This document shows, in pieces, positions 1 to 64,000 of a stretch of 64,000 nt of DNA. Numbering within the stretch: position 1 is the stretch's first letter; the number at the start of each line of letters is the position of its first letter. The stretch covers positions 27,044 to 91,043 of the forward strand of contig CALYBM010000077.1 in the NCBI GenBank assembly GCA_944412525.1. The letters are read 5' to 3'. This DNA comes from an uncultured Ruminococcus sp. (GTDB taxonomy: Bacteria > Bacillota > Clostridia > Oscillospirales > Acutalibacteraceae). The notes below the pieces were generated by a model. That model made no database searches and was not told the origin of the DNA. It was given only the letters and a program-made list of their open reading frames with translations. A program made the position numbers and the translations under genes.

Positions 1-144
1 TACGGAAATAACAAACCGACCGATAAGCAAAAAATGTGGCTAAATAAATTAAATGAAAACGATTACGCAGTCGCTGTCTGCTATGGCTGGCAACAAGCAG
101 CGGAATATATTGAAAAGTATTTATTGCTCAAAGGTTCAAAATGA
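1..144 (+). CDS. VRR-NUC domain protein, C-terminal part (truncated by window)
   Basis: Frame 1 reads YGNNKPTDKQKMWLNKLNENDYAVAVCYGWQQAAEYIEKYL, resembling the KPTxxQxxW...GY...VCYG tail of phage VRR-NUC proteins. Confidence 0.6.
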   Translation, partial: YGNNKPTDKQKMWLNKLNENDYAVAVCYGWQQAAEYIEKYLLLKGSK

Positions 145-157
145 AAGGAAAAAGAAA

Positions 158-568
158 ATGAGAATTGTTTTAGATGAAAACGCAAAAATTCCTACAAGGG
201 CACACGAAACAGACGCAGGACTTGATTTGTATTCGAGAGAAAGAAAACCTATCAGGGCGAAAAGCAGTGCAGTATTTGACACAGGAGTACATATTGAGTT
301 GCCTGCCGGTACAGTCGGAATGTTAAAGAGCAAAAGCGGACTTAATGTAAAACACGGATTGACAAGCGAGGGTGTTATCGATGTAGGCTATACAGGCAGT
401 ATATGCGTTAAGCTCTATAATCACAGCGACACGGATTATATTGTTGAGATTGGCGATAAAATCAGTCAGCTTGTGATTTTGCCTATCGTCACACCGAGCC
501 TTGATTTAGTTGATAAACTTGAACATACCGATAGAGGAAACAATGGCTTTGGAAGCTCAGGGAAATAA
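158..568 (+). CDS. dut: Trimeric dUTPase
   Basis: Motifs AGLDL, KSKSG, GVIDVGYTG, GDKISQLV and RGNNGFGSSG. Start placed at ATG 158 after the AGGAAAAAG RBS. Confidence 0.93.
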   Translation: MRIVLDENAKIPTRAHETDAGLDLYSRERKPIRAKSSAVFDTGVHIELPAGTVGMLKSKSGLNVKHGLTSEGVIDVGYTGSICVKLYNHSDTDYIVEIGDKISQLVILPIVTPSLDLVDKLEHTDRGNNGFGSSGK

Positions 569-580
569 GGAGGGAAAATC

Positions 581-955
581 ATGAAATGTAAGACTTGTAT
601 CAACTACGATGTATGTAGTAAACATAGTGCTAATTGTGACCGAGTAAGTGATTATTGCAAGATGTATAAAGACGGTTCAAAATTCATTGAGTTGCCGTGT
701 AAAGTTGGAGATGTAGTATATTCCTATTGTGAAGAACTATACCGAATATTACCTTATTTTATTGACCAAATAATTATTAGCTATGATTCGGACAGCCTTA
801 ATAACGAATATGTAACTTTTGACGGTATTTCTTCAAATGCGTCAGAGTTACTTGCCGATATGGATTTTACTGTTGACGAAATCGGCAAAACCGTATTTTT
901 AACCCGAGAAGAAGCCGAGAGGGTGTTGAAAAATGAAAATTGGATTGTGGAGTGA
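581..955 (+). CDS. Phage hypothetical protein (CxxC N-terminus, LPCKVGDVVY...IGKTVFLTREEAE family)
   Basis: RBS GGAGGG; motif typical of Clostridial phage early-region proteins. Confidence 0.6.
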   Translation: MKCKTCINYDVCSKHSANCDRVSDYCKMYKDGSKFIELPCKVGDVVYSYCEELYRILPYFIDQIIISYDSDSLNNEYVTFDGISSNASELLADMDFTVDEIGKTVFLTREEAERVLKNENWIVE

Positions 956-1850
956 CTGTCATAATTTTCCCTCACTGCCTTTGATGAAATTATCAGCATA
1001 CCATAAACGACGTGGCGATGAAGTAGAGCTATTAGACCATATAAAACATTACGACCTTGTTTATGCTTCAAAGGTGTTTAGCTTTACCGAAGATATTGAA
1101 AGCAGAGCGATAGTTAATGCTGATGAAATCAGACGAGGCGGTACAGGATATTGTATAACAGTCAAGAGTTGTAAAGAAATCTTTGATAACTCAAAAAACC
1201 AATCCTTGCCCGATTATATTGAACATATCTATCCCGACTATAGCCTTTATCCCGATTATAAATATGCAGTCGGATTTTTAACAAGAGGCTGTCCGAGAGG
1301 TTGCGGATTTTGCGTAGTCGGTAAAAAAGAGGGTTTATGTTCTCGGCAAGTAGCTGACCTTCCCGAATTTTGGCGAGGTCAGAAAGAAATTAAGCTACTT
1401 GACCCGAATTTGTTAGCCTGCGAAAATCACGAGCAAATTTTAAAACAGCTTTCAGACAGCAAGGCAAGTGTTGACTTTACGCAAGGACTTGACATCAGGC
1501 TTGTAAATCCCGACAACATAGCTTTGCTAAATAATATAAAAATAAAGGTGTTCCATTTTGCGTGGGATAATCCAAAGCAGGATTTAACCGATTATTTTAA
1601 ATTATTTGCAAAGCATACAAACATAAAATCGGACAGTAAGAAATCGGTGTATGTCCTTACAAATTACAACAGCACTATTGATGAGGATTTATACCGCATA
1701 TACACATTACGAGATTTAGGTTATTTACCTTACCTAATGATTTATCAAAAGGAAACAGCGGATAAACAACATAGGGATTTACAGCGTTGGTGCAACTGTC
1801 GTTGGATTTTCCGCAGTTGCCCGAGGTTTGAAGATTATAAAAATCGTTAA
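933..1850 (+). CDS. Phage radical SAM protein
   Basis: CxxxCxxC motif RGCPRGCGFC; N-terminal FPSLPLMKLSAYHK..GDEV. Confidence 0.8.
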   Translation: MKIGLWSDCHNFPSLPLMKLSAYHKRRGDEVELLDHIKHYDLVYASKVFSFTEDIESRAIVNADEIRRGGTGYCITVKSCKEIFDNSKNQSLPDYIEHIYPDYSLYPDYKYAVGFLTRGCPRGCGFCVVGKKEGLCSRQVADLPEFWRGQKEIKLLDPNLLACENHEQILKQLSDSKASVDFTQGLDIRLVNPDNIALLNNIKIKVFHFAWDNPKQDLTDYFKLFAKHTNIKSDSKKSVYVLTNYNSTIDEDLYRIYTLRDLGYLPYLMIYQKETADKQHRDLQRWCNCRWIFRSCPRFEDYKNR

Positions 1851-1864
1851 AGGAGATAAAGACA

Positions 1865-2146
1865 ATGGCTGAAAAAGAATATATTGAGCGTGACGGCTTA
1901 GTAGGACTATTTCTTGAAAAATGTTTTAAAGATACTTCATCAACAATTACTTACAGTGATGTGATACAAATCATTAATGCCTATCCCAGAGCCGATGTGC
2001 AGAAGGTCAAGTATGGGAAGTGGATAAAAAAATCATATTTATTAGATACAAGTAATTTCTGTTCTGTGTGTGGAGACAATTTCGGTATGCCACACGGTAA
2101 ATTTAACATCTGCCCAAACTGCGGGGCAAAAATGGATGAGGAGTAA
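1865..2146 (+). CDS. Phage hypothetical protein with C-terminal zinc ribbon
   Basis: CSVCG...CPNCGAKMD; RBS AAGGAG. Confidence 0.65.
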   Translation: MAEKEYIERDGLVGLFLEKCFKDTSSTITYSDVIQIINAYPRADVQKVKYGKWIKKSYLLDTSNFCSVCGDNFGMPHGKFNICPNCGAKMDEE

Positions 2147-2152
2147 GCAGAA

Positions 2153-2578
2153 ATGAGAGAAATTTTGTTTAGAGGAAAAGCGATTAATCGTGATAGAGGT
2201 TACTTGAGAAGTGACTATAAAAATGGCGATTGGGTTTATGGGTTGTTATCAAAAAAATATGATAAGCGATTTGAAAATCTACCAGCCGAAATGACCAATG
2301 AAAACGGAATCAGTGGTATTGAGATTGACTACAGAACAATCGGGCAATACACAGGCTTAACTGACAAGAACGGCAAAAAGATTTTTGAGGGTGATATACT
2401 CAGGTTTGAGAACGCTGATGGAGAGTTTACGGATTATGAAGTAATATGGTTTGGGAACAGATGGGAAGTTATACAAGGTGGTGCACAATTTGCTGACGAG
2501 CTTGATTTATTCTTTTGCGAACGCTCAACTGTAATAGGTAATGTCCACGACAATCCAGAATTGATTAAGAAGTGTTAA
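2153..2578 (+). CDS. YopX family protein
   Basis: MREILFRGK...GQYTGLTDKNGKKIFEGDIL...VIGNVHDNPEL signature. Confidence 0.9.
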   Translation: MREILFRGKAINRDRGYLRSDYKNGDWVYGLLSKKYDKRFENLPAEMTNENGISGIEIDYRTIGQYTGLTDKNGKKIFEGDILRFENADGEFTDYEVIWFGNRWEVIQGGAQFADELDLFFCERSTVIGNVHDNPELIKKC

Positions 2579-2582
2579 TTAT

Positions 2583-2900
2583 ATGAGCAATTTATCAAAC
2601 ACATACGGTTTTAAATGTCCGAAATGTGGCTGCGAAAAACTTGAGTTTTCTGAAGTAACTGACATAAACGGTAAAAAATATTATTCATTGATATGTTCTG
2701 CTTGCGGAAATGAAGATGGAATAAATTCTGATGTTTTAAATTTAACCTTTCGTGTGATATCAAGATACTACTTATTAAACTATAGCAGAGTTATTTATCT
2801 TTCAAAACACTCAAAAAAATCAAGAGTAAGGAAAAAGAATTTTAACAGAATAAAACAAAAAATGATAAAAGATGTAATAAATTCATTTAAGGAGAATTAA
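2583..2900 (+). CDS. Zinc-ribbon hypothetical protein
   Basis: CPKCG...CSACG. Confidence 0.55.
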   Translation: MSNLSNTYGFKCPKCGCEKLEFSEVTDINGKKYYSLICSACGNEDGINSDVLNLTFRVISRYYLLNYSRVIYLSKHSKKSRVRKKNFNRIKQKMIKDVINSFKEN

Positions 2901-2902
2901 AT

Positions 2903-3052
2903 ATGGCACACTTTGAGGCTTTTGCTTTGATTTTTGTGATTTGTGCAGTGATTGAAGCTTTGGTAGTCGGAGGTTTCTTCGGCATCCTGAAATTATTAAA
3001 AATCATTAAAAAACACAGGTTAAAACGCCGTGCCGTTTTACATAAAAGATAG
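2903..3052 (+). CDS. Small membrane protein (49 aa), not in the ORF track
   Basis: AAGGAG RBS; MAHFEAFALIFVICAVIEALVVGGFFGILKLLKIIKKHRLKRRAVLHKR has one TM helix and a basic tail. Confidence 0.55.
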   Translation: MAHFEAFALIFVICAVIEALVVGGFFGILKLLKIIKKHRLKRRAVLHKR

Positions 3053-3077
3053 AACTTAATAAATATCGTGCAATTCA

Positions 3078-3107
3078 AGGCATAGACGAGCACGGTCGTC
3101 TATGCCT
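3078..3107. other. Perfect 12-bp inverted repeat (hairpin) without U tract
   Basis: AGGCATAGACGA-gcacgg-TCGTCTATGCCT. Confidence 0.8.
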
Positions 3108-3333
3108 ATAAACATAAGTATTTTAATTTCAATAAATATAAAAATCTCAAAAATATTTGCGGCGACCTGCCGCTTTAGGCCTTGTAATCCGTATTATTTT
3201 TATATCCATTTATAAAATAATAAAATATTTAAAATTGGGTGTGAAAACAAGAAAGAGGAAAAAAAGGGGTGAAAGGGGAAAAAAGGGAGAAAAGCCTTTC
3301 TCTCTTTTTTCCCCTCAGAAAGGCAGTAGTTTT

Positions 3334-4110
3334 ATGAAAGTCAGAGAAAAAAGAATTTTCAGCGGAAAAACTTTTGAGCCGGAATTTTATTGCATAACAA
3401 AAGACGGCAGAAGATATTCTCGCGGAAAGAAGAAACAGTTAAGCCGCGAAGTACAAAAAAAGCTAAACGATAAAAATGCACGAAAACATCTGAGAAGGCT
3501 TCTTGATACTAATTTTGATGAATCCGGTTATTACTGCACATTTACATACAAGGACAATGAGATGCCTTCCTCTTATGAGAATTGTAAAAAGGATATAAAC
3601 AATTTTTTGAAAAGATTAAGGACCGCACGAAAGAGAGCTTGTCTTACGGAAGAACTAAAATATGTTTATGTCATTGAATTGAAGGTCAGTGCAAGAACCG
3701 GAATTGCACGCTTTCATTTTCACATTGTGATCAACGGCGGGCTTGCTCGTTCGGAAATAAAAAAAATTTGGGGAAAGGGAGATATAAAAAAAGTTGAAGA
3801 ATTACAGCCGGACGAACACGGCTTCAATCGTCTCGCAAATTATTTATGCAAAGATTGGAATAATCGCTCTTTGCCGGATAATCGCAAGCGTTACACACCG
3901 AGCAGAAATCTTAAGCAGCCGAGAACTGCTCCGCCGAAGGATGGAGTATTTTCCCCAAGATATCTTGAAAGAATTTGCAAGCAGCGGATTGACGACGCTG
4001 ACTTTTGGGAACGACGATATAAGGGCTATCGGTTTGTTGATGCAGAAGCAATTTATAACGATGACTACGGCACATGGAGCCTTTCGGTTTTTATGAGGAA
4101 GAAAGAATAG
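3334..4110 (+). CDS. HUH-superfamily rolling-circle Rep-like endonuclease
   Basis: Motif I YCTFTY, motif II RFHFHIVI, motif III LANYLCK. Start placed at ATG 3334 after GAAAGG. Confidence 0.7.
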   Translation: MKVREKRIFSGKTFEPEFYCITKDGRRYSRGKKKQLSREVQKKLNDKNARKHLRRLLDTNFDESGYYCTFTYKDNEMPSSYENCKKDINNFLKRLRTARKRACLTEELKYVYVIELKVSARTGIARFHFHIVINGGLARSEIKKIWGKGDIKKVEELQPDEHGFNRLANYLCKDWNNRSLPDNRKRYTPSRNLKQPRTAPPKDGVFSPRYLERICKQRIDDADFWERRYKGYRFVDAEAIYNDDYGTWSLSVFMRKKE

Positions 4111-4152
4111 TTTTTAACATAAATTCAAAAAACATTACAGCGAGGAATTTAT

Positions 4153-4461
4153 ATGACTTATCGTGAAATTAAGAAAATCGAGGAGAGCATTATCAGACTG
4201 AGTGCCGAAGTTGCCTGCGGAAAGAAGTCGGCCTCAGAATTCTTTACTGCGGAAGAAATTATACAGAAAGAAATTTTGATAAAAGAGCTTAAAGAAAAAC
4301 GAGCTTTTGAAATTCGTCGAATACCGCTTGACTGCATCGAGGGCAGGTGTTTACATATGAAGCTTACAAGAAAACTGACATGGCAGCAGATAGCTTTTCG
4401 TATCGGTGGAAGTAACACCAAAGACGGCGTCCGTATGATGTGCAAGAGGTTCAAATGGTAA
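4153..4461 (+). CDS. Late transcription activator (RinA/ArpU-like, C-terminal HTH)
   Basis: Position immediately before HNH-terminase; LTWQQIAFRIGGSNTKDGVRMMCKRF HTH-like tail. Confidence 0.6.
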   Translation: MTYREIKKIEESIIRLSAEVACGKKSASEFFTAEEIIQKEILIKELKEKRAFEIRRIPLDCIEGRCLHMKLTRKLTWQQIAFRIGGSNTKDGVRMMCKRFKW

Positions 4462-4463
4462 AC

Positions 4464-4501
4464 TTGTTCGTTTGTTCGTTTTTATTGAGTTAAAATATAA
4501 T
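4464..4501 (+). promoter_or_regulatory. Probable late promoter: tandem TTGTTCGT repeats plus a -10 element
   Basis: TTGTTCGT at 4464-4471 and 4472-4479, TATAAT at 4496-4501, no canonical -35. Confidence 0.55.
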
Positions 4502-4517
4502 TAGAGGGTTTCAAAAA

Positions 4518-4832
4518 ATGACGAACAAAACAGTTACAACTGAATGGATAAGACATTTGATCCGCAGCGGAGACACTTCTCCGTTTTACAACACACAAGC
4601 TTGGGCGGAGCTTCGAGAGCAAAAAAGAAAAATTGAACACTATGAGTGTGAGCGATGCAGAAGAAAAGGCAGGTACTCGCCTGCAAATACAATCCATCAC
4701 AAAAAATATCTTCGGGAAGCTCCCGAGCTCGCACTCGATATAAATAATCTCGAATGTCTTTGCGAAAAATGTCATTATGATGAGCATCACAAGGCTGAAA
4801 ATCAAAAACAGCTGAATGAGGAGCGTTGGTAA
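4518..4832 (+). CDS. HNH endonuclease (terminase-associated)
   Basis: CERC...TIHH...NLECLCEKCHYDEH. Confidence 0.9.
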   Translation: MTNKTVTTEWIRHLIRSGDTSPFYNTQAWAELREQKRKIEHYECERCRRKGRYSPANTIHHKKYLREAPELALDINNLECLCEKCHYDEHHKAENQKQLNEERW

Positions 4833-4949
4833 CAGACCCCCCGGGTAATAAATCGGAAATTTTTGGGCTTTTGGGATAACGGGCACAGGGCAAGACAATT
4901 CGGTTTCCTCGCACGCGTGAGAAATTTTTTTTGAAGAAGGTGAGCATTT
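4833..4949. other. Probable cos/packaging region
   Basis: Non-coding gap between HNH and terS containing CCCCCGGG and CGCACGCGTG followed by A/T tracts, the usual cos position in HNH-terS-terL phages (inference). Confidence 0.45.
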
Positions 4950-5264
4950 TTGGCACAAATTAAAATTGCGGATATTAAAAGCAGCCTTATCGAGCAGCTT
5001 GAAAAAAAGGGAGCTGACATTGACTGCTACAAGGATCTCGTTGACGCATATATTTTTTACACAAAAATGGAGCGGAAAATGCAAGCCGATGTTCAGAAAA
5101 AAGGGCTTACATACGAATCAATTTCCTCAACCGGCAAGAACTATGTTAAAGATAATCCGTCTGTTAAAAATGCTGTTTATTATAACAAGCAGCGGCTTGC
5201 AATTTTAACACAAATGGGGCTTAATCTCAAGACGGTTGAAACAGAAACAGACGATGAATTGTAA
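4950..5264 (+). CDS. terS: Terminase small subunit (P27 family)
   Basis: Position; KDNPSVKNAVYYNKQRLAILTQMGL motif. Confidence 0.85.
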   Translation: MAQIKIADIKSSLIEQLEKKGADIDCYKDLVDAYIFYTKMERKMQADVQKKGLTYESISSTGKNYVKDNPSVKNAVYYNKQRLAILTQMGLNLKTVETETDDEL

Positions 5265-6916
5265 TGCTTAACAGACATATTCAAGAATATATTGACCTTG
5301 TAAAATCCGGTCAATTTCGTGTATGCAAAGAGCAAAAAAAGCTTGTAGAATATGTTGAATACTGCTTTAAAAACGAGAATATTTATGTTGACGAACAGCA
5401 GCTTGAGAAGTATTTAGATTTACAAAAGTATTTTGATTACAAGCTTTTTCCCTGGGAGAAATTTTGCTTTGCGTTACATAATTGTACATATATTTCACCC
5501 GGAGTTTTACGGTGGCCTGACCTTGTAATCTTAGTATGTCGAGGAGCAGGAAAAAACGGTTATCTTGCTTTTGAAGATTTTGCCTTGCTTACCCCGGTAA
5601 ACGGAATTAAAAATTATCATATTGACATTTGTGCTACCTCGGAAGATCAGGCAAAAACTTCGTTTGAGGACATAAAAGAAGTTCTCGAGAAAAATTCCGC
5701 AAAGATGTCGAAGCATTTCAAATGGACAAGTACAGAAATTCGCAGTTTAAAAACAGGCTCTGTTTTAAAATTCAGAACTTCTAACAGTAAAACCAAAGAC
5801 GGCGGACGACCGGGAAAAGTTGATTTTGATGAGTACCATGCGTATGAAAATTATAATTTAATCAATGTTTTCAAAACGGGTTTCGGTAAAAAGCCGATGC
5901 CGAGAACAACTATAACAACGACGATGGGAGATGTCCGAGACGGTCCTCTCGACAATGAGCTTGATGATGCCTTGCAGGTCCTTGACGGAAAGCTCCCCGA
6001 CAACGGAAAACTTTATTTTATTTGCCGTCTTGACGACAAAAAAGAAGTTCACGATGAGAGAAATTGGTATAAAGCGAATCCATCGCTGCAATATTTTCCC
6101 GAACTGTTAAGAGAAATCCGAAAAGAGTACGAGGACTGGAAAAGGGACAATATCGGAAATTCAGCTTTTATGACAAAACGAATGAATATCCCTCAAGGCT
6201 CTACCGAGGTTCCCGTAACAGAATGGGCAAACATTTTAGCAACAAAAAGAGATTTAATTGACCTTAGCGATTATCCCGCTGTGTTCGGAATTGACTATAC
6301 AAAAACAACCGACTTCTTGACAGCTGGATTGTTATTTGAAGTTGATAATTTAATTTACTGGATAACTCAATCTTGGTATTGCGAAAATTGCAGGGATTTA
6401 TCAAGAATTAGATATCCACTTGCCGATGCCGAAGAACACGGCTTAATTATAAAAGTCCCCGGCGTTGAAATCCCGCCGGAATATCCTGTTGATTGGATAG
6501 ATGAGCAGCGGAAAAGATATAATATTGTCGCCGGTGCCCTTGATAATTACAGATTCACTCTTTTAAAAAAACCGCTTGAAGCAATTGGTTTTGACTGCGA
6601 TAAGAAAGACGGAAATAACAATTTAAAGCTTGTCAGACCTTCGGACCTTATGCAGGCGGCTCCAATAATTTCGTCTGATTTTGCAAACCAAAGAATTATT
6701 TGGGGCGATAATTCTCTAATGCGTTGGTACACAAACAACACAAAAGTTATTTACGACAACAAAGGCAATATGATTTACGGAAAAATTGAACCCAAAACAC
6801 GAAAAACAGACGGATTTATGGCTTTCGCAGCGGCATATACAGTCAAAGAAAAATTGAGTGAAGTTGCAAATGTAAGGCAGTTCATGTCAACAAATTTAAA
6901 AGTTTTCAGTTATTAG
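5264..6916 (+). CDS. terL: Terminase large subunit
   Basis: Walker A RGAGKNG, Walker B DFDEYH, nuclease GIDYTKTTD and C-terminal KTDGFMA. Confidence 0.95.
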   Translation: MLNRHIQEYIDLVKSGQFRVCKEQKKLVEYVEYCFKNENIYVDEQQLEKYLDLQKYFDYKLFPWEKFCFALHNCTYISPGVLRWPDLVILVCRGAGKNGYLAFEDFALLTPVNGIKNYHIDICATSEDQAKTSFEDIKEVLEKNSAKMSKHFKWTSTEIRSLKTGSVLKFRTSNSKTKDGGRPGKVDFDEYHAYENYNLINVFKTGFGKKPMPRTTITTTMGDVRDGPLDNELDDALQVLDGKLPDNGKLYFICRLDDKKEVHDERNWYKANPSLQYFPELLREIRKEYEDWKRDNIGNSAFMTKRMNIPQGSTEVPVTEWANILATKRDLIDLSDYPAVFGIDYTKTTDFLTAGLLFEVDNLIYWITQSWYCENCRDLSRIRYPLADAEEHGLIIKVPGVEIPPEYPVDWIDEQRKRYNIVAGALDNYRFTLLKKPLEAIGFDCDKKDGNNNLKLVRPSDLMQAAPIISSDFANQRIIWGDNSLMRWYTNNTKVIYDNKGNMIYGKIEPKTRKTDGFMAFAAAYTVKEKLSEVANVRQFMSTNLKVFSY

Positions 6917-6920
6917 GCAG

Positions 6921-8090
6921 GTGAGAAAAATTTTATTTTTTGATTTTATAAAAGAGAAAATATTTAACAAAACAATGAGAGGCACTTCGAGCGAAATATT
7001 TTCGGAAGACGCAGAAGCACAAAAATTTCAGCTTACGCAAATTGCACTTTTTACAGCAATTGACATAATAGCTCGAAGCTTTGCAAAATGCGAATTTGTC
7101 ACGGTTGAGAACCAAAACGCCGTGACGAAATCTGAATACTATCTCTGGAATTACTCGCCTAATAAACATCAAACTAAGATTGAATTTTTTGTGCAAGCAA
7201 TTTCACAGCTAATTTTTCAAAACGAGCTTTTAATTTTTGAAACAGCTGACAAACAGCTTTTAATTGCTGACAGCTTTTCAAAAAACGAATATGCGATTTA
7301 TGACGACACATTTTCTTCAGTGACTGCCCGCAACTGGACATCGCCGAAGACTTACAGGTCGAGTGAGGTTTTATATTTAAAATATAACAATTTTCTATTG
7401 ACAAACTTACTTTCAAAAATGTGTGAATCTTACAGTAAGCTTATGGATTATTCACAGCAGCGATATGTTAAGTTTGTCGGCCATAAGGGAATATTAAAAA
7501 TCAAGGCTTCGGCTACCAATGACAAGGAATTTCAAAATAAATTCAACGATATGATGAACAACAATTTTAAACAGTATTTCAAATCACAAGACGCTGTGCT
7601 GCCTTTATACGACGGCTTCGATTATTCCGAGCCGCAGACTGAGGCGAGGAAAACAACGAACAGCGAGATTAATGATATTGAGAAGCTTAAAAGCGAAGCT
7701 TTTGCAACTGTCGGAAATGCTTTGCATATTCCTCCGGCAATCATTTCCGGCACAGCTTCTCAGCTCAGCGATGCAGTAGATGCCTTTATAGCAAACGCAG
7801 TAGATCCTCTCGCTCAGATGTTTGAGGAAGAAATCACTAAAAAGCGTTACGGAGAAACTGAATTCTTAAAAGGCAATTATATGCTTGTAGATACTACCAC
7901 GGTCAAACATATTGATGCGGTTACATCTGCAAATAATATTGATAAAGCAATCGCCTGCGGTGTGCTCAATCCTTATCAAGCCCAACGCTATTGTAACATT
8001 TTGCCTTGCTCCGACGATTGGGCAAAGACTTACTATATGACGAAAAATTATCAGACAGCAGAGCTTTCTCTGAAAGGTGGTGAGGAATAA
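6921..8090 (+). CDS. Portal protein (HK97 family)
   Basis: Position after terL; 389 aa; NALHIPPAII and PLAQMFEEEITKK portal-like motifs. Confidence 0.9.
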   Translation: MRKILFFDFIKEKIFNKTMRGTSSEIFSEDAEAQKFQLTQIALFTAIDIIARSFAKCEFVTVENQNAVTKSEYYLWNYSPNKHQTKIEFFVQAISQLIFQNELLIFETADKQLLIADSFSKNEYAIYDDTFSSVTARNWTSPKTYRSSEVLYLKYNNFLLTNLLSKMCESYSKLMDYSQQRYVKFVGHKGILKIKASATNDKEFQNKFNDMMNNNFKQYFKSQDAVLPLYDGFDYSEPQTEARKTTNSEINDIEKLKSEAFATVGNALHIPPAIISGTASQLSDAVDAFIANAVDPLAQMFEEEITKKRYGETEFLKGNYMLVDTTTVKHIDAVTSANNIDKAIACGVLNPYQAQRYCNILPCSDDWAKTYYMTKNYQTAELSLKGGEE

Positions 8091-8845
8091 TGAAAAATCT
8101 TCAAAAGAAATTTGAAATCAAGCAAATCGGAGATGTGAGGACGCTTGAACTTTATTTTTACGGCGAAATACAAAAGGACTACTACGATTGGTGGACTGGT
8201 GAGCTCGTTGAATCAAAGACATCGTCAGAATATGTGAAAAAAGCACTTGAAGATGCAGGTCCCGTTGAGCAAATTAACATTTACATAAATTCTATCGGAG
8301 GAGCTATTTCTGAGGGCGTTGCGATTTATAACCTGCTCAAAAGAAATACTGCTCATAAAACAGTCTATATTGACGCTTTTGCATACTCAATAGCTTCTGT
8401 AATTGCTATGGCAGGAGATAAAGTTGTTATGCCTAGCAATACAACAATGATGATTCACAATGCTTCTTGGGGCGTTTACGGAAACTCCGCTAAGCTGAGA
8501 AAGGCGGCAGATGACCTTGACGCAATTAACGAGGCGAGCTGTAACACTTACCTTGTCAAGGCAGGCGAAAAGCTACCCAAAGAAAAACTCACGGAACTGC
8601 TTGATGCCGAGACATTTCTCACTGCTGAACAAGCTTTTTCTTATGGATTATGCGATGAAATTATTGATCCTGTTTCACTTGAAACAGCCGTCGAGGTTGT
8701 CGAACAGGCACAACGTCAGAGAAATCCCGCGGCAAAACAGGCAAAAGAAAATTTGCAGTTGACTGCACAAAATAAATCCCCGCAAAAAGAGAGAACCTCT
8801 TTTGACATATTTAAGGACATACTTTCAGAAAAAAATTATTTTTAA
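8090..8845 (+). CDS. ClpP-like head maturation protease
   Basis: INSIGG, AYSIASVIAMAGD, MMIHNA, ETFLTAEQA. Confidence 0.92.
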   Translation: MKNLQKKFEIKQIGDVRTLELYFYGEIQKDYYDWWTGELVESKTSSEYVKKALEDAGPVEQINIYINSIGGAISEGVAIYNLLKRNTAHKTVYIDAFAYSIASVIAMAGDKVVMPSNTTMMIHNASWGVYGNSAKLRKAADDLDAINEASCNTYLVKAGEKLPKEKLTELLDAETFLTAEQAFSYGLCDEIIDPVSLETAVEVVEQAQRQRNPAAKQAKENLQLTAQNKSPQKERTSFDIFKDILSEKNYF

Positions 8846-8855
8846 GGAGTTAAAG

Positions 8856-10040
8856 ATGAAGAACAAAGATTTTTTACAGCAGAAAAGAAAGGCTTTTGCC
8901 GCCTCGCTTAAAGCGGCATTTGATGAAAAAGACGAAGCGAAAATGCTCTCGGCGTTTGAAACTTATGCCGATGATATCCAGCAGTCGCTTTTAGAAGCAG
9001 CTCAGGAAGTTTCACAGACGGCGGATTCAGCAATTCTCGCACGCAGAGGTTTGAGACAACTCACCTCGGTGGAGCAGAAGTTCTATTTGAATCTTTCGGA
9101 AGCAATGAAATCCCCTGACCCGAAGCAGGCGTTGTCAGGTGCAGAGGTTACTATTCCGCAGACCGTAATTGATACAGTGCTTACGGATATCGAAAGCAAT
9201 CATCCTTTGCTTGCGGCGTTTAATATTCAGAATACTTTCGGTGCTGTTAAGTGGATTTATTCCGATGACACACAGCAACTTGCACAGTGGGGAGCTTTGG
9301 GTGCTGAAATTACTAAGGAGCTTTCTGGAAATATCCATGCTATTGATTTTAGCACAAACAAGCTTTCTGCTTTTATACCGGTACCCAAAGACTTGATTGA
9401 CCTTGCTCCGGCGTATCTTGATGCATATGTCCGCAGAATTTTGGCAGATGCTCTTGCATACGGCTTGGAATACGGATTCATCAAAGGCAGCGGCAAGGAT
9501 GAGCCCATCGGCGTTATTAAGGACCTTAAAGGTTCAGTGCTTGAGGGCGTATATTCCGACAAGTCAAAAGTTGCACTCAAAAGCTTTGGCGTTAAAGACT
9601 ACTGCGGCGTTGTTTCAAAGCTTTCAAAGAAATCTTCCGGTAAGTCAAGAGTTGTTTCATCGGTTGACTTAATTGTCAATCCGACAGATTACATCGAGAA
9701 AGTCATTCCGGCAACAACCGTTCTTGCAACCGACGGAACATACAAAGCTAATATTTTCCCGTTCCCGACAAAGGTTTATCAGTCCGAAATGGTTGAGCAG
9801 GGCACAGCCGTTCTCGGCTTGATTAACAGGTATGTTCCCTGTCTTTCAACAGGCAAGGAAGGTAAGGTTGAGTATTCAGACCAGTACCAGTTCCTTGAGG
9901 ATAACAGAGTTTACCTCATCAAGCTTTACGGCACAGGAAGAGCCAAGGATAATAACGACTTTGTATATCTTGATATCAGTGCACTTGAGCCGCTTGAATT
10001 GAGCGTTACTCTCAAAAATTCAACGGAAGAAACTGCATAA
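8856..10040 (+). CDS. Major capsid protein (HK97 fold)
   Basis: Position; coiled N-terminal delta-like region; GSGKDEPIGVI. Start ATG 8856 after AAGGAG. Confidence 0.92.
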   Translation: MKNKDFLQQKRKAFAASLKAAFDEKDEAKMLSAFETYADDIQQSLLEAAQEVSQTADSAILARRGLRQLTSVEQKFYLNLSEAMKSPDPKQALSGAEVTIPQTVIDTVLTDIESNHPLLAAFNIQNTFGAVKWIYSDDTQQLAQWGALGAEITKELSGNIHAIDFSTNKLSAFIPVPKDLIDLAPAYLDAYVRRILADALAYGLEYGFIKGSGKDEPIGVIKDLKGSVLEGVYSDKSKVALKSFGVKDYCGVVSKLSKKSSGKSRVVSSVDLIVNPTDYIEKVIPATTVLATDGTYKANIFPFPTKVYQSEMVEQGTAVLGLINRYVPCLSTGKEGKVEYSDQYQFLEDNRVYLIKLYGTGRAKDNNDFVYLDISALEPLELSVTLKNSTEETA

Positions 10041-10057
10041 AGATATAAATTGCGGAG

Positions 10058-10357
10058 GTGATAGACTTGGCTATACTCGAAAAAGTTAAAACACAGCTCG
10101 ATATCAGCGAGGGTGACTACTCTCAAGACGAGAAAATCAATCTTATTATTGAGGAAGGCAAAGCCCGCCTCCGCAAAACAAACCCGTCTTTGACTGATGA
10201 GGATTTTGAAAATCCTACACAGGCAAGGTTCTTGCTTCTGCAATACTGCCTATATGCTTTTAGCAATGCAGCGGAAATGTTTTTTGTAAATTATTCAGCA
10301 GAGCTCTTGCTTCTGAGGCAGGAATATGAGGTGAATTCATATGAACCTGAAGAATAG
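10058..10357 (+). CDS. Head-tail connector (gp6-like)
   Basis: Size and position after the capsid gene; LLEKVK..L.I pattern. Confidence 0.7.
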   Translation: MIDLAILEKVKTQLDISEGDYSQDEKINLIIEEGKARLRKTNPSLTDEDFENPTQARFLLLQYCLYAFSNAAEMFFVNYSAELLLLRQEYEVNSYEPEE

Positions 10358-10697
10358 AAGCGTTGAGTTTTTAACCTTTAACAGCGGCATTTTAAAAATT
10401 TACAATACCGATGATGAAGGCGAAATTATTAACGGAAGCTATAAACAATATCGTTACGGCGACAGGACTATCGGAGTTAAGCGCTATTTCTCCGCTCGCC
10501 AAAACGATATTGAACTCGACAAGGTTGTTCATATTCATCAAAACATAAGCCTGCGGACTGATGATGCCGTTGTTATCAACGGCACTCGATTTAAAATAGA
10601 GCAGATACAGCATTTTTATGACACAAATCCCAAATGCACGGTGTTAAGTCTTCGCCAAAGGGGAATTTACGAAGGAGCGGAAAATGAATTGTTTTAG
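10341..10697 (+). CDS. Head closure / head-tail adaptor
   Basis: Position; RYFSARQNDIELDKVVHI...FKIEQIQH. Confidence 0.7.
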   Translation: MNLKNRSVEFLTFNSGILKIYNTDDEGEIINGSYKQYRYGDRTIGVKRYFSARQNDIELDKVVHIHQNISLRTDDAVVINGTRFKIEQIQHFYDTNPKCTVLSLRQRGIYEGAENELF

Positions 10698-11034
10698 CAG
10701 TTTTGAAGATTTTTGCACAGAAATCAAGCAGTGCGGAATACCTGTTGCCGAAGCAGAATATGCAAAAGGCAAGTCTGCTCCGAATATTACTTTTTTTCGT
10801 GGCGAAGAACAAACGATTTATGCAAACAGCGAGCCTGTTTTTTCAAGTGCCCGCATTGTTGTTGAGCTTTATACAGAAAAAACCGATAACATATCTGAAA
10901 ACAAGTTTGAAGAATGGCTCGAAATTGTTGAAATAACTTATCAAAAAAACAGCCGTACTTGGATTTCTTCGGAAAAATGGTATCAGACAATTTATGAATT
11001 TTGGGTGATATTTGATGGGAGTTGCAACGATTAA
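10684..11034 (+). CDS. Probable tail terminator/completion protein
   Basis: 116 aa acidic; VELYTEK...WISSEKWYQTIYEF. Confidence 0.55.
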   Translation: MNCFSSFEDFCTEIKQCGIPVAEAEYAKGKSAPNITFFRGEEQTIYANSEPVFSSARIVVELYTEKTDNISENKFEEWLEIVEITYQKNSRTWISSEKWYQTIYEFWVIFDGSCND

Positions 11035-11410
11035 AAATTTAAGCAGTGACCTTTTAAAAATAACTGATAGCTATGCAAATGAAATCAGAGATAAAGTAGA
11101 AAGTATTGCAATCGATAAGTCAAAAGATTTTGTTAAGGAATTAAAAAGAACCTCACCCGAGGGAAAAAGGGGTGACTACAAAAAGAGCTGGAGATATAGA
11201 AAGACGGCTGGTAGTGAATCTCTGCAAACTTTCGAATATACGATTTATAGTGAAAAACCTGACTATCGTTTAACTCATCTCCTTGAGAACGGACATGCTT
11301 GTCGAAATGGTGGCAGGGCTGCACAACATATACATATTTATCCCGCTAACAACAAAATCAAAGCGGAATATATAGACGAAGTACAAAAAATGATTAAGAA
11401 AGGAATTTAA
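11015..11410 (+). CDS. HK97 gp10-family neck protein
   Basis: LKRTSP...GDYKKSW...YRLTHLLENGH..RNGGR. Confidence 0.85.
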   Translation: MGVATIKNLSSDLLKITDSYANEIRDKVESIAIDKSKDFVKELKRTSPEGKRGDYKKSWRYRKTAGSESLQTFEYTIYSEKPDYRLTHLLENGHACRNGGRAAQHIHIYPANNKIKAEYIDEVQKMIKKGI

Positions 11411-11412
11411 CC

Positions 11413-12027
11413 ATGATCAAAACAATAGCAAAAGTCGGATATGCAATGATTACATCGGCTGATGATGCTGACTATACATATGACACACCGACATATTTTA
11501 AGTCAAGCGAAGCGGGCGGCAGATCTGTTTCTGCTGAGCCTGAGGGCGAAACTACGAAAATTTATGCAGACGGTTTAACAGTAATCGAGGCTGAAGAGAA
11601 TGCAGGATATAAGATTAGTGTTGAGCTTATTGCTATAATTGATAAAATCGAGACGGAATGGCTCGGCAACAAGAAAGCTGAGGACGGTTCAATCATCGAG
11701 ATGAACTCCGGCGAAGAAAAGCCCCGATTTGCTCTCGTTGTCGCAAAAGAGCAGTTTAAAGGCGAGAAAAAATATCAGATTGATATTTATCTTGATTGCT
11801 CAGTTTCAAAAAGACCAACAAGAAGCGACAAGACTTCCGAAGGAAAGTTCGATCCGAATTTCCCGACATACGAAATTTCGGCGGTTCCACGCGAAACTGA
11901 TAAATATGTTCGTCTGACGATGTATTCAGATGAGCTCCCACAGTCTATTGTTGTACCGGCTTTGGCATCAGAACCTTCTGCAAATCAGCAGGCTCAGACT
12001 GAGCAGACTGAGCAGACAGAACCCTGA
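11413..12027 (+). CDS. Major tail protein (phi13-like)
   Basis: KIYADG, KPRFAL, RPTRSDKTSE motifs. Confidence 0.8.
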   Translation: MIKTIAKVGYAMITSADDADYTYDTPTYFKSSEAGGRSVSAEPEGETTKIYADGLTVIEAEENAGYKISVELIAIIDKIETEWLGNKKAEDGSIIEMNSGEEKPRFALVVAKEQFKGEKKYQIDIYLDCSVSKRPTRSDKTSEGKFDPNFPTYEISAVPRETDKYVRLTMYSDELPQSIVVPALASEPSANQQAQTEQTEQTEP

Positions 12028-12039
12028 TTAATATAAATC

Positions 12040-12426
12040 ATGAGAAAAACAGTTAAAATAAACGGCAAAAATGTTGTTCTTGAAGCAAACGGTTATACCT
12101 TGCTTGTCTACGAAGACAGATTCAAAGGTCGCCGATTGCTTCAAGACATCGGCGAAATTTCAAAAATAGGCGAAGCTGAAAAAGTGCCTTTTTCAATACA
12201 AGCAAAAATGCTTTGGGCAGCGGCAAAGACTGCTGACGATACTCTCCCCGATATTTACGAATGGACAAAACAGTTTTCCATTGAGGAAGTGATAAAAGCA
12301 TCACAATTAGCTGTTATGTTAATTTGCGAATCGCTTTCGACCTCAAAAAAAGCGAAAGCGACAGCCAAACCGAGGTTTATATACCGGCTTTTAAAATTCT
12401 TTCATTTGCCGTCAAAAACGGATTGA
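12040..12426 (+). CDS. Tail assembly chaperone (G-like)
   Basis: Between the major tail and tape measure genes; contains the slippery A_AAA_AAA at 12345-12351. Confidence 0.75.
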   Translation: MRKTVKINGKNVVLEANGYTLLVYEDRFKGRRLLQDIGEISKIGEAEKVPFSIQAKMLWAAAKTADDTLPDIYEWTKQFSIEEVIKASQLAVMLICESLSTSKKAKATAKPRFIYRLLKFFHLPSKTD

Positions 12427-12653
12427 CTGTCGCTGACTTTAAGAGTTTATCTATCGGCTTCATAATTGATTTTTGCCTTGAAAATTCAGGAGCGGAAAAA
12501 GATGATTGTGACGCGGAAAAATATCAGAAACTCAAGGATATCGTTAAGTTTGTTGATGAAGATTATCAAAACGGAGATATAACCGAGGACGAGTATTTAA
12601 AATTTAAGAAAAATTATCAGCGTTTGGAGGATCAATATGGCTGGAACTATTAA
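12345..12653 (+). CDS. Tail assembly chaperone -1 frameshift extension (GT-like)
   Basis: The -1 frame is open from the heptamer (KKSESDSQ...) to TAA at 12653, overlapping the TMP start; no own RBS/ATG. Confidence 0.7.
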   Translation, partial: KKSESDSQTEVYIPAFKILSFAVKNGLTVADFKSLSIGFIIDFCLENSGAEKDDCDAEKYQKLKDIVKFVDEDYQNGDITEDEYLKFKKNYQRLEDQYGWNY

Positions 12654-15600
12654 AGGTATCACTATTTCAATAGGAGGGGATACCGCTGATTTAAAAAAAT
12701 CGCTTTCTGATGTTGAGAAAAAATCAAAATCACTGCAGAGCGAATTAAATCAAGTTAACAAGCAGCTAAAGTTTGACCCGACAAACGCTGTTTTATTGGC
12801 ACAAAAACAAGATATTCTCTCTGAAAAAATCGAAAATTCAAAGGAAGCTTTGCAAAGACTTTATTCCGTTCAGGACGAAGTCGAAGAGCAGCTTAAAAAA
12901 GGAACTATCGGTGCCGACCAGTACAGAGCTTATCAGCGAGAAATCGAAACCACAAAAAATGTTATTAAAAACTTTGAAAATCAACTTGATGAACTTCGTT
13001 CGACGGAGAACAGAACCGAATCTGATATTAACGGAACAGACTTAAGCCCTGCAAAAGAAGAAATCAAGGGTTTAAAAGACGAGATAGGAAATCTTGAAAG
13101 TACGGCTAAAAAAACTAACTTATCAAGTTTAAAAGAAGAAATTGACGATGTTAAATCAGCTTCTTCCGATTTAAAAGATACTTTAAAAAACACGGGTACA
13201 GAAATCGGTGCTGCTTTTGCGGTTGCAGGCGGCGGTGCCGTTGCTGCGTTTAAGTCATACGATTCATTCGAAAGTGCAATGAAGTCCCTGCAAGCGGCAA
13301 CCGGCATTGACAATTCGGGTATTGGAAAGCTCAGAGATACGCTTGAAGAAATTTACACATCCGGATACGGAGAGAGCCTTGAAGAAATTGCCTCAAGAAT
13401 GGCGAATATCGTCCAAGCCACAGGTGAGACAGACCCTGAGAAGCTTCGTGCATATACTACAAACCTCTACGGTTTGCAGGACGCTTTCAATATGGACTAC
13501 TCAGAAACGCTCCGAGGCGTTCAGGGATTAGTCAATAACATGGGGCTTTCAGCGGAAGATGCATTTGACTATATCGCAAAAGGGGCACAGAACGGTCTCA
13601 ATTATACAAATGAATTGGGAGATAATATCGCCGAATATTCTCAAATATGGGGACAGGCAGGCTTTTCAACAAAAGAGATGTTTTCAATTCTTGAAAACGG
13701 AACAAAGTCAGGTGCGTACAACCTTGACAAAGTAAATGCCTTTGTACAGGAATTTACATATTCTCTTGCTGACGGCAGAATTGAAGAAAACCTCGGGTCT
13801 TTTTCGGATAATACAGCCGATTTATTCAACAAATGGAAAGACGGAAAAGCTACTGCATCAGAAGTATTTTACAGTGTAATAAACGACCTTGCAACCGCTG
13901 AAAACAAGCAGGAGGCTCTTACCGTTGCGTCAAACACTTGGTCGTCTCTCGGTGAAGACAATGCTTTATCTGTTATCACTTCTTTGAACAATGTCAACAC
14001 AAACTACGACAATGTTGTCGATACGATGAATAAAGTCAACGAAGTCAAGTATGACACCGCAGGCAACAGCCTCGAAAAACTGGGCAGAAAAGCACAGACA
14101 GAAATTTTGAATCCGCTCGTTGAAGATATTTATCCCGAAATTGAAGACGGCATTGATTGGATTGCGGATAATCTTGACGGTCTTATTCCTATTATTGAAG
14201 GCGTCGCTACTGAAGTTGCTCTCGTTTGGGGCGTTAAGAAAGTCAATGACATCACCAAAGGCGTCATTAATTTAATTTCAACTTATAAAAATCTTGCTAC
14301 TGCAACAAAAACTGCAACCGATGTTCAGAAAGGATTGAACGCTGCCCAGAAAGCAAATGTTATAAGTGCAGTTGCTACTGCTGTAATTACCCTTGTCACA
14401 GCCATCGATACCTATAATGACACTAAGTGGGAAAACTCATCTATTAACAAGGAACTTGATAAAGCTCAGGAGCTGACAGATAATTGGACTTCTCTCGCTG
14501 AAGATATGACAAGCAAAATCGATGAAATCAACAACAAAGAAATAACACTAAAAGCGGATATCAATAATGTCAACGAGATGAAAGACAAGCTGCAAGAAAT
14601 CATCGAGGACGGTACAATTGACGAAAACGAAGTTGGGCAATATAAAACGATTATTGATTTAATGAGCGAGAAGGTTGACGGATTTGATACACAATGGAAC
14701 TCGCTTACGCTTGAGAAAATCGACGGAAAAATTGTTATAAAAGATAATATAGATGAGGTAAACTCTAAAATTGATCAGCTTGTTACTGACTGGGAAATCG
14801 CTCAGGCAAAACTCATGATGAGCGATGTTTACAATGATCTCATGACTCAAAAAGAAACAATGAAAATTGAGATGGAGACAAGCGAGCAACCTAATGTTGA
14901 CAGGCTTACAGAAAATCTTGAAAACTATATATATGATAAATCAAATTTAAGTAAGGAAGAATCTGAATATTTAACTCAAAAAATTATTGAAGCAGACGGT
15001 GATTTCTATAAAGCTATTGATTATGTTCGTAGCGATTTTGCAAATGGAAAAATTGATGGAGAAGAATTTAACAAATTAAGATACGACATAACAAAAGACT
15101 ATTTCAGCCCCTTTAACGATGTTGCAAGTAATATATTTGGTTTTAACAATATCGCAGGGCAAGCCTATGATGAAGTAACCGAGCAAGGCAAAGCTCTTGC
15201 AGAAGCTAACAATGCCCTTAAAGATGCAGAGGCCGCGTATGGCGCCATAAACGATAAACTTGGCGATTATCAAAACGGTATGGAAGCTCTCAACGGTGGT
15301 CTTGTAGACTACAGCTATTATGTTGATCTCGCAACAGAACACGGACTTTCTCACGAAACAGTTTTGTCGCTAATTAAAGATAAAAGCATTAAGACATGGG
15401 ATGACCTTCTTGAAGCGGCGAAAAAACAATCAAAAAATACCGGTTCGACATATTCTAATGGTGTTAAATCTGAACTAACATCGACAGAAACTAACGAATC
15501 GTTTGGTGCTGTCGGTCAGAGCATGGGCTATCATGTTGTTGCGGGTGCGAAAAACGCTGACTATAAAGGGGCAGGAACATATGCAGGCGATCAATTCGCG

Positions 15601-16470
15601 CAAGGTGTGAATCTTACGAATCTAAGCGTCGAAAAAGCAGGCATCGGCACAGCAAATGCTGTTAACATCGGTTCACAGAAAGTCAGCTTACTTTCAGCAG
15701 GTGCCTCTTTAATAGGCACCCTTATCGGTGGCATTTTCGGCAGAAATCGAGATTCCGAAACCGCAGGTGAAACTTCAGCCAATCAAGCAAAATCGGGAGC
15801 AGGAAAAGTCAGGTTGTTTTCAACAGGCAGTTCCTTAATCGGTGCTTTTATAAACGGCATTTTCGGCAGAAATCGAGATTCCGAAACCGCAGGTGAAACC
15901 TCTGCAAAAAAAGCAAAATCGGGAGCGGGAAAAGTCAGATTGTTTTCAACAGGAAACAATCTTGTAAGCGGATTTGTCAAGGGCATTTTGGACGGCAGTG
16001 CATTTAAATCAATTGCCGGTGCAGCGGCTTCTGTCGCTGAGACTGCATATACATCAATTAAAAAATGGCTCGGAATTAATTCTCCAGCAAAAAAAACAAT
16101 ACCTGTAGGTGGTTTTTTTGATGAAGGAATTGTAGTAGGAATTTTAAGAAATGCAAAAAAGGTAGGTAAAGCGACAAAATATGTTGCAAAAACAGCTCTA
16201 AACGGTCTTGATTCATTTAAGGTTTCGACAGAAATATTTGATTTAAAAACACCTGATATTTCATCTGTTTCAGCCAATTTAAACCGCATAGGTTCTTTTC
16301 AGCCGCAGAACGGTTCAAGCATTTCAAAATCCTATGTTAATCAGCCAATGATAAATGTTAATATTATGGGAACTCAAATAAATAATGACGCCGATTTAGA
16401 TAAATTGGCTCAAAAAATAGCTATTGAGATAGGAAATTACGCGTCCATTGATTCGAGAAAGTGGGGATAA
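12637..16470 (+). CDS. Tape measure protein
   Basis: 1277 aa; MAGTIKGITISIGGDT N-terminus; helical Ala/Gly-rich body; LGINSPAK..VGGFFDEGIVVGI C-terminal motif. Confidence 0.92.
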   Translation: MAGTIKGITISIGGDTADLKKSLSDVEKKSKSLQSELNQVNKQLKFDPTNAVLLAQKQDILSEKIENSKEALQRLYSVQDEVEEQLKKGTIGADQYRAYQREIETTKNVIKNFENQLDELRSTENRTESDINGTDLSPAKEEIKGLKDEIGNLESTAKKTNLSSLKEEIDDVKSASSDLKDTLKNTGTEIGAAFAVAGGGAVAAFKSYDSFESAMKSLQAATGIDNSGIGKLRDTLEEIYTSGYGESLEEIASRMANIVQATGETDPEKLRAYTTNLYGLQDAFNMDYSETLRGVQGLVNNMGLSAEDAFDYIAKGAQNGLNYTNELGDNIAEYSQIWGQAGFSTKEMFSILENGTKSGAYNLDKVNAFVQEFTYSLADGRIEENLGSFSDNTADLFNKWKDGKATASEVFYSVINDLATAENKQEALTVASNTWSSLGEDNALSVITSLNNVNTNYDNVVDTMNKVNEVKYDTAGNSLEKLGRKAQTEILNPLVEDIYPEIEDGIDWIADNLDGLIPIIEGVATEVALVWGVKKVNDITKGVINLISTYKNLATATKTATDVQKGLNAAQKANVISAVATAVITLVTAIDTYNDTKWENSSINKELDKAQELTDNWTSLAEDMTSKIDEINNKEITLKADINNVNEMKDKLQEIIEDGTIDENEVGQYKTIIDLMSEKVDGFDTQWNSLTLEKIDGKIVIKDNIDEVNSKIDQLVTDWEIAQAKLMMSDVYNDLMTQKETMKIEMETSEQPNVDRLTENLENYIYDKSNLSKEESEYLTQKIIEADGDFYKAIDYVRSDFANGKIDGEEFNKLRYDITKDYFSPFNDVASNIFGFNNIAGQAYDEVTEQGKALAEANNALKDAEAAYGAINDKLGDYQNGMEALNGGLVDYSYYVDLATEHGLSHETVLSLIKDKSIKTWDDLLEAAKKQSKNTGSTYSNGVKSELTSTETNESFGAVGQSMGYHVVAGAKNADYKGAGTYAGDQFAQGVNLTNLSVEKAGIGTANAVNIGSQKVSLLSAGASLIGTLIGGIFGRNRDSETAGETSANQAKSGAGKVRLFSTGSSLIGAFINGIFGRNRDSETAGETSAKKAKSGAGKVRLFSTGNNLVSGFVKGILDGSAFKSIAGAAASVAETAYTSIKKWLGINSPAKKTIPVGGFFDEGIVVGILRNAKKVGKATKYVAKTALNGLDSFKVSTEIFDLKTPDISSVSANLNRIGSFQPQNGSSISKSYVNQPMINVNIMGTQINNDADLDKLAQKIAIEIGNYASIDSRKWG
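15682..15990 (+). repeat. 126-bp (42-aa) tandem repeats within TMP, about 2.4 copies
   Basis: Units begin at 15682, 15808 and 15934; GGCATTTTCGGCAGAAATCGAGATTCCGAAACCGCAGGTGAAAC is identical in the first two. Confidence 0.9.
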
Positions 16471-16471
16471 T

Positions 16472-17230
16472 ATGCGAGACTTAACATATGACGGTCAGTC
16501 CTTAAACGAAAAAGGATTTGCCGTGAAAACATATCCCGTCCGAAGAATTGCCGAACGGGATATGACCTTTACTTCTGTTATAGGCAGAGACGGCGATGTT
16601 TCCATTGATAATTTTAGATTTAAAAATGTAACGGAAACATATGAAATCAATTCATTGCCTCACAGAGTAGCAGCGGAAGACACTCAAGCTTTAATAAATG
16701 AACTCATAGACTGGCTTGTGCCGACAAATCCTGATTATAAAGTTTTTACAGACGAAAATAATCCGGGATACTTCACAAAAGCTATATGTACTTCCGTAGG
16801 AGAAATGTCACAAAGCTTTTTAAATAAACATATTGACACAACACTAACCTTTCAAAGGCTTCCTTGGTGGTATTCTTATGAGGGTCAAAAAGAAATTGAG
16901 CTTATCGGAAATAAGCAATTTAAAATTTACAATCCCGAAAAATACAATTCACAGCCGCTCATCAGAGTTTACGGCACGGGCACGGTGGATTTAATGGTAA
17001 ACGGCACGGACTATTTGCTCAAAATCCCGTCAGCATATGGATACATTGACATTGATTCAGAGCTTCAATCAGTCTTTGTTGGTCTCGCAAATTTAAACAA
17101 AGATGTTGATTTTGATTATCTGCCGATATTTATTTCCGGAGAAAATACAATTTATGCAACAGGCTACTTGGGTCAGAGCGGAAATTCTGTTTCTAAAATT
17201 AAAATTACGCCACGATGGAGGAGATTATAA
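16472..17230 (+). CDS. Distal tail protein (Dit)
   Basis: Follows TMP; YNPEKYNSQPLIRVYGTG...GENTI...KITPRWRRL. Confidence 0.8.
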   Translation: MRDLTYDGQSLNEKGFAVKTYPVRRIAERDMTFTSVIGRDGDVSIDNFRFKNVTETYEINSLPHRVAAEDTQALINELIDWLVPTNPDYKVFTDENNPGYFTKAICTSVGEMSQSFLNKHIDTTLTFQRLPWWYSYEGQKEIELIGNKQFKIYNPEKYNSQPLIRVYGTGTVDLMVNGTDYLLKIPSAYGYIDIDSELQSVFVGLANLNKDVDFDYLPIFISGENTIYATGYLGQSGNSVSKIKITPRWRRL

Positions 17231-18363
17231 TGCTGCCGAGGTTATATAATGCCAGTCTTGATACATCATATTATAACAACAACGGACATGGATTTTTAAG
17301 AGATTGTCTATCCTGCGAGGTCACGGAAGAAATCAACGGTGCATATACTTTGACAATGACTGTTGCAGGAACGGATCCTTTGATTGAGAAAATTAAAATT
17401 TCAATGTTCTTAAAGGTTAAATCAAATAACGATGACCCGCCGCAGCTTTTTGAAATTAATAAAATTGTTGTAAAACCAGATGGCACACGAGAAATTCAAG
17501 CACATCATATTAAATTTCTTTTCTGCCAAAACTGTATATCGAACAACGGTAACACTGTTGGATATACTTTGTCGGGTACCCCTCAGGATGTTATGGACGA
17601 TATTATAAATGATTTGCAGTTTGAGAATCATTTCACTTTTTCAAGCAATATAACAAACACAACCGAGATTGATTTAAGTGACAGCCCCTCAAAAAAGCTC
17701 GGAGATATTCTTGCAGGCACTGAAAACAGCTTGCTGTCAGAATACGGCGGAGAATATCATTACAATAATTTTAAAATTGAGCTTCTCAAAAGTCGGGGCA
17801 GGCATAGCAACTATAAATTGATGTTTGGCTATAACATTTCTGACTTTAATCAAACAATAATAAACGACAATGAATATTCCCACTATATGGGGTACGCAAA
17901 GGTTTCCTCAACAAACGAAGAACATCCAACGGTTGTTTTGATGGGAGAAATTGTTCAAACAAGTACAAAATGTGTATATCCCAAAGTCAAAAAAATTGAT
18001 GTAACTGATAAAATCAAGGACTGCTTCGGTAATGATTGGAAAGTAGATTTAAGCACAGGTCTTCATTATTCTGATACTATTGATAAAATTTCTTATTATA
18101 CAAATGAGGAATTTACAAAAGGTGAAAGATCAAGCACTGATGCAGAGGTCAATATCAATGTCACATATGACAGCGAACTGGATAAAATGCAGGACTTGAG
18201 ACTTGCGGACTATGTAAAGGTTTGTTTCGATTCGCAAAAATCTTCATATGAATCTCAAATTACCAAAGTAGTTTATGACAGCCTTGCGGAAAGATATAAG
18301 TCGATTGAGGTCGGAGATAAGGTGTTATCTGTTCTTGACTTTTTAAATAAAAACAGGAGATGA
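17230..18363 (+). CDS. Baseplate hub / tail endopeptidase-like (Tal) protein
   Basis: LRDCLSCEVTEEINGAYTLTM, PQLFEI, GGEYHYNNFKIELL, YDSLAERYKSIEVG. Confidence 0.8.
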   Translation: MLPRLYNASLDTSYYNNNGHGFLRDCLSCEVTEEINGAYTLTMTVAGTDPLIEKIKISMFLKVKSNNDDPPQLFEINKIVVKPDGTREIQAHHIKFLFCQNCISNNGNTVGYTLSGTPQDVMDDIINDLQFENHFTFSSNITNTTEIDLSDSPSKKLGDILAGTENSLLSEYGGEYHYNNFKIELLKSRGRHSNYKLMFGYNISDFNQTIINDNEYSHYMGYAKVSSTNEEHPTVVLMGEIVQTSTKCVYPKVKKIDVTDKIKDCFGNDWKVDLSTGLHYSDTIDKISYYTNEEFTKGERSSTDAEVNINVTYDSELDKMQDLRLADYVKVCFDSQKSSYESQITKVVYDSLAERYKSIEVGDKVLSVLDFLNKNRR

Positions 18364-18367
18364 AAAA

Positions 18368-19774
18368 ATGGAAATTCCACACAGCAAATTTAAAATTGAC
18401 ATTAATAGTATCAATGCTCCGCTGCAAAGATTAATCGAGAGCGTAAACGATGAATCAGTCCGATATGTTGATGTTGAATTATACTGCAATTCAATGCTTA
18501 TAACATTGTCAAGCTCGTGCACTGCCAAAGCCGCATTTGTGACAGATGGGATACTGATAAACGATAATGTGAATTGCTCCTTAAATGATGATAATACGGC
18601 AATTGTCGTGCCGATAGATAAATCTGTCATTGAAAACAGCCGCAGCGGATTGATGTCCGTTGAAGTGACTGTTACTGACGGAGAACAGAATTTGACATTG
18701 CCGTTTGCTTTTAAAGTAAAGGTAAAAGATTCTATTGTTAATAATGCAGGGATTAATAGTAATTCAGTCGGTACAATCGCCGACATAGTAAAAGAAATTG
18801 CGGCAGCTCGTGGCAGTTTTCAAAATTTGAATTATAGATTTAATAATAATGAGCAGGATATTGCGAAAAAAGAAAATCTGTCTAACAAGGTTTCAACAGT
18901 GGATTTTCAAAATCCAAGCGAGAGCAATTATCCAAGTATTGCGGCACTATATAACTACCATAACAATTATGTAGCCCCGTGTTATGAGGATATTGAAAAT
19001 CTCGGTAACGATAAAGTCGACAAGTCGACTACGCTTTCCGGCTACGGCATAACCGACGCATACACAAAGGAGCAGGCAAAAAAAATTTTCGGGCTTAATG
19101 TGTCCGTGGTGTTTGACGAAAACAATAATCCATTAAATTACACCGAATCAAACAGGATTTCAGCAGGCTCGTTTGCGACGGGAAACAAAAGTATCAAGAC
19201 TGCGTTCATAGCAAAAAATCTCCGATATATCGGCAGCGGAGCATTTGCAAATTGCAGTAACCTCACTGATGTGTACATTGATAATCCGTCAGAGTTAGTA
19301 ACGATTGATTCCGGAGCAATTCCGTCAACGGCAGTGATTCATTACAATTCGGATTTTAATGATAATAAAAATCTGATAGTTTCGCTGATAAACTTAAATT
19401 CACTGCTTTCAAAAAAGTATGACTCGTCAAACATCGAAGCGGGAAGTGGTTCTCTTACGGTTTACACGCCTGCGGCTGTTGAATCAAATCTTGTAAAGTC
19501 ATCCACATTCAGATACCAAAAAACAGGCAACACCGCAAATATATTTTTCAGCATAGTTTTTAATGAAGGATCAATCAGCTATTTGCAGTTTACGGGACTT
19601 CCGTTTATAGCCAAAAATGAAAGCGACCAAAACCGTCACATTGCGGCGACAAATAAGCAAACGCAGGTTATTCTTTATCCCGTAGGAAGCTGGCTAACGC
19701 TTAATTTCGGCGGTACAAAAACATTTTCGCAGGACGAAACGCTAAACGGCGTTATAACAATGCTTGTAAGCTAA
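18368..19774 (+). CDS. BppU-type baseplate/receptor-binding protein with a BspA-like LRR insert
   Basis: N-terminal BppU-like domain; fibre motif TTLSGYGITDAYTK; LRR LRYIGSGAFANCSNLTDVYI; beta-rich C-terminus. Confidence 0.65.
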   Translation: MEIPHSKFKIDINSINAPLQRLIESVNDESVRYVDVELYCNSMLITLSSSCTAKAAFVTDGILINDNVNCSLNDDNTAIVVPIDKSVIENSRSGLMSVEVTVTDGEQNLTLPFAFKVKVKDSIVNNAGINSNSVGTIADIVKEIAAARGSFQNLNYRFNNNEQDIAKKENLSNKVSTVDFQNPSESNYPSIAALYNYHNNYVAPCYEDIENLGNDKVDKSTTLSGYGITDAYTKEQAKKIFGLNVSVVFDENNNPLNYTESNRISAGSFATGNKSIKTAFIAKNLRYIGSGAFANCSNLTDVYIDNPSELVTIDSGAIPSTAVIHYNSDFNDNKNLIVSLINLNSLLSKKYDSSNIEAGSGSLTVYTPAAVESNLVKSSTFRYQKTGNTANIFFSIVFNEGSISYLQFTGLPFIAKNESDQNRHIAATNKQTQVILYPVGSWLTLNFGGTKTFSQDETLNGVITMLVS

Positions 19775-19786
19775 GGAGGTTACATT

Positions 19787-20032
19787 ATGGAAATCAAAGA
19801 AAAAATTACGCTTGATATGCTGACATCCGACAGCGTCTCAATCTTAAAGCAGCAGTACATAACGATAGACGGAACGGACATAAAGGTTGGTGACAACATT
19901 CGCAACGCCTATATGAATACTCAGACCGACAGGGAATATTTGCAGAAAGTTTTGCCCGAAGACTACTATAACGCCGTGCTTGCGGTATGGGGTGACGCTC
20001 CAACTGTTACAGAACCTGCGGAGGGCGAGTAA
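19787..20032 (+). CDS. Small tail-fibre-associated protein
   Basis: RBS AAGGAGG; MEIKEKITLDMLT..SVS...NAVLAVWGDAPTV; follows the fibre gene. Confidence 0.6.
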   Translation: MEIKEKITLDMLTSDSVSILKQQYITIDGTDIKVGDNIRNAYMNTQTDREYLQKVLPEDYYNAVLAVWGDAPTVTEPAEGE

Positions 20033-20033
20033 A

Positions 20034-21305
20034 TTGAAAGTTTTTGATAAAGTCACTCAAATTTTCACTTATGAAAATAACTATATCTTAAAGGAAACCG
20101 TTCAAAATGAGGGCGGAGTAAAATGTTTTGATTTTCAACTTTTACACGACAGATTGAGAAAATCTGTTGTTGACATTTCAAATGCAGTAGAAGTTATCTA
20201 TTGTGCAACAAAGCCCGACGGCACTCTCATAAGAAACAGCCTTGAAGTAGTTGACCCTGCTCAGAGTGTTGTCAGGCTGCAAGTCACAAGCGGTATGACT
20301 GCTTGCAGCGGAACGATTGACGGCTGCATCGAGGTTATATATGACGATCAAGAAAACCTCCGTTTTCATAATATTGACATCAAGGTTTGGAAAGCCTCAA
20401 GCAACGCAGGGGTTGAAAGCACCAATGAATTTCAAGTCTTAGAAAAAGCAATTTCAGACGCAAATAAAGCCCTTGAGATAGCTCAGGGGCTTGAAGGTAG
20501 CGGCGGAAGCTGCGAAGGCGGCAGCGGAGCTGACGGAAAGTCCGCATATGAAATCGCAGTAGAAAACGGTTTTGAGGGGACTGAGACTGAGTGGCTTGAC
20601 AGCCTTAGAGGACAGGACGGTCAGAACGGTCAAGACGGATTTTCGCCGACTGTTTCAGTTTCAGAGATTGAAAACGGTCATCAAGTTAATATTACTGATG
20701 TTAACGGATTAAAGCAGTTTGAAGTTTTAAATGGTCAAAACGGTGCGGACGGTAAAGATGGTACTGATTATGTCTTGTCAGAAGAAGATAAACAAGATAT
20801 TGCAGGACTTGTCAATGTTAGCAGCGGAAAGACTGAACAATGGGAATTAATCAATACCGTTGTGATTGACAAGGAAGTAAATGGTCTTAAAATTACGGAA
20901 GATTCGTTGGGCAACCCATTTAAACTTAAAAAGGTCAGAATAGCTTGGAAGATGAAACCTTGTGTAGAACAAACGGTTACTAATTCGTTAGCAATCGATT
21001 TTAATTCTGATTGCCCCAATGTTTGGGCTTCTTATGCCTGCAAGGTTGGAAGTTCACCCGTAAAAACAGACACTTGCCAAAATCTTATTTTAGTAGGTGA
21101 ATTTATAGGTGGGTATTTTTCTTTATTAGAATGTAGAGTTTCTCAAAACAGGACAAATGTAACTCAATTATTAAATACATCATCAGGTGAACTATATTAT
21201 CCAGAGCGTTTTCAGAAGGGAGATGCTGTGGTTATTGGCTCATACCTAAAATGCATCGGAGTTGGTTCGACTTTTTCAATCTGGGGGGTGAGAGATAGTG
21301 AGTGA
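20034..21305 (+). CDS. Second BppU-type fibre protein with a collagen-like segment
   Basis: BppU-like N-terminus; GADGKSAYEIAVENGFEGTETEWLDSLRGQDGQNGQDGFSP and GQNGADGKDGTDYVL motifs. Start TTG 20034. Confidence 0.65.
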   Translation: MKVFDKVTQIFTYENNYILKETVQNEGGVKCFDFQLLHDRLRKSVVDISNAVEVIYCATKPDGTLIRNSLEVVDPAQSVVRLQVTSGMTACSGTIDGCIEVIYDDQENLRFHNIDIKVWKASSNAGVESTNEFQVLEKAISDANKALEIAQGLEGSGGSCEGGSGADGKSAYEIAVENGFEGTETEWLDSLRGQDGQNGQDGFSPTVSVSEIENGHQVNITDVNGLKQFEVLNGQNGADGKDGTDYVLSEEDKQDIAGLVNVSSGKTEQWELINTVVIDKEVNGLKITEDSLGNPFKLKKVRIAWKMKPCVEQTVTNSLAIDFNSDCPNVWASYACKVGSSPVKTDTCQNLILVGEFIGGYFSLLECRVSQNRTNVTQLLNTSSGELYYPERFQKGDAVVIGSYLKCIGVGSTFSIWGVRDSE

Positions 21306-21810
21306 CTATAAAAAGTATGTGAATGGCGAATACATTGATATGACAGAAGAAGAAATTAAGCAACTGGAAGAAGCCGCTTATGTTCCGATAGAAAAAATTA
21401 GAGCTGATAAAATATCAGAAATGAGCAGGATTTGCAATGAAACTATCGAAAACGGCTTTGATTTGCAAATGACTGACGGAACCACTGAGCATTTCTCGTT
21501 AACAACTCAAGACCAATTAAACCTTACAACGCTATCTGCAATGATACAAAGTGGATTACAAACAATCCCTTATCACGCTGACGGTGAGCTGTGTAAATTT
21601 TATTCAGTAGAAGATATGAAGAAACTAATAGATTATGGCACTAAATTCATAACATATCAGACTACATACTTTAATAGTTTGAGAAATTATATTAACAGTC
21701 TTGAAAACGCAGACGAAATCAAGGCTGTTGAGTATAAAATGGAAATTCCTGCCGAGTATCAATCCGATGTATTAAAAATTTTGAAAGGCGATGAAAAGGC
21801 TAATGAATAA
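21298..21810 (+). CDS. Tail-fibre-associated protein (DUF4376-like)
   Basis: HFSLTTQDQLNL...YHADGELCKFYS...YQTTYFNSLRNYI. Confidence 0.6.
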   Translation: MSDYKKYVNGEYIDMTEEEIKQLEEAAYVPIEKIRADKISEMSRICNETIENGFDLQMTDGTTEHFSLTTQDQLNLTTLSAMIQSGLQTIPYHADGELCKFYSVEDMKKLIDYGTKFITYQTTYFNSLRNYINSLENADEIKAVEYKMEIPAEYQSDVLKILKGDEKANE

Positions 21811-22255
21811 AGTTAATAAAAGCGCAGTTTTATTTATAACAGGCTTTTGTCTTTACATCACGATTGAAGTTTTATACAGAGGATACTCCTATCCTCTAAT
21901 GGGTTTGTGCGGCGGTTTGGCGTTCATTCTTATTGATAAAATCAACGACAGAATTTCATGGGATATTGATATTCTCATTCAAGGGCTAATCGGCTCCGCT
22001 ATTATTACATTGTTTGAATTAATTATCGGCGAAATTTCTTTAAGAGGATATTTGCCAATGATGTGGGATTACTCTAATATGCCGCTGAACTATAAAGGAA
22101 TTATATGCTTGCCATTCAGCTTAATATGGATAGGAGTTTCTATTGTAGCGGTTTTTCTCGCAGATGCAATTAATTATTATATGCTCGGAGAAAATGAGCA
22201 AGTACCATATTACAAGCTATTCGGGAAAATAATTTTAAGATTTAAAGAAAAGTAA
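21791..22255 (+). CDS. Multi-TM membrane protein (putative ABC-transporter-permease-like family)
   Basis: LYITIEVLYRGYS..MGLCGG, ITLFELIIG, MWDYSNMPLNYKGIICLPFSLIW. Confidence 0.7.
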   Translation: MKRLMNKVNKSAVLFITGFCLYITIEVLYRGYSYPLMGLCGGLAFILIDKINDRISWDIDILIQGLIGSAIITLFELIIGEISLRGYLPMMWDYSNMPLNYKGIICLPFSLIWIGVSIVAVFLADAINYYMLGENEQVPYYKLFGKIILRFKEK

Positions 22256-22267
22256 GAGGTTAGTCTA

Positions 22268-22561
22268 ATGACAGAGATATTGCTTTATTTGGGAAGTGTT
22301 GCGGGGGCAATAACCGCAATACTTGTACTCACAGGTAGAATTCTCTCAAGATTGAAAAAATTTGCAAAACAGTTCAATATTTTGCAGGAACATACCGAAG
22401 AGAATTATCTTAACAATCTCCGTATTATAATCATGTCTCCCGATATGCCTATAGGCGAGAGACTAAAAGCAGGAGAAAAATATATTAAAAAAGGCGGCAA
22501 TGGTGAAGTAAAAGCGTTTTATAAAAAACTTTTACAAGATTATTTAGAAAGTGAGGAATAA
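22268..22561 (+). CDS. Holin-like/lysis-associated single-TM protein
   Basis: N-terminal TM; GEKYIKKGGNG motif; lies just upstream of the holin and endolysin. Confidence 0.6.
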   Translation: MTEILLYLGSVAGAITAILVLTGRILSRLKKFAKQFNILQEHTEENYLNNLRIIIMSPDMPIGERLKAGEKYIKKGGNGEVKAFYKKLLQDYLESEE

Positions 22562-22563
22562 AA

Positions 22564-22770
22564 ATGAAAACAATTTTCACAAAGGAATGTTTAGTCCGTG
22601 CAGGAAGAACATTCTTGCAGACGGCGATAGGCTACATTGTAACTAATATATCAATGTCCTTGACGGATATTGATTTTACAAACGGAAATGTTTTGCTGAA
22701 TGCTTTAATAGGACTTGCGGTCTCGGCAATTTCCGCAGGCGCATCAGCAGTAATGAATATCAGAAAGTGA
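22564..22770 (+). CDS. Holin
   Basis: RAGRTFLQTAIG...AVSAISAGASAVMN, two TM helices, directly upstream of the amidase. Confidence 0.75.
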   Translation: MKTIFTKECLVRAGRTFLQTAIGYIVTNISMSLTDIDFTNGNVLLNALIGLAVSAISAGASAVMNIRK

Positions 22771-22782
22771 GGAATAAGTATT

Positions 22783-23583
22783 ATGGCTAAAAAAATTTAT
22801 TTAAGTCCTTCAAATCAGAACAGTAACACCTATGCAACAGGGAACACAAACGAAATGGAGCAATGCAATAGAATAGCTGATTATGCAAAGAAAGCACTTG
22901 AGCGTTGTGGTTTTTCTGTAAAGAAAGCCCCCAAGGGACAGAATATGAACACATCTATAAACGAGAGTAATAGCTGGGGCGCTGAATTGCACATTCCTAT
23001 TCATACCAATGCAGGCGGCGGCAAAGGCACAGAAGTATTCATTTACAGCAACAGCGGCGAAAACAAAAAAGCAGGAAATGCTATCTACAAAAGACTCGTA
23101 GAGGTGAACGCTACAAAAACAGCAAGATATATCGGCACATACCGCTACGGAGGTACACTTGCAGAAATTCAGAATACTACGGCTATCGCTGTTTATTGTG
23201 AGTGTGAATTCCACGATAACAAGACATACGCTAAATATATTATTGATAATGCTAAGAAATTCGGTGAAGCAATTTGCAAGGGCGTTTGCGATTACTACGG
23301 CGTAAAGTACAAGTCTGAAACAACATCCTCAAAGCCGGTTTTGGAAACGAGCGGTTATAAGAAAGGAATGAACACAGACGGCTCTTTTGCTCTGAAATGC
23401 CTTTTGATGATTGGAAAGGATGTAGGTGTCCTCACTCAAGGAGTTGATAAAAACGGTATTATCGGTGACGGTTCTGTTAAAGCGTTTAATCAGTGTCTTA
23501 AGAAGTGGGGTTATGCCGAGAACGGTATAGCCGGCGATAAGTTTATTGATAAGCTGACCGCAGAAATCAGAAAGAAGATTTGA
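22783..23583 (+). CDS. Endolysin, N-acetylmuramoyl-L-alanine amidase (Amidase_3) with a C-terminal PG-binding-like domain
   Basis: IYLSPSNQ, NEMEQC, HIPIHTNA, VYCECEFHD; C-terminal VDKNGIIGDGS..WGYAENGIAGDK. Confidence 0.88.
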   Translation: MAKKIYLSPSNQNSNTYATGNTNEMEQCNRIADYAKKALERCGFSVKKAPKGQNMNTSINESNSWGAELHIPIHTNAGGGKGTEVFIYSNSGENKKAGNAIYKRLVEVNATKTARYIGTYRYGGTLAEIQNTTAIAVYCECEFHDNKTYAKYIIDNAKKFGEAICKGVCDYYGVKYKSETTSSKPVLETSGYKKGMNTDGSFALKCLLMIGKDVGVLTQGVDKNGIIGDGSVKAFNQCLKKWGYAENGIAGDKFIDKLTAEIRKKI

Positions 23584-23623
23584 TTTCTGCAAGTTACAAA
23601 TAAATTTTATAACACACAATTTC

Positions 23624-23668
23624 AAAAAATTATCCCCCTATTTTTTATTTAATAGGGGGATTTTTTTT
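23624..23668. terminator. Bidirectional rho-independent terminator
   Basis: ATCCCCCTATT/AATAGGGGGAT stem with A tract before and T tract after, between convergent genes. Confidence 0.85.
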
Positions 23669-23966
23669 AATTTATGGAATTTTCTTTTTCTGCTCTTTCA
23701 AGTAAATTTTTTAAGGTGTCACAATAACTTTTTTCATCATCGTTTAATTCGATATCTTCCTCAGCCAGTTGATAGTCTTCAAAGACTTCGACAAAAATAT
23801 ATTTTTCGTTGGCAAAAGGCACTTTTACTTGAACAATTCTCGTGATTCCATACGCTTTAAATTCTTCGCCGAACTCGTAAATATCTTCTTTTAATTCTTC
23901 AATTATTTCTTCGTTATCTCTCGAAACCTCAAAAGGAATATCGTTGTAGCTTACTTCAATGCTCAT
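23667..23966 (-). CDS. Small highly acidic hypothetical protein (99 aa)
   Basis: AAGGAG RBS before ATG 23966; about 28 D/E versus about 10 K/R; immediately downstream of the HTH gene. Confidence 0.65.
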   Translation of the reverse strand: MSIEVSYNDIPFEVSRDNEEIIEELKEDIYEFGEEFKAYGITRIVQVKVPFANEKYIFVEVFEDYQLAEEDIELNDDEKSYCDTLKNLLERAEKENSIN

Positions 23967-23967
23967 A

Positions 23968-24192
23968 TTAATCTCCTTTTTCTTCATCTTCGTCAACATA
24001 TTCAAGAATATCGCCCGGCTGACATTTTAATAGTTTACATAAATGTTCAATATTTGTCCAACTAAGGGGTTCTTGGCGCCTTAGTCTTTGTAAGGTGCTT
24101 TCTGACAAGAGTTTATTTTTCCTAATTTTATTTGTATTAAAACCATTTTTTTTCAATTCTTCTAAAACATCAATTTTATATTTTAATCCCAT
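23968..24192 (-). CDS. XRE/Cro-C1 (HTH_26-like) repressor
   Basis: LLSESTLQRLRRQE...IEHLCKLLKCQPGDILEY; RBS GGAGG. Confidence 0.88.
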   Translation of the reverse strand: MGLKYKIDVLEELKKNGFNTNKIRKNKLLSESTLQRLRRQEPLSWTNIEHLCKLLKCQPGDILEYVDEDEEKGD

Positions 24193-24222
24193 AGAATCCT
24201 CCTTATTATTTTTTCTTGTATC

Positions 24223-24349
24223 ATTGTAGCAAAATAACTACACGAAAACAAGTGTAAAAATGTACAAATTTATATATATATCTTTGTGAAAAATTACACT
24301 AAAAAAAGTGTAAAAAGTCATTGACATTACACTAAAAAAGGTGTAAAAT
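24223..24349. promoter_or_regulatory. Divergent sigmaA promoters with three TTACACT-N6-AGTGTAA operators
   Basis: Operators at 24238-24257, 24294-24313 and 24327-24346. Rightward TTGACA(24321)-N17-TAAAAT(24344); leftward TTGTTT-N17-TACAAT (24251 to 24223). Confidence 0.8.
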
Positions 24350-24382
24350 ATATACATAAGGTAAGGGAAGGCGGTGATTAAA

Positions 24383-24520
24383 TTGATTGAGAAAATAAAA
24401 AAGCTCATTAAGTTGTTGGAGCAACTTAACAAGCTTCTTTTGAAAGCTATTGAATTACTTGGAACTGCAACCTTGTTAATATTAGCAATCAAAAGTTTAA
24501 TCGAAGTTTTCGGTTACTAA
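24383..24520 (+). CDS. Small amphipathic/hydrophobic peptide (45 aa), probable type I toxin
   Basis: MIEKIKKLIKLLEQLNKLLLKAIELLGTATLLILAIKSLIEVFGY; RBS AGGCGGTGA; not in the ORF track. Confidence 0.6.
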   Translation: MIEKIKKLIKLLEQLNKLLLKAIELLGTATLLILAIKSLIEVFGY

Positions 24521-24560
24521 CCGACTGGGCGGTGTAACAACCGCCCTCCCGAAAGGGACT
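24480..24560 (-). ncRNA. Predicted antisense RNA (type I antitoxin); 3' end uncertain
   Basis: Minus-strand TTGACA(24595-24590)-N17-TATTAT(24572-24567). The transcript would start with hairpins TCCC-GAAA-GGGA, GGGCGGT/ACCGCCC and CGGTT/AACCG, overlapping the peptide's 3' end. Confidence 0.5.
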
Positions 24561-24599
24561 ATTATCATAATACAACGAATTTACAGAGGTGTCAATATT

Positions 24600-24710
24600 A
24601 TGTTTAAAAATTTAAAAAAAATAGGTTTTGAAATTATAAAATTCGTAAGCCTTGTAGTAGCTATTATTTTAATTGTTTACGGAATCATGCATTATATATT
24701 AGGCATTTAA
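24600..24710 (+). CDS. Small single-TM peptide (36 aa)
   Basis: MFKNLKKIGFEIIKFVSLVVAIILIVYGIMHYILGI; RBS GAGGTG; not in the ORF track. Confidence 0.55.
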   Translation: MFKNLKKIGFEIIKFVSLVVAIILIVYGIMHYILGI

Positions 24711-24730
24711 AAAAGTGTAGGTGAAATATT

Positions 24731-24985
24731 ATGAAAGATTACAAATTGAAAATCATCGAAAAAATGAATGAGCTCACCAAAGACTATCATTCAATCTCTT
24801 TAAGAGCAGCAGCAAATCTTGTTGGTATCAAACACTTAAAAACACAGGAATGTCACGAAATTTTAAATAGATTTTGCGAAATAAATGGCGAATACAAAAT
24901 CTATCAGCTTTCAGACAATCCACTTGATTCGTTTTTCTGCTCTGCTTTTGTAAGTGATAACGAAACCCCGCCGCTTGAAATATAG
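24731..24985 (+). CDS. Hypothetical protein (84 aa)
   Basis: RBS AGGTGA; no recognised motif. Confidence 0.55.
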   Translation: MKDYKLKIIEKMNELTKDYHSISLRAAANLVGIKHLKTQECHEILNRFCEINGEYKIYQLSDNPLDSFFCSAFVSDNETPPLEI

Positions 24986-25003
24986 CGGCTTTAATTTAGC
25001 AAA

Positions 25004-25027
25004 TTCGTGTGATATTTCGTGTGATAT
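25004..25027. repeat. Tandem TTCGTGTGATAT x2, probable integrase arm-type sites
   Basis: Exact 12-bp direct repeat about 135 bp from the att core; a long hairpin lies at 25092-25142. Confidence 0.55.
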
Positions 25028-25161
25028 TTTTATTAAAAACATTAAATTTAAGTAAAAAATATTTTATTTTAATAAAAAATATTTAATTAAAAAATCCGAT
25101 AGACAAGCCGTTTTTAGCAATTTTGGCTTATCTATCGGATTTCTGTTGTTTTAAATAATAT

Positions 25162-25187
25162 GGGTTCGACTCCCCCCATCTCCACCA
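25162..25187 (+). other. attR core = 3' end of tmRNA (ssrA)
   Basis: GGGTTCGACTCCCCCCATCTCCACCA is a T-arm plus acceptor strand plus CCA typical of tmRNA, with no matching 5' part upstream. Confidence 0.8.
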
Positions 25188-25195
25188 AACTAATT

Positions 25196-25241
25196 AATTC
25201 GAACTTTTTACCGTATTGGTGACGGGTTCGAATTTTGTTTT
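25196..25241 (+). terminator. Terminator-like hairpin downstream of the ssrA 3' end
   Basis: AATTCGAAC...GTTCGAATT followed by TTGTTTTT. Confidence 0.6.
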
Positions 25242-25262
25242 TATTGAAAGTGGTGATTTTAA

Positions 25263-26366
25263 TTGTTTGATAATTATGCATCAGTTTTAGGCTTGGGAAA
25301 TTTTTCACCAATTTATAAATCAAGATTAAGAGAAGATGTAAAATTAAAAAAGAAAATAGGCAAGTTTTTAAAAGAAATCAGGCAGGAAACTAAACAGGAA
25401 ATTTGTTATTACTGTGGTAATGAGTTTACCAGTTTATGCAATTCTCATTCTATACCTGCGTTTGTTTTAAGAAACATTGCTGAAAACGGAGAGGTTCTTA
25501 CTTTAAATGCATTTATAGATAATCCCATATTGAAAACTGACAAAGGTGTTAATAATTCTGGGACATTTAATTTAATTTGTAGAAATTGTGATAGTAAGAT
25601 TTTTTCAGAATATGAAAATCCGGAAAATTATATTGATCCACCAACACAAAAAATGCTTGCACAAATAGCGTTGAAAAATAATCTATTGGCAATAAGCAAA
25701 AGAATGTTTGAAATTAACTTATATGAAAAAGCAGAAAAAGAACTTGCATTACCATCTGAATTTAGGCAGTTAAAAAATGATATAAACGCAATGGATTTAA
25801 ACGAATACATTGAAAACTATAAAAAGGCTAAAAAATCTCTAGAGAAAAACAGTACATCAGATTACTATTTGTGTTATTACGAAAAACTGAATTATGTAGT
25901 ACCGATAGCTTTTCAAGGAGCAATAGCATTGATTTCAGACTTTGAAGGAAATATTATTAATAATATTTATAATATGTCTCCAAAATATAAAATAAAATAT
26001 ATAAATATATGCGTATTTCCATTAAAAAACGAAACTGCAATTTTTATGTTTATAGAAAATGGTGATAACCGTTATAGAAAATTTTATAGGCAGTTTAACA
26101 AGCTGGATAAAGATGATAAATTACAGGCATTAACTTACATAATATTTTCTTACTCTGAAGAAGTTTATTTTTCAAAGCAAATCCAAAGTGATATATTTTC
26201 TAACGAGAAACTTAAAAAAATTAGCAGAAACACTTCTGAAATATTATCTACTAACCCTTTTGTTAAACCTCTATTAGTTGCAACGGATACATATGATTTA
26301 TCTGGGAGAAAATTTGTACCAAATATTCTTTCTAAAAAATATAAGATACATACAACTAAAGAATAA
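25263..26366 (+). CDS. Low-GC hypothetical protein with an HNH/Zn-finger-like N-terminus
   Basis: CYYCG...CNSHSIP..VL...NLICRNCD..FSEYE; visibly AT-rich codons. Confidence 0.6.
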   Translation: MFDNYASVLGLGNFSPIYKSRLREDVKLKKKIGKFLKEIRQETKQEICYYCGNEFTSLCNSHSIPAFVLRNIAENGEVLTLNAFIDNPILKTDKGVNNSGTFNLICRNCDSKIFSEYENPENYIDPPTQKMLAQIALKNNLLAISKRMFEINLYEKAEKELALPSEFRQLKNDINAMDLNEYIENYKKAKKSLEKNSTSDYYLCYYEKLNYVVPIAFQGAIALISDFEGNIINNIYNMSPKYKIKYINICVFPLKNETAIFMFIENGDNRYRKFYRQFNKLDKDDKLQALTYIIFSYSEEVYFSKQIQSDIFSNEKLKKISRNTSEILSTNPFVKPLLVATDTYDLSGRKFVPNILSKKYKIHTTKE

Positions 26367-26706
26367 AAATCTAGTAATTCAAACAATTACATAGAGAACA
26401 TTTCAAGAATAGAAAAAATATTCAATTGCTGTCGTTTATTTATTTAATCGGATGATAATTTTAAAAGTCATAATATTTTTAAAGATATATTTTCTGATAA
26501 TATGCAGTTTTTTCTTAAATTGGCAGTAAAATTTATTGTTTATCGTGTTGAAAATCCTCATTAAAATGTTATAATTGTGTCAGTCCGTAGGTAAAACTAA
26601 AATCAGAATTTTAAGTGAGTGTAAATGGATATGAACAATTGGTTTTGTTTATTATCCGATTATGATATGACATAATAGTTATAATATTATGATTTCAGGA
26701 GGAATT

Positions 26707-27222
26707 ATGAAACTTATATTAACTGACAAACCATTAAATATTTCAACTGATAGTTTAGATAAAAGCGTAAAAATAATAGATTTATCAACTCTGAAAATTG
26801 CAAATTGCATGGGATGTTACGGCTGTTGGACAAAAACGCCCGGAAAATGCGTGATAAGGGATGACGCCGTAGGCGTTTATCCTTGCATCGCAAAAAGCGA
26901 CGAGGTGTTGTATATCAGTTCGGTTAAATACGGATGTTACGATACAACGATGAAAACCATGCTTGAGCGCGCAATTCCCGTGCAGCAGGCGTTTATTCGC
27001 CTTGTGAACGGTGAGACTCACCATGTGCAGAGAGATGTCGCTATGAAAAACGCAGTGATTATTGCGTACGGAGATATATCCGCTGAAGAAAAAGAGGTTT
27101 TTGAAAAACTTGTAGAACGCAATTCAAAAAATATGAATTTCAAAAGCTGCAAAGTGTTTTTTACAACAGAATCTTTATTGGAAGAAACCGTAAACAACGA
27201 GGTGAGAAAATGGAAAATATAA
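26707..27222 (+). CDS. Flavodoxin-like / iron-sulfur flavoprotein family
   Basis: KIANCMGCYGCWTKTPGKCVIRDD...MKTMLER. Confidence 0.75.
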   Translation: MKLILTDKPLNISTDSLDKSVKIIDLSTLKIANCMGCYGCWTKTPGKCVIRDDAVGVYPCIAKSDEVLYISSVKYGCYDTTMKTMLERAIPVQQAFIRLVNGETHHVQRDVAMKNAVIIAYGDISAEEKEVFEKLVERNSKNMNFKSCKVFFTTESLLEETVNNEVRKWKI

Positions 27223-27818
27223 TTATTTTAAACGCAAGCCCCAGAGCACCGAAATCGAATTCAAAAATTTACGCGCAAATATTTCAAAAATACAGTAAAT
27301 TACCGACTGAATATTTTAATATTAATAAATTAAACCATATGGAGATTTGCAACAAAATCGAGCAGTTTTCTCAGGTTTTGTTTGTTTTTCCGCTTTATGC
27401 GGATTCAATTCCCGTTACACTTCTCAATTTTTTGAAAACTCTCGAAAATAATCCCCCGAAAAACAAACCCGTTATCTCGGTTTTGATAAACTGCGGATTT
27501 ATTGAGCCCGAACAAAATGATACGGCAGTAAAAATTATGCAGATTTTTTGCAAACAAAACGGCTATGTTTTCGGCTCGGTTTTAAAAATCGGAAGCGGTG
27601 AGGCGATTTTAGAAACACCGTTTAGATTTTTTGTTTCCCGTAAAATCAAAAAGCTTGCATCTTCGCTTAAAAACAAAAACTACGGTGTATTCAAGACTAC
27701 TATGCCGATTTCAAAAAATACATTTATCAAAGCATCTACTAATTACTGGATAAATTACGGCAAGAAAAACGGCGTTTCTAAAGAAGAAATGCAAACTATG
27801 AAAATAGAGAATAATTAA
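27210..27818 (+). CDS. Flavodoxin-like NAD(P)H-dependent oxidoreductase
   Basis: LNASPRAPKSNS, FPLYADSIP, INCGFIEPEQ. Confidence 0.75.
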   Translation: MENIIILNASPRAPKSNSKIYAQIFQKYSKLPTEYFNINKLNHMEICNKIEQFSQVLFVFPLYADSIPVTLLNFLKTLENNPPKNKPVISVLINCGFIEPEQNDTAVKIMQIFCKQNGYVFGSVLKIGSGEAILETPFRFFVSRKIKKLASSLKNKNYGVFKTTMPISKNTFIKASTNYWINYGKKNGVSKEEMQTMKIENN

Positions 27819-28007
27819 TTGTATTTTGTATTTTACAAAATTGCGTCATCAGCGTAATTTAACACAACACAAACAAACATTTATAAAAATCCATATTCAA
27901 AACACATTGTGTTGATTTAGCTTAAAAATGTTATATTTTACCTTTTTTTAAATCTCAAACTTGAAAAAGCAACAAAAATACTGTAAAATATAGTAAATAA
28001 TAACGAA

Positions 28008-28580
28008 ATGAGAGTTCTTATGAGTATTGAAAGAATTTATTTCGAGCTTGAAAAACACAATACCGATGAATATTATATAGAACTGGCACAAAATGATGTT
28101 TTGTTTATTCCCGTAGTCATAGATATTATGCTTGATGACAAAAACTCCGTAAATCTTTGGGCAGAGTCAATCATTGAAAGACACAGCGAGGTAAATCCTC
28201 TTGTTGTTTATCCGTATATCGGGTATATATCAAAATTAATTGATAGAAACGATTCGGTTAACAGTTTGAGTGTTTGGAGAATTATTTGTAACCTGCTTGT
28301 GTGCGATTATAATAATTTCTGGCAGAATTTAAGAGATAAGTATTACAAATCCCTTAATTCAAGCTATATATCTGAATTTTCAATAGCATGTGCATGTGCC
28401 TGCAAAGTAGCTGATGCAAAGCCTGATGAACAAAAACATATTGAGGAGATTTTAAATAGTATTGATAACCGAAACTTTTATCTGGGAGAATCGGTTTGTG
28501 AACAGGCTAAGAAAATTGCAAAAGAAAAGGCAGGCGAGGTGCTTGACTCATTTGCCTGCAATAATAAAAAATCTTTATAG
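28008..28580 (+). CDS. Hypothetical all-helical (HEAT/ARM-like) protein
   Basis: 190 aa ORF with an upstream TTGAAA...TAAAAT promoter; fold is inferred. Confidence 0.55.
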   Translation: MRVLMSIERIYFELEKHNTDEYYIELAQNDVLFIPVVIDIMLDDKNSVNLWAESIIERHSEVNPLVVYPYIGYISKLIDRNDSVNSLSVWRIICNLLVCDYNNFWQNLRDKYYKSLNSSYISEFSIACACACKVADAKPDEQKHIEEILNSIDNRNFYLGESVCEQAKKIAKEKAGEVLDSFACNNKKSL

Positions 28581-28631
28581 CTATAATGAAAACGGCTGTA
28601 TCAAAACTAATTGATACAGCCGTTAATTGTT

Positions 28632-30254
28632 TTATGAAAGCAATTCAAAGCGTCGCATTTTTGTTCCGTTGTAGTCAACAATATCCGTAAACATATCATA
28701 CGGTCTTGCCCAGAAAGTATCTTTTCCGTCAACGCTTTTGTAAATAACAAGCAATTCTCCTGTTTCGGTATGCTTTGCAACAGACAAAACCTCGTATTCA
28801 TTTCCTTTAAAGTGGCGGTATCTTCCGGGCTTTACCTCGGTGAGCTTTTCAACTGTCTTTTCTTGATTTGTATTATTTTGCGAGTTTACCGCTCTGTCAA
28901 AATCAAGTTTAAAGCTTCCGTCGTTTACAACGAGTATTCTTGTTGAGTAAGGTTTCATGTAAAGCTCATAATAACCGTTTACATCAAATATTTCATTGCC
29001 GTTCAATACATCCGTAAGTTTTGCATTGCATCTTGTGTCAAATCCGATTCTTTCGTCATGGTCGGTGAGATTAAAAGCGACAAAAACGGTTTGATTGTCG
29101 GTGTATCTCTTGTAAACCAGCTTTTCGTTCATGATATTTACATTTTCAAACTTACCGTACTTTAATGCTTCAAGGGCAAGTCGGATTTTACCCAGCTTAA
29201 CTATATGATTAAACAAATTATAATCGGCATTCGGAACATTATTGAGGTCAATGCAGGGGCGAAGCTCATAGTCGCTGTGGTCAGAGCGTCTGCCCTCAAT
29301 ACCGAACTCACTGCCGTAATAAATCGAAGGAACACCGGGCATTGTGTACAAAAGGCTGTAAACATTGAACAGGTGGTTTTTATCTCTAAGCTCACTTGCG
29401 ATGCGGTTTACATCGTGATTGTCAACAAAGTTATAAGTGTATATATTATTATAAATTCCGCCGTTTCCGAACTGCCTGTTAAGCGAGTGTGCAATTTCAA
29501 AATAGTTGTGATCGTTGTGGCTTGAGTATATTCCCTTGTAGCACTCATAGTTTGTGGCAGAGTCAAGTGTTTCACTGTTTGCCCACCTGTTGTAGTCACC
29601 GTGGGTAAGCTCGGCATAAAGCCAAAAATCAGGTTTTTTCGATTTGCACACATGTCTCAGCTTTTTGAAAAATTCAATGTCTATGCAGTCGGCTGCGTCA
29701 AGGCGAAGTCCGTCGATTCCGAATTCATCTATCCAGAATTTAACCGAGTCAAGCAAATAATTTACTACATCATCATTTTGCAAATTCAGCTTTACAAGGT
29801 CATAGTGACCTGCCCATCCCTCGTACCAAAACGGGTCTCCCATTGGACTGCTGCCACCGAAGTTTAGGTTTTGAAACCAATTACAGTAACGGGAGTTTTG
29901 CAGGTTTTGCTGAATGTCCTTAAAAGCAAAAAATTCTCTTCCTACATGATTGAAAACTCCGTCGAGTATAACTCTGATTCCGTTTTCATGGAGAGTATTG
30001 CAAATTTGTTTAAAAGAATTATTATCTCCGAGTCTGCAATCAATCTTTCTGTAGTCGATGGTGTCATAGCCGTGCCTTGAGCTTTCAAAAACAGGATTTA
30101 AAACAAGCACATTTGCCGACAGCTTTTTCATATGTTCAATACAGTCGTAAATTTTATCAAGCCTGTAAACAAGCTTTCCGTCGTTTTCTCTCGGTGCTCC
30201 GCAAAAGCCGAGAGGGTAAATATTGTAAATAACAGCTTCATTAATATAGCTCAT
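28632..30254 (-). CDS. GH13 alpha-amylase/cyclomaltodextrinase-like enzyme with C-terminal DUF1653
   Basis: HGYDTIDY, ILDGVFNH, DGLRLDAA, LYAEL, FVDNHD; C-terminal GRYRHFKGNEYEV..AKHTETGE..WARPYDMF. Confidence 0.88.
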   Translation of the reverse strand: MSYINEAVIYNIYPLGFCGAPRENDGKLVYRLDKIYDCIEHMKKLSANVLVLNPVFESSRHGYDTIDYRKIDCRLGDNNSFKQICNTLHENGIRVILDGVFNHVGREFFAFKDIQQNLQNSRYCNWFQNLNFGGSSPMGDPFWYEGWAGHYDLVKLNLQNDDVVNYLLDSVKFWIDEFGIDGLRLDAADCIDIEFFKKLRHVCKSKKPDFWLYAELTHGDYNRWANSETLDSATNYECYKGIYSSHNDHNYFEIAHSLNRQFGNGGIYNNIYTYNFVDNHDVNRIASELRDKNHLFNVYSLLYTMPGVPSIYYGSEFGIEGRRSDHSDYELRPCIDLNNVPNADYNLFNHIVKLGKIRLALEALKYGKFENVNIMNEKLVYKRYTDNQTVFVAFNLTDHDERIGFDTRCNAKLTDVLNGNEIFDVNGYYELYMKPYSTRILVVNDGSFKLDFDRAVNSQNNTNQEKTVEKLTEVKPGRYRHFKGNEYEVLSVAKHTETGELLVIYKSVDGKDTFWARPYDMFTDIVDYNGTKMRRFELLS

Positions 30255-30375
30255 TAAATCACTCCGTAGTTAATTTGGGAATTATATTGTATCACAGTTT
30301 TTTGTATTGTGCAACGCATTATTTTGTGCTATAATAATACAAATATTTATTTTTTAGATGCGTCGGAGGATAATT

Positions 30376-30834
30376 ATGATAAAAAAGCGTGAGAATAAAA
30401 CAAGAAAAAGATTGAGAATCACTCAGTGTGTTCTTTATCTTTTAGAGATACTTTTTTGTACATTTACATATATACAAATACCTAATCCCGATCAGACACA
30501 ATTAGGATTTTTTGCGACGGCGTTTGATATGATAGGGTACATAGGAGGAAATTTTCCGGACGCCGCACAAACTCAGGCATTTAGCTCGGTTTTGCCGTTG
30601 TTTTTAGTATTCCCGATAATTCCTATAATAGGGTTTTTCTTTTGTGCACTTGATAAGGAGAGAAACCTGAAAAATATTGTATCGGTAATTTGTTGTCTGC
30701 TCGGAGTTTTTTCTATTCTCACGATAGTGTCCTTAAACTTTATGTCATACGGCTCGCTTCTTGCCTTGCTTTTCTATATTTTGATCAGCTTTATTACAGC
30801 TATGGCAATGGTTGCAAGACTTCAGAATGACTGA
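30376..30834 (+). CDS. Membrane protein, about 4 TM
   Basis: Several hydrophobic segments; RBS GGAGG. Confidence 0.65.
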   Translation: MIKKRENKTRKRLRITQCVLYLLEILFCTFTYIQIPNPDQTQLGFFATAFDMIGYIGGNFPDAAQTQAFSSVLPLFLVFPIIPIIGFFFCALDKERNLKNIVSVICCLLGVFSILTIVSLNFMSYGSLLALLFYILISFITAMAMVARLQND

Positions 30835-30959
30835 CAGGATTAACCAGCAAACCGTATTGTATGAATAATATATTTTGTTGTTGACAAAAATAAATAACAG
30901 CAGTATAATTACCGTAATATAGTTACATATTAGTATTTTTAACTTTATGGAGTATCATT

Positions 30960-31142
30960 ATGGGATGGCTTGTATTTTGGCTGTTGGTGCTTGTGGTGCT
31001 GATAGCTCTTGTGTATCGCAGAAATTCAAATCACGGCTACCGCATGGGAAGCGGAATGTTTAAAAGCAGTGAATATAATCTTGACGAAAAAGAAGAACTG
31101 TCAGACAAGGAGTACTACGACAAAGACGGATTAATGAAATAA
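30960..31142 (+). CDS. Small single-TM protein
   Basis: MGWLVFWLLVLVVLIALVY plus acidic tail; RBS GGAG. Confidence 0.6.
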   Translation: MGWLVFWLLVLVVLIALVYRRNSNHGYRMGSGMFKSSEYNLDEKEELSDKEYYDKDGLMK

Positions 31143-31148
31143 AATTAT

Positions 31149-31181
31149 AGGACTGCATAATTTGTGCAGTCCTTATTTTTT
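31149..31181 (+). terminator. Rho-independent terminator
   Basis: AGGACTGCA-TAATT-TGTGCAGTCCT followed by TATTTTTT. Confidence 0.75.
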
Positions 31182-31360
31182 GCTTTACAGGAAACTGCTC
31201 TAAAACGGTCGGGCAGAGGATGTTTGATAATATCAACATGTCTGCTCGAATTGCGTGTCGAGGCAATCGACTTTTTTGCTTTACAGGAAACTGCTCTAAA
31301 ACGGTCTGGCAGAGAATGTTTGATAATATCAACATGTTTGCCCGAATTGCGTGTCAAGAT
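31176..31360. repeat. Tandem duplication, 96-bp period, 2 copies, intergenic
   Basis: TTTTTTGCTTTACAGGAAACTGCTCTAAAACGGTC..GGCAGAG..ATGTTTGATAATATCAACATG...GAATTGCGTGTC at 31176 and 31272. Confidence 0.9.
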
Positions 31361-31380
31361 ACTCAATTTTTACTTGACAA

Positions 31381-31398
31381 ATACCCGTAGGGGGTATA
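31381..31398. promoter_or_regulatory. CsoR operator within the csoR-copA promoter
   Basis: ATACCCGTAGGGGTATAT lies between TTGACA (31374) and a downstream AT-rich -10, matching the TAC..GGGGTA CsoR box. Confidence 0.8.
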
Positions 31399-31456
31399 TT
31401 ATATTATTAAAAAGAATTTAAAGATCGGTAAAATTTTAAATTTAGGCGGTGAAATA

Positions 31457-31771
31457 ATGGATAATAAAATTAAGGATCACTGTTGCTGTACCCATAAAAC
31501 AAAAAAGCGTGGTGACAGTGAATACAAAAAGCTCATTAACAGGCTCAACAGAATTGAAGGGCAGGTAAGAGGCATAAAAGGAATGGTGGAGAAAGACGCG
31601 TACTGCACGGATATTTTGATTCAGGTTGCAGCTGTAAATTCCGCTTTAAACTCTTTTAACAAGGAACTGCTTGCAAATCATATAAGAACCTGCGTCGCAA
31701 ATGATATAAGAGAGGGCAAGGAAGAAACAATAGATGAGCTTGTAAGCACATTGCAAAGACTTATGAAATAG
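31457..31771 (+). CDS. csoR: Copper-sensing repressor CsoR
   Basis: LINRLNRIEGQVRGIKGMVE..YCTDILIQVAAV..H..TC. Confidence 0.92.
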   Translation: MDNKIKDHCCCTHKTKKRGDSEYKKLINRLNRIEGQVRGIKGMVEKDAYCTDILIQVAAVNSALNSFNKELLANHIRTCVANDIREGKEETIDELVSTLQRLMK

Positions 31772-31789
31772 TACGAATGAGGTGATTAA

Positions 31790-34294
31790 ATGGAACAATA
31801 TAATGTTAAAGGCATGAGCTGTGCCGCTTGCAGTTCAAGGGTTGAAAAGGCGGTTTCAAAGCTTGACGGAGTGGACTCTTGTTCAGTCAGCCTGCTTACA
31901 AACTCTATGAGCGTACAAGGGGATGTTTCTCCCGAAACCGTAATCAAAGCCGTTGAGCAGGCAGGGTATTCTGCCTCGCTTAAGGGAGAAGAAAAAAGTT
32001 TATCTGACGATAAAAGTATCGACAACAGCAAATCAGAGATAGCCGTGCTTTTTAAAAGAGCCGTAGCTTCCGCCTTGTTGCTGATAGTGCTTATGTACCT
32101 TTCAATGGGGCATATGATGTGGGGCTTTCCGATTCCGCAGATTTTGGAAAATAACCACATCGCAATGGGATTGATACAACTGCTTCTGACATCAGCGATT
32201 ATGGTTATTAACCAAAGATTTTTTATAAACGGATTTAAAGCAGTTTTGAAGAAATCTGCCAATATGGACACGCTTGTTGCACTTGGTTCTTCAGCGGCGT
32301 TTGTGTACAGCTTATGTATGCTTTTTGCGATGACCGGGGCACAGCTTGAGGGCGATACCGCACGGGTAATGTCGTATATTCATGAAATGTATTTTGAGTC
32401 GGCGGCAATGATTCTTGCGCTTATCACCATCGGAAAATTGCTCGAAGCACGCTCAAAAGGAAAAACAACAGACGCATTAAAAAGCCTTATAAGACTTTCA
32501 CCTAAAACGGCAGTACTGATTATAGACGGCAAAGAGGTTAAGGTGACGGCTGATAAAGTAAAAATAGGCGATATTTTTGCCGTTCGTCCCGGAGAGAGCA
32601 TTCCCGTTGACGGAGTTGTAATCGACGGAGTAACGGCGGTAGATGAGTCCGCAATAACAGGTGAAAGTATTCCGGCAGATAAATTAAACGGAGACAATGT
32701 TTTTGCGGGTACTGTAAATCAACACGGGTTTATAAAATGCAGGGCATCCAAAGTGGGAGAAGACACAACGCTTTCGCAAATAATAAAAACCGTGAGTGAT
32801 GCAGCCGCAACCAAAGCTCCTATTGCACGGGTCGCAGATAAGGTTGCAGGTGTGTTTGTACCTGTTGTAATTTTGATAGCCGTTTTAACCGCAATAATAT
32901 GGTTTGCGGTAGGTGCCGACACGGGATTTGCACTTTCTCGGGCGATTTCCGTGCTCGTAATAAGCTGTCCTTGTTCGCTCGGTCTCGCAACACCTGTAGC
33001 AATTATGGCAGGCAGCGGCGTGGGAGCAAAAAATTTAATTTTGTTTAAAACGGCTCAGTCGCTTGAACTTTGCGGAAAAGTAAAGGTAGTAGCACTTGAT
33101 AAAACAGGAACAATAACAAAAGGCGAGCCGAATGTCACGGATACCGTTGTTATTGACGGCAGTTTGGAAGAGCTTATGAAAACCGCTCTTACGCTCGAAT
33201 CCAAGAGTGAGCATCCGCTTGCAAAAGCTATTGTAAAGAAAACTGACGAACAGGGTTTTGTACCCGAAAAAGCGGAAGATTTCAAATCGCTTCCGGGACT
33301 CGGCGTATCTGCAAAAACAGACGGCGAAGTAATATGCGGAGGAAATTTAAAATTCATTTCTCAATATGCCCGAATTTCTCAAAAGGCATCGGCAATAGCA
33401 GAAAAATTTGCAGACGAGGGAAAAACTCCGATAATTTTTTCAAAATCGGACAGGATACTCGGTGTTATAGCTGTTGCAGATGAAATTAAAGAAGACAGTG
33501 CAAGTGCCGTAAATCAGCTTCATGATATGGGTATGCGAGTTGTTATGCTCACGGGCGACAATCCTAAAACCGCAAACGCGGTAGGAAAAGCCGCGGGAGT
33601 TGACGAGGTAATCGCAGGTGTTTTGCCGCAGGAAAAGGAAAGATTTGTTTCCGATTTAAAGAAAGACGGTATGGTTGCTATGGTCGGCGACGGTATAAAT
33701 GACGCACCCGCCTTGACAAGCGCCGATGTGGGCATAGCGATTGGAGCGGGTACCGATATTGCGATTGACGCCGCAGATGTTGTTTTGATAAAAAGCCGTC
33801 TTTCAGATGTTTGTGCGGCAATAAGGCTTGGCAGATCAACGCTTAGAATAATTCACGAAAATCTGTTTTGGGCATTCTTTTACAATGTAATCGGAATCCC
33901 CGTTGCGGCAGGTGTGTTTATTTTCCTTACAGGCTGGAGCCTAAGCCCTATGCTTGCGGCGGCGGCAATGAGCATATCAAGTTTTTGCGTAGTTACGAAC
34001 GCTCTGCGTCTTAACTTTGTAAAAATTCACTTAGATAAAACCGATAAAAATAAATCGGCAAAAATAAAATCAGAAAAGGATGAATGCAAAATGACAAAAA
34101 CACTTAAAATCGAAGGTATGATGTGCCAGCACTGCGAGGCACGTGTCAAAAAATCGCTTGAGGAGATAAGCGGGGTAGAAGATGCCTGCGTTAGCCATGA
34201 AAAGGGGACAGCGGTTGTTACACTTAATAAAGATGTTCCTTATGAAGTTCTCAAAAAAGCGGTAGAGGACCAAGGCTACAAGGTGAATGAGTAA
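31790..34294 (+). CDS. copA: Cu(I)-translocating P1B ATPase with N- and C-terminal HMA domains
   Basis: GMSCAAC, CPC, DKTGT, SEHP, GDGINDAP, YN; C-terminal GMMCQHC. Confidence 0.95.
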   Translation: MEQYNVKGMSCAACSSRVEKAVSKLDGVDSCSVSLLTNSMSVQGDVSPETVIKAVEQAGYSASLKGEEKSLSDDKSIDNSKSEIAVLFKRAVASALLLIVLMYLSMGHMMWGFPIPQILENNHIAMGLIQLLLTSAIMVINQRFFINGFKAVLKKSANMDTLVALGSSAAFVYSLCMLFAMTGAQLEGDTARVMSYIHEMYFESAAMILALITIGKLLEARSKGKTTDALKSLIRLSPKTAVLIIDGKEVKVTADKVKIGDIFAVRPGESIPVDGVVIDGVTAVDESAITGESIPADKLNGDNVFAGTVNQHGFIKCRASKVGEDTTLSQIIKTVSDAAATKAPIARVADKVAGVFVPVVILIAVLTAIIWFAVGADTGFALSRAISVLVISCPCSLGLATPVAIMAGSGVGAKNLILFKTAQSLELCGKVKVVALDKTGTITKGEPNVTDTVVIDGSLEELMKTALTLESKSEHPLAKAIVKKTDEQGFVPEKAEDFKSLPGLGVSAKTDGEVICGGNLKFISQYARISQKASAIAEKFADEGKTPIIFSKSDRILGVIAVADEIKEDSASAVNQLHDMGMRVVMLTGDNPKTANAVGKAAGVDEVIAGVLPQEKERFVSDLKKDGMVAMVGDGINDAPALTSADVGIAIGAGTDIAIDAADVVLIKSRLSDVCAAIRLGRSTLRIIHENLFWAFFYNVIGIPVAAGVFIFLTGWSLSPMLAAAAMSISSFCVVTNALRLNFVKIHLDKTDKNKSAKIKSEKDECKMTKTLKIEGMMCQHCEARVKKSLEEISGVEDACVSHEKGTAVVTLNKDVPYEVLKKAVEDQGYKVNE

Positions 34295-34314
34295 AACATA
34301 TAAATTCAGGCAAA

Positions 34315-34350
34315 ACAAAACCCGACCGATTTAAACGGTCGGGTTTTTAA
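34315..34350. terminator. Bidirectional terminator
   Basis: AAAACCCGACCG/CGGTCGGGTTTTT. Confidence 0.85.
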
Positions 34351-34401
34351 TTTTGGCTGATTTATATTTGGTACTCTGTCAGTTGCAGAGCCTGATAACA
34401 A

Positions 34402-34830
34402 TCAGTGACATCCGCACTCATCGCAGTGAGGAACTTTTCCTACAAAAGGTTCGGGGTCAATACCCTGCTTTTGATAGTAGTCCGAGATAGCGGCTTTAAT
34501 AGCCTGCTCTGCAAGCACGGAGCAGTGAACCTTTACAGGCGGAAGTCCGTCAAGTGCCTCCATAACAGCTTTGTTTGTAAGTTTGAGCGCGTCGTTTATA
34601 GACTTGCCCTTTATCATTTCGGTAGCCATACTGCTTGTTGCAATAGCCGCGCCGCAGCCGAAGGTCTTAAACTTAACATCGGTGATGATGTCGTTTTCAA
34701 CCTTGATGTACATTTTCATTATATCTCCGCATTTGGAGTTTCCAACCTCGCCGATACCGTCGGCGTTTTCAATTTCTCCTACATTGCGTGGATTCGCAAA
34801 ATGGTCCATAACCTTTTCGGAATATGCCAT
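34402..34830 (-). CDS. iscU: Fe-S scaffold IscU/NifU
   Basis: YSEKVMDHFANPRNVG, CGD, KTFGCG, LPPVKVHCS. Confidence 0.95.
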   Translation of the reverse strand: MAYSEKVMDHFANPRNVGEIENADGIGEVGNSKCGDIMKMYIKVENDIITDVKFKTFGCGAAIATSSMATEMIKGKSINDALKLTNKAVMEALDGLPPVKVHCSVLAEQAIKAAISDYYQKQGIDPEPFVGKVPHCDECGCH

Positions 34831-34870
34831 AATTTTAACCTCCCTTTATATATATAAATTAATTAAGAGT

Positions 34871-36055
34871 TTAGTTGTTCTCGGCTTTTTTGATTTTTTC
34901 CCAAAGCGGAGACATAGCTCTTAAATAATCAACAATCTGAGGAACTTTCTCAAGAATATAGTCGATATCCTCCTCTGTGTTTTCATCGGAAAACGACAGA
35001 CGCATACTGCCGTGTGCGATTTCGTGAGGAAGTCCGATTGCAAGAAGCACATGGCTCGGATCAAGACTTCCCGATGTGCAGGCAGAACCCGATGAAGCCG
35101 AGATTCCGTTCAAATCAAGCTTTAAAAGCAGGCTCTCGCCCTCAATGCCTTCAAAGCACATATTGACATTACCCGGAAGTCTGTGGATTCTGTCGCCGTT
35201 GAGCCTTGAACGCTCAATTTTGAGAAGTCCGTCAATAAGTCTGTCACGCATTTTGGTAAGCTTCGCGTTTCTTTCGTCCATTGTGTCAACAGCTAACTGC
35301 AATGCGGCGTCAAGTCCGACTATGCCGGCAACATTTTCTGTGCCTGCTCTTCTGCCTCTTTCCTGTGCACCGCCCTCTATAAGGTTGTCTATCTTAACGC
35401 CTCTTCTTACATAAAGCAGGCCGCAGCCTTTCGGTCCGTGAATTTTGTGGGCTGTCATTGAAAGCAGGTCGATGTTCTGCTCAACAACATTGATTCTTAC
35501 AAATCCCGCAGCCTGAACCGCGTCGGTATGAAACAGAACTCCGTGCTTTTTGCAAATTGCACCGATTTCCGATATCGGCTGAATTGTGCCGATTTCATTG
35601 TTAGCGTACATAATTGATACGATAGCCGTATCGTCGCAAATGGCGTTTTCAACATCCTCGGGCTTTACAATGCCGTTTTCGTACACATCAAGATAAGTCA
35701 CCCTAAAGCCGTCCTTTTCAAGAGCCTGACAGGTGTGCAAAATCGCATGATGCTCAAATTTTGATGTAATAATGTGTGTTTTGCCCTTTGCTTTAAGCGC
35801 GTGGCAAACGCCCTTTAAAGCCCAGTTGTCGGATTCGCTTCCGCCCGATGTAAAAAATATTTCACTCGCAGACGCTGCTCCGAGATTTTTTGCAATATTT
35901 GCACGTGATTTTTCAACAGCTTCCTTTGCCTTGCTGCCTATACGGTAAAGACTTGACGGATTGCCGTAAACCTCTGTAAGATAAGGCATCATCTTTTCAA
36001 GCACCGAAGGAGCAATTGCAGTTGTTGCAGAATTATCGGCATAAATATTTCTCAT
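34871..36055 (-). CDS. iscS: Cysteine desulfurase IscS/NifS
   Basis: [37 protein letters not shown]; start at MRNIY (36055). Confidence 0.95.
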
Positions 36056-36075
36056 ATATATCACCCTCGTGTAGA

Positions 36076-36513
36076 TTATGCATATTGCTGTGCTGCCGCA
36101 ACAGCAAGTCGGTCGCACCTTTCATTTTCGGGATGTCCGGCATGACCTTTTACCCATATAACATCAACCTCGTGAATATCACAAAGCTTGAGAAGCCTGT
36201 CCCAAAGTTCGGGGTTTAAAGCAGGCTCTTTTTTGTTACGCATCCAGTTGTTGGATTTCCATTTTTTAGCCCAGCCAAGCTTTAATGCGTTACACACATA
36301 TTGAGAGTCGCTGTACAGTGTAACCTTGCACGGTTCTTTTAATGCATCAAGCGCATTAATAACCGCGGACAGCTCCATTCTGTTGTTAGTTGTATTTGCT
36401 TCTCCGCCGGACAGTTCCTTTTCGTGTCCTTTATACCGAAGAATCGCACCCCAGCCGCCCGGTCCCGGGTTTCCGCTGCAGGCACCGTCAGTGAAAACAT
36501 CAATCTGTTTCAA
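36076..36513 (-). CDS. rnhA: Ribonuclease HI
   Basis: [43 protein letters not shown]. Confidence 0.96.
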
Positions 36514-36955
36514 ACCTATTCCCCTAAGTTAATGTTCGAGTAATATTATAATACGCAAAATCTGCAAATGCAACTATTATTTAGTTATTATTTTACCAAA
36601 AAACGAGCATAATATTAGTGTTGTGCTTATTTTTGTCTTGCAAAATGATAATATTTGCAAAAATATTGTCTGAAGCTTAAAATTAAATAACTGTAAATAA
36701 TGGGTTATAATTCTTTTATAACCTTGACATAAATAATGATTGTGAGTTAAAATAATATGAATATATATACTCGGCGTAGTATGTACTTATCTGTTTTATA
36801 AAATTTTTATGCACCGATTTAATCCGTATGATGCTTGCGGATTGTGGCAAAGGAAATATACATCTAAAAATGAATAGGCCGTTAAATGTTCATTTTTGAA
36901 GAAGTAAATTATATTTCCGATATATATAAAATATTAAAAATATGGAGGTAAATTT

Positions 36956-38812
36956 GTGAGTACAGAAACAAAAAAATACTACAAAAATACTAAGCAAAAC
37001 AAGTACTCAAAGAATTCAAATGTCAAATCAAGACAAATTTCAAAAGGCTCGTTTAATTTTGAAAAACCGTCGGAACAAAGTTTTTTTCAGAAGAATAAAA
37101 GAGGTTACTACAAAAAGTCTTATTCCAAAAACAGCGTACAAAAAAATATCCGTAAGCCTTCGGTAAAAATTGCTTTTCTCGGAGGACTTAATGAAATAGG
37201 AAAGAATATTACTCTCATAGAATGTGAAAATGATATCATCATACTTGACTGCGGTATGGCGTTTCCCGACGGAGATATGCTCGGTGTTGATCTTGTTATT
37301 CCGGATTTTTCTTATATAGAGCAAAATCAAGATAAAGTCAGAGGCATAATCTTAACTCACGGTCATGAGGATCATATAGGTGGTTTGCCGTTTCTTCTTT
37401 CAAAAATAAAGGTGCCTATTTACGGAACTCCGCTTACTCTCGGACTTGTTGAAAATAAGCTTCGTGAACACAGCCTTGCTAACAAGACACAGCTCAATGT
37501 TGTTAATGCAGGCGAAACAATCAGACTCGGTTGTATGAATGTAAAATTTATTCATGTAAATCATTCAATTCCAGACGCGGTCGCTTTTGCCGTTGATACT
37601 CCTGCCGGAACTATTGTTCACACAGGTGACTTTAAAATTGACTGTACGCCGATTACGGGAGATATGATTGATCTGTCAAGCTTTGCAAAGGTGGGAGATA
37701 AAGGCGTTTTGGCTCTCCTTGCCGAAAGCACGAATGCACAAAGGCCCGGATACACCCGAACCGAACGGCTGGTGTCGGAAAGTCTTGACAGCCTGTTTAA
37801 GAGTGCCGAAAATTACAGAATAATAATTGCTACCTTTGCATCAAATGTAAACAGGGTGCAGCAGATTATAAACTGTGCTGAAAAATACGGCAGAAAGGTT
37901 GCTTTTTCGGGCAGAAGCATGGTCAACTATATGGATGTTGCCAAAAAACTCGGATACCTGAATATTCCCGAAAATCTTATCATTGATATTGATATGCTCG
38001 GCAAATATATGCCCGAAGAAATCGTACTGGTTACAACAGGCAGCCAGGGCGAGCCTATGAGTGCACTTTCGAGAATGGCTTATTCGGATCACCGCAAGGT
38101 AATGGTGGGAGAGGGCGACTTCATAATAATTTCTGCCAATCCCATTCCCGGCAACGAAAAAACAGTCGGCAATGTCGTTGATGAGCTTCTCAAAAAGGGC
38201 TGCAAGGTGATTTACGAGTCAATGTATGATGTTCATGTTTCCGGACACGCCTGTCAGGAGGAACTCAAAATTATGCACCGCCTTGTAAATCCTAAGTATT
38301 TTATTCCCGTTCACGGTGAGCAGAAGCACCTCAGAAAGCACGCTGAGCTTGCCGAGTTTTTGGGAATGGACAGAAAAAACATATTCATCGGAGATGTAGG
38401 AAGCGTAGTGGAAATCAACGAAAACTATATCAAAGAGCTTGCGCCCGTTCAGGCAGGCAAGGTGTTTGTTGACGGACTCGGCGTAGGTGATGTGGGAAGC
38501 ATAGTGCTTCGTGACAGAAAACATCTCGGACAGGACGGACTTATTATCATAGTTGCGTCACTTGATGTTTATGACGGCCATGTCATAAGCGGCCCCGACA
38601 TAGTTTCAAGGGGATTTGTATATGTTCGTGAGAGCGAGGGGCTTCTTGACGAAGTCAAAAAGCTTGCACTTGATATTCTTGAGGAATGTGCCGACAACAA
38701 CATCCACGAGTGGGGCGTAATTAAAAACCGCATTAAGGATGATGTGGCAAAGCTTATCGGACAGCGTACACGCAGAGCACCTATGATACTTCCTATTTTG
38801 CAGGAGGTATAA
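36956..38812 (+). CDS. rnj: Ribonuclease J with a basic N-terminal extension
   Basis: LGGLNEIGKN, THGHEDHIGG, HTGDFK, HVSGHA, PVHGE. Confidence 0.96.
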   Translation: MSTETKKYYKNTKQNKYSKNSNVKSRQISKGSFNFEKPSEQSFFQKNKRGYYKKSYSKNSVQKNIRKPSVKIAFLGGLNEIGKNITLIECENDIIILDCGMAFPDGDMLGVDLVIPDFSYIEQNQDKVRGIILTHGHEDHIGGLPFLLSKIKVPIYGTPLTLGLVENKLREHSLANKTQLNVVNAGETIRLGCMNVKFIHVNHSIPDAVAFAVDTPAGTIVHTGDFKIDCTPITGDMIDLSSFAKVGDKGVLALLAESTNAQRPGYTRTERLVSESLDSLFKSAENYRIIIATFASNVNRVQQIINCAEKYGRKVAFSGRSMVNYMDVAKKLGYLNIPENLIIDIDMLGKYMPEEIVLVTTGSQGEPMSALSRMAYSDHRKVMVGEGDFIIISANPIPGNEKTVGNVVDELLKKGCKVIYESMYDVHVSGHACQEELKIMHRLVNPKYFIPVHGEQKHLRKHAELAEFLGMDRKNIFIGDVGSVVEINENYIKELAPVQAGKVFVDGLGVGDVGSIVLRDRKHLGQDGLIIIVASLDVYDGHVISGPDIVSRGFVYVRESEGLLDEVKKLALDILEECADNNIHEWGVIKNRIKDDVAKLIGQRTRRAPMILPILQEV

Positions 38813-38872
38813 ATTAATTTGCGGTGTTTTGCAGAGCAACACATAAGGTTTTATTCTTAACAGAGGGATATT

Positions 38873-40825
38873 ATGAAAAGAAGACATTGGACGCTTACTC
38901 CTTGGTTTATAATTTTCGCTTTGGTAATGCTGATTATGGCGTTTGCGTCTTATAATTATAATATTGTTTTGTGCTATGTAGAATTTGCAATTTCGGTTGC
39001 CGCGTTTGCAGTAGTATTTGTTTTATCGTTCAGATTCAGAAATTATATAAACAGTTCGGTAAAATCCGCAGCCGAAAGAATCAAGGGCTTCAACCCCGAT
39101 TACCTTGAAAAATATAAATTCCCCGTCGTTGTTTCGGGCCTGAAAGGCGATATTCTTTGGTGCAATGCACGGTTTAGAAAATCAATGTGTCAGGGCAGAA
39201 GTCCCGAAGGCGAAAATATTAATGCTTACCTTTCGGGCTTTGATATTGACGAAATAAAGGACGGCGAAGGTGAGGATATTGCGGTTGACGGCAAAGAATA
39301 CACGGTTTTTTGTATGTCCGCAGGAGAGAGCGTAATAAGTCTTTTTATTGAAAACACCTATTACAAATCTATGGTTAGAGAATATCATTCAAATCTTCCG
39401 TGCGTATCAATCATCACCTTTGACAACGCTGAGGATTTTTCAAATGATTCCGACGAGGCTTATTCCGAAGTCAGACTTACGGTTGAAACTGCTCTTCAAA
39501 AGTGGGCTTCCGAGTACGATTCTCTTTACAAGAAAATCAGCACAAACCGCTATATGATAATATTCAGGGAATCCGATGTTGAAAAAATGATTGCTCAGAA
39601 GTTTCCCATTCTCAAGGAAATTCGTTCTATAAGCGTAAACAATAATATTGCTACAATTTCCGTCGGACTTTGCCGAGGCATTAAGAATCTGAAGTCAAGC
39701 GAAATGAATGCGAGAAAGGCTCTTGAAATGGCGCTTGGCAGGGGCGGCGATCAGGTTGCTGTAATAAAGGACAACAGCTACGAATTTTTCGGAGGCACTG
39801 CCGCTGCCGCGGAAAAGGCGAGCAAGGTCAGAATGCGCGTAATAGCAAATGCGATAAGCCGTGCTGTTACCGACTGCGACAAGGTGTTTATTATGGGACA
39901 CCGATTTTCTGATCTCGACTGTGTGGGCTCAGCTGTAGGACTTCAGTGCATAATGGAAAAATCCTTCAGACGCTATTGCAAGATAGTAATCGATAAGGAA
40001 ACTTCTATGGCAAAACAGCTTATTTCTTATATTGAATCTCATGTTGATTCAAATATCTTTATCACCGCTGACGAAGCATTAAGAGGTGTTACCCAAAAGT
40101 CGCTTTTGATTATTGTGGACACACATCTAAAAAGCTCGCTGGAAAGCGCTCAGCTTTACGAAAAGTGTAAGAAAATCGTCGTTATTGACCATCACAGAAA
40201 ATCGGTTAATTACATAGACAACGCACTTGTGTTTTGCCATGAGCCGTCGGCTTCGTCGTCTGCCGAAATGTGCAGTGAAATCATCAGCTATCTTGAAGAC
40301 AGACCGCTCGGATATGTTCAGGCTGACGCACTTCTTGCAGGTATTATGCTTGATACCAAGAATTTTGTTCTTAAAACAGGTGTGCGAACCTTTGAAGCGG
40401 CGGCTTATCTTCGCAGAAAAGGTGCAAATACTCTTACCGTCAAGGAAATGTTCTCCGACAGCATTGATACATACAGAGAAAAGGTTGATATTGTCTGCAA
40501 TGCACATATATACAGAGGCTGCGCTGTTTCCGTTTCAAAAAGCGAGGCGGATGACATAAGGCTTGCTGCCGCACAGGCAGCCGATGAAATGCTCACACTT
40601 CAGGGCGTGAGAGCCTCGTTTGTCGTATTTGAAAATGACGGTAAAATAAATATATCCGCACGAAGCTACGGAAAACTAAATGTTCAGATAATTATGGAGC
40701 AGCTCGGCGGCGGCGGTCATCAGACAATGGCTGCGGCACAGCTTGAGGGAGCCACAAAGGATTTTGCTTACAGAAAGCTTTTATCTGTAATTGACAGCGT
40801 GCTGGACGATATTGAGAGCACATAA
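38873..40825 (+). CDS. gdpP: c-di-AMP phosphodiesterase GdpP (DHH/DHHA1)
   Basis: 2 TM, degenerate GGDEF, GRGGDQV, GHRFSDLDCVG, IDHH, GGGGH; precedes rplI-dnaB. Confidence 0.9.
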   Translation: MKRRHWTLTPWFIIFALVMLIMAFASYNYNIVLCYVEFAISVAAFAVVFVLSFRFRNYINSSVKSAAERIKGFNPDYLEKYKFPVVVSGLKGDILWCNARFRKSMCQGRSPEGENINAYLSGFDIDEIKDGEGEDIAVDGKEYTVFCMSAGESVISLFIENTYYKSMVREYHSNLPCVSIITFDNAEDFSNDSDEAYSEVRLTVETALQKWASEYDSLYKKISTNRYMIIFRESDVEKMIAQKFPILKEIRSISVNNNIATISVGLCRGIKNLKSSEMNARKALEMALGRGGDQVAVIKDNSYEFFGGTAAAAEKASKVRMRVIANAISRAVTDCDKVFIMGHRFSDLDCVGSAVGLQCIMEKSFRRYCKIVIDKETSMAKQLISYIESHVDSNIFITADEALRGVTQKSLLIIVDTHLKSSLESAQLYEKCKKIVVIDHHRKSVNYIDNALVFCHEPSASSSAEMCSEIISYLEDRPLGYVQADALLAGIMLDTKNFVLKTGVRTFEAAAYLRRKGANTLTVKEMFSDSIDTYREKVDIVCNAHIYRGCAVSVSKSEADDIRLAAAQAADEMLTLQGVRASFVVFENDGKINISARSYGKLNVQIIMEQLGGGGHQTMAAAQLEGATKDFAYRKLLSVIDSVLDDIEST

Positions 40826-40953
40826 AATTGTACAATTTAAATATGTCGGTTTACTATACTGTGTTTTACCGTCTTTATAAGAGATTTTATTTGTGTTATT
40901 TTTGGTGCGGTTCTCAATTAAAGAGCAATGGCACCTTGAAAGGATGATAAATT

Positions 40954-41400
40954 ATGAAGGTTATTTTGTTACAGGATATAAAATCACTCGGAAAAAAGGG
41001 TGAGCTTGTAGAAGCGTCTGACGGTTATGCGCGCAATTACCTTTTCCCCAAAAAGCTTGCCCGCGAGGCAAACGCTCAGGCAATGAATGAATACAAAAAC
41101 GCGGAAAATTCCAAGAACTACAAAATCGCAACTCAAAAGGCACAGGCTGAACAGCAAAAGAAAATGCTCGAGGGCAAGAAGTTTGTGATGACTGCAAAAG
41201 CAGGTCAGGGCGGACGCCTTTTCGGCAGTATCACCGCAAAGCAGGTTGCAGAAGAAATTAAAAAACAGTACTCAATTTCAGTTGACAAGCGTAAGGTAGT
41301 GCTTGAATGTGACATAAAGGAATTCGGTACTTACAAAGCAGAAGTTAAGCTTTATACAGGTATTTCCGCAAACATTGATATACAGGTAAAAGAAGCGTAA
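40954..41400 (+). CDS. rplI: 50S ribosomal protein L9
   Basis: [38 protein letters not shown]. Confidence 0.97.
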
Positions 41401-41429
41401 AACAAGCATAATAATTTGAAGGTGTCATA

Positions 41430-42800
41430 ATGGCTGATTCATTAATTACCGGCAGCTACGACGGTCTTAATATGCCGTACAGCCCGGAGTCGGAACAGGC
41501 AGTGCTCGGTGCTGTTATACTTGACAGCTCTGTTTTTGACAAGGTTGTAGATTACATAAAGTCGCCTGATTATTTCTATGTGGCGTTGCATAAGCTGATT
41601 TTTATGCAAATGCAGGAAATGATAAATTTCGGCGAGGCGATTGACTTTGTTACACTGCTTGAAAAGCTAAAACAGAATAAGACTTTTGACGAAGCAACGG
41701 GCAAAACATATCTTATGGACCTTGTAAATAACTGCCCGTCAATTTCCAATGCGGAGGCTTATGCCAAGGTTATTGCCGATAAATACAATATCCGCAGACT
41801 TATTACTGCGTCCCGTGAGATTATCGACGATGCGTCTGCCGGAGATGAAGACCCGTCGGTTTTAATTGATTCTGCAGAGCAGAAAATATTTGATATTCGC
41901 AAGGGCAACGAAAAGTCGGGGCTTGAACGAATAAATTCGGTAATTTTACAGACCTTTGACCGTCTTGACGCACTCAACAGCGAAACCGACGACAGCATGA
42001 GACCGATTCCTACGGGTATAGGCGACCTTGACAGAATGATTACGGGTCTTAACCGAAGCGACCTGATATTGCTTGCTGCCCGTCCCGGTATGGGTAAAAC
42101 GAGCTTTGCGCTCAACATAGCAAGAAATGCCGCGTGTAAGTCAAAAAAGACTGTTGCTTTTTTCTCTTTGGAAATGTCAAAGGAACAGCTCGCAAGCCGT
42201 TTGCTTTCTACCGAGGCTTTAATAAGCGGTACAAAACTCCGTACAGGCAAGTTGTCAGAGGAGGAGTGGAGCAGGCTTATACCCGCAAGTGATGTTTTAA
42301 GTAAGGCCGAGCTGTATCTCGACGATACGCCGGGAATTACGATTACCGAGATGAAGTCAAGACTTCGCAGATTGCGTAAACTTGACCTCGTGGTAATTGA
42401 TTATTTACAGCTTATGGGAAGCGGCAGAAGAATTGAAAACCGTGTACAGGAAATTTCGGAAATTACCAGAAATCTCAAAATTCTTGCAAAGGAAATGAAT
42501 GTTCCCGTTATAACGCTTTCACAGCTTTCCCGTGCGTCCGAACAGCGTGCGGATCACCGACCTCAGCTTTCCGATTTGCGTGACTCAGGTTCTATTGAGC
42601 AGGACGCCGATATTGTGCTCTTTCTCTACAGAGAGGGCTATTACAGCGAAAAAAATGCAGAGCAGACAGCTCCGACAGGCGATGTAAATTCGGGTGAATG
42701 TATTGTTGCCAAAAACCGTCACGGTGAGACAAACTCAGTAAAGCTGCATTGGCAGGGCGAGTTTATGAGATTTACAGGTATGGAGGCAAGGAATGAATAA
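41430..42800 (+). CDS. dnaB: Replicative DNA helicase
   Basis: AARPGMGKT, FSLEM, IDYLQL, LSQLSR, DLRDSGSIEQDAD, KNRHG. Confidence 0.97.
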   Translation: MADSLITGSYDGLNMPYSPESEQAVLGAVILDSSVFDKVVDYIKSPDYFYVALHKLIFMQMQEMINFGEAIDFVTLLEKLKQNKTFDEATGKTYLMDLVNNCPSISNAEAYAKVIADKYNIRRLITASREIIDDASAGDEDPSVLIDSAEQKIFDIRKGNEKSGLERINSVILQTFDRLDALNSETDDSMRPIPTGIGDLDRMITGLNRSDLILLAARPGMGKTSFALNIARNAACKSKKTVAFFSLEMSKEQLASRLLSTEALISGTKLRTGKLSEEEWSRLIPASDVLSKAELYLDDTPGITITEMKSRLRRLRKLDLVVIDYLQLMGSGRRIENRVQEISEITRNLKILAKEMNVPVITLSQLSRASEQRADHRPQLSDLRDSGSIEQDADIVLFLYREGYYSEKNAEQTAPTGDVNSGECIVAKNRHGETNSVKLHWQGEFMRFTGMEARNE

Positions 42801-44118
42801 TCAGGTGCTTTGCACTGTAGGTAAGTACAATATGCTTGAAAAAGGCGACAGGATAGTAGTTGCCTTGTCAGGCGGTGCTGACAGCGTTGCATTGCTCGAT
42901 GCTCTTAATTCTTTTAAAGAAAAATTCAATCTTTGTCTGTATGCCGTACACATAAATCACGGACTCCGAGGCGAGGAATCAGATCGGGATGAAAGCTTTT
43001 GCAGGCTGCTTGCCGAAAAATGCGGGATTAAACTGTATGTGAGGCACTATAATGTAGCAAAGCTTGCAAAAGACCTCAAAATCAGCGAGGAGCTTTGCGG
43101 GAGAAATATCAGATATTCCGTATTCAAAGAAATTTCACGCGAGCTTGGTGCCAAGGTCGCGACTGCTCACACTGCATCTGACAATGCCGAAACACTCCTG
43201 TTTAACATTACAAGAGGTTCTTCGATTTTCGGGGTGTGTGCAATTCCTCCTGTCAGAGAAAATATAATTCGCCCCCTGATTGAATGTACAAGAGAACAGA
43301 TAGAGCAATACTGTTTTGAAAACGGACTTGATTATGTAACTGACAGCACAAATCTGACTGATGATTATACAAGAAATAAAATCCGCCATAATGTGGTGCC
43401 TGTTTTAAGGGAAATTAATGAAAGCTTTGAGAGCTGTGCCGTACGGTTATCCGAAAACGCAAGAGAAATAGCTGATTATCTCAATGTGGTGACGCAGAAG
43501 GCAATTTCTCAAAGCCGATGCGAGTACGGTTATAACTGCAAAGCCTTGCTCTCAAATCATATTGCCGTTGTGAAAAATGCCGTATCGGTTTTGTGCAGAA
43601 CTAATGCCGATTTTCGTGCGGAGCAACGCCATATTGAGCTTATTTTGAATATTATGAAGCACGGCGGCGCGGTAGAGTTAAACAAAAAATATAAAGTCGT
43701 TTCAAAGCAGGGTATATTAAGATTTGCAGCGGCAAATAATGATAATCTGATTGACAATATTGAGCTTAAAGAAAATACCGTTTTTAATTACGATTCAAAA
43801 ATATACAGAGTTACACGATACAATAGTGACAAAGAAGATAAAAACTTAATTAATCCCGATTTTATCGGCAAAAATGCTGTTTTCAGAACCCGCAGGGCAT
43901 CCGACCGATTTACTTACCCCAAGCGAGGAATCACAAAACCTCTCAGAAAGGCTATGAACGAGCAAAAAATCCCCTCTGAGCTGCGTGATAAGGTTGCAGT
44001 TTTGGCAGTCGGCAACGAAATCCTTTGGTGCGAGGGAATAGGTGTCTCTGCTGCAGGAGCCGCAATTGATTTTGAAAACGCATTAAAAATAGAAGTTTTG
44101 CCCTCTCAAGGAGAATGA
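42793..44118 (+). CDS. tilS: tRNA(Ile)-lysidine synthase
   Basis: ALSGGADS, HINHGLRG, AHTASDNAET, IRPL, RNKIR. Confidence 0.95.
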   Translation: MNNQVLCTVGKYNMLEKGDRIVVALSGGADSVALLDALNSFKEKFNLCLYAVHINHGLRGEESDRDESFCRLLAEKCGIKLYVRHYNVAKLAKDLKISEELCGRNIRYSVFKEISRELGAKVATAHTASDNAETLLFNITRGSSIFGVCAIPPVRENIIRPLIECTREQIEQYCFENGLDYVTDSTNLTDDYTRNKIRHNVVPVLREINESFESCAVRLSENAREIADYLNVVTQKAISQSRCEYGYNCKALLSNHIAVVKNAVSVLCRTNADFRAEQRHIELILNIMKHGGAVELNKKYKVVSKQGILRFAAANNDNLIDNIELKENTVFNYDSKIYRVTRYNSDKEDKNLINPDFIGKNAVFRTRRASDRFTYPKRGITKPLRKAMNEQKIPSELRDKVAVLAVGNEILWCEGIGVSAAGAAIDFENALKIEVLPSQGE

Positions 44119-44654
44119 TAATGCACAAGGATATAGAATCTATACTTGTTTGCGAAAAAGAAATTGAAAATATTGTGAATTCTATTGCAAAACAGATTGA
44201 AAAAGATTATAATTTCAAAGAATTTATTATGATTGGTTTGCTAAAGGGCAGCATGACATTTATGGCTGACCTTATGCGGAAAATCCATTTGGATTTCCCA
44301 GTTGATTTTATTATTGCGTCAAGCTACAGCGGTACTCAAAGCACGGGCAAAATTCAAATTACAAAGGATATTGATTCCGATATAAGCGGAAAAGATATTC
44401 TGATAGTCGAGGATATAATCGATACGGGCAGAACCCTTGAGTATATAAAAAATCATTTGATTAACAAAAAAGCTAAAACAGTAAAGATTTGTACGCTTTT
44501 TGATAAACCCTACAGGCGTCGGTCAAGTATTGTTCCCGATTATACGGGAATGAAAATCCCCGATGAGTTTATTGTCGGATATGGGCTTGATTACAACGAA
44601 TTATACAGAAATCTTCCGTATGTGGGTATTTTAAGCCCCTCGGTTTATACATAA
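44115..44654 (+). CDS. hpt: Hypoxanthine phosphoribosyltransferase
   Basis: LIVEDIIDTGRTL, FIVGYGLDY..YRNLP. Confidence 0.95.
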   Translation: MIMHKDIESILVCEKEIENIVNSIAKQIEKDYNFKEFIMIGLLKGSMTFMADLMRKIHLDFPVDFIIASSYSGTQSTGKIQITKDIDSDISGKDILIVEDIIDTGRTLEYIKNHLINKKAKTVKICTLFDKPYRRRSSIVPDYTGMKIPDEFIVGYGLDYNELYRNLPYVGILSPSVYT

Positions 44655-44686
44655 ATATAATGCTTATTATAATAATATAAAGAGGA

Positions 44687-46819
44687 GTGACAATATTGGA
44701 TAATAAGAAAAAGGTACGCAATCTGCTTTTATATTTGGGAATACCTATTTTGGTTATTTTAGCGGTTGCAATGCTATATGGTTCACGCCAGACGGAAACA
44801 CCCATGAATTCGGAGCTGGAACAATACTTTATAGACGGTAAGGTTGACAGCTATACTATAAACTACGGCACAGGTGTGATAGAAGTTACGCTCAAAGAGG
44901 GCGTTAAAGCTGTTGAGCCCGATAACGGCGGCACAGCTTCTTCGTCAGAGGTTGAAGAGCAGTCAACCACGCCTGCAAATATGGCGGGTACAGTCAACGG
45001 AAGTAACCAGCCAAAGCAGGTAGTAGTAAAGGGTCAGTTTGCCGATATTCAAAGATTTCTTGACAATATTGAGCCTTATCGTTATGAGGCGACGAACGAT
45101 GAAGGAACTTTGGAGCCGATACCCTATAAAGAGATTTTGCCGAGTGATAACTCGCTGTTGATGGAGCTCGTGCCGACGCTTCTTCTTACCGTGCTGTTTA
45201 TAGGTGCATGGATATTCATCATGAAAAAGATGAGTGCAGGCGGTCTCGGCGGCAAGGAAATGAATTTCGGCAAAGCCAAGATTAAAAACACAAATGACGA
45301 AAAGCGTAAGACTACATTTGACGATGTGGCAGGAGCCGACGAAGAGAAAGAAGAGCTCTCGGAGGTTGTAGAATTCCTCAAAGCCCCCGATAAGTACAAC
45401 AAGCTCGGCGCAAGAATACCGAAGGGCGTTTTGCTTGTAGGCACTCCCGGAACAGGTAAAACCCTGCTTGCAAGAGCAGTTGCAGGCGAGGCGGGAGTAC
45501 CGTTCTTCTCAATTTCAGGTTCAGACTTTGTAGAAATGTTTGTCGGCGTGGGTGCGTCGAGAGTCCGTGACCTGTTTGACCAGGCAAAGAAAAATTCGCC
45601 GTGTATTATATTCATTGATGAGATTGACGCAGTAGGTCGTCAGAGAGGCGCAGGCCTCGGCGGCGGCAACGATGAGCGTGAGCAAACTCTCAACCAGCTT
45701 CTTGTAGAAATGGACGGCTTCGGTGCAAACGAGGGCGTAATCCTTATTGCGGCAACAAACCGACCCGATGTACTTGACCCCGCGTTGATGCGTCCGGGAA
45801 GATTTGACCGCCAGGTAATTGTAAGCTACCCCGATGTTAACGGCCGTGAGGCAATCCTCAAGGTTCACGCACGCAAAAAGCCGCTTGCTCCCGATGTTAA
45901 GCTGAGAACAATCGCAAAGACAACTGCTGGCTTTACGGGCGCAGACCTTGAAAACCTCCTCAACGAGGCAGCGTTGCTTGCCGCAAGGAAAAATAAAAAG
46001 GCAATTACAATGCAGGAAATCGAGGAAGCTACAGTCAAGGTTGTTGTAGGTGCTGAGAAAAAATCAAAGGTTATGAGCGACAAGGAGAAGAAGCTCACAG
46101 CATACCACGAGGCGGGTCATGCAATCCTATTTGATAAGCTTGAAACTCAGGATCCCGTACACGAGATATCCATTATTCCGAGAGGAATGGCGGGCGGATA
46201 TACCATGCCGCTCCCAAGCGAGGATAAGTCTTACAATTCACGCAATGAAATGCTTGAGGACATTGTTGTGTGCCTCGGCGGACGAGTTGCGGAAGCACTT
46301 ATTCTTGACGATATTTCAACGGGTGCGTCTAACGATATTGAAAAAGCAACAAAGACTGCCCGTTCAATGGTAACAAAATACGGTATGACAAAGGAACTCG
46401 GCTGCGTTTGCTACGGTTCCGACAACAGTGCGGTATTCCTCGGCAGGGATATGGGTCGCACACAGGATTATTCAGAAGCAACCGCCGCTAAGATTGATGA
46501 GCTTGTTCTCAAAATCGTAAACGAAGCGTATGCAAAGGCTGAAAAAATCCTCAGCGAAAACATTGATAAGCTTCACGAAATTGCCGCATATCTTATAAAA
46601 CACGAAAAAATGGGCAGTGAGGACTTTGAGGCTGTTATGAACGGCACATATGTTGAGCCTTCGGAGCCGGAAGAAATCGAAGAACCCGAGAATAATACCG
46701 ATAAAACGGTAAACGAAGAACCTGAGAATAATACCGATAAAACGGTGAACGAAGATTCTGAGAATACTACCGATAAAACAGTAAACGAAGAAACTCAAGA
46801 TAATTCTACAGAAGAATAA
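44687..46819 (+). CDS. ftsH: ATP-dependent zinc metalloprotease FtsH
   Basis: 2 TM, GKT Walker A, IFIDEID, RPGRFD, HEAGH. Confidence 0.97.
46679..46792 (+). repeat. 36-bp x3 coding repeat ([12 protein letters not shown]) at the FtsH C-terminus
   Basis: Units at 46679, 46715 and 46751. Confidence 0.9.
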
Positions 46820-46824
46820 TCAGC

Positions 46825-46850
46825 AAATAGCCTCCTTCGGGAGGCTATTT
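46825..46850 (+). terminator. Terminator after ftsH
   Basis: AAATAGCCTCC-TTCG-GGAGGCTATTT. Confidence 0.8.
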
Positions 46851-46882
46851 CAGCCTTTTACATTGTGATAAGGGGATACAAA

Positions 46883-49708
46883 ATGGCACAGGATAAAATA
46901 ATCGTAAGAGGGGCAAAGGAGCATAACCTAAAAAATGTTGATGTTGAAATTCCCAGAAACAAGCTTGTTGTCTTGACGGGGCTTTCGGGTTCGGGCAAAA
47001 GCTCACTTGCTTTTGATACAATTTACGCCGAGGGACAGCGTCGCTATGTAGAAAGTCTTTCGTCATACGCCAGAATGTTTCTCGGTCAGATGGACAAGCC
47101 AAATGTTGAGAGCATTGAGGGGTTGTCGCCTGCAATTTCAATAGACCAAAAAACAACATCAAAAAACCCCCGTTCAACGGTGGGCACGGTGACCGAAATA
47201 TATGACTATCTGCGTTTGCTGTATGCAAGAGTGGGCGTTCCGCACTGTACTGTTTGCGGCCGTGAAATTCGACAGCAGACGGTTGACCAGATTGTCGACA
47301 AAATTATGTCTTACGACGCGGGCACAAAGATTCAAATAATGGCACCCGTAGTAAGAGGAAGAAAGGGCGAACACGCAAAAACTCTTGACACCGCCAGAAA
47401 ATCGGGATTTGTGCGTGTAAGAGCGGACGGAATCATTTATGACTTGTCCGAGAAAATCCCGCTTGAAAAAAACAAAAAACACAACATTGATGTAGTTGTG
47501 GACCGACTTGTAATTAAACAGGAAATTACCTCCCGCCTTTCCGACAGCATAGAAACAGCGTCAAAGCTCTCGGGCGGGCTGATTGTCGTCAGTTTTTCTA
47601 ACGGCGAAGAAGTAACCTTTTCGCAAAAATACGCCTGCCCCGAACACGGCGTGAGCATTGACGATTTGTCGCCCCGTATGTTCTCGTTTAATAACCCGTT
47701 CGGAGCTTGTCCCAAGTGTACGGGACTCGGAGTGTTCCTAAAGATTGACGAGGCAAAAATAATTCCCGATAAGAATAAAAGCATAAAGGACGGCGGAATC
47801 AAGGGAAGCGGCTGGGCAATGGAAGGCAGTTCTATTGCCGCTATGTATTTTGAAGCTCTTGCCAAAAAATATAACTTTTCGCTCACACAGCCGATTAAGG
47901 AAATTCCCGAAAATGTAATAAACATAATCCTTTACGGTACGGGTGACGAAAAGCTTGTCATAAACCGAAAATCCGTTTACGGAAGCGGAACATACGAGCA
48001 GAGCTTTGAGGGCATAATCAACAACCTTGAGCGACGCTACCGTGAAACAAGCAGTAACTGGATAAAAGACGAAATCCGTGCGTATATGACTGAAATTCCC
48101 TGCGATGAATGTCACGGCGAGCGGCTTTCAAAGGAGAGCCTTGCCGTAACCGTAGGCGGAATAAACATATCCGATTTTTGCAAAATGTCGGTGGTGGATT
48201 CTCTTGAGTTTATTAAAAATTTAAAGCTGTCGGAAAAAGAACAGATTATCGGCAGTGAAATCATCAAGGAAATAACCGAAAGGCTCAATTTTCTCAAGAG
48301 CGTGGGACTCGGCTATTTGTCGCTTTCAAGAAGTTCGGGCACGCTTTCGGGAGGAGAGAGCCAGCGTATCCGCCTTGCAACCCAGATCGGCAGTTCCCTC
48401 ATGGGCGTGCTGTATATTCTCGACGAGCCGAGCATAGGTCTTCATCAGCGAGATAACGAAAAACTGTTAAAAACATTAAAAAGACTGCGTGATTTGGGCA
48501 ATACGGTAATCGCCGTAGAGCACGACGAGGACACCATGTACGCCGCCGACTATATAGTCGATGTCGGCCCCGGTGCGGGCATACACGGAGGAGAAATTGT
48601 CTGCACGGGCGATGTAAACAAGATAAAAGCGTGCGAAAAATCCATCACGGGTCAGTATCTAAGCGGAAAACGCCGTGTTCCCGTCCCCGAAAAACGCAGA
48701 AAGGGAAACGGAAAGTTTGTTGAAATAGTCGGCGCTTCGCAAAACAATCTCAAAAATATCAATGTAAAAATACCTCTCGGAAAATTTGTCTGCGTAACGG
48801 GAGTTTCGGGTTCGGGCAAAAGCTCGCTGATAAACGAAATTCTCTACAAATCACTTGCCCGTGAGCTAAACGGCTCAAAGCTGATTGCGGGCAAACACAA
48901 GGCGATAAAGGGGCTCGAAAATCTCGACAAGGTCATAGCCATTGACCAAAGCCCAATCGGCAGAACCCCGCGCTCAAATCCCGCAACATATACGGGACTC
49001 TTTACTGAAATCAGAGCGTTGTTTGCGACAACTCAGGACGCAAAAATGCGTGGATTTACGCAAAGCCGTTTTTCGTTCAATGTAAAAGGCGGCAGGTGCG
49101 AGGCTTGTCAGGGCGACGGAATAATCAAGATAGAAATGCACTTTTTATCCGATGTGTATGTTCCGTGTGAGGTCTGCAAAGGCAAGCGGTATAACCGCGA
49201 AACACTTGAAGTCAAGTACAAAGGAAAATCTATCAGCGATGTGCTTGAAATGTCGGTCGAAGAGGCAATGGAGTTTTTCTCAAACATTCCCAAAATCTAC
49301 AAAAAGCTCAAAACACTTTATGATGTCGGACTCGGCTACATTCAGCTCGGTCAGCCCGCAACAACGCTTTCGGGCGGCGAGGCTCAGAGAGTTAAGCTTG
49401 CGACGGAGCTGTCAAAGCGAAGCACGGGCAAAACAATCTATATTCTCGATGAACCGACAACGGGCCTTCATATAGCCGATGTACACAGACTTGTTGATGT
49501 TCTCCAGCTACTCGTCGATGGCGGAAATACGGTTGTTGTTATTGAGCATAATCTCGACTTAATAAAAACCGCAGACCACATAATCGACCTCGGTCCAGAG
49601 GGCGGCGATATGGGCGGCGAAATCGTAGTGCAGGGAACACCCGAACAGGTGGCTGAATGCGAAAAATCCTTTACGGGGCAGTATCTAAAGCCGTTTCTTG
49701 AAAAATAA
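46883..49708 (+). CDS. uvrA: Excinuclease ABC subunit A
   Basis: Two [19 protein letters not shown]-loops, [16 protein letters not shown], Zn fingers. Confidence 0.98.
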
Positions 49709-49730
49709 AAAATAATTTAAACAAATTTTT

Positions 49731-49768
49731 GAAAAGTTGCATATTTTTATGCAACTTTTCTTTTTTTT
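49731..49768 (+). terminator. Terminator after uvrA
   Basis: GAAAAGTTGCAT/ATGCAACTTTTC plus T8. Confidence 0.88.
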
Positions 49769-49791
49769 GCTCTGTAAGTGGAGGTGATTGA

Positions 49792-50034
49792 TTGAGTGAA
49801 CAAATGATTTTGGCGTTGCTGTCGTTTGCGGGAACCTTGCTTGGCTCTCTTGCAGGCGTGTGCGCGACTTCAAGACTTACAAACTACAGAATTGAACAGC
49901 TTGAAAAAAAGGTTGACAAGCACAACAATCTTGTAGAGCGTGTATATCGAATCGAACAGCACGAAGCGGTTATCGACAATAAACTGAAAACAGCCGATCA
50001 CCGCATTAAAGATCTCGAAAAAGAACAAATTTAA
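49792..50034 (+). CDS. Phage-type lysis-associated single-TM/coiled-coil protein
   Basis: MSEQMILALLSFAGTLLGS..LTNYRIEQLEKKVDKHNNLVER; RBS GGAGGTGA. Confidence 0.75.
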   Translation: MSEQMILALLSFAGTLLGSLAGVCATSRLTNYRIEQLEKKVDKHNNLVERVYRIEQHEAVIDNKLKTADHRIKDLEKEQI

Positions 50035-50092
50035 AGCAGTGCCATATTATGTTAGTGAGCACTGCCTAATAACGAAAGGATGCTTAAATTTT

Positions 50093-50329
50093 ATGAAAAT
50101 TTTAAATGTTACCTTTACAAAGGAATGTTTGTACCGTGCTTTGCGAACATTTTTGCAGACGGCAATAGGCTATATAATAGCTAATATATCTCTCTACGCA
50201 ACAGGCATTGATTTTGCCGACGGCGATGTCGTAAAAAATGCCCTGATAGGTTTGGCAGTTTCTGCATTTTCAGCAGGCTCGGCAGCAGTAATGAATATAA
50301 AAAAAGGAGACGACAAAAAAGATGGCTAA
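50093..50329 (+). CDS. Holin, homologue of prophage 22564-22770
   Basis: FTKECLYRALRTFLQTAIGY...NALIGLAVSAFSAGSAAVMNI. Confidence 0.78.
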   Translation: MKILNVTFTKECLYRALRTFLQTAIGYIIANISLYATGIDFADGDVVKNALIGLAVSAFSAGSAAVMNIKKGDDKKDG

Positions 50330-51110
50330 AAAAATATATCTAAGCCCCTCAACACAGAGCGGCAACACCTACGCCTCAGGCAATACCAATGAAATGGCAC
50401 AGTGCGAAAAAATCGCAGACGCCGCCGCTTCGGCACTCAAACGATGCGGATTCGAGGTTAAGGTCGGCAAGTCGGGCGATTCAATGCTTAATCGCTGTAA
50501 TGAATCAGACGCTTTTAAAGCGGATATTCATATGCCCATTCACACCAACGCCTACAACGGCAAGGTGACAGGCGGAACAAGAATTTTTTGTTACAGCTCG
50601 TCAGCAGCCAATACAGCACCCGCAAATGCCGTTTTAAAAACTCTCGGTGCAATATCACCTGGAACGGCTGACAGCGTATCCGTAAACGCAGGATTGTATG
50701 AGGTAAACAAGCCTAAAGCAATTACCGTATATGTAGAGTGCGAATTCCACGATACAAAGACAGGTGCAGATTGGATTATCAAAAATGTTAAAAACATCGG
50801 CGAAGCAATCTGCAAAGGACTTTGCAATCACTTTAAAGTTAAATATGTGTCAGGCACATCACCCAACACCTCGGCAGGTTCTTCTACGACAACCTCTTCG
50901 GCTTTCAAAAGCTATATAGTTAGAATCACCCCCTCAGACGGAGTGAATATCCGAAAAGGTCCGGGTACTGACTATGATATAGTCGGTGCAATAGAAAAAG
51001 GCGGTGCTTATACTATCGTTGAAGAAAAAGACGGCAAAGGTGCTTCAAAGTGGGGCAAGCTGAAAAGCGGTGCAGGCTGGATCGCTCTTGACTATACCGA
51101 AAAAATCTGA
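50322..51110 (+). CDS. Amidase_3 peptidoglycan hydrolase with C-terminal SH3b
   Basis: MAKKIYLSPS, HMPIHTNA, VYVECEFHD; VNIRKGPGTDY...WGKLKSGAGWIALDY. Confidence 0.9.
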   Translation: MAKKIYLSPSTQSGNTYASGNTNEMAQCEKIADAAASALKRCGFEVKVGKSGDSMLNRCNESDAFKADIHMPIHTNAYNGKVTGGTRIFCYSSSAANTAPANAVLKTLGAISPGTADSVSVNAGLYEVNKPKAITVYVECEFHDTKTGADWIIKNVKNIGEAICKGLCNHFKVKYVSGTSPNTSAGSSTTTSSAFKSYIVRITPSDGVNIRKGPGTDYDIVGAIEKGGAYTIVEEKDGKGASKWGKLKSGAGWIALDYTEKI

Positions 51111-51128
51111 CTTATGATTAAAAAATAA

Positions 51129-51166
51129 TGAGTTTGCCCCGATTTTTAACTTGAGGGGCAAACTCA
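51129..51166. terminator. Hairpin terminator after the amidase (probably bidirectional)
   Basis: TGAGTTTGCCCC/GGGGCAAACTCA preceded by an A tract. Confidence 0.75.
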
Positions 51167-51238
51167 CCTTTAATTTATTAATAAAAAATAAAACAGGCAA
51201 TAATTTTACGCAAAATAAAACGCAAAATCATTACCCAA

Positions 51239-51264
51239 TTTCGTGAAATAAGTTATTTTTAGAA
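51239..51264 (+). repeat. IR-L: left 26-bp inverted repeat flanking the recombinase
   Basis: TTTCGTGAAATAAGTTATTTTTAGAA; 25/26 identical to the reverse complement of 52618-52643. Confidence 0.9.
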
Positions 51265-51292
51265 CAAGTAAGTTTTGTTAAACTTCGATATT

Positions 51293-51321
51293 ATAATACC
51301 AAATATGCCAATATGTGTCAA
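51293..51321 (-). promoter_or_regulatory. Outward-facing sigmaA promoter inside the IR-bounded segment
   Basis: Minus-strand TTGACA(51321-51316)-N17-TATTAT(51298-51293). Confidence 0.6.
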
Positions 51322-51451
51322 TATGTTTTTTAAAATTTTTTTAATTTTTTTTAAAATATAATTTAAATTCTTATATATTTGTTATTTTTAAGTCTTTAAC
51401 TGGTCATTTCTATGGTCTTTTCAGGACATAAAAATATGGGTCGGTGGTCAA

Positions 51452-52546
51452 ATGAGAACAAAACAGAATATTTATAAAAGAAAAGACGGAAGATGGGAGG
51501 GGAGGTACTTTAAAGAATATGACAGTAACGGAAAAATAAAATATTCTTCAGTTTATGCTAAATCATACACAGAAGTAAAAGAAAAGCTTAACAGTATAAA
51601 AGCCAACTCATTAAATATATCCACAAATGGTATTAAAACTGATTTTAAAGATGTGTGCAAAGAGTGGCTCGAATATAAAAAAAGTTCAATAAAAATATCT
51701 TCATATGCAAAATATAATTTTATTATTGAAAAGTACATTATCCCGTTTTTTAATAATTGCAAACTGTATGAGTTAAATAAAAATTCCTTAAACGAATTAA
51801 TAATAAAAAATAATAACCTTGCACAAAGCACCCAAAAAAATATTGCAACTGTATTTAAATCTATCATTTTGTTTGTAAATGACAAATACAACTTAAATTT
51901 AGAAATAACATCTTGTCAATTTAAAAAAGCTTATGCCGAAAATATGAAAGTATTGTCGGAATTTGAACAAGAAAAATTGGTAAGATATTTATTAAATAAT
52001 ATTAATTTGATAAATTTAGGTGTTTTAGTTTGTTTATTTACCGGATTACGAATAGGAGAAATTTGTGCTTTAAAATGGTCTGACATAGATTTAAAAAACA
52101 AAATCATTAAAGTATCTAAAACTATACAAAGAGTGCAGATAGTTGACGAGTATCATAATTCAAAAACAACAATTATTTCGCAATCTCCGAAATCAAACAA
52201 CTCAATAAGAGAAATACCGATGACAGATGATTTGATATCAATCATAAACAAAAATGTAAAGAATTTCAATAGCAACACATATTTCCTTACAGGAAATAAA
52301 CATTACATTGAACCCAGAAATCTTCAAAATAAATTTAAAAAAATTCTTGCCAATGCAAAAATAAATGATATAAATTTTCATGCTTTAAGGCATACATTCG
52401 CAACGAGAGCTATTGAAAACGGTATTGATGTAAAAAGCGTTAGTGAAATTCTCGGACATTCTAATGTAAGTATGACACTTCAAAAATATGTACACATATC
52501 TATGCAACAAAAATTAAAAGAGATTAACAAATTAAAGTTATTTTAA
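51452..52546 (+). CDS. Tyrosine recombinase (intact) with an N-terminal arm-binding-like domain
   Basis: NIYKRKDGRWEGRY; GLRIGE, FHALRH, LGHS, LQKYVH catalytic residues R-H-R-H-Y. Confidence 0.93.
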   Translation: MRTKQNIYKRKDGRWEGRYFKEYDSNGKIKYSSVYAKSYTEVKEKLNSIKANSLNISTNGIKTDFKDVCKEWLEYKKSSIKISSYAKYNFIIEKYIIPFFNNCKLYELNKNSLNELIIKNNNLAQSTQKNIATVFKSIILFVNDKYNLNLEITSCQFKKAYAENMKVLSEFEQEKLVRYLLNNINLINLGVLVCLFTGLRIGEICALKWSDIDLKNKIIKVSKTIQRVQIVDEYHNSKTTIISQSPKSNNSIREIPMTDDLISIINKNVKNFNSNTYFLTGNKHYIEPRNLQNKFKKILANAKINDINFHALRHTFATRAIENGIDVKSVSEILGHSNVSMTLQKYVHISMQQKLKEINKLKLF

Positions 52547-52617
52547 ATGTGTACTTGGTCAAAAAAATCGTAAAACAGAAGAAAAACTCGCATAAAATGC
52601 GAGTTTTTGTTTTGTTT

Positions 52618-52643
52618 TTCTAAAAGTAACTTATTTCACGAAA
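52618..52643 (-). repeat. IR-R: right 26-bp inverted repeat
   Basis: TTCTAAAAGTAACTTATTTCACGAAA, directly after the recombinase terminator AAAAACTCGCAT/ATGCGAGTTTTT. Confidence 0.9.
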
Positions 52644-52740
52644 ATAAAATTTTAAATTTAAGTTATTCAATAATGCTGTTTTAAGATATTGTATCCGAAT
52701 TCCCTTAATAATATTTAATTTGAGAAGCTCTATGGTGATG

Positions 52741-52762
52741 AAGTTATGTTAACAAATAACTT
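52741..52762. repeat. Palindromic AAGTTAT-N8-ATAACTT site
   Basis: AAGTTAT GTTAACAA ATAACTT: 7-bp arms with an 8-bp spacer, sharing the AAGTTAT core of IR-L. Confidence 0.65.
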
Positions 52763-52834
52763 TCGGTACAAAAGGTTTTCTTAAAACGGATAATGCAGTA
52801 AATTTAAAATAACAAACCAATAAATTTATTTTTC

Positions 52835-52867
52835 AGTTATTTTTAGTTAAAGTAGTTTTGTTAAACT
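52835..52867 (+). repeat. Site D: direct partial copy of IR-L and its inner flank
   Basis: AGTTATTTTTAG-N7-AGTTTTGTTAAACT versus AGTTATTTTTAG-N8-AGTTTTGTTAAACT at 51251-51284. Confidence 0.8.
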
Positions 52868-53005
52868 GAGGCGATAATGTGGAGAATCATTTGCACTAAA
52901 ATTCAACATATCTAAAATACAATATCACCACAATCTATACTACAATTAATCATTAATTTTGATACCACTGAAAATGCAGATAATTCGTCACAGATTTTGC
53001 TTACG

Positions 53006-53040
53006 GAAAACCAACGGAAACTTATCCGTTGGTTTTTTCG
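53006..53040. terminator. Bidirectional terminator at the 3' end of tcdA
   Basis: GAAAACCAACGGA/TCCGTTGGTTTTTT. Confidence 0.8.
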
Positions 53041-53052
53041 TTTTGTGACAAA

Positions 53053-53751
53053 TTAAATGTTACATATGTCCTTTATTACTTCTCCTGCAATAATAAGTCC
53101 CATAACCGACGGTACAAACGCAAGACTTCCCACAGTTTTTTCGCCCTCTATTTTGTAGGGCGGATTTTTCGGCGGTTCTTTCGAGTAAACCACCTTTAGC
53201 TTTTCGACACCCGCTTTTTTAAGCTCACGTCTCATTATTCGGGCAAGGGGACAAACGCTTGTTTTGTAGATGTCGCAAACTTCAAATTTTGTAGGATCGG
53301 TTTTGTTACCTGCTCCCATAGCCGAAATTATCGGTATATTGTTTTCCTTTGCGATTTTTGTAAGCAAAATTTTTGCTTTAATATCGTCAACAGCGTCAAT
53401 AATATAATCGTACGCGGTAAAATCGTGTTTATTTGCCGTTTCGGAATTTATAAAAATATTAAAAGCCGTCACCCGTGCGTTGGGATTTATATCAAGTATT
53501 CTGTTTTTCATAACATCGGCTTTAAATTTTCCTACGGTTGATTCAAGTGCTATAATCTGTCTGTTTATATTAGACTTTGCAACCGTGTCGCCGTCAAACA
53601 GTGTGAGCCCGCCTGCTCCGCTTCTTGCCAGAGCCTCGCACACATATCCTCCTACTCCTCCCACTCCCGCAACGGCAAAATTGCAGGCGGAAAGCTTTTG
53701 GAGGTTTTCTTCGCCGATTACAAGCGATGTTCTTATAAATCTTTCGTCCAT
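53053..53751 (-). CDS. tcdA: ThiF-family tRNA threonylcarbamoyladenosine dehydratase
   Basis: GVGGVGG, DGDTVAKSNINRQ, SAMGAGNK, CPLARIMR, GSLAFVPSVMG; start at MDERF (53751). Confidence 0.88.
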   Translation of the reverse strand: MDERFIRTSLVIGEENLQKLSACNFAVAGVGGVGGYVCEALARSGAGGLTLFDGDTVAKSNINRQIIALESTVGKFKADVMKNRILDINPNARVTAFNIFINSETANKHDFTAYDYIIDAVDDIKAKILLTKIAKENNIPIISAMGAGNKTDPTKFEVCDIYKTSVCPLARIMRRELKKAGVEKLKVVYSKEPPKNPPYKIEGEKTVGSLAFVPSVMGLIIAGEVIKDICNI

Positions 53752-53849
53752 AACATCAGTCCTTTTTAATATTTTATTATAAAACTTTTTTGCAGTCAAC
53801 ATAATGCAGAGGATTATGCATATAATGTTCAAATGGGTGTAATATTGCT

Positions 53850-54013
53850 TGACTGTGTTTGAGTGAGTTTGAACGGTGCACAAAATAATAGATAAAAATA
53901 ATTGCAACATCTTTTCAAAAATATGGAAAATAAAATAAAAATCTAAAATATTTTTTAAAATCTGAAATATTTTGACTGAAAATGCTTGACTTTGGAGATT
54001 TGTATGATATAAT
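53850..54013 (+). promoter_or_regulatory. fru operon promoter with FruR-like 10-bp repeats
   Basis: TGACTGTGTT/TGAGTGAGTT/TGAACGGTGC in 10-bp register at 53850-53879; TTGACT(53986)-N16-TATAAT(54008) with an extended TG. Confidence 0.55.
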
Positions 54014-54035
54014 TTAAGCAAGAGGTGAACAAATT

Positions 54036-54785
54036 ATGCTCACTCAGGAAAGATATCATTCAATCTTACAGATTCTTAACGAAAAAGGTGCCGTAACCGT
54101 TGCCGAGCTTACGCACATTCTTGACGCGTCGGAATCTACTGTCAGGCGTGACCTTGCAAACCTTGATGAAATGGGAATGCTCAAAAAGGTTTTCGGCGGG
54201 GCGACTTCGATTAGACAGAGTGCGGGTATGCTTGAGGACGATGTAAGCAACCGAGAAACCGTTATGAGTGCCGAAAAAGATGTTATTGCCGCTTATTCGG
54301 CCACGCTGATAAATGACAGTGACTTTGTTTTTATTGACGCAGGAACAACAACCTCGCGCCTCGTTGATTATATTACCAACGAACGGGCAACATATGTAAC
54401 CAACGGAATAAATCACGCACGAAAGCTTTTGCAGAAAGGTTTTTCGGCGTTTATGGTGGGAGGCAAAATCAAAACCCTGACCGAGGCCGTTGTAGGAACC
54501 GAGGGCATACGCTCTATTTCGAGTTTTAATTTTACCAAAGCGTTTATGGGAACAAACGGAATTGATATTGAGGCGGGTTTTACGACGCCTGATGTTGATG
54601 AGGCTCTCATAAAGGAAAAGGCTGTTGAAAAGAGCTATATGGCGTTTGTGCTTGCAGACCATACCAAGTTCAGAAAAGTATGTTCCGTTACATTCGCAAA
54701 GCTTAACAAGTGCTGTATCATAACCGACAGCCTGCCCGATAAAAGATTTGCTGAACATACGGTGATAAAGGAGGTAAACAAATGA
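54036..54785 (+). CDS. fruR: DeoR-family fructose repressor
   Basis: ASESTVRRDL, VFGGA, FIDAGTT; heads the fruK-fruA operon. Confidence 0.9.
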   Translation: MLTQERYHSILQILNEKGAVTVAELTHILDASESTVRRDLANLDEMGMLKKVFGGATSIRQSAGMLEDDVSNRETVMSAEKDVIAAYSATLINDSDFVFIDAGTTTSRLVDYITNERATYVTNGINHARKLLQKGFSAFMVGGKIKTLTEAVVGTEGIRSISSFNFTKAFMGTNGIDIEAGFTTPDVDEALIKEKAVEKSYMAFVLADHTKFRKVCSVTFAKLNKCCIITDSLPDKRFAEHTVIKEVNK

Positions 54786-55687
54786 TTTATACAGTTACCC
54801 TTAATCCGTCGATAGACTATGTTGTAAGGCTTGATTCACTTGTGAGAGGCATTACCAACCGCACAACAAGCGAGGAGTACTATTACGGAGGAAAGGGAAT
54901 AAATGTTTCCTGTGTGCTTGCGGAGCTTGATCTTGAAAGCACGGCTTTCGGATTTGTTGCGGGATTTACGGGAGACGCTATTGAAAAGGGAATACGCAAC
55001 GACAAAATCATCACCGACTTTATCAAGCTTGATAAGGGAATATCAAGAATTAACATAAAAATCAAAGCGGGCGAGGAAACCGAGATAAACTGTCAGGGAC
55101 CTCACATTGATGAACATGAGCTTGAAAGACTGCTCGGAAAGGTTGACAGAATTACCGACGGCGACACAATAGTGATTGCGGGAAATGTTCCCAACACAAT
55201 GCCCGACAATGTTTACGAAAGAATACTTGACAGAATTAAAGGTAGAAATGTCAGAATTGTTGTTGACGCAACCAAAAAGCTTCTGCTTAATTCGCTTAAA
55301 TATAAGCCGTTTTTAATTAAACCCAACAAACAGGAGCTTTCGGAAATTTTTGAAACTGAAATTGACAGTGAAGAAGACATAGAAAAATACGCCAAAGAGC
55401 TGCAAAAAATGGGTGCACAGAATGTGCTTATTTCACTGGGCAAAAACGGTGCGATGCTCATTGACGAGTTCGGTGAAAAGCACAAGGCAGGCGTACTCAA
55501 GGAAAAGGTAATTAACACGGTAGGCTCAGGCGACTCGATGGTGGCAGGTTTTATTGCAGGTTATGAAATGAAGCACAGCTACCCTTACGCACTTAAATTA
55601 GGCAGTGTCTGCGGAAACGCCACGGCATTTTTGAGCGGACTTGCCACAAAAGAAAAAATAAATGAATTGCTTGCAAAATTCAATTAA
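54782..55687 (+). CDS. fruK: 1-phosphofructokinase
   Basis: TVTLNPSIDY, GGKGINVS, IKPN..EL, NTVGSGDSMVAG. Confidence 0.92.
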   Translation: MIYTVTLNPSIDYVVRLDSLVRGITNRTTSEEYYYGGKGINVSCVLAELDLESTAFGFVAGFTGDAIEKGIRNDKIITDFIKLDKGISRINIKIKAGEETEINCQGPHIDEHELERLLGKVDRITDGDTIVIAGNVPNTMPDNVYERILDRIKGRNVRIVVDATKKLLLNSLKYKPFLIKPNKQELSEIFETEIDSEEDIEKYAKELQKMGAQNVLISLGKNGAMLIDEFGEKHKAGVLKEKVINTVGSGDSMVAGFIAGYEMKHSYPYALKLGSVCGNATAFLSGLATKEKINELLAKFN

Positions 55688-55702
55688 AAAGGAGAGACAA
55701 TT

Positions 55703-57667
55703 ATGCGAATAACCGATTTGCTAAAAAAAGAAGGAATCGCTCTTAATATCGAAGCTTCCGATAAGAGAGATTCCATCAGCAAGCTCATTACCCTGCACAA
55801 AAAATGCGGAAATATTACCGATGTTGCCGCTTTTACTGCAGGTATCTACAAGAGAGAGGAATTGGGAACTACCGCAGTCGGAATGGGCGTTGCCGTTCCT
55901 CATGCAAAAAGCGAAGCCGTAAAGGCTCCCGCACTTACGGCAATTACGCTTAAAAACGGCGTTGACTATGATGCGGCAGACGGACAGCCTTGCAATCTTA
56001 TTTTTATGATTGCCGCAACAATGGACGGCGATGTTCATCTTGAGGTGCTCGCAAGACTTATGCAGCTTCTTATGGACGAAACTTTTATCGCTAACCTCAA
56101 AGCTGCAAAAACTGCCGATGAATTCCTTTCAATAATCGACGCAAAGGAAAAAGAAAAATTCCCCGATGAGCCCGCTGCTCCCGCAGCACCCGCAAAGAAA
56201 GGCTACAGAGTTCTTGCGGTAACAGCATGCCCCACCGGTATTGCTCACACATATATGGCTGCCGAGGCTTTGGTTAAGGCAGGCGAAAAAATGGGCATCA
56301 CCGTAAAAGTCGAAACAAACGGCTCAGGCGGCGCAAAGAATGTTCTTACAGCCGAAGAAATTGCAAACTGCGACGGTATTATAATTGCAGCAGACAAGAG
56401 CGTTGAAACAGCTCGATTCAACGGCAAGCCCGTATATTCGACAAAGGTTTCCGACGGAATTAACAAGCCCGAAGAACTTATCAACATAATTATAAACGGC
56501 GAAGCTCCCGTATATCATGCAAGCCACAAGGAAGTATCCGAAGCTTCCGTCGGCAACGAAAGCGTTGGCCGTCAGCTTTATAAACACCTTATGAACGGTG
56601 TATCTCATATGCTTCCGTTCGTAGTTGCAGGCGGTATCTTTATCGCTATCGCATTCTTAATTGATATGGCTTGCGGAGTAAACGCTCAGGAAGCAGGAAG
56701 TGCGTTCGGTACGGTTACACCTGTTGCCGCATGGCTCAAAACAATCGGTAACTATGCGTTTAACTTCATGATTCCGGTTCTTGCAGGCTTTATTGCAATG
56801 TCCATTGCCGACCGTCCCGGACTGCTCGTTGGTTTTGTAGGCGGTTTGCTTGCTACAAACGGTGCAACATTTGTTGATCCCGCTGCCGCTTCAACAATAC
56901 CCTCAGGCTTCCTCGGTGCATTGCTTGCAGGTTTTGCTGGCGGATATTTGATGCTCCTTCTTGAAAAGCTCTGCGACAAGCTGCCTAATGCTCTTGAGGG
57001 AATCAAGCCCGTACTTATTTATCCTCTTGCAGGTCTCGGTATTATCGGCATTATGATGTGCGCCGTTAACCCGATCATGGGACTTATCAACACAGGTCTT
57101 TACAACGGTCTTAACTGGCTCAATGATAACAATCTCGGTATTGTTCTCGGCTGTATCCTCGGTGCTATGATGTCTATTGATATGGGCGGTCCGTTCAACA
57201 AGGCTGCTTACACATTCGGCACATTGATGCTTACGGAAGCTGCTCAGAGCAGCAACCCCGACATCGCTTATATGATCATGGCATCAGTTATGATCGGCGG
57301 TATGGTTCCTCCGATTGCTATCGCATTGTCAACAACATTCTTTAAGAACAGATGGACTGCTGATGAACGCAAAAACGGTGTTGTAAACTATGTTATGGGT
57401 CTTTCGTTCATCACTGAGGGCGCTATTCCTTACGCAGCATCTTATCCGCTCAAGGTTATTCCTTCCTGTGCAATCGGTGCTGCTGTAGCAGGCGGTCTTT
57501 CATGGTTGTTCGGCTGCACTTTGATGGCTCCTCACGGTGGTATCTTCGTAGTAGCAACAATAGGTAATCCGCTTATGTATTTGCTTGCACTTGCAGTCGG
57601 TTCTGTTGTCGGAATGTTGCTTCTCGCAATATTTAAAAGACCCCTTGACGGAGTAAAAGCTAAATAA
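55703..57667 (+). CDS. fruA: PTS fructose-specific EIIABC
   Basis: AVPHAK (IIA), ACPTGIAHTY (IIB), DMGGPFNKAA and ITEGAIP (IIC). Confidence 0.95.
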   Translation: MRITDLLKKEGIALNIEASDKRDSISKLITLHKKCGNITDVAAFTAGIYKREELGTTAVGMGVAVPHAKSEAVKAPALTAITLKNGVDYDAADGQPCNLIFMIAATMDGDVHLEVLARLMQLLMDETFIANLKAAKTADEFLSIIDAKEKEKFPDEPAAPAAPAKKGYRVLAVTACPTGIAHTYMAAEALVKAGEKMGITVKVETNGSGGAKNVLTAEEIANCDGIIIAADKSVETARFNGKPVYSTKVSDGINKPEELINIIINGEAPVYHASHKEVSEASVGNESVGRQLYKHLMNGVSHMLPFVVAGGIFIAIAFLIDMACGVNAQEAGSAFGTVTPVAAWLKTIGNYAFNFMIPVLAGFIAMSIADRPGLLVGFVGGLLATNGATFVDPAAASTIPSGFLGALLAGFAGGYLMLLLEKLCDKLPNALEGIKPVLIYPLAGLGIIGIMMCAVNPIMGLINTGLYNGLNWLNDNNLGIVLGCILGAMMSIDMGGPFNKAAYTFGTLMLTEAAQSSNPDIAYMIMASVMIGGMVPPIAIALSTTFFKNRWTADERKNGVVNYVMGLSFITEGAIPYAASYPLKVIPSCAIGAAVAGGLSWLFGCTLMAPHGGIFVVATIGNPLMYLLALAVGSVVGMLLLAIFKRPLDGVKAK

Positions 57668-57770
57668 TATAATTAATACAATACAGGTTAATATAGTTTA
57701 AATTTATGCGTTCCGCAGTTTGTTAACACAGACCGCGGAACGCGTCAAAATAATTAAAGGAGAAATTAAA

Positions 57771-58034
57771 ATGGTATCAAAACAGCTTACAATAACAAAT
57801 GCACAGGGATTTCATATGCGTCCGGCTTCTGTTTTTGCAACAGCTATGGGCAAGTATTCCTGTGATGTAACAATAAAGTTTAACGGTTCGGATTATAACG
57901 CAAAGAGCCTTTTGAATATTATTGCAGCTTGCATCAAGTGCGGCAGCGAGGTTGAAGTGGTTTGCAACGGAGCTGATGAAAACGAAGCTCTTGCCGAAGC
58001 AGCTCAGTTGATTGAAAGCGGGCTTGGCGAATAA
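57771..58034 (+). CDS. ptsH: Phosphocarrier HPr
   Basis: GFHMRPAS (His15), NAKSLL (Ser46). Confidence 0.92.
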   Translation: MVSKQLTITNAQGFHMRPASVFATAMGKYSCDVTIKFNGSDYNAKSLLNIIAACIKCGSEVEVVCNGADENEALAEAAQLIESGLGE

Positions 58035-58066
58035 TATAAGAATCCGCATTTTTCGAGGTGATTGAT

Positions 58067-59767
58067 ATGTTAAACGGTACTGCCGCGTCTGACGGCGTTG
58101 GAATCGGAAAAGTTCTCATTATTAAGGAGCTGTCTCTTGATTACACACCAAAGGAAATATCCGATACGGACGCAGAATCGGAAAGATTTAAAAAGGCTGT
58201 TGATTTGTTCTGCAAAAACACTATGGAGCAGGCTGAAAATTTGAGAAAATCAACAGGCGACAAAGAAGCTGAAATTCTTGAAGGTCATATTCAAATAATC
58301 AAGGACCCGTATTTATGCGGAGAAATTGAAAAGCTTATTGACGAAGGTCAGTGTGCCGAAGCCGCACTCGAGCACATGTGCGATATGTTTATTGCAATGT
58401 TTTCAGCGGCTGATGATGAGCTTACAAAGCAGCGTGCGGCTGATGTGCGTGATATTAAATCGGGTATATTGAGTATTCTGCTGGGTGTTCAGGAGGTTAA
58501 AATAAGCGAGGCTCCAAAGGAAACCGTCATTGTGGCAAAAGAGCTTACACCTTCGATGACAGCGGGAATAAACAAAGAAAATATTGTAGGTATAATTACC
58601 GAAACAGGCGGAAAAACCTCTCATTCGGCAATACTTGCAAGAGCACTTGAAATCCCTGCCGTGTTAAGCGTTGACGGCGTTGTGTCAAAGCTTTATGACG
58701 GTCAGGAGGTTATAGTAGACGGAACAGAGGGTGTCGTAATCGACTCCCCGGATAAAAATCAGATTGAAGAATATACTCAAAAAAGAAATGAGTATTTGGT
58801 TGAGAAGCGAGAGCTTGAAAATTACAGAGGAAGAAAAACCGTATCCGCAAGCGGAGAGGAATACGAACTGTTCTGCAACATCGGCAAACCCGATGACGCA
58901 GTGAAAGCTGTTGAATGCGACGGCGAGGGAGTAGGTCTGTTCAGAACGGAATTTTTGTTTATGGACAGAAGTCAAATTCCAACGGAAGACGAACAGTTTG
59001 AAGCGTATAAGAAAGCGGCTCTCATATTAAAAGGCAAATCGCTTATAATCAGAACCCTTGATATCGGCGGCGACAAGGATTTGCCGTACCTCGGTCTTGC
59101 AAAGGAAGAAAACCCGTTTATGGGCTTTAGGGCAATTAGGTATTGTCTTAAAAACCGTGATTTGTTTAAAACTCAGTTAAGAGCTATCCTGCGTGCGAGT
59201 GCATACGGTGATGTAAAGATAATGTTCCCGCTCATTACTACGCTTGACGAGCTGCGTACGGGCAAAGAGCTCGTTGAAGAGGTAAAGTCTGAACTTCGTG
59301 AAAACAATGTTGGTTTTAATGAAGATATACAGGTCGGTGTTATGATGGAAACATCATCGGCGGCGGTTATTGCGGACTTGCTTGCCAAAGAGGCTGACTT
59401 CTTCAGCATAGGCACAAACGATTTGACAGGCTACACAATGGCTTGTGACCGCGGCAACAGTGATGTTTCTTATTTGTATTCTGCATTGCAGCCGAGTGTT
59501 CTTCGCCTTATTAAGTACATCATAGAATGCGGTGTTAAAAACGGCATTTCTGTAGGTATGTGCGGCGAGGCAGCGGCAAACAGCATGATGATTCCTCTTT
59601 TGATTTCGTTCGGTCTTACTGAATTCAGCGTTTCCGCTCCGTCGGTTCTCAAGGTCAGAAAAACAATTTCAACTTGGACAAAGAGTGAGGCTGACAAAGT
59701 AGCGCAAAAGGTTATGTCTATGTCGAGCGAAAAGGAAATTGAAGATTATCTCAAAACGGTTATTTGA
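58067..59767 (+). CDS. ptsI: PTS enzyme I
   Basis: GGKTSHSAILAR, GLFRTEF, IRTLDIGGDK, SIGTNDL, GMCGE. Confidence 0.96.
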   Translation: MLNGTAASDGVGIGKVLIIKELSLDYTPKEISDTDAESERFKKAVDLFCKNTMEQAENLRKSTGDKEAEILEGHIQIIKDPYLCGEIEKLIDEGQCAEAALEHMCDMFIAMFSAADDELTKQRAADVRDIKSGILSILLGVQEVKISEAPKETVIVAKELTPSMTAGINKENIVGIITETGGKTSHSAILARALEIPAVLSVDGVVSKLYDGQEVIVDGTEGVVIDSPDKNQIEEYTQKRNEYLVEKRELENYRGRKTVSASGEEYELFCNIGKPDDAVKAVECDGEGVGLFRTEFLFMDRSQIPTEDEQFEAYKKAALILKGKSLIIRTLDIGGDKDLPYLGLAKEENPFMGFRAIRYCLKNRDLFKTQLRAILRASAYGDVKIMFPLITTLDELRTGKELVEEVKSELRENNVGFNEDIQVGVMMETSSAAVIADLLAKEADFFSIGTNDLTGYTMACDRGNSDVSYLYSALQPSVLRLIKYIIECGVKNGISVGMCGEAAANSMMIPLLISFGLTEFSVSAPSVLKVRKTISTWTKSEADKVAQKVMSMSSEKEIEDYLKTVI

Positions 59768-60122
59768 TATAGGTGTATTTAAATTTCTTTATATGTATCA
59801 ACATTCGTTTAAATAACGAAAATATTTACTGAATATATAATTAAATGAAAGGTTTATCATTTAGTAAAAACTAGGCGGCAGTTTACTATACTGCCGCTTT
59901 TGTTTATCCTTCTATCATTGCTCAAATGATTGTACTGTTTATATTTAACGGTTATAATTGGCTATTCTTATAATATATTCACTAATAATGATAAAATATC
60001 ACAATAATATTATGCAGTATTACTAATTTTTATTTTAATATTTGTAAAACCTAACAATTGCCACTATTCTCATTTTATGGTACTATAATAATGTAAATTG
60101 ATTGGAAAGAGAGGGGATTTTA

Positions 60123-61427
60123 ATGAAATTTAAATTTATATCGATTATGCTATCTGTAGTAATAACTTTTAGCAGTATTATTTCTTTCAGCTCTTTAAGT
60201 GTATTTGCATCGGATACCGATTTGGAGACTGTATATACCGTTGCGGGTGAGAACAAGGATTTGTTTGGATCGGAGTGGTATTACGGCATAACTGATGAAA
60301 ATACTATGACAAAAGTCGGTGATTTATATACCTATGATTTGGGATATTTGCAGCCGCAAGATAATGTGAGGTTTAAAATTGTTGAACATTCTTCTGACGG
60401 CGCTCAAAGAGAATACGGAGATAATATGTCTCATACTTCATTATTAAATTATTACTGTTTTTGGGTTGGGGAAGCTTGCAATGTTACCATTACATTTGAC
60501 CCTGACACAAAGGAAATGGTGGTCTTGGGTGACGGAGTAAGGATAGTTAATGATGATGTTTTCAGAGTTTACGCTTACAGTATAAATTCCGATACTCTCA
60601 ATAATAAAGAACCCGGTTCTCCGTATCCGTTGAAAAATGAAATGGTAAAAGGTGAAGACGGAGTATATTCGATTACCTTTTGTGATGTACAGCCCGAAAA
60701 GGATATAAAAATTAATATCATAGAAGAAAATTATTGGGGAATCGTAGGATTTTACGGATATAACTATTGCGGGATTGATGTTGTAACGCCCTGCGATGTG
60801 ACAGTTTATTTTGAACCCGATGCTGCGCGACAGGAAGATTCCCGTATTTGGGCAGAGGGCGAAGGCGTTGTTGTCAGGGATAAACCTTTGGTAGAAAGTA
60901 TGCATATGGTAGGAGATTTTTCAGACAATCAACCGACCGATGACAATAAGATGTCGCAGATTGATGATTATGTTTACAGTTACAGAGCCGATAATTTAGT
61001 TGTGGGTACTGATTATAGATTCCGTTTTGAAAGTCCGAGCGGATCTTATATCGACAGTTGGAACGGCAATTTTGAAAGTGAGCCTGCTCAACTGGGAGTA
61101 GATAAAGAAGCAAAGGTTTACCCTAATCAGTACAAGCATTCAAGCATACATTTTGAGATTCCTATAAACAATGCGAGTGTGCTTATATCTCTTAATTTGA
61201 CTGATTATGATTATATTACAAAGGAGAATGCAACATACAGAATAGATTTGATAGGAGATATTGATTCCGACGGAAATATGTCAATCAAGGATGCTACGAG
61301 ATTGCAAAAGGCTTTGACGGATATTATAACGCTTACAGATGTTCAAAATTCCGTGACTGATGTAAACAATGACGGAGTAGTTAATGTATCTGATGTTACG
61401 GCAATACAGAAAATGATCGTCGGTTAA
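60123..61427 (+). CDS. Secreted protein with about 3 related beta-rich domains and a C-terminal type I dockerin
   Basis: Signal peptide ending VFA; dockerin GDIDSDGNMSIKDATRLQK...DVNNDGVVNVSDVTAIQK. Confidence 0.85.
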   Translation: MKFKFISIMLSVVITFSSIISFSSLSVFASDTDLETVYTVAGENKDLFGSEWYYGITDENTMTKVGDLYTYDLGYLQPQDNVRFKIVEHSSDGAQREYGDNMSHTSLLNYYCFWVGEACNVTITFDPDTKEMVVLGDGVRIVNDDVFRVYAYSINSDTLNNKEPGSPYPLKNEMVKGEDGVYSITFCDVQPEKDIKINIIEENYWGIVGFYGYNYCGIDVVTPCDVTVYFEPDAARQEDSRIWAEGEGVVVRDKPLVESMHMVGDFSDNQPTDDNKMSQIDDYVYSYRADNLVVGTDYRFRFESPSGSYIDSWNGNFESEPAQLGVDKEAKVYPNQYKHSSIHFEIPINNASVLISLNLTDYDYITKENATYRIDLIGDIDSDGNMSIKDATRLQKALTDIITLTDVQNSVTDVNNDGVVNVSDVTAIQKMIVG

Positions 61428-61545
61428 TAATTTTTTAAGCTGATTTTAATTGGGCAGTTCTAATTGGACTGCCCTTAGTTTTTATATGTAGATTTGCAGT
61501 CGGTAAGTAGTCGATAAAGTAAATTAAAAAAATTTCAAAAAAGTA

Positions 61546-61576
61546 TTGACTTTGAGTTAACTCAAAGTTGTATAAT
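61546..61576 (+). promoter_or_regulatory. MerR-type promoter with a 19-bp spacer and 20-bp palindrome
   Basis: TTGACT-N19-TATAAT containing the perfect palindrome ACTTTGAGTTAACTCAAAGT (61549-61568). Confidence 0.9.
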
Positions 61577-61591
61577 AAAATTATCAAAGAA

Positions 61592-61987
61592 ATGGGGGTG
61601 GTTGTTACGGGACTGACAATTAAAGAAGTGAGTGAAAAATACGATATTCCGTCCGAAACTTTGAGGTATTATGAGAGGGTTGGGATAATCCCTCCCGTTA
61701 CACGCACACCGGGCGGTATCAGGGATTACAGCGATGAAGATATAGCATGGGTTGAAAACGCAAAATGTATGAGAGCCGCAGGGCTTCCGATAGAAGCGTT
61801 AATAGAATATTTAAAGCTGTTTAGAGAGGGAGATTCAACATTTCAGGCTCGGCTGGATTTGCTTAGCGAGCAGCGGGAATTGCTGTTGGAACGACAAAAA
61901 CAGCTTAATGAAACAATCAACAGATTAAATTATAAAATCTCAAAGTACGAGTCCGCGGTAAAAACGGGAAAATTAATTTGGGACTAA
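61592..61987 (+). CDS. MerR-family (AdhR-like) regulator
   Basis: TIKEVSEKYDIPSETLRYYERVGIIP..RDY...CMRAAG. Confidence 0.9.
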   Translation: MGVVVTGLTIKEVSEKYDIPSETLRYYERVGIIPPVTRTPGGIRDYSDEDIAWVENAKCMRAAGLPIEALIEYLKLFREGDSTFQARLDLLSEQRELLLERQKQLNETINRLNYKISKYESAVKTGKLIWD

Positions 61988-62005
61988 AGAACGGAGGTTA
62001 AATAT

Positions 62006-62758
62006 ATGTCAGTAAAACAAACTGCAGGCAGAAACGCGTTGGGGGAGTTCGCTCCCAAGTTTGCGGAGTTGAATGATGATGTACTTTTCGGGGAGGTCTG
62101 GTCAAGAGAAGATAAGCTTTCTCTTAGGGATCGCTCACTGGTGACCGTGGTTGCCTTGATGTCAATGGGAATTACGGATTCTTCGCTTCAATACCATTTA
62201 ATGAACGCAAAGAATAACGGAATTACAAAAACCGAAATTGCCGAAATACTTACCCACGCCGCATTTTACGCGGGATGGCCAAAGGCTTGGGCGGCGTTTA
62301 ACGCGGCAAAAGAGGTCTGGAAAGACGAGGTACAAGGTGATGAAAAAACAAAGCATGAAAACAGCATGATATTTCCTATCGGTAATCCAAATGACGGCTT
62401 TGCAAAATATTTTACCGGGCAAAGCTACCTTGCTCCGCTTTCAACATCTCAGGTTGGCATATATAATGTTACCTTTGAACCCCGATGCCGTAATAACTGG
62501 CATATTCACAGGGCTGACAAAGGCGGCGGTCAGATTTTAATTTGCGTATCAGGCCGCGGATATTATCAAGAGTGGGGAAAACAAGCTGTACTCATGACAC
62601 AGGGAGATGTTATTAACATACCCGTAGGAGTTAAGCACTGGCACGGTGCGGCACCTGACAGTTGGTTTTCACACCTTGCCGTTGAAGTGCCGGGCAAAAA
62701 CACCTCAAACGAGTGGTTAGAAGCAGTTAGTAATGAAGAATACGACAAACTCAAATAA
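62006..62758 (+). CDS. Carboxymuconolactone decarboxylase-family / cupin fusion
   Basis: FGEVWSR..LSLRDRSL..YAGWPKA; cupin NWHIH..GGQIL, HWHGA, FSHLA. Confidence 0.88.
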   Translation: MSVKQTAGRNALGEFAPKFAELNDDVLFGEVWSREDKLSLRDRSLVTVVALMSMGITDSSLQYHLMNAKNNGITKTEIAEILTHAAFYAGWPKAWAAFNAAKEVWKDEVQGDEKTKHENSMIFPIGNPNDGFAKYFTGQSYLAPLSTSQVGIYNVTFEPRCRNNWHIHRADKGGGQILICVSGRGYYQEWGKQAVLMTQGDVINIPVGVKHWHGAAPDSWFSHLAVEVPGKNTSNEWLEAVSNEEYDKLK

Positions 62759-62771
62759 AGGAGGTAATAAC

Positions 62772-63311
62772 ATGTGCAAAAATGTACTGATAATATCTTC
62801 AAGTTTGCGTAAAAACAGCAACTCACAAATGCTTGCAGATGAATTTATGCACGGCGTTAAGGAAGCAGGTCACAATGCGGAAAAAATAAGTCTTGAGGGA
62901 AAGACCATTAATTTTTGCAAAGGATGTCTTGCTTGTCTTAAAACACAAGAATGCGTCATAAACGACGACGGCAGAGAAATTGCGGCTAAAATGATGAACG
63001 CCGACGTGATTGTCTTTGCAACGCCAGTATATTATTACGGCGTTAGCGGACAGCTCAAAACAATGCTTGACCGAGCCAATCCTTTGTTCTCTTCCGATTA
63101 TAAATTTCGCGATATTTATCTTCTTGCGACCGCCGCAGAAAACGAACCCGAAACTGTTAACGGTACCGTAACGGCGCTAAAGGGTTGGGTAGATTGTTTT
63201 GAAAAAGCTACTCTCAAAAAGACAATTTTCGCAGGCGGTGTTAATGATGCGGGAGATATTAAGGGACATCCTGCATTACAGGAAGCTTATGAAACAGGAA
63301 AACAAATATAA
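62772..63311 (+). CDS. Flavodoxin-like iron-sulfur flavoprotein
   Basis: SSSLRKNSNS, CKGCLAC...C, ATPVYY, LKTMLDR. Confidence 0.85.
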   Translation: MCKNVLIISSSLRKNSNSQMLADEFMHGVKEAGHNAEKISLEGKTINFCKGCLACLKTQECVINDDGREIAAKMMNADVIVFATPVYYYGVSGQLKTMLDRANPLFSSDYKFRDIYLLATAAENEPETVNGTVTALKGWVDCFEKATLKKTIFAGGVNDAGDIKGHPALQEAYETGKQI

Positions 63312-63331
63312 ATATAAAAGGAGACATTAAT

Positions 63332-64000
63332 ATGAACGATTTTATTTTTCACAATCCCGACAAGGTGTATTTCGGTAAAAACCAAATTAATCATTTGCCT
63401 GAAGAGCTTTTAAAATTCGGCAAAAAAGTGTTGCTTGTGTACGGAGGCGGTTCAATTAAAAAAAGCGGACTTTACGATACCGTAGTGAACTTGCTCAAAA
63501 CTAACGGAATCGAAATATTTGAGCTTTCGGGCGTTGAGCCCAATCCACGCCACTCCACGGCGAATAAGGGTGCGCAAATCTGTAAAAAAGAAAACATTGA
63601 TGTTGTTCTTGCGGTAGGCGGCGGCTCTACGATTGACTGTTCAAAGGGTGTCGCAGCAGCGGCTGTTATCGAAAGCGGCGATGTTTGGGATTTGGTATCA
63701 AACGATGTTTGGGTAACAAAGGCTCTGCCAGTTGTTGCAATTCTTACTAATGCTGCAACAGGTTCCGAAATGGACGGCTGGGCAGTTATATCAAATATGG
63801 ACACAAATGAGAAAATCGGTCTCGGCGGCAGTGCGTTAATTCCTAAAGTAGCATTTGAAAACCCCGAATACAGCTATTCTCTGCCAACTTATCAGACAGC
63901 CTGCGGTGCATTTGATATTTTTAATCATGTATTAGACAATTATTATCTTGCAGGTGACGCTACCTTTGATATGATTTTGGAATTTCAGGAGGCAGTTATG
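63332..64000 (+). CDS. Iron-containing (butanol-type) alcohol dehydrogenase, truncated by window end
   Basis: MNDFIFHNPDKVYFGK, VYGGGSIKKSG, GVEPNP, AVGGGSTIDCSK, NAATGSEM; not in the ORF track. Confidence 0.9.
   Translation, partial: MNDFIFHNPDKVYFGKNQINHLPEELLKFGKKVLLVYGGGSIKKSGLYDTVVNLLKTNGIEIFELSGVEPNPRHSTANKGAQICKKENIDVVLAVGGGSTIDCSKGVAAAAVIESGDVWDLVSNDVWVTKALPVVAILTNAATGSEMDGWAVISNMDTNEKIGLGGSALIPKVAFENPEYSYSLPTYQTACGAFDIFNHVLDNYYLAGDATFDMILEFQEAVM

Follow-up and report, generated by a model that had tools for sequence, protein, structure and literature searches.

The segment at positions 51239–52643 of the window, that is, of the whole 64,000-nt stretch of uncultured Ruminococcus DNA analysed here, is taken as a whole very probably best explained as a self-contained invertible cassette that redirects an outward-facing promoter. 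We observed its anatomy, both natural orientations at the same locus, and the family-wide recurrence of its recombination sites, promoter and arm-type motif. The original prediction had proposed a 1.4-kb invertible cassette rather than a prophage remnant, and this proposal is supported by the finding of the same locus flipped in related assemblies, with breakpoints in the repeats. The cassette becomes intelligible through its conserved outward promoter, which the prediction left unused.

The ends of the segment carry a 26-mer at 51239–51264 and its reverse complement at 52618–52643, which differ by one mismatch (T/C). Both positions and the mismatch had been reported before and were verified, and matches to the 26-bp arm with up to three mismatches are absent from shuffled sequence (0.00 chance matches in 100 dinucleotide-preserving shuffles of the window). 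Extended arms of 29 nt, 93% complementary, occupy 51239–51267 and 52615–52643, with 1347 nt between them. The left recombination site (IR-L, 51239–51267, + strand), located by the repeat scan and coinciding with a breakpoint of flipped relatives, comprises an outer half-site TCGTGAAAT, a central 5–7 nt (AAGTT) and a degenerate inner half-site ATTTTTAGA; the right site (IR-R, 52615–52643, − strand) is its inverted copy, supported by the same scan and by flipped relatives. The dyad score of the arm is 6/9 in the window, and its form is typical of tyrosine-recombinase core sites. Enclosed between the arms, as the original prediction stated, are a 184-nt AT-rich upstream region, one ORF encoding the recombinase and, at its 3′ end just inside IR-R, a bidirectional intrinsic terminator predicted by consensus match in the terminator scan (52582–52608). 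The segment and ~400 nt to its right have a G+C content of ~25%, against ~43% in the flanks. The repeat is single in the 1.99-Mb assembly when searched as a 24-mer with up to three mismatches, and the other genomic matches to its 17-mer under the same tolerance all carry three mismatches, at chance level; neither scan of the genome thus yielded sites in trans for the recombinase. A scan of JGI metagenome contigs did not recover the repeat. Att-like direct repeats are absent from the cassette, again in agreement with the earlier reading.

The enclosed gene (51452–52546, + strand) encodes a 364-aa tyrosine recombinase, as judged from ORF analysis, Pfam, alignments and a fold model, with Pfam matches to Phage_integrase (8e-31) and Phage_int_SAM_3 (5e-10). 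Its catalytic set is complete (R200, K247, H310, R313, H336, Y346), as previously claimed, the residues being assigned from alignment with Tn1549 Int and from invariant columns among 22 homologues. Comparison with orthologues gave dN/dS values of 0.08–0.10 across dS 0.35–1.3, indicating strong purifying selection. The protein is divided into a predicted N-terminal arm-binding domain of three strands plus a helix, a SAM-like core-binding domain and a catalytic domain. In the AlphaFold model the N-terminal domain is built from strands 7–11, 14–23 and 29–36 and helix 39–53, followed by a flexible linker; Pfam returned only a weak AP2 match for this domain (E 0.41), and its residues are invariant family-wide. 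The closest sequence and fold matches are to the Tn1549 integrase (6EMZ/6EN0, E ~1e-17; Foldseek 3e-12), full-length lambda Int aligns over ~380 columns, and IntI4 is among the fold matches. The recombinase is therefore placed among the lambda/Tn1549-type integrases, with an arm-binding N-domain predicted from the model, and not with RecV, Fim or Xer-type enzymes. Its co-location with the sites and the lack of other site copies point to it as the probable catalyst of inversion.

Evidence for inversion was drawn from comparison of assemblies between samples or species. The locus has the order amidase, cassette, ThiF. Eleven related assemblies carry it in the window's orientation, and the interior is flipped in three independent metagenome contigs (L121, L120 and L124), with breakpoints inside the repeats. 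In L121, a 21-kb Logan contig whose recombinase is 79% identical, both flanks align in reverse and the interior directly, with the alignment switching at window positions 51237/51267 and 52643; L122, from a separate sample, encodes a recombinase protein identical to that of L121 in the window's orientation. The flipped junction of L120 and L124 reads from the recombinase 3′ end through the terminator and the repeat into the reverse-complemented amidase-side flank, which is 95.7% identical to L013 over 207 nt. The window's orientation is likewise found in L118, L119 (same protein as L120), L013, L015, L030, L123 and L125–L127. Two recombinase alleles are each seen in both orientations, and the interior of L124 is 99% identical to that of L013, marking a recent flip. 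Because the arms in these lineages share only 22–27 perfect bases, fewer than a 31-mer, the flipped paths are supported by reads and do not reflect an arbitrary choice of the assembler. Flank junctions are identical base for base in both orientations, and the C/T difference in the inner half-site travels with the interior on inversion, as expected for a crossover in the centre of the site. Logan contigs of 1.4 kb running from repeat to repeat (such as L014) were rejected as evidence of flipping, since the repeat in that lineage has at least 30 perfect bases (k−1) and the assembly graph breaks there anyway. Inversion may also be frequent within a population.

The putative outward promoter (TTGACA-N17-TATTAT with a TG extension; 51293–51321, − strand) faces leftward through IR-L. 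It matches the consensus at 11/12 positions plus the TG and is kept in the 63%-identity group and in L121/L122, although promoter scanning overall returned no more sites in the window than in shuffles. Like the terminators described here it is a consensus match, presumably active. Motif search placed candidate arm-type sites on the + strand at both ends of the interior, namely GGTCATTT at 51402, GGTCTTTT at 51414 and GGTCAAAT at 51446 on the upstream side (51402–51453), and GGTCAAAA at 52557–52564, 11 nt past the stop codon. The site at 51446 overlaps the recombinase start codon, so the candidate arm sites may also autoregulate the gene.

Both flanks appear insulated. On the left, the amidase gene ends in a predicted bidirectional terminator (51129–51166), a conserved G+C-rich hairpin GAGTTTGCCCC...GGGGCAAACTC with an A-tract on its 5′ side and a T-tract on its 3′ side, kept in L013, L015 and L118; it is predicted also to end leftward transcripts from the cassette's outward promoter. 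Just outside IR-L, the terminator scan found a terminator-like hairpin (51194–51237, − strand) that is folded in the predicted RNA of the standard state and whose place is taken in the L121/L122 lineage by a stronger hairpin with a T7 tract. The hairpin of the window is a candidate 'parking' terminator, at which transcription from the outward promoter would stop while the cassette has the window's orientation. On the right, ORF and conservation comparison delimit an AT-rich non-coding flank (52644–53004, + strand), which in the flipped state would be transcribed from the outward promoter, up to a bidirectional terminator predicted by the terminator scan and shared with the convergent ThiF/TcdA-like gene (53005–53038). 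This flank holds a partial direct copy (52835–52867) of the inner half of IR-L and the promoter leader, and shows little conservation among lineages apart from the motif TTTTGTTAAA(A)C; a long-range stem is predicted between the promoter leader and the flank. Lineage comparison revealed no conserved small ORF within its 360 nt, and relatives lack the 12-aa ORF that follows a Shine-Dalgarno sequence in the window. The flank was also considered as a cargo relic and rejected as such, its likeness to the 95-nt leader conserved in the 63% group scoring at shuffle level, and an Rfam search returned only sub-threshold, terminator-like noise.

Homologues of 31–65% identity in Clostridia and Enterococcus share one common design, with inverted lox-like dyad sites, a consensus promoter that faces out across the left site, conserved repeats of the GGTCAAA type inside either end and flanking genes mostly directed away from the cassette. 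The family was delimited by inverted dyad core sites ~1.35–1.65 kb apart, an outward promoter 20–45 nt inside the left site and the arm motif at both ends, and all three were found in the window and in the majority of the 80 + 29 loci surveyed. Flanking inverted repeats occur at 56/80 homologous loci vs 6/394 mismatched controls. Internal dyads (TCGYARART-N5-inverted copy, at least 7/9) are present in 42/54 arms vs 9% of controls, and a promoter matching at least 10/12 positions lies on the outward strand in 35/57 cassettes vs 6/57 on the other strand. The motif [CG]GTCA[AGT][AT], also present in the window, is strand-specific, and the family shows a 6- to 12-fold enrichment of it within both ends: it reaches 4.5 per kb on the + strand of the upstream arm zone (background ~0.8, opposite strand 0.6), and 9.8 per kb on the + strand vs 0.4 on the − strand in the zone after the stop codon. 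Flipped interiors with breakpoints at the repeats were found in three more species pairs (L075/L101, L107/L112 and L091/L102). Genes directed away from the cassette predominate on both flanks (right flank + in 39/50, left flank − in 32/52), and in L085 the cassette sits between divergent paralogous genes for secreted proteins whose 5′ ends lie within a 159-nt repeat. The outward-facing neighbours are functionally mixed, and no clear enrichment of surface proteins was seen among them; R. albus 7 pRUMAL02 and the WxL cluster of E. gilvus pCR1A are examples of members that have outward targets. A terminator inside IR-R was recognized by a simple terminator rule in just 10/56 family loci and is therefore not claimed as a family feature.

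Approximately one in ten sampled Clostridia species encodes a close homologue, and the recombinase is always co-located with its sites among the surveyed homologous loci. We found no description of tyrosine-recombinase invertons with the recombinase inside in the literature covered, subscription journals lying mostly outside that coverage; the family is apparently undescribed, and large.

Known inversion systems resemble the cassette in part. The Salmonella H segment (hixL-hin-promoter-hixR, controlling fljBA) carries its invertase gene and an outward promoter within the inverted segment, and its flipping joins neighbouring genes to the promoter or cuts them off from it (PMC5903667, PMC2784873). 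The cassette shares with it and with Gin, Cin and Pin a recombinase gene inside ~26-bp inverted sites together with an outward promoter. Hin, however, belongs to the serine recombinases and depends on an enhancer bound by Fis, whereas the cassette enzyme is a tyrosine recombinase (Pfam Phage_integrase), its promoter is divergent from the recombinase gene instead of downstream of it, and this copy lacks a target gene. The cassette is thus Hin-like in layout but not a member of the Hin/Gin/Cin/Pin group. The C. difficile RecV switches (cwpV, flgB, cmrRST, pdcB) and the E. coli FimB/FimE-fimS system resemble the cassette in that a tyrosine recombinase inverts a short segment lying between inverted repeats. 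The RecV and FimB/E genes nevertheless lie outside their small (150–300 bp) switches, and RecV acts on several sites in trans (PMC5903667, PMC2784873), while the cassette gene lies inside a 1.4-kb segment with no other site copy in the genome, and its product differs from RecV in having an extra N-terminal arm-binding domain in the model. RecV sites, like those of the cassette, consist of two inverted binding elements around a short spacer, in the pattern AWAGTWNCCNTTW-N6-WAANGGNWACTWT (PMC12282940). This pattern has no match in the window with up to three mismatches; by hand comparison, a 13-nt stretch of the arm matches a single RecV half-site at 9/11 specified positions. The resemblance of the core to RecV-type repeats, suggested in the original prediction, did not hold, being reduced to a short partial match in a protein context that is not Xer-like.

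The enzyme itself is most similar to Tn1549/Tn916 Int and lambda Int, which share its three-domain layout and full catalytic set and provide the top sequence and fold matches, and Tn916 has arm-type repeats inside both ends, where the cassette has candidate repeats of this kind. These integrases act between direct sites in integration and excision, whereas the core sites of the cassette are inverted and the natural outcome is inversion in place; the cassette has neither a Xis-like gene nor element cargo. In the integron platform (intI, attI, Pc), the promoter next to the tyrosine recombinase gene runs divergently from it, across the adjoining recombination site and on into the DNA beyond, an arrangement matched in the cassette by an outward promoter divergent from the recombinase gene and directed through the neighbouring recombination site. 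Here, however, attC cassettes are absent, the gene has at its 3′ end an inverted copy of the site, which causes the whole platform to flip, and the predicted N-terminal arm-binding domain is not an integron feature.

In the mechanism we propose, the tyrosine recombinase would bind the two lox-like core sites, inverted at the segment ends, and probably also the GGTCAAA-type arm sites just inside both ends. Strand exchange in the central part of the core sites would flip the 1.4-kb interior, recombinase gene included. The interior carries a near-consensus promoter that faces outward across the left site and, at the opposite end, a predicted bidirectional terminator, so that each flip would turn a strong promoter away from one flank and towards the other. 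Flanking genes would be switched on or off in most family members, or expression toggled between two genes. At the present locus, the window's orientation would yield a short leftward RNA of ~50–160 nt, and the flipped orientation a structured rightward RNA of ~400–450 nt.

This copy departs from the pattern usual in the family: the neighbouring genes converge on the cassette (amidase gene on the left, + strand; ThiF/TcdA-like gene on the right, − strand), an arrangement with no outward gene on either side that is seen in 3/48 family loci. With both neighbours convergent and predicted terminators on both sides, a flip would do no more than exchange one short non-coding RNA for another. Either this copy no longer has its cargo, or its product is the RNA; flipping may have a phenotype. 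It is possible, though doubtful, that the segment inverts as a functionless orphan whose cargo gene was lost, a neutral or selfish remnant that flips without phenotype. The convergent neighbours and bounding terminators, the rarity of this arrangement and the fast evolution of a 360-nt right flank devoid of a conserved ORF fit such a remnant, as does the 62%-identical cassette of G001, which also follows an xhlA-holin-amidase cassette and is succeeded by an outward lipoprotein gene. Yet the recombinase has remained under strong purifying selection over the whole range of divergence compared, the sites, promoter and arm motifs are intact, L124 attests a recent flip, and the flank motif TTTTGTTAAA(A)C and the predicted leader–flank stem are kept in diverged lineages. 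An equally tentative joint reading sees in the cassette a member of an unpublished, very widespread class of portable phase-variation modules and, at this locus, the source of a phase-variable non-coding RNA. Under this joint reading, a heterobivalent lambda/Tn1549-type integrase would have been turned into an invertase, and arm-type sites inside the segment would pair its two ends, as attL x attR in inverted orientation. No protein gene would be controlled; a structured RNA of ~400–450 nt would be made only in the flipped state, closed, according to structure prediction, by pairing of the promoter leader with the conserved flank motif.

Two further explanations were considered. One is that a minimal Tn916/Tn1549-like tyrosine transposon, or an IS-like element, has the repeats as its ends and owes its two orientations to excision and re-insertion; we regard this as highly improbable. 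The arms, inverted relative to each other, each form a complete dyad site whose centre is asymmetric, from which inversion, not excision, is predicted for a tyrosine recombinase. Such an element would account for the Tn1549 integrase as closest solved relative, for candidate arm-type repeats inside both ends that recall Tn916, for the patchy genus distribution (11/61 relatives) and for ~88%-identical cassettes in three different contexts (L031–L033); however, homology between copies in different contexts continues 70–100 nt past the repeats, which are therefore not the ends of an element. Junctions are the same in both orientations, with neither a target duplication nor a variable coupling sequence, so that transposon ends with a target duplication, the outcome that would have undone the original prediction, were not what we found. 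Each site type is moreover single-copy per genome, transposition would have no use for the conserved outward promoter, and no clean empty site was found in relatives. Less credible still is a leftover phage or ICE integrase beside a phage-type lysis cassette; on this view the repeats would be hairpins without connection to it or relics of terminators, and the flipped contigs would be misassembled. The same repeat architecture surrounds homologues of 31–65% identity in dozens of species, and the flipped state occurs in three independent samples, and the perfect arm match is shorter than the assembler word length. XhlA-like, holin-like and Amidase_3-SH3 genes do lie directly upstream of the cassette, the region is low in G+C and public records name all homologues 'site-specific integrase'. 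Against this, in G012, G007 and G031 the lysis cassette follows uvrA (ftsH-uvrA-xhlA-holin-amidase) without a recombinase, other genes (DegV etc.) standing downstream of the amidase; the two are thus independent, and att-like direct repeats are lacking.

The reading of the segment as a self-contained invertible cassette bears on how such loci are recognized. Invertible promoters are a main route to phenotypic heterogeneity in gut bacteria, and read-based surveys usually seek short switches whose invertase lies elsewhere; where the integrase is part of a 1.4-kb switch, the locus is therefore readily annotated as 'site-specific integrase' and taken for the remnant of a mobile element. If the proposal is true, a sizeable share of the 'integrases' of Clostridia and enterococci would be phase-variation switches, with targets that include HA-domain helicases, WxL surface clusters, chemoreceptors, regulators and, in some relatives, a resistance gene. 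Arm-site-assisted inversion would represent a new use of the heterobivalent integrase mechanism, and the many orthogonal site/enzyme pairs would offer a toolbox of genetic switches for anaerobes. The copy described here is useful in this respect, as one chromosomal locus found in both natural states and without a coding target, in which the switch is isolated for study.

The segment at 51239–52643 was originally predicted, from sequence alone, to be a recombinase gene enclosed in its own inverted repeats, and this observation is confirmed. The claimed 26-bp repeat is real: the 26-mer at 51239–51264 recurs as its reverse complement at 52618–52643 with one T/C mismatch, and 100 dinucleotide-preserving shuffles of the window yielded 0 matches at ≤3 mismatches. 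Extended to 29 nt (left site 51239–51267, right site 52615–52643), the arms are 93% complementary and lie 1347 nt apart, with no other copy of the repeat sequence in the assembly (1.99 Mb, 126 contigs). Between them lie a 184-nt AT-rich region, the recombinase ORF (51452–52546, 364 aa, Phage_integrase and SAM_3 domains), which carries the full catalytic set (R200, K247, H310, R313, H336, Y346), and a bidirectional terminator (52582–52608). G+C content is ~25% in the cassette and the ~400 nt to its right, versus ~43% in the surroundings. The arm mismatch (51256/52626) varies among related loci, being T/C in the window, T/T in L013 and C/C in L015 and L118, a polymorphism pointing to exchange or conversion between the sites.

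Orientation was assessed by comparing assemblies, namely public metagenome contigs and one other species of the genus, in which recombinase homologues 79–94% identical to that of the window occupy the same locus. Both orientations are present with breakpoints at the repeats: the window orientation in 11 assemblies (the window, L013, L015, L030, L118, L119, L122, L123 and L125–L127) and the flipped one in three (L121, L120 and L124), and these flipped relatives support the proposed invertible cassette carrying its own recombinase gene. In L121, a 21-kb contig, the interior is direct relative to the window while both flanks are reversed, with switch points at 51237/51267 and 52643. In both L120 and L124, the recombinase 3′ end, the terminator and the repeat are followed by the amidase-side flank in reverse complement; the L124 copy of that flank (207 nt) is 95.7% identical to L013, and the L124 interior is 99% identical. 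Each of two recombinase alleles is found in both orientations, in separate samples: P0009 in L121 and L122, P0006 in L120 and L118/L119. Because the perfect bases common to both arms number only 22–27 in these lineages, fewer than the assembler's 31-mers, the flipped paths must have reads spanning the repeat. The many 1.4-kb contigs running from repeat to repeat (e.g. L014) were not counted, as their repeat, perfect over 30 bases or more, breaks the assembly graph. Comparison of L121 with L122 shows that a C/T variant in the inner half-site moves together with the interior upon flipping, so the crossover falls at the site centre or outside it, as expected for a tyrosine recombinase. Across these assemblies, the natural evidence that one locus exists in both orientations is unusually direct.

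The closest solved relative of the recombinase is the Tn1549 integrase (phmmer 4e-17; Foldseek 3e-12), followed by XerA, IntI4 and full-length lambda Int. Its AlphaFold model (pLDDT 82.5) comprises an N-terminal three-stranded sheet and helix (residues 7–53), a flexible linker, a helical core-binding domain and the catalytic domain, a modelled layout of a heterobivalent integrase rather than of FimB/E, Xer or RecV. N-domain residues N6, I7, R10, K11, D12, R14, W15, E16 and R18 are invariant among 22 homologues down to 41% identity, although core sites differ among subfamilies. In line with this invariance, the motif [CG]GTCA[AGT][AT] is common to the whole family, on the + strand only and often in 11-nt tandem ATGGTCAAAA-type units, reaching 4.5 per kb at 40–55 nt 5′ of the start codon and 9.8 per kb directly after the stop, against ~0.8 per kb in coding sequence and distal flanks. 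The window copies, at 51402, 51414, 51446 and 52557, are candidate arm-type sites inside both ends. Seated on these putative sites, a bivalent enzyme would link its two core sites to each other, and the upstream group may also autoregulate the recombinase gene. The recombinase is under purifying selection (dN/dS 0.08–0.10 at dS 0.35–2.6).

Within the genus, homologues of 39–65% identity in other contexts are bracketed by 22–33 nt repeats ~1.39 kb apart, whose sequences differ from one another. A wider survey covered 80 loci on one-genome-per-species contigs from Lachnospiraceae, Oscillospiraceae, Ruminococcus, Faecalibacterium and Enterococcus, with recombinases 31–63% identical. Flanking inverted repeats were found at 56/80 loci versus 6/394 controls, in which the left side of one locus was paired with the right side of another; left arms lie 180–260 nt 5′ of the start codon and right arms 60–100 nt 3′ of the stop. 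The arms are dyads in 42/54 cases (consensus TCGYARART, five bases, inverted copy), compared with 9% of random windows; lox/FRT/att-core sites are built in this way. Three more species pairs combine common flanks with a reversed interior and breakpoints at the repeats (L075/L101, with both flanks common, L107/L112 and L091/L102). Across an even sample of Clostridia, 32/295 high-quality species genomes encode a homologue at E ≤ 1e-50, and repeats were seen in 16/29 loci fetched from them; public records label the family genes ‘site-specific integrase’. Cassettes L031, L032 and L033, from species G015, G007 and G001, are 87–88% identical in three different contexts, and their homology extends ~70 nt beyond the left site and ~95 nt beyond the right one, where it leads directly to the ribosome-binding sites of three genes unrelated to one another; the portable unit therefore reaches past the repeats.

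A Tn916-like mini-transposon would also fit the enzyme's relatives, the internal putative arm repeats and the patchy distribution. Against it stand arms that are complete inverted dyads, a single copy of each site type, identical junctions in both orientations, the absence of the target duplication that transposon ends would show, and homology among copies in different contexts that runs 70–100 nt past the repeats. Conservation of the cassette across the family rules out a prophage remnant with chance hairpins and bears out the initial view that it is not a phage remnant. Assembly artefacts are an unlikely source of the flipped contigs, which come from three independent samples and from lineages whose arms overlap perfectly over only a short length. 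The initial interpretation as an invertible cassette is supported, apart from the suggested likeness of its repeats to RecV sites: nothing in the window matches the published RecV site pattern (PMC12282940), even at up to 3 mismatches.

RecV is a Xer-type enzyme whose gene is separate from the several small switches that it serves (PMC2784873, PMC5903667), whereas the cassette recombinase gene lies inside its own segment. A 2025 survey of gut invertons treated nearby invertases as outside the switches (PMC11892184), and full-text searches turned up no description of invertons with a tyrosine integrase inside. Like the Salmonella H segment, the cassette holds an invertase and an outward promoter within the flipped DNA; unlike it, the enzyme is a tyrosine integrase, so the cassette is not a member of the H-segment family.

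The predicted outward promoter (51321–51293; TTGACA-N17-TATTAT with a TG extension) is near consensus. It starts 25 nt in from the left site, reads in the opposite direction to the recombinase gene and is kept in the group with 63% identical recombinases and in the L121/L122 lineage. Across the family, promoter scores of ≥10/12 occur on that strand in 35/57 cassettes (ten perfect) but on the strand encoding the recombinase in only 6/57; the −10 box usually ends 20–45 nt from the site. Neighbouring genes are mostly directed outward (right neighbour + in 39/50 loci, left neighbour − in 32/52), with 21 doubly divergent and 3 doubly convergent arrangements among 48 loci. The L085 cassette, between two divergent paralogous secreted-protein genes, is likely a two-way toggle between protein variants, judging by its gene arrangement. 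A 159-nt inverted repeat there (3576–3734 and 5034–5192) holds the leader, ribosome-binding site and signal peptide of both genes, which consequently have identical 5′ leaders, ribosome-binding sites and first ~40 codons. Large helicases with ResIII, Helicase_C and HA (helicase-associated) domains recur as immediate neighbours in Lachnospiraceae, Faecalibacterium and Ruminococcus (L075, L101, L103, L107, L112, L150). Depending on orientation, the helicase gene stands at the promoter end or the opposite end (Faecalibacterium, Lachnospiraceae), and on R. albus 7 pRUMAL02 (L150) a perfect outward promoter is directed at such a gene. The family copy on an E. gilvus megaplasmid adjoins a WxL surface-protein cluster; the remaining possible targets are mixed (XRE regulators, chemoreceptors, TnpB, rRNA methyltransferase). 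L039 (Clostridium sp. AF27-2AA) and L040 (Butyricicoccus pullicaecorum DSM 23266) have identical 25-nt repeats, and each precedes, by 350–450 nt, an outward-facing gene for an rRNA adenine dimethylase (Erm-type); their flanks are 94–100% identical despite different organism names, pointing to recent horizontal transfer of the entire region.

Unlike most relatives, the window cassette has no outward-facing neighbour, and it is an atypical family copy without a coding target. To its left, all on the + strand, lie ftsH, uvrA and a lysis-type cluster (XhlA-like, holin-like, Amidase_3-SH3; 49792–51110) directly after uvrA; to its right follow a convergent ThiF/TcdA-like gene, DeoR, PfkB and a fructose PTS gene. 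The order ftsH-uvrA-xhlA-holin-amidase recurs in three genus species without the recombinase (G012, G007, G031), with differing downstream genes; the lysis-type cluster is therefore independent of the switch and looks like a chromosomal feature kept in several species. A second stretch related to the holin/amidase region (22575–22880, 73% identical) lies ~28 kb upstream. In the window orientation the promoter would transcribe toward the amidase gene, with a terminator-like hairpin in its path (51237–51194; clearer and followed by T7 in the L121/L122 lineage) and the amidase's bidirectional terminator at 51129–51166.

In the flipped orientation it would read across 360 nt of AT-rich non-coding DNA to a bidirectional terminator common with the ThiF-like gene (53005–53038). 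This right flank holds no conserved ORF and aligns poorly between lineages. In the 63% group a conserved 95-nt leader stands ahead of different cargo genes, and the flank does not resemble it significantly. The motif TTTTGTTAAA(A)C is kept there in three diverged lineages. By hand alignment, 52835–52867 is a partial direct copy (30/34) of 51251–51284, which spans the inner half of the left site and the first transcribed bases of the outward promoter. In flipped-state RNA the two copies are predicted to pair in a ~30-bp stem closing a ~230-nt domain (MFE −103.8 vs −70.9 ± 5.8 for shuffles); pairing of this kind is also predicted in the L121 lineage, which is naturally flipped, but is not chosen in the L013 lineage. 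The partial copy may be left over from an older cassette end, or may act as an accessory site or an RNA element. At this locus the switch either has lost its cargo and runs idle or yields an orientation-dependent RNA as its product.

Follow-up and report, generated by a model that had tools for sequence, protein, structure and literature searches.

In the Salmonella H segment (hin, hixL/hixR and the fljBA promoter), inverted repeats of about 26-29 bp enclose about 1-1.4 kb of DNA with both a recombinase gene and an outward promoter, and the flipping of this DNA connects or disconnects the promoter and the flanking genes. In E. coli fimS (FimB/FimE) and the RecV switches of C. difficile, a tyrosine recombinase inverts a promoter element between short inverted repeats. 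Heterobivalent integrases, those of Tn1549, Tn916 and lambda, integrate or excise mobile elements between directly oriented sites; such enzymes are characterised by an N-terminal domain that binds arm-type sites, which differ from the core sites. In the R64 shufflon with Rci and in SpnD39III hsdS, one tyrosine recombinase acts on at least three sites and several DNA states result. The catalogued invertons were about 230-670 bp long in one survey (PMC11892184).

Here we analysed a locus in a 64,000-nt stretch of Ruminococcus DNA (the window), for which an original prediction had proposed a nested, multi-state switch controlled by one enzyme. We consider it fairly probable that we are dealing with a self-contained invertible promoter cassette, which would work like the Hin segment with a tyrosine recombinase of the lambda/Tn1549 type, and that its additional site D does not serve as a further site of crossover.

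Inversion of the 1.4-kb segment

The features of the locus are as follows.
51130-51165, no strand assigned: terminator hairpin of the amidase gene with T/A runs on both sides (reading of the sequence; conserved in L022 and L023)
51194-51237, minus strand: terminator-like hairpin just outside IR-L, on the strand transcribed from P_out (terminator scan)
51239-51267, plus strand: IR-L core site, with putative outer half-site TTTCGTGAAA, overlap TAAGTTAT and inner half-site TTTTAGAA
51268-51286, minus strand: element X, the IR-L inner flank and 5' leader of the predicted P_out transcript, the part that D copies
51293-51321, minus strand: P_out, outward-facing predicted promoter of the sigma-70 type (TTGACA-17-TATTAT with upstream TG, 11/12)
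51452-52546, plus strand: tyrosine recombinase of 364 aa (Pfam Phage_integrase, PF00589, 8e-31, and SAM_3)
52582-52608, no strand assigned: bidirectional intrinsic terminator just inside IR-R (terminator scan)
52615-52643, minus strand: IR-R, inverted copy of the core site with overlap AAGTTAC
52644-52834, no strand assigned: non-coding right-flank segment from IR-R to D, unalignable between three lineages
52835-52867, plus strand: site D, a copy of the overlap, the inner half-site and the P_out leader (X') without the outer half-site
53005-53038, plus strand: intrinsic terminator (terminator scan; conserved in all three lineages)

The original prediction had named IR-L, IR-R, D, a palindrome and several AAGTTAT cores, and all of them are present where it placed them. 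IR-L and IR-R are complementary at 27/29 nt, which corresponds to 93% over 29 nt. Their outer 17-nt motif TTTCGTGAAATAAGTTA occurs nowhere else in the window or in the entire 1.99-Mb genome. When the 26-nt core sequence was used for scanning, the two IR arms matched at 26/26 and 25/26, and the runner-up (18/26) fell within the shuffles. In the 79% lineage the two arms have changed together, both to TTTCCTAAAATAAGTTA. The half-site plan given for IR-L was inferred from paralogous cassettes, whose layouts are TTTCGTAGAA-TATGCCC-TTCAACGAAA (L011) and TTTTCGTAAAG-TGCCAA-CTTGACGAAAA (L015). The C/T mismatch of the inner half-site moves with the segment interior when L029 is compared with L028, which suggests that the crossover takes place in or outside the overlap.

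The flip between L and R claimed by the original prediction was found in public assemblies. The segment is inverted in 4 contigs, from two sister lineages, and oriented as in the window in 12, and in these related gut Ruminococcus assemblies it has the same amidase and ThiF flanks in either orientation. The whole segment lies inverted between the amidase and ThiF genes in L102 (26 kb) and L028 (21 kb). Consistently, Logan contigs from two samples (L027 and L031) run from the right end of the interior through the IR into the reverse complement of the left flank. This orientation evidence consists of assembled contigs rather than reads, and the samples that gave inverted contigs are not those that gave contigs in the window state. 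Because the IRs of L023-type and L028-type strains (27-28 nt) are shorter than the assembler k of 31, the junction k-mers must exist in the reads. These results showed that the segment between IR-L and IR-R really inverts, with both orientations at one locus between inverted repeats as in an inverton.

Logan contigs of 1411 nt (L024) were rejected as evidence for heterogeneity, since the IR of that lineage is a perfect repeat of 32 nt and is not shorter than the assembler k of 31. The truncated recombinase of L030 is merely a contig end with a divergent tail. No record of the exact window recombinase protein was found, and JGI metagenome scans for D and the core gave 0 matches to further contigs of the exact window lineage.

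The recombinase, the promoter and the cassette family

The catalytic residues R200, H310, R313, H336 and Y346 of the recombinase are intact, and these five positions are invariant or nearly invariant columns in an alignment of 28 homologs. The Phage_integrase domain contains the R..H-x-x-R..H/W..Y pattern of the tyrosine recombinase superfamily. The enzyme is thus a tyrosine recombinase and not a serine recombinase of the Hin/Gin/Cin kind, and it scored 36.7 bits with the Fim-type invertase model NF007370 (NCBIfam), below the cut-off of 221. In its AlphaFold model (pLDDT 83), residues 6-53 form an N-terminal domain of three strands and a helix. Lambda Int (1Z1B) and Tn1549 Int (6EMZ) gave the best folds, and among solved relatives Tn1549 Int is nearest in both sequence and fold (E 4e-17 and 4e-13). 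Full-length lambda Int aligns with the recombinase over about 380 columns, and the AP2 sequence match of the N-terminal domain is weak (E 0.029).

P_out, with the consensus TTGACA-17-TGnTATTAT on the minus strand, points out through IR-L and was the top promoter match in 50900-53200. TTGACA and the 17-nt spacer are found at the same place in the window, in 12/13 closer relatives and in 12/29 distant cassettes. We infer that P_out is active as a promoter, and a strong one. A hairpin equivalent to that at 52582-52608 is present in all paralogous cassettes, and the Rfam search gave no credible match. The locus is an AT-rich island with 24% GC versus 45%.

Ten closer paralogs follow the same plan, as do 27 of the 29 homologous loci that come from other genera, and cassettes at different genomic positions share a conserved left outer flank (GGCAATAA..TTAC..AAAATyATyACC). 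These cassettes belong to the window's own family of gut Clostridia (labelled Ruminococcus, Ruminococcaceae or Clostridiales) and to prophage-like contigs; their length of 1.4 kb exceeds that of the invertons surveyed in PMC11892184. The distant ones usually lie beside surface-protein genes, on the side that P_out would face in the ON state, and a gene that P_out could drive is present in all of them (27/27), so the promoter of paralogous cassettes is placed to drive a flanking gene. The cargo genes encode a BspA-type LRR surface protein, another LRR surface protein, an S8 subtilase, a lipoprotein and a TetR regulator. Judged from the sequences, this family of a recombinase with a flipping outward promoter is widespread, and no description of it was found in the literature searched.

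The window copy carries no cargo gene. No ORF longer than 29 aa lies downstream of P_out in either state, and no flanking gene is there for the promoter to drive. Since the ON side of the window lineage has no ORF, the switch is an orphan, whose cargo gene was lost or never there. No remnant of a cargo pseudogene was detected in 52600-53100 by blastx against the cargo proteins of paralogs (best E 0.4). It is also in the window copy that D, a third conserved element and a copy of the promoter leader, shows most clearly.

Site D and the right flank

D is a direct repeat of 51251-51284, as the original prediction had it, with exact matches of AGTTATTTTTAG (12 nt) and GTTTTGTTAAACT (13 nt) and a 1-nt indel between them. 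The local alignment of D with the inner region of IR-L scored 46, and the shuffle maximum was 34 (0/300). AGTTAYTTTTAG is common to IR-L, IR-R and D, and IR-L can be described as a mosaic, whose outer 29 nt match IR-R and whose inner 34 nt match D. D was rejected as a second copy of the promoter, because its similarity to L ends before the -35 element. A small ORF after D (MWRIICTKIQHI) was also rejected; it is not conserved in L022 or L028.

A D-like element is kept in both sister lineages, and TTTTGTTAAA(A)C with its complementarity to the leader is kept at equal distance in all three lineages. The calculated duplex between leader and D had -32.4, -21.7 and -16.6 kcal/mol in the three lineages, compared with shuffled means of about -8 to -12, and a shuffled D beat it in 0/500, 0-1/500 and 8/500 trials. 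Duplexes formed across lineages were as good as those within lineages, so leader and D show no clear covariation; a single double change from A-U to G-C (AAGT/AAGC) was seen in their match. In paralogous cassettes the D equivalent lies 2-70 nt from IR-R. Across the family, 11/37 cassettes had a directly oriented match (p<=0.05) between the IR-L inner flank and the right outer flank, versus 2, 2 and 6/37 in controls, an enrichment that is based on mononucleotide shuffles of AT-rich DNA and includes several low-complexity matches. Homology between the right flank of the window and the conserved 85-nt leader of TATGCCC-group cassettes was also considered and was rejected as not significant (96/300).

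AAGTTAT is found at 51250, 52535, 52660, 52741 and 52756 (minus strand), the last two copies being parts of the palindrome 52741-52762. The motif is enriched in the AT-rich island (5 observed versus 0.89 expected; 2/500 dinucleotide shuffles), and palindromes with 7-nt arms are unexceptional there (13 versus 7.9; 29/200). The palindrome and the core at 52660 had been proposed as sites; they are not conserved even at 93% recombinase identity. They and the other AAGTTAT copies are specific to the lineage and probably incidental. No inversion of a sub-segment of the right flank between lineages was found, and the inverted matches came only from the terminator hairpin.

According to the original prediction, the L end and D would become inverted sites of about 33 bp after the L/R flip and would flip the segment of about 200 bp at 52644-52834, and in the window state L x D recombination would excise the recombinase. 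The geometry is right: the flip would bring 51251-51284, reverse-complemented, to 52598-52631, inverted to D, around 203 bp. D shares 12 contiguous nt with both cores (6/7 overlap positions and the inner half-site), weak core sites can serve lambda-type integrases if arm sites help, and the AAGTTAT enrichment also speaks for such a switch, as does the hypervariable right flank, which illegitimate recombination could cause. However, D has no outer half-site and matches the 26-nt core in register at only 14/26, below the shuffle maximum, and the core scan gives only two sites at 25/26 or better where a third complete site was expected. The alignment of orthologs kept one part of the idea, the D-like element in both sister lineages, and removed the other: these elements in the L022 and L028 lineages lack AGTTAT, the crossover core of D, and the palindrome and the 52660 core are not conserved. 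Both full-length inverted contigs (L102 and L028) keep the D-side flank in the reference orientation, the amidase gene was directly joined to ThiF in 0/13 contigs (7 around amidase, 6 around ThiF), and no nested or excised junction was seen at the assembly level among 16 related contigs. The promoter scan found no strong promoter in 52644-52834, whose size had been likened to that of classical invertible promoters, and the D equivalents of paralogs are too close to IR-R for inversion. The sequence comparisons thus do not support additional recombination sites at D, at the palindrome or at the extra copies of AAGTTAT, and a nested multi-state switch, which would have been an unusual regulatory device, appears very unlikely.

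D could instead be a functionless relic: an old rearrangement or the loss of the cargo gene would have left part of the L end in duplicate, and this copy would now be decaying at a different rate in each lineage. The missing cargo gene, the otherwise unalignable right flank and the lack of lineage-specific co-adaptation between leader and D would fit, and so would the DNA-level alignment of D, which is strong in the window alone and not significant in L022 or L028. Yet TTTTGTTAAA(A)C and the leader complementarity persist in three lineages despite a flank that has diverged beyond alignment, the SNPs of the L022 lineage fall in a 15-nt insert and not in the leader-matching parts, and unrelated cassettes have similar X/X' pairs, so that we rate a relic as rather improbable. 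We give still less credit to L and D as attL/attR-like direct repeats of a 1.58-kb mini-element (51251-52834) that carries only an integrase and excises as a circle, which we think highly improbable. Direct repeats of 33 nt do flank an integrase gene in an AT-rich island, and the enzyme is of the Tn1549/lambda integrase type, but the conservation of cassettes across loci reaches beyond IR-L on the left by about 50 nt and beyond IR-R on the right by up to about 85 nt, so the unit does not end at L and D. The outer half of L, supposedly chromosomal, has its duplicate in IR-R, which lies within the element. Lineages with recombinase identities of 79-100% have the same locus occupied, and neither an empty site nor a deletion variant was found; other species of the genus do not have ThiF beside the amidase gene and thus provide no informative empty site. 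The conserved property of D is its match to the 5' leader of the promoter, and an accessory or RNA-pairing role is therefore more probable for D than one as a third site of crossover.

Proposed mechanism and comparison with known systems

In the invertible promoter cassette that we favour, the recombinase would exchange strands within the overlap (T)AAGTTAY of the inverted cores IR-L and IR-R and flip the 1.4-kb segment, together with its own gene, P_out reading through IR-L and the terminator inside IR-R. In the OFF state, which is the orientation of the window, P_out would run into hairpins before the convergent amidase gene, with the hairpin at 51130-51165 as the outermost stop. In the inverted ON state, P_out would transcribe from 52644 to 53038, where the terminator 53005-53038 would end the transcript ahead of the convergent ThiF gene. 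The terminator 52582-52608 would insulate the right flank from recombinase transcription.

D, as a copy of the inner half-site and of the first ~20 nt of the predicted P_out transcript, recurs outside IR-R in part of the family. Its role may be that of an arm-type site for the N-terminal domain of the recombinase or that of an RNA partner of the leader. As RNA partner it would form a long-range helix of 16-33 bp with the leader in ON-state transcripts only. As arm-type sites, X and D are predicted candidates, and GTTTTGTTAAAC is a candidate sequence for binding by the N-terminal domain; the OFF state would then have one of X and D at each core, and the ON state both at one core. Tentatively, and with more doubt than confidence, we suggest that inversion toggles an RNA structure instead of a protein gene (the leader-D helix with a loop of ~200 nt in a non-coding RNA of ~450 nt that ends at 53005-53038), or that the arm-type asymmetry of X and D sets the directional bias of the switch. 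If either is true, the D-like element would be a functional third component of the cassette throughout the family.

Compared with the Salmonella H segment, the window locus is built on a different enzyme: Hin, a serine invertase, depends on Fis and an enhancer, whereas the window enzyme is a tyrosine recombinase with an N-terminal domain of putative arm-binding type, and no gene lies downstream of its promoter in either state. The fimS and RecV elements differ in being 150-350 bp long with recombinase genes outside. The integrases of Tn1549, Tn916 and lambda share with it the domain order, including the small N-terminal domain of beta-sheet plus helix seen in lambda Int (1Z1B), but the window locus has inverted sites, and the assemblies show inversion as the product, at a chromosomal position that stays fixed. 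The R64 shufflon and SpnD39III, which correspond to the model of the original prediction, combine several complete, conserved sites with alternative junctions that have been observed, whereas the window locus has only two complete sites.

Features of the locus and inversion of the segment

The recombinase segment lies in an AT-rich island (51110-53050; ~24% GC versus ~45% in the surroundings), between an XhlA-holin-amidase module 3' of uvrA on one side and a convergent ThiF-family gene, then a fructose operon, on the other. The module (49792-51110) is an orphan XhlA-like/holin/Amidase_3-SH3 lysis set that immediately follows uvrA and has no phage structural genes in its vicinity.

Features of the locus (window coordinates)
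51239-51267: IR-L, 27/29 complementary to IR-R
51298-51293, minus strand: -10 of the predicted outward promoter P_out, TG-n-TATTAT
51321-51316, minus strand: -35 of P_out, TTGACA, followed by a 17-nt spacer
51452-52546: tyrosine recombinase ORF (364 aa), between IR-L and IR-R
52582-52608: bidirectional terminator just inside IR-R
52615-52643: IR-R, 27/29 complementary to IR-L
52741-52762: palindrome
52835-52867: D, direct repeat of 51251-51284 (exact blocks of 12 and 13 nt, one indel)

Repeat, shuffle and motif analyses showed that the original prediction had described the repeats, the palindrome and the AAGTTAT copies accurately, and had correctly derived the arrangement expected from an L/R flip. 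Within both the 64-kb window and the 1.99-Mb genome, the outer 17-mer of the repeat was confined to the two arms. D aligned to 51251-51284 with a score of 46, against a shuffle maximum of 34 (n=300), and the AAGTTAT heptamer was enriched within the island (5 seen versus 0.89 expected; 2/500).

The best promoter-like site in 50900-53200 was P_out (11/12), located inside the segment and directed outward through IR-L. In the window orientation (OFF), its predicted transcription runs into a hairpin (51237-51194) and then the amidase terminator. In the inverted orientation (ON), it would proceed from 52644 to a plus-strand terminator at 53005-53038.

Inversion was assessed from public assemblies, whose contigs and loci carry L-numbers. 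The segment does invert: both orientations were found. Twelve contigs have the window orientation (the window, L022, L023, L025, L026, L029, L030, L079, L089, L098, L099 and L100; recombinases 79-100% identical) and four the inverted one (L027, L031, L102 and L028). L027 and L031 lead from the right end of the interior across the IR to the reverse-complemented left flank, and L031 extends a further 207 nt into the amidase gene. In L102 (26 kb) and L028 (21 kb) the amidase and ThiF flanks are unchanged and the entire segment between them is inverted. Since the perfect IR of L023-type and L028-type strains (27-28 nt) is shorter than the Logan k of 31, their junction k-mers must occur in reads. 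The 1411-nt IR-to-IR contigs of the L022/L079 type (L024) were rejected as evidence, because the perfect IR of that type is 32 nt. Comparison of L029 with L028 shows a C/T mismatch of the inner half-site moving with the interior, so that the crossover is placed either within the AAGTTAY overlap or outside it.

The 79% lineage carries the identical two substitutions in both arms (TTTCCTAAAATAAGTTA), which shows concerted conservation of the arms. A T/C position at the overlap edge (51257 and 52625) is T/C in the window, T/T in L022 and C/C in L023, as would be expected if sequence were exchanged or converted between arms. Just outside IR-L, ACGCAAAAT occurs twice in direct orientation (51208-51228); its other-strand reading, ATTTTGCGT, resembles the TTTTCGT half-site of the cassette family, and the two copies could be accessory binding sites. 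In L089 (6001-7091; MAG BRZ_PQ bin62, 80% lineage) the recombinase is split by a frameshift into two overlapping frames; the switch may be locked there, or the assembly may be wrong.

The role of D

D, the palindrome and the extra AAGTTAT copies had been proposed as further crossover sites of a nested, multi-state switch. Our results did not support this idea. When a 26-nt core was scanned, the IR arms scored 26 and 25, and no other site exceeded shuffles: the next best (18/26) fell within their distribution (mean maximum 17.2, 95th percentile 19). In register, D matched at 14/26: at 12 consecutive positions across the overlap and inner half-site, and at only 2/12 positions of the outer half-site. 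Neither the palindrome nor the 52660 core is present in the 93% lineage, the AGTTAT overlap of D is not kept in the D-like elements of L022 and L028, and 52644 to ~52990 is unalignable among the three lineages, the terminator excepted. Within a lineage, the right flank is collinear between the window and inverted states (L101 versus L102; L089 versus L028). No cassette-free contig occurred among the 13 that were retrieved around the amidase or ThiF genes, and no strong promoter was found in the ~200-bp segment from IR-R to D. Neither comparison nor assemblies thus support nested states, which at low frequency would be compatible with the assembly-level evidence.

D matches the overlap and the inner half-site, together with the initial ~20 nt of the transcript predicted from P_out, and the likeness stops short of the -35 element. 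Both sister lineages have a D-like element at ~190 nt from IR-R (TATTGTTTAGAATA, a 15-nt insert and TAAGCGGTTTTGTTAAAACT in L022; CAGAAAG..AATTTTGTTAAACC in L028), and SNPs among L022-lineage members fall in the insert, outside the matching parts. RNA duplex energies of D with the leader, the 5' part of the P_out transcript, were -32.4, -21.7 and -16.6 kcal/mol in the three lineages; shuffled D equalled them in 0/500, 0-1/500 and 8/500 trials, so the match was significant in all three. In folded ON-state transcripts, leader-D pairing was obtained for the window and for the actual inverted contig L028, and not for L022. Family-wide, the IR-L inner flank matched the right outer flank in direct orientation (p<=0.05) in 11/37 cassettes, against 2, 2 and 6 in three controls. 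The credible copies (L038, L117, L132, L116, L135, L087) lie 2-70 nt from IR-R, and are therefore too close to serve as inversion partners.

Because of the sister-lineage elements, the duplex significance, the SNP placement and the family-wide flank matches, we read D as an accessory element, which may serve the N-terminal domain of the recombinase as an arm-type site or be an RNA partner of the leader. That D is a relic of an old duplication stays a serious alternative, since cross-lineage D-leader duplexes equal the within-lineage ones.

A family of predicted invertible promoter cassettes

Homologs from the same genus or order (38-65% identity) are flanked by IRs spaced 1244-1435 bp that start TTTCGTGAA/TTTCGTAGA and differ in their overlaps. 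Each carries a perfect TTGACA-17-TAT(T/A)AT promoter motif that points outward across IR-L, as well as a hairpin on the inner side of IR-R. In 300 other genomes of the window's bacterial family, 29 loci were fetched and 27 contained IR pairs (>=17 nt, spacing 1384-1638 bp); in all 27, P_out could drive a gene in one state. Cargo beside closer paralogs comprised a BspA-type leucine-rich repeat (LRR) surface protein, a second LRR surface protein, a 1243-aa S8 subtilase, a lipoprotein, a TetR regulator and a zinc-ribbon membrane protein. Both LRR proteins terminate in IQTG, a hydrophobic stretch and basic residues, possibly a cell-wall anchor.

Adjacency of the XhlA-holin-amidase module and the cassette is kept in two further species (L081, L083; recombinases 62-63% identical), in which the gene after IR-R encodes a secreted protein or lipoprotein. 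Between IR-R and ThiF, no ORF >29 aa was found in the window or either sister lineage. The window copy is an orphan switch, and the three lineages are an exception within the family. Their non-coding flank from IR-R to the ThiF terminator is unalignable (window 52644-52990; L022 5244-5640; L028, reverse complement, 2863-3190) beside genes 80-98% identical, and has either turned over unusually fast or been replaced.

Independent of cargo, sequence conservation reaches ~50 nt beyond IR-L on the left; in one subgroup it also reaches ~85 nt past IR-R on the right. Cassettes with a TATGCCC overlap (L032, L033, L034, L081, L084, L085) share a near-identical first ~85 nt outside IR-R (TTAATGTTTCAAATTTATTATTGCCTATGATAACAGTTTTTGCAGTAGTTGTAAAGACTATTCGC...) before different genes, so the portable unit exceeds IR to IR. 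Recombinase relatives are encoded by 545 viral stretches in total (IMG/VR), and the predicted viral or prophage contigs L137, L140, L142 and L147 combine homologs with flanking IRs and an outward TTGACA promoter. The rabbit-gut Clostridia MAG Lapin-014 bin39 holds at least 7 copies or fragments of the recombinase family (L087, L088, L090, L092-L095), many at contig ends, as expected if assembly breaks at multi-copy invertible cassettes.

Comparison with known invertible systems

The recombinase contains R200, H310-x-x-R313, H336 and Y346. Its nearest solved relatives, in sequence and fold alike, are Tn1549 Int and lambda Int, and in its model (pLDDT 83) the N-terminal domain has three strands and a helix, like that of arm-binding integrases. 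The curated NCBIfam models, that for Fim-type invertases included, all stayed below their cut-offs, and the enzyme is not of the Fim type. Our literature search found no description of a cassette with a lambda/Tn1549-type recombinase and an outward promoter inside the segment. A survey of invertons reported elements of a few hundred bp, with invertases mostly nearby and external (PMC11892184). The Salmonella Hin segment, cited in a paper on genome-wide inversions as an example of a recombinase within its own segment (PMC5903667), is similar in function, with recombinase and outward promoter inside invertible DNA. In contrast to the Hin-like serine invertases, the window enzyme is a lambda/Tn1549-type tyrosine integrase.
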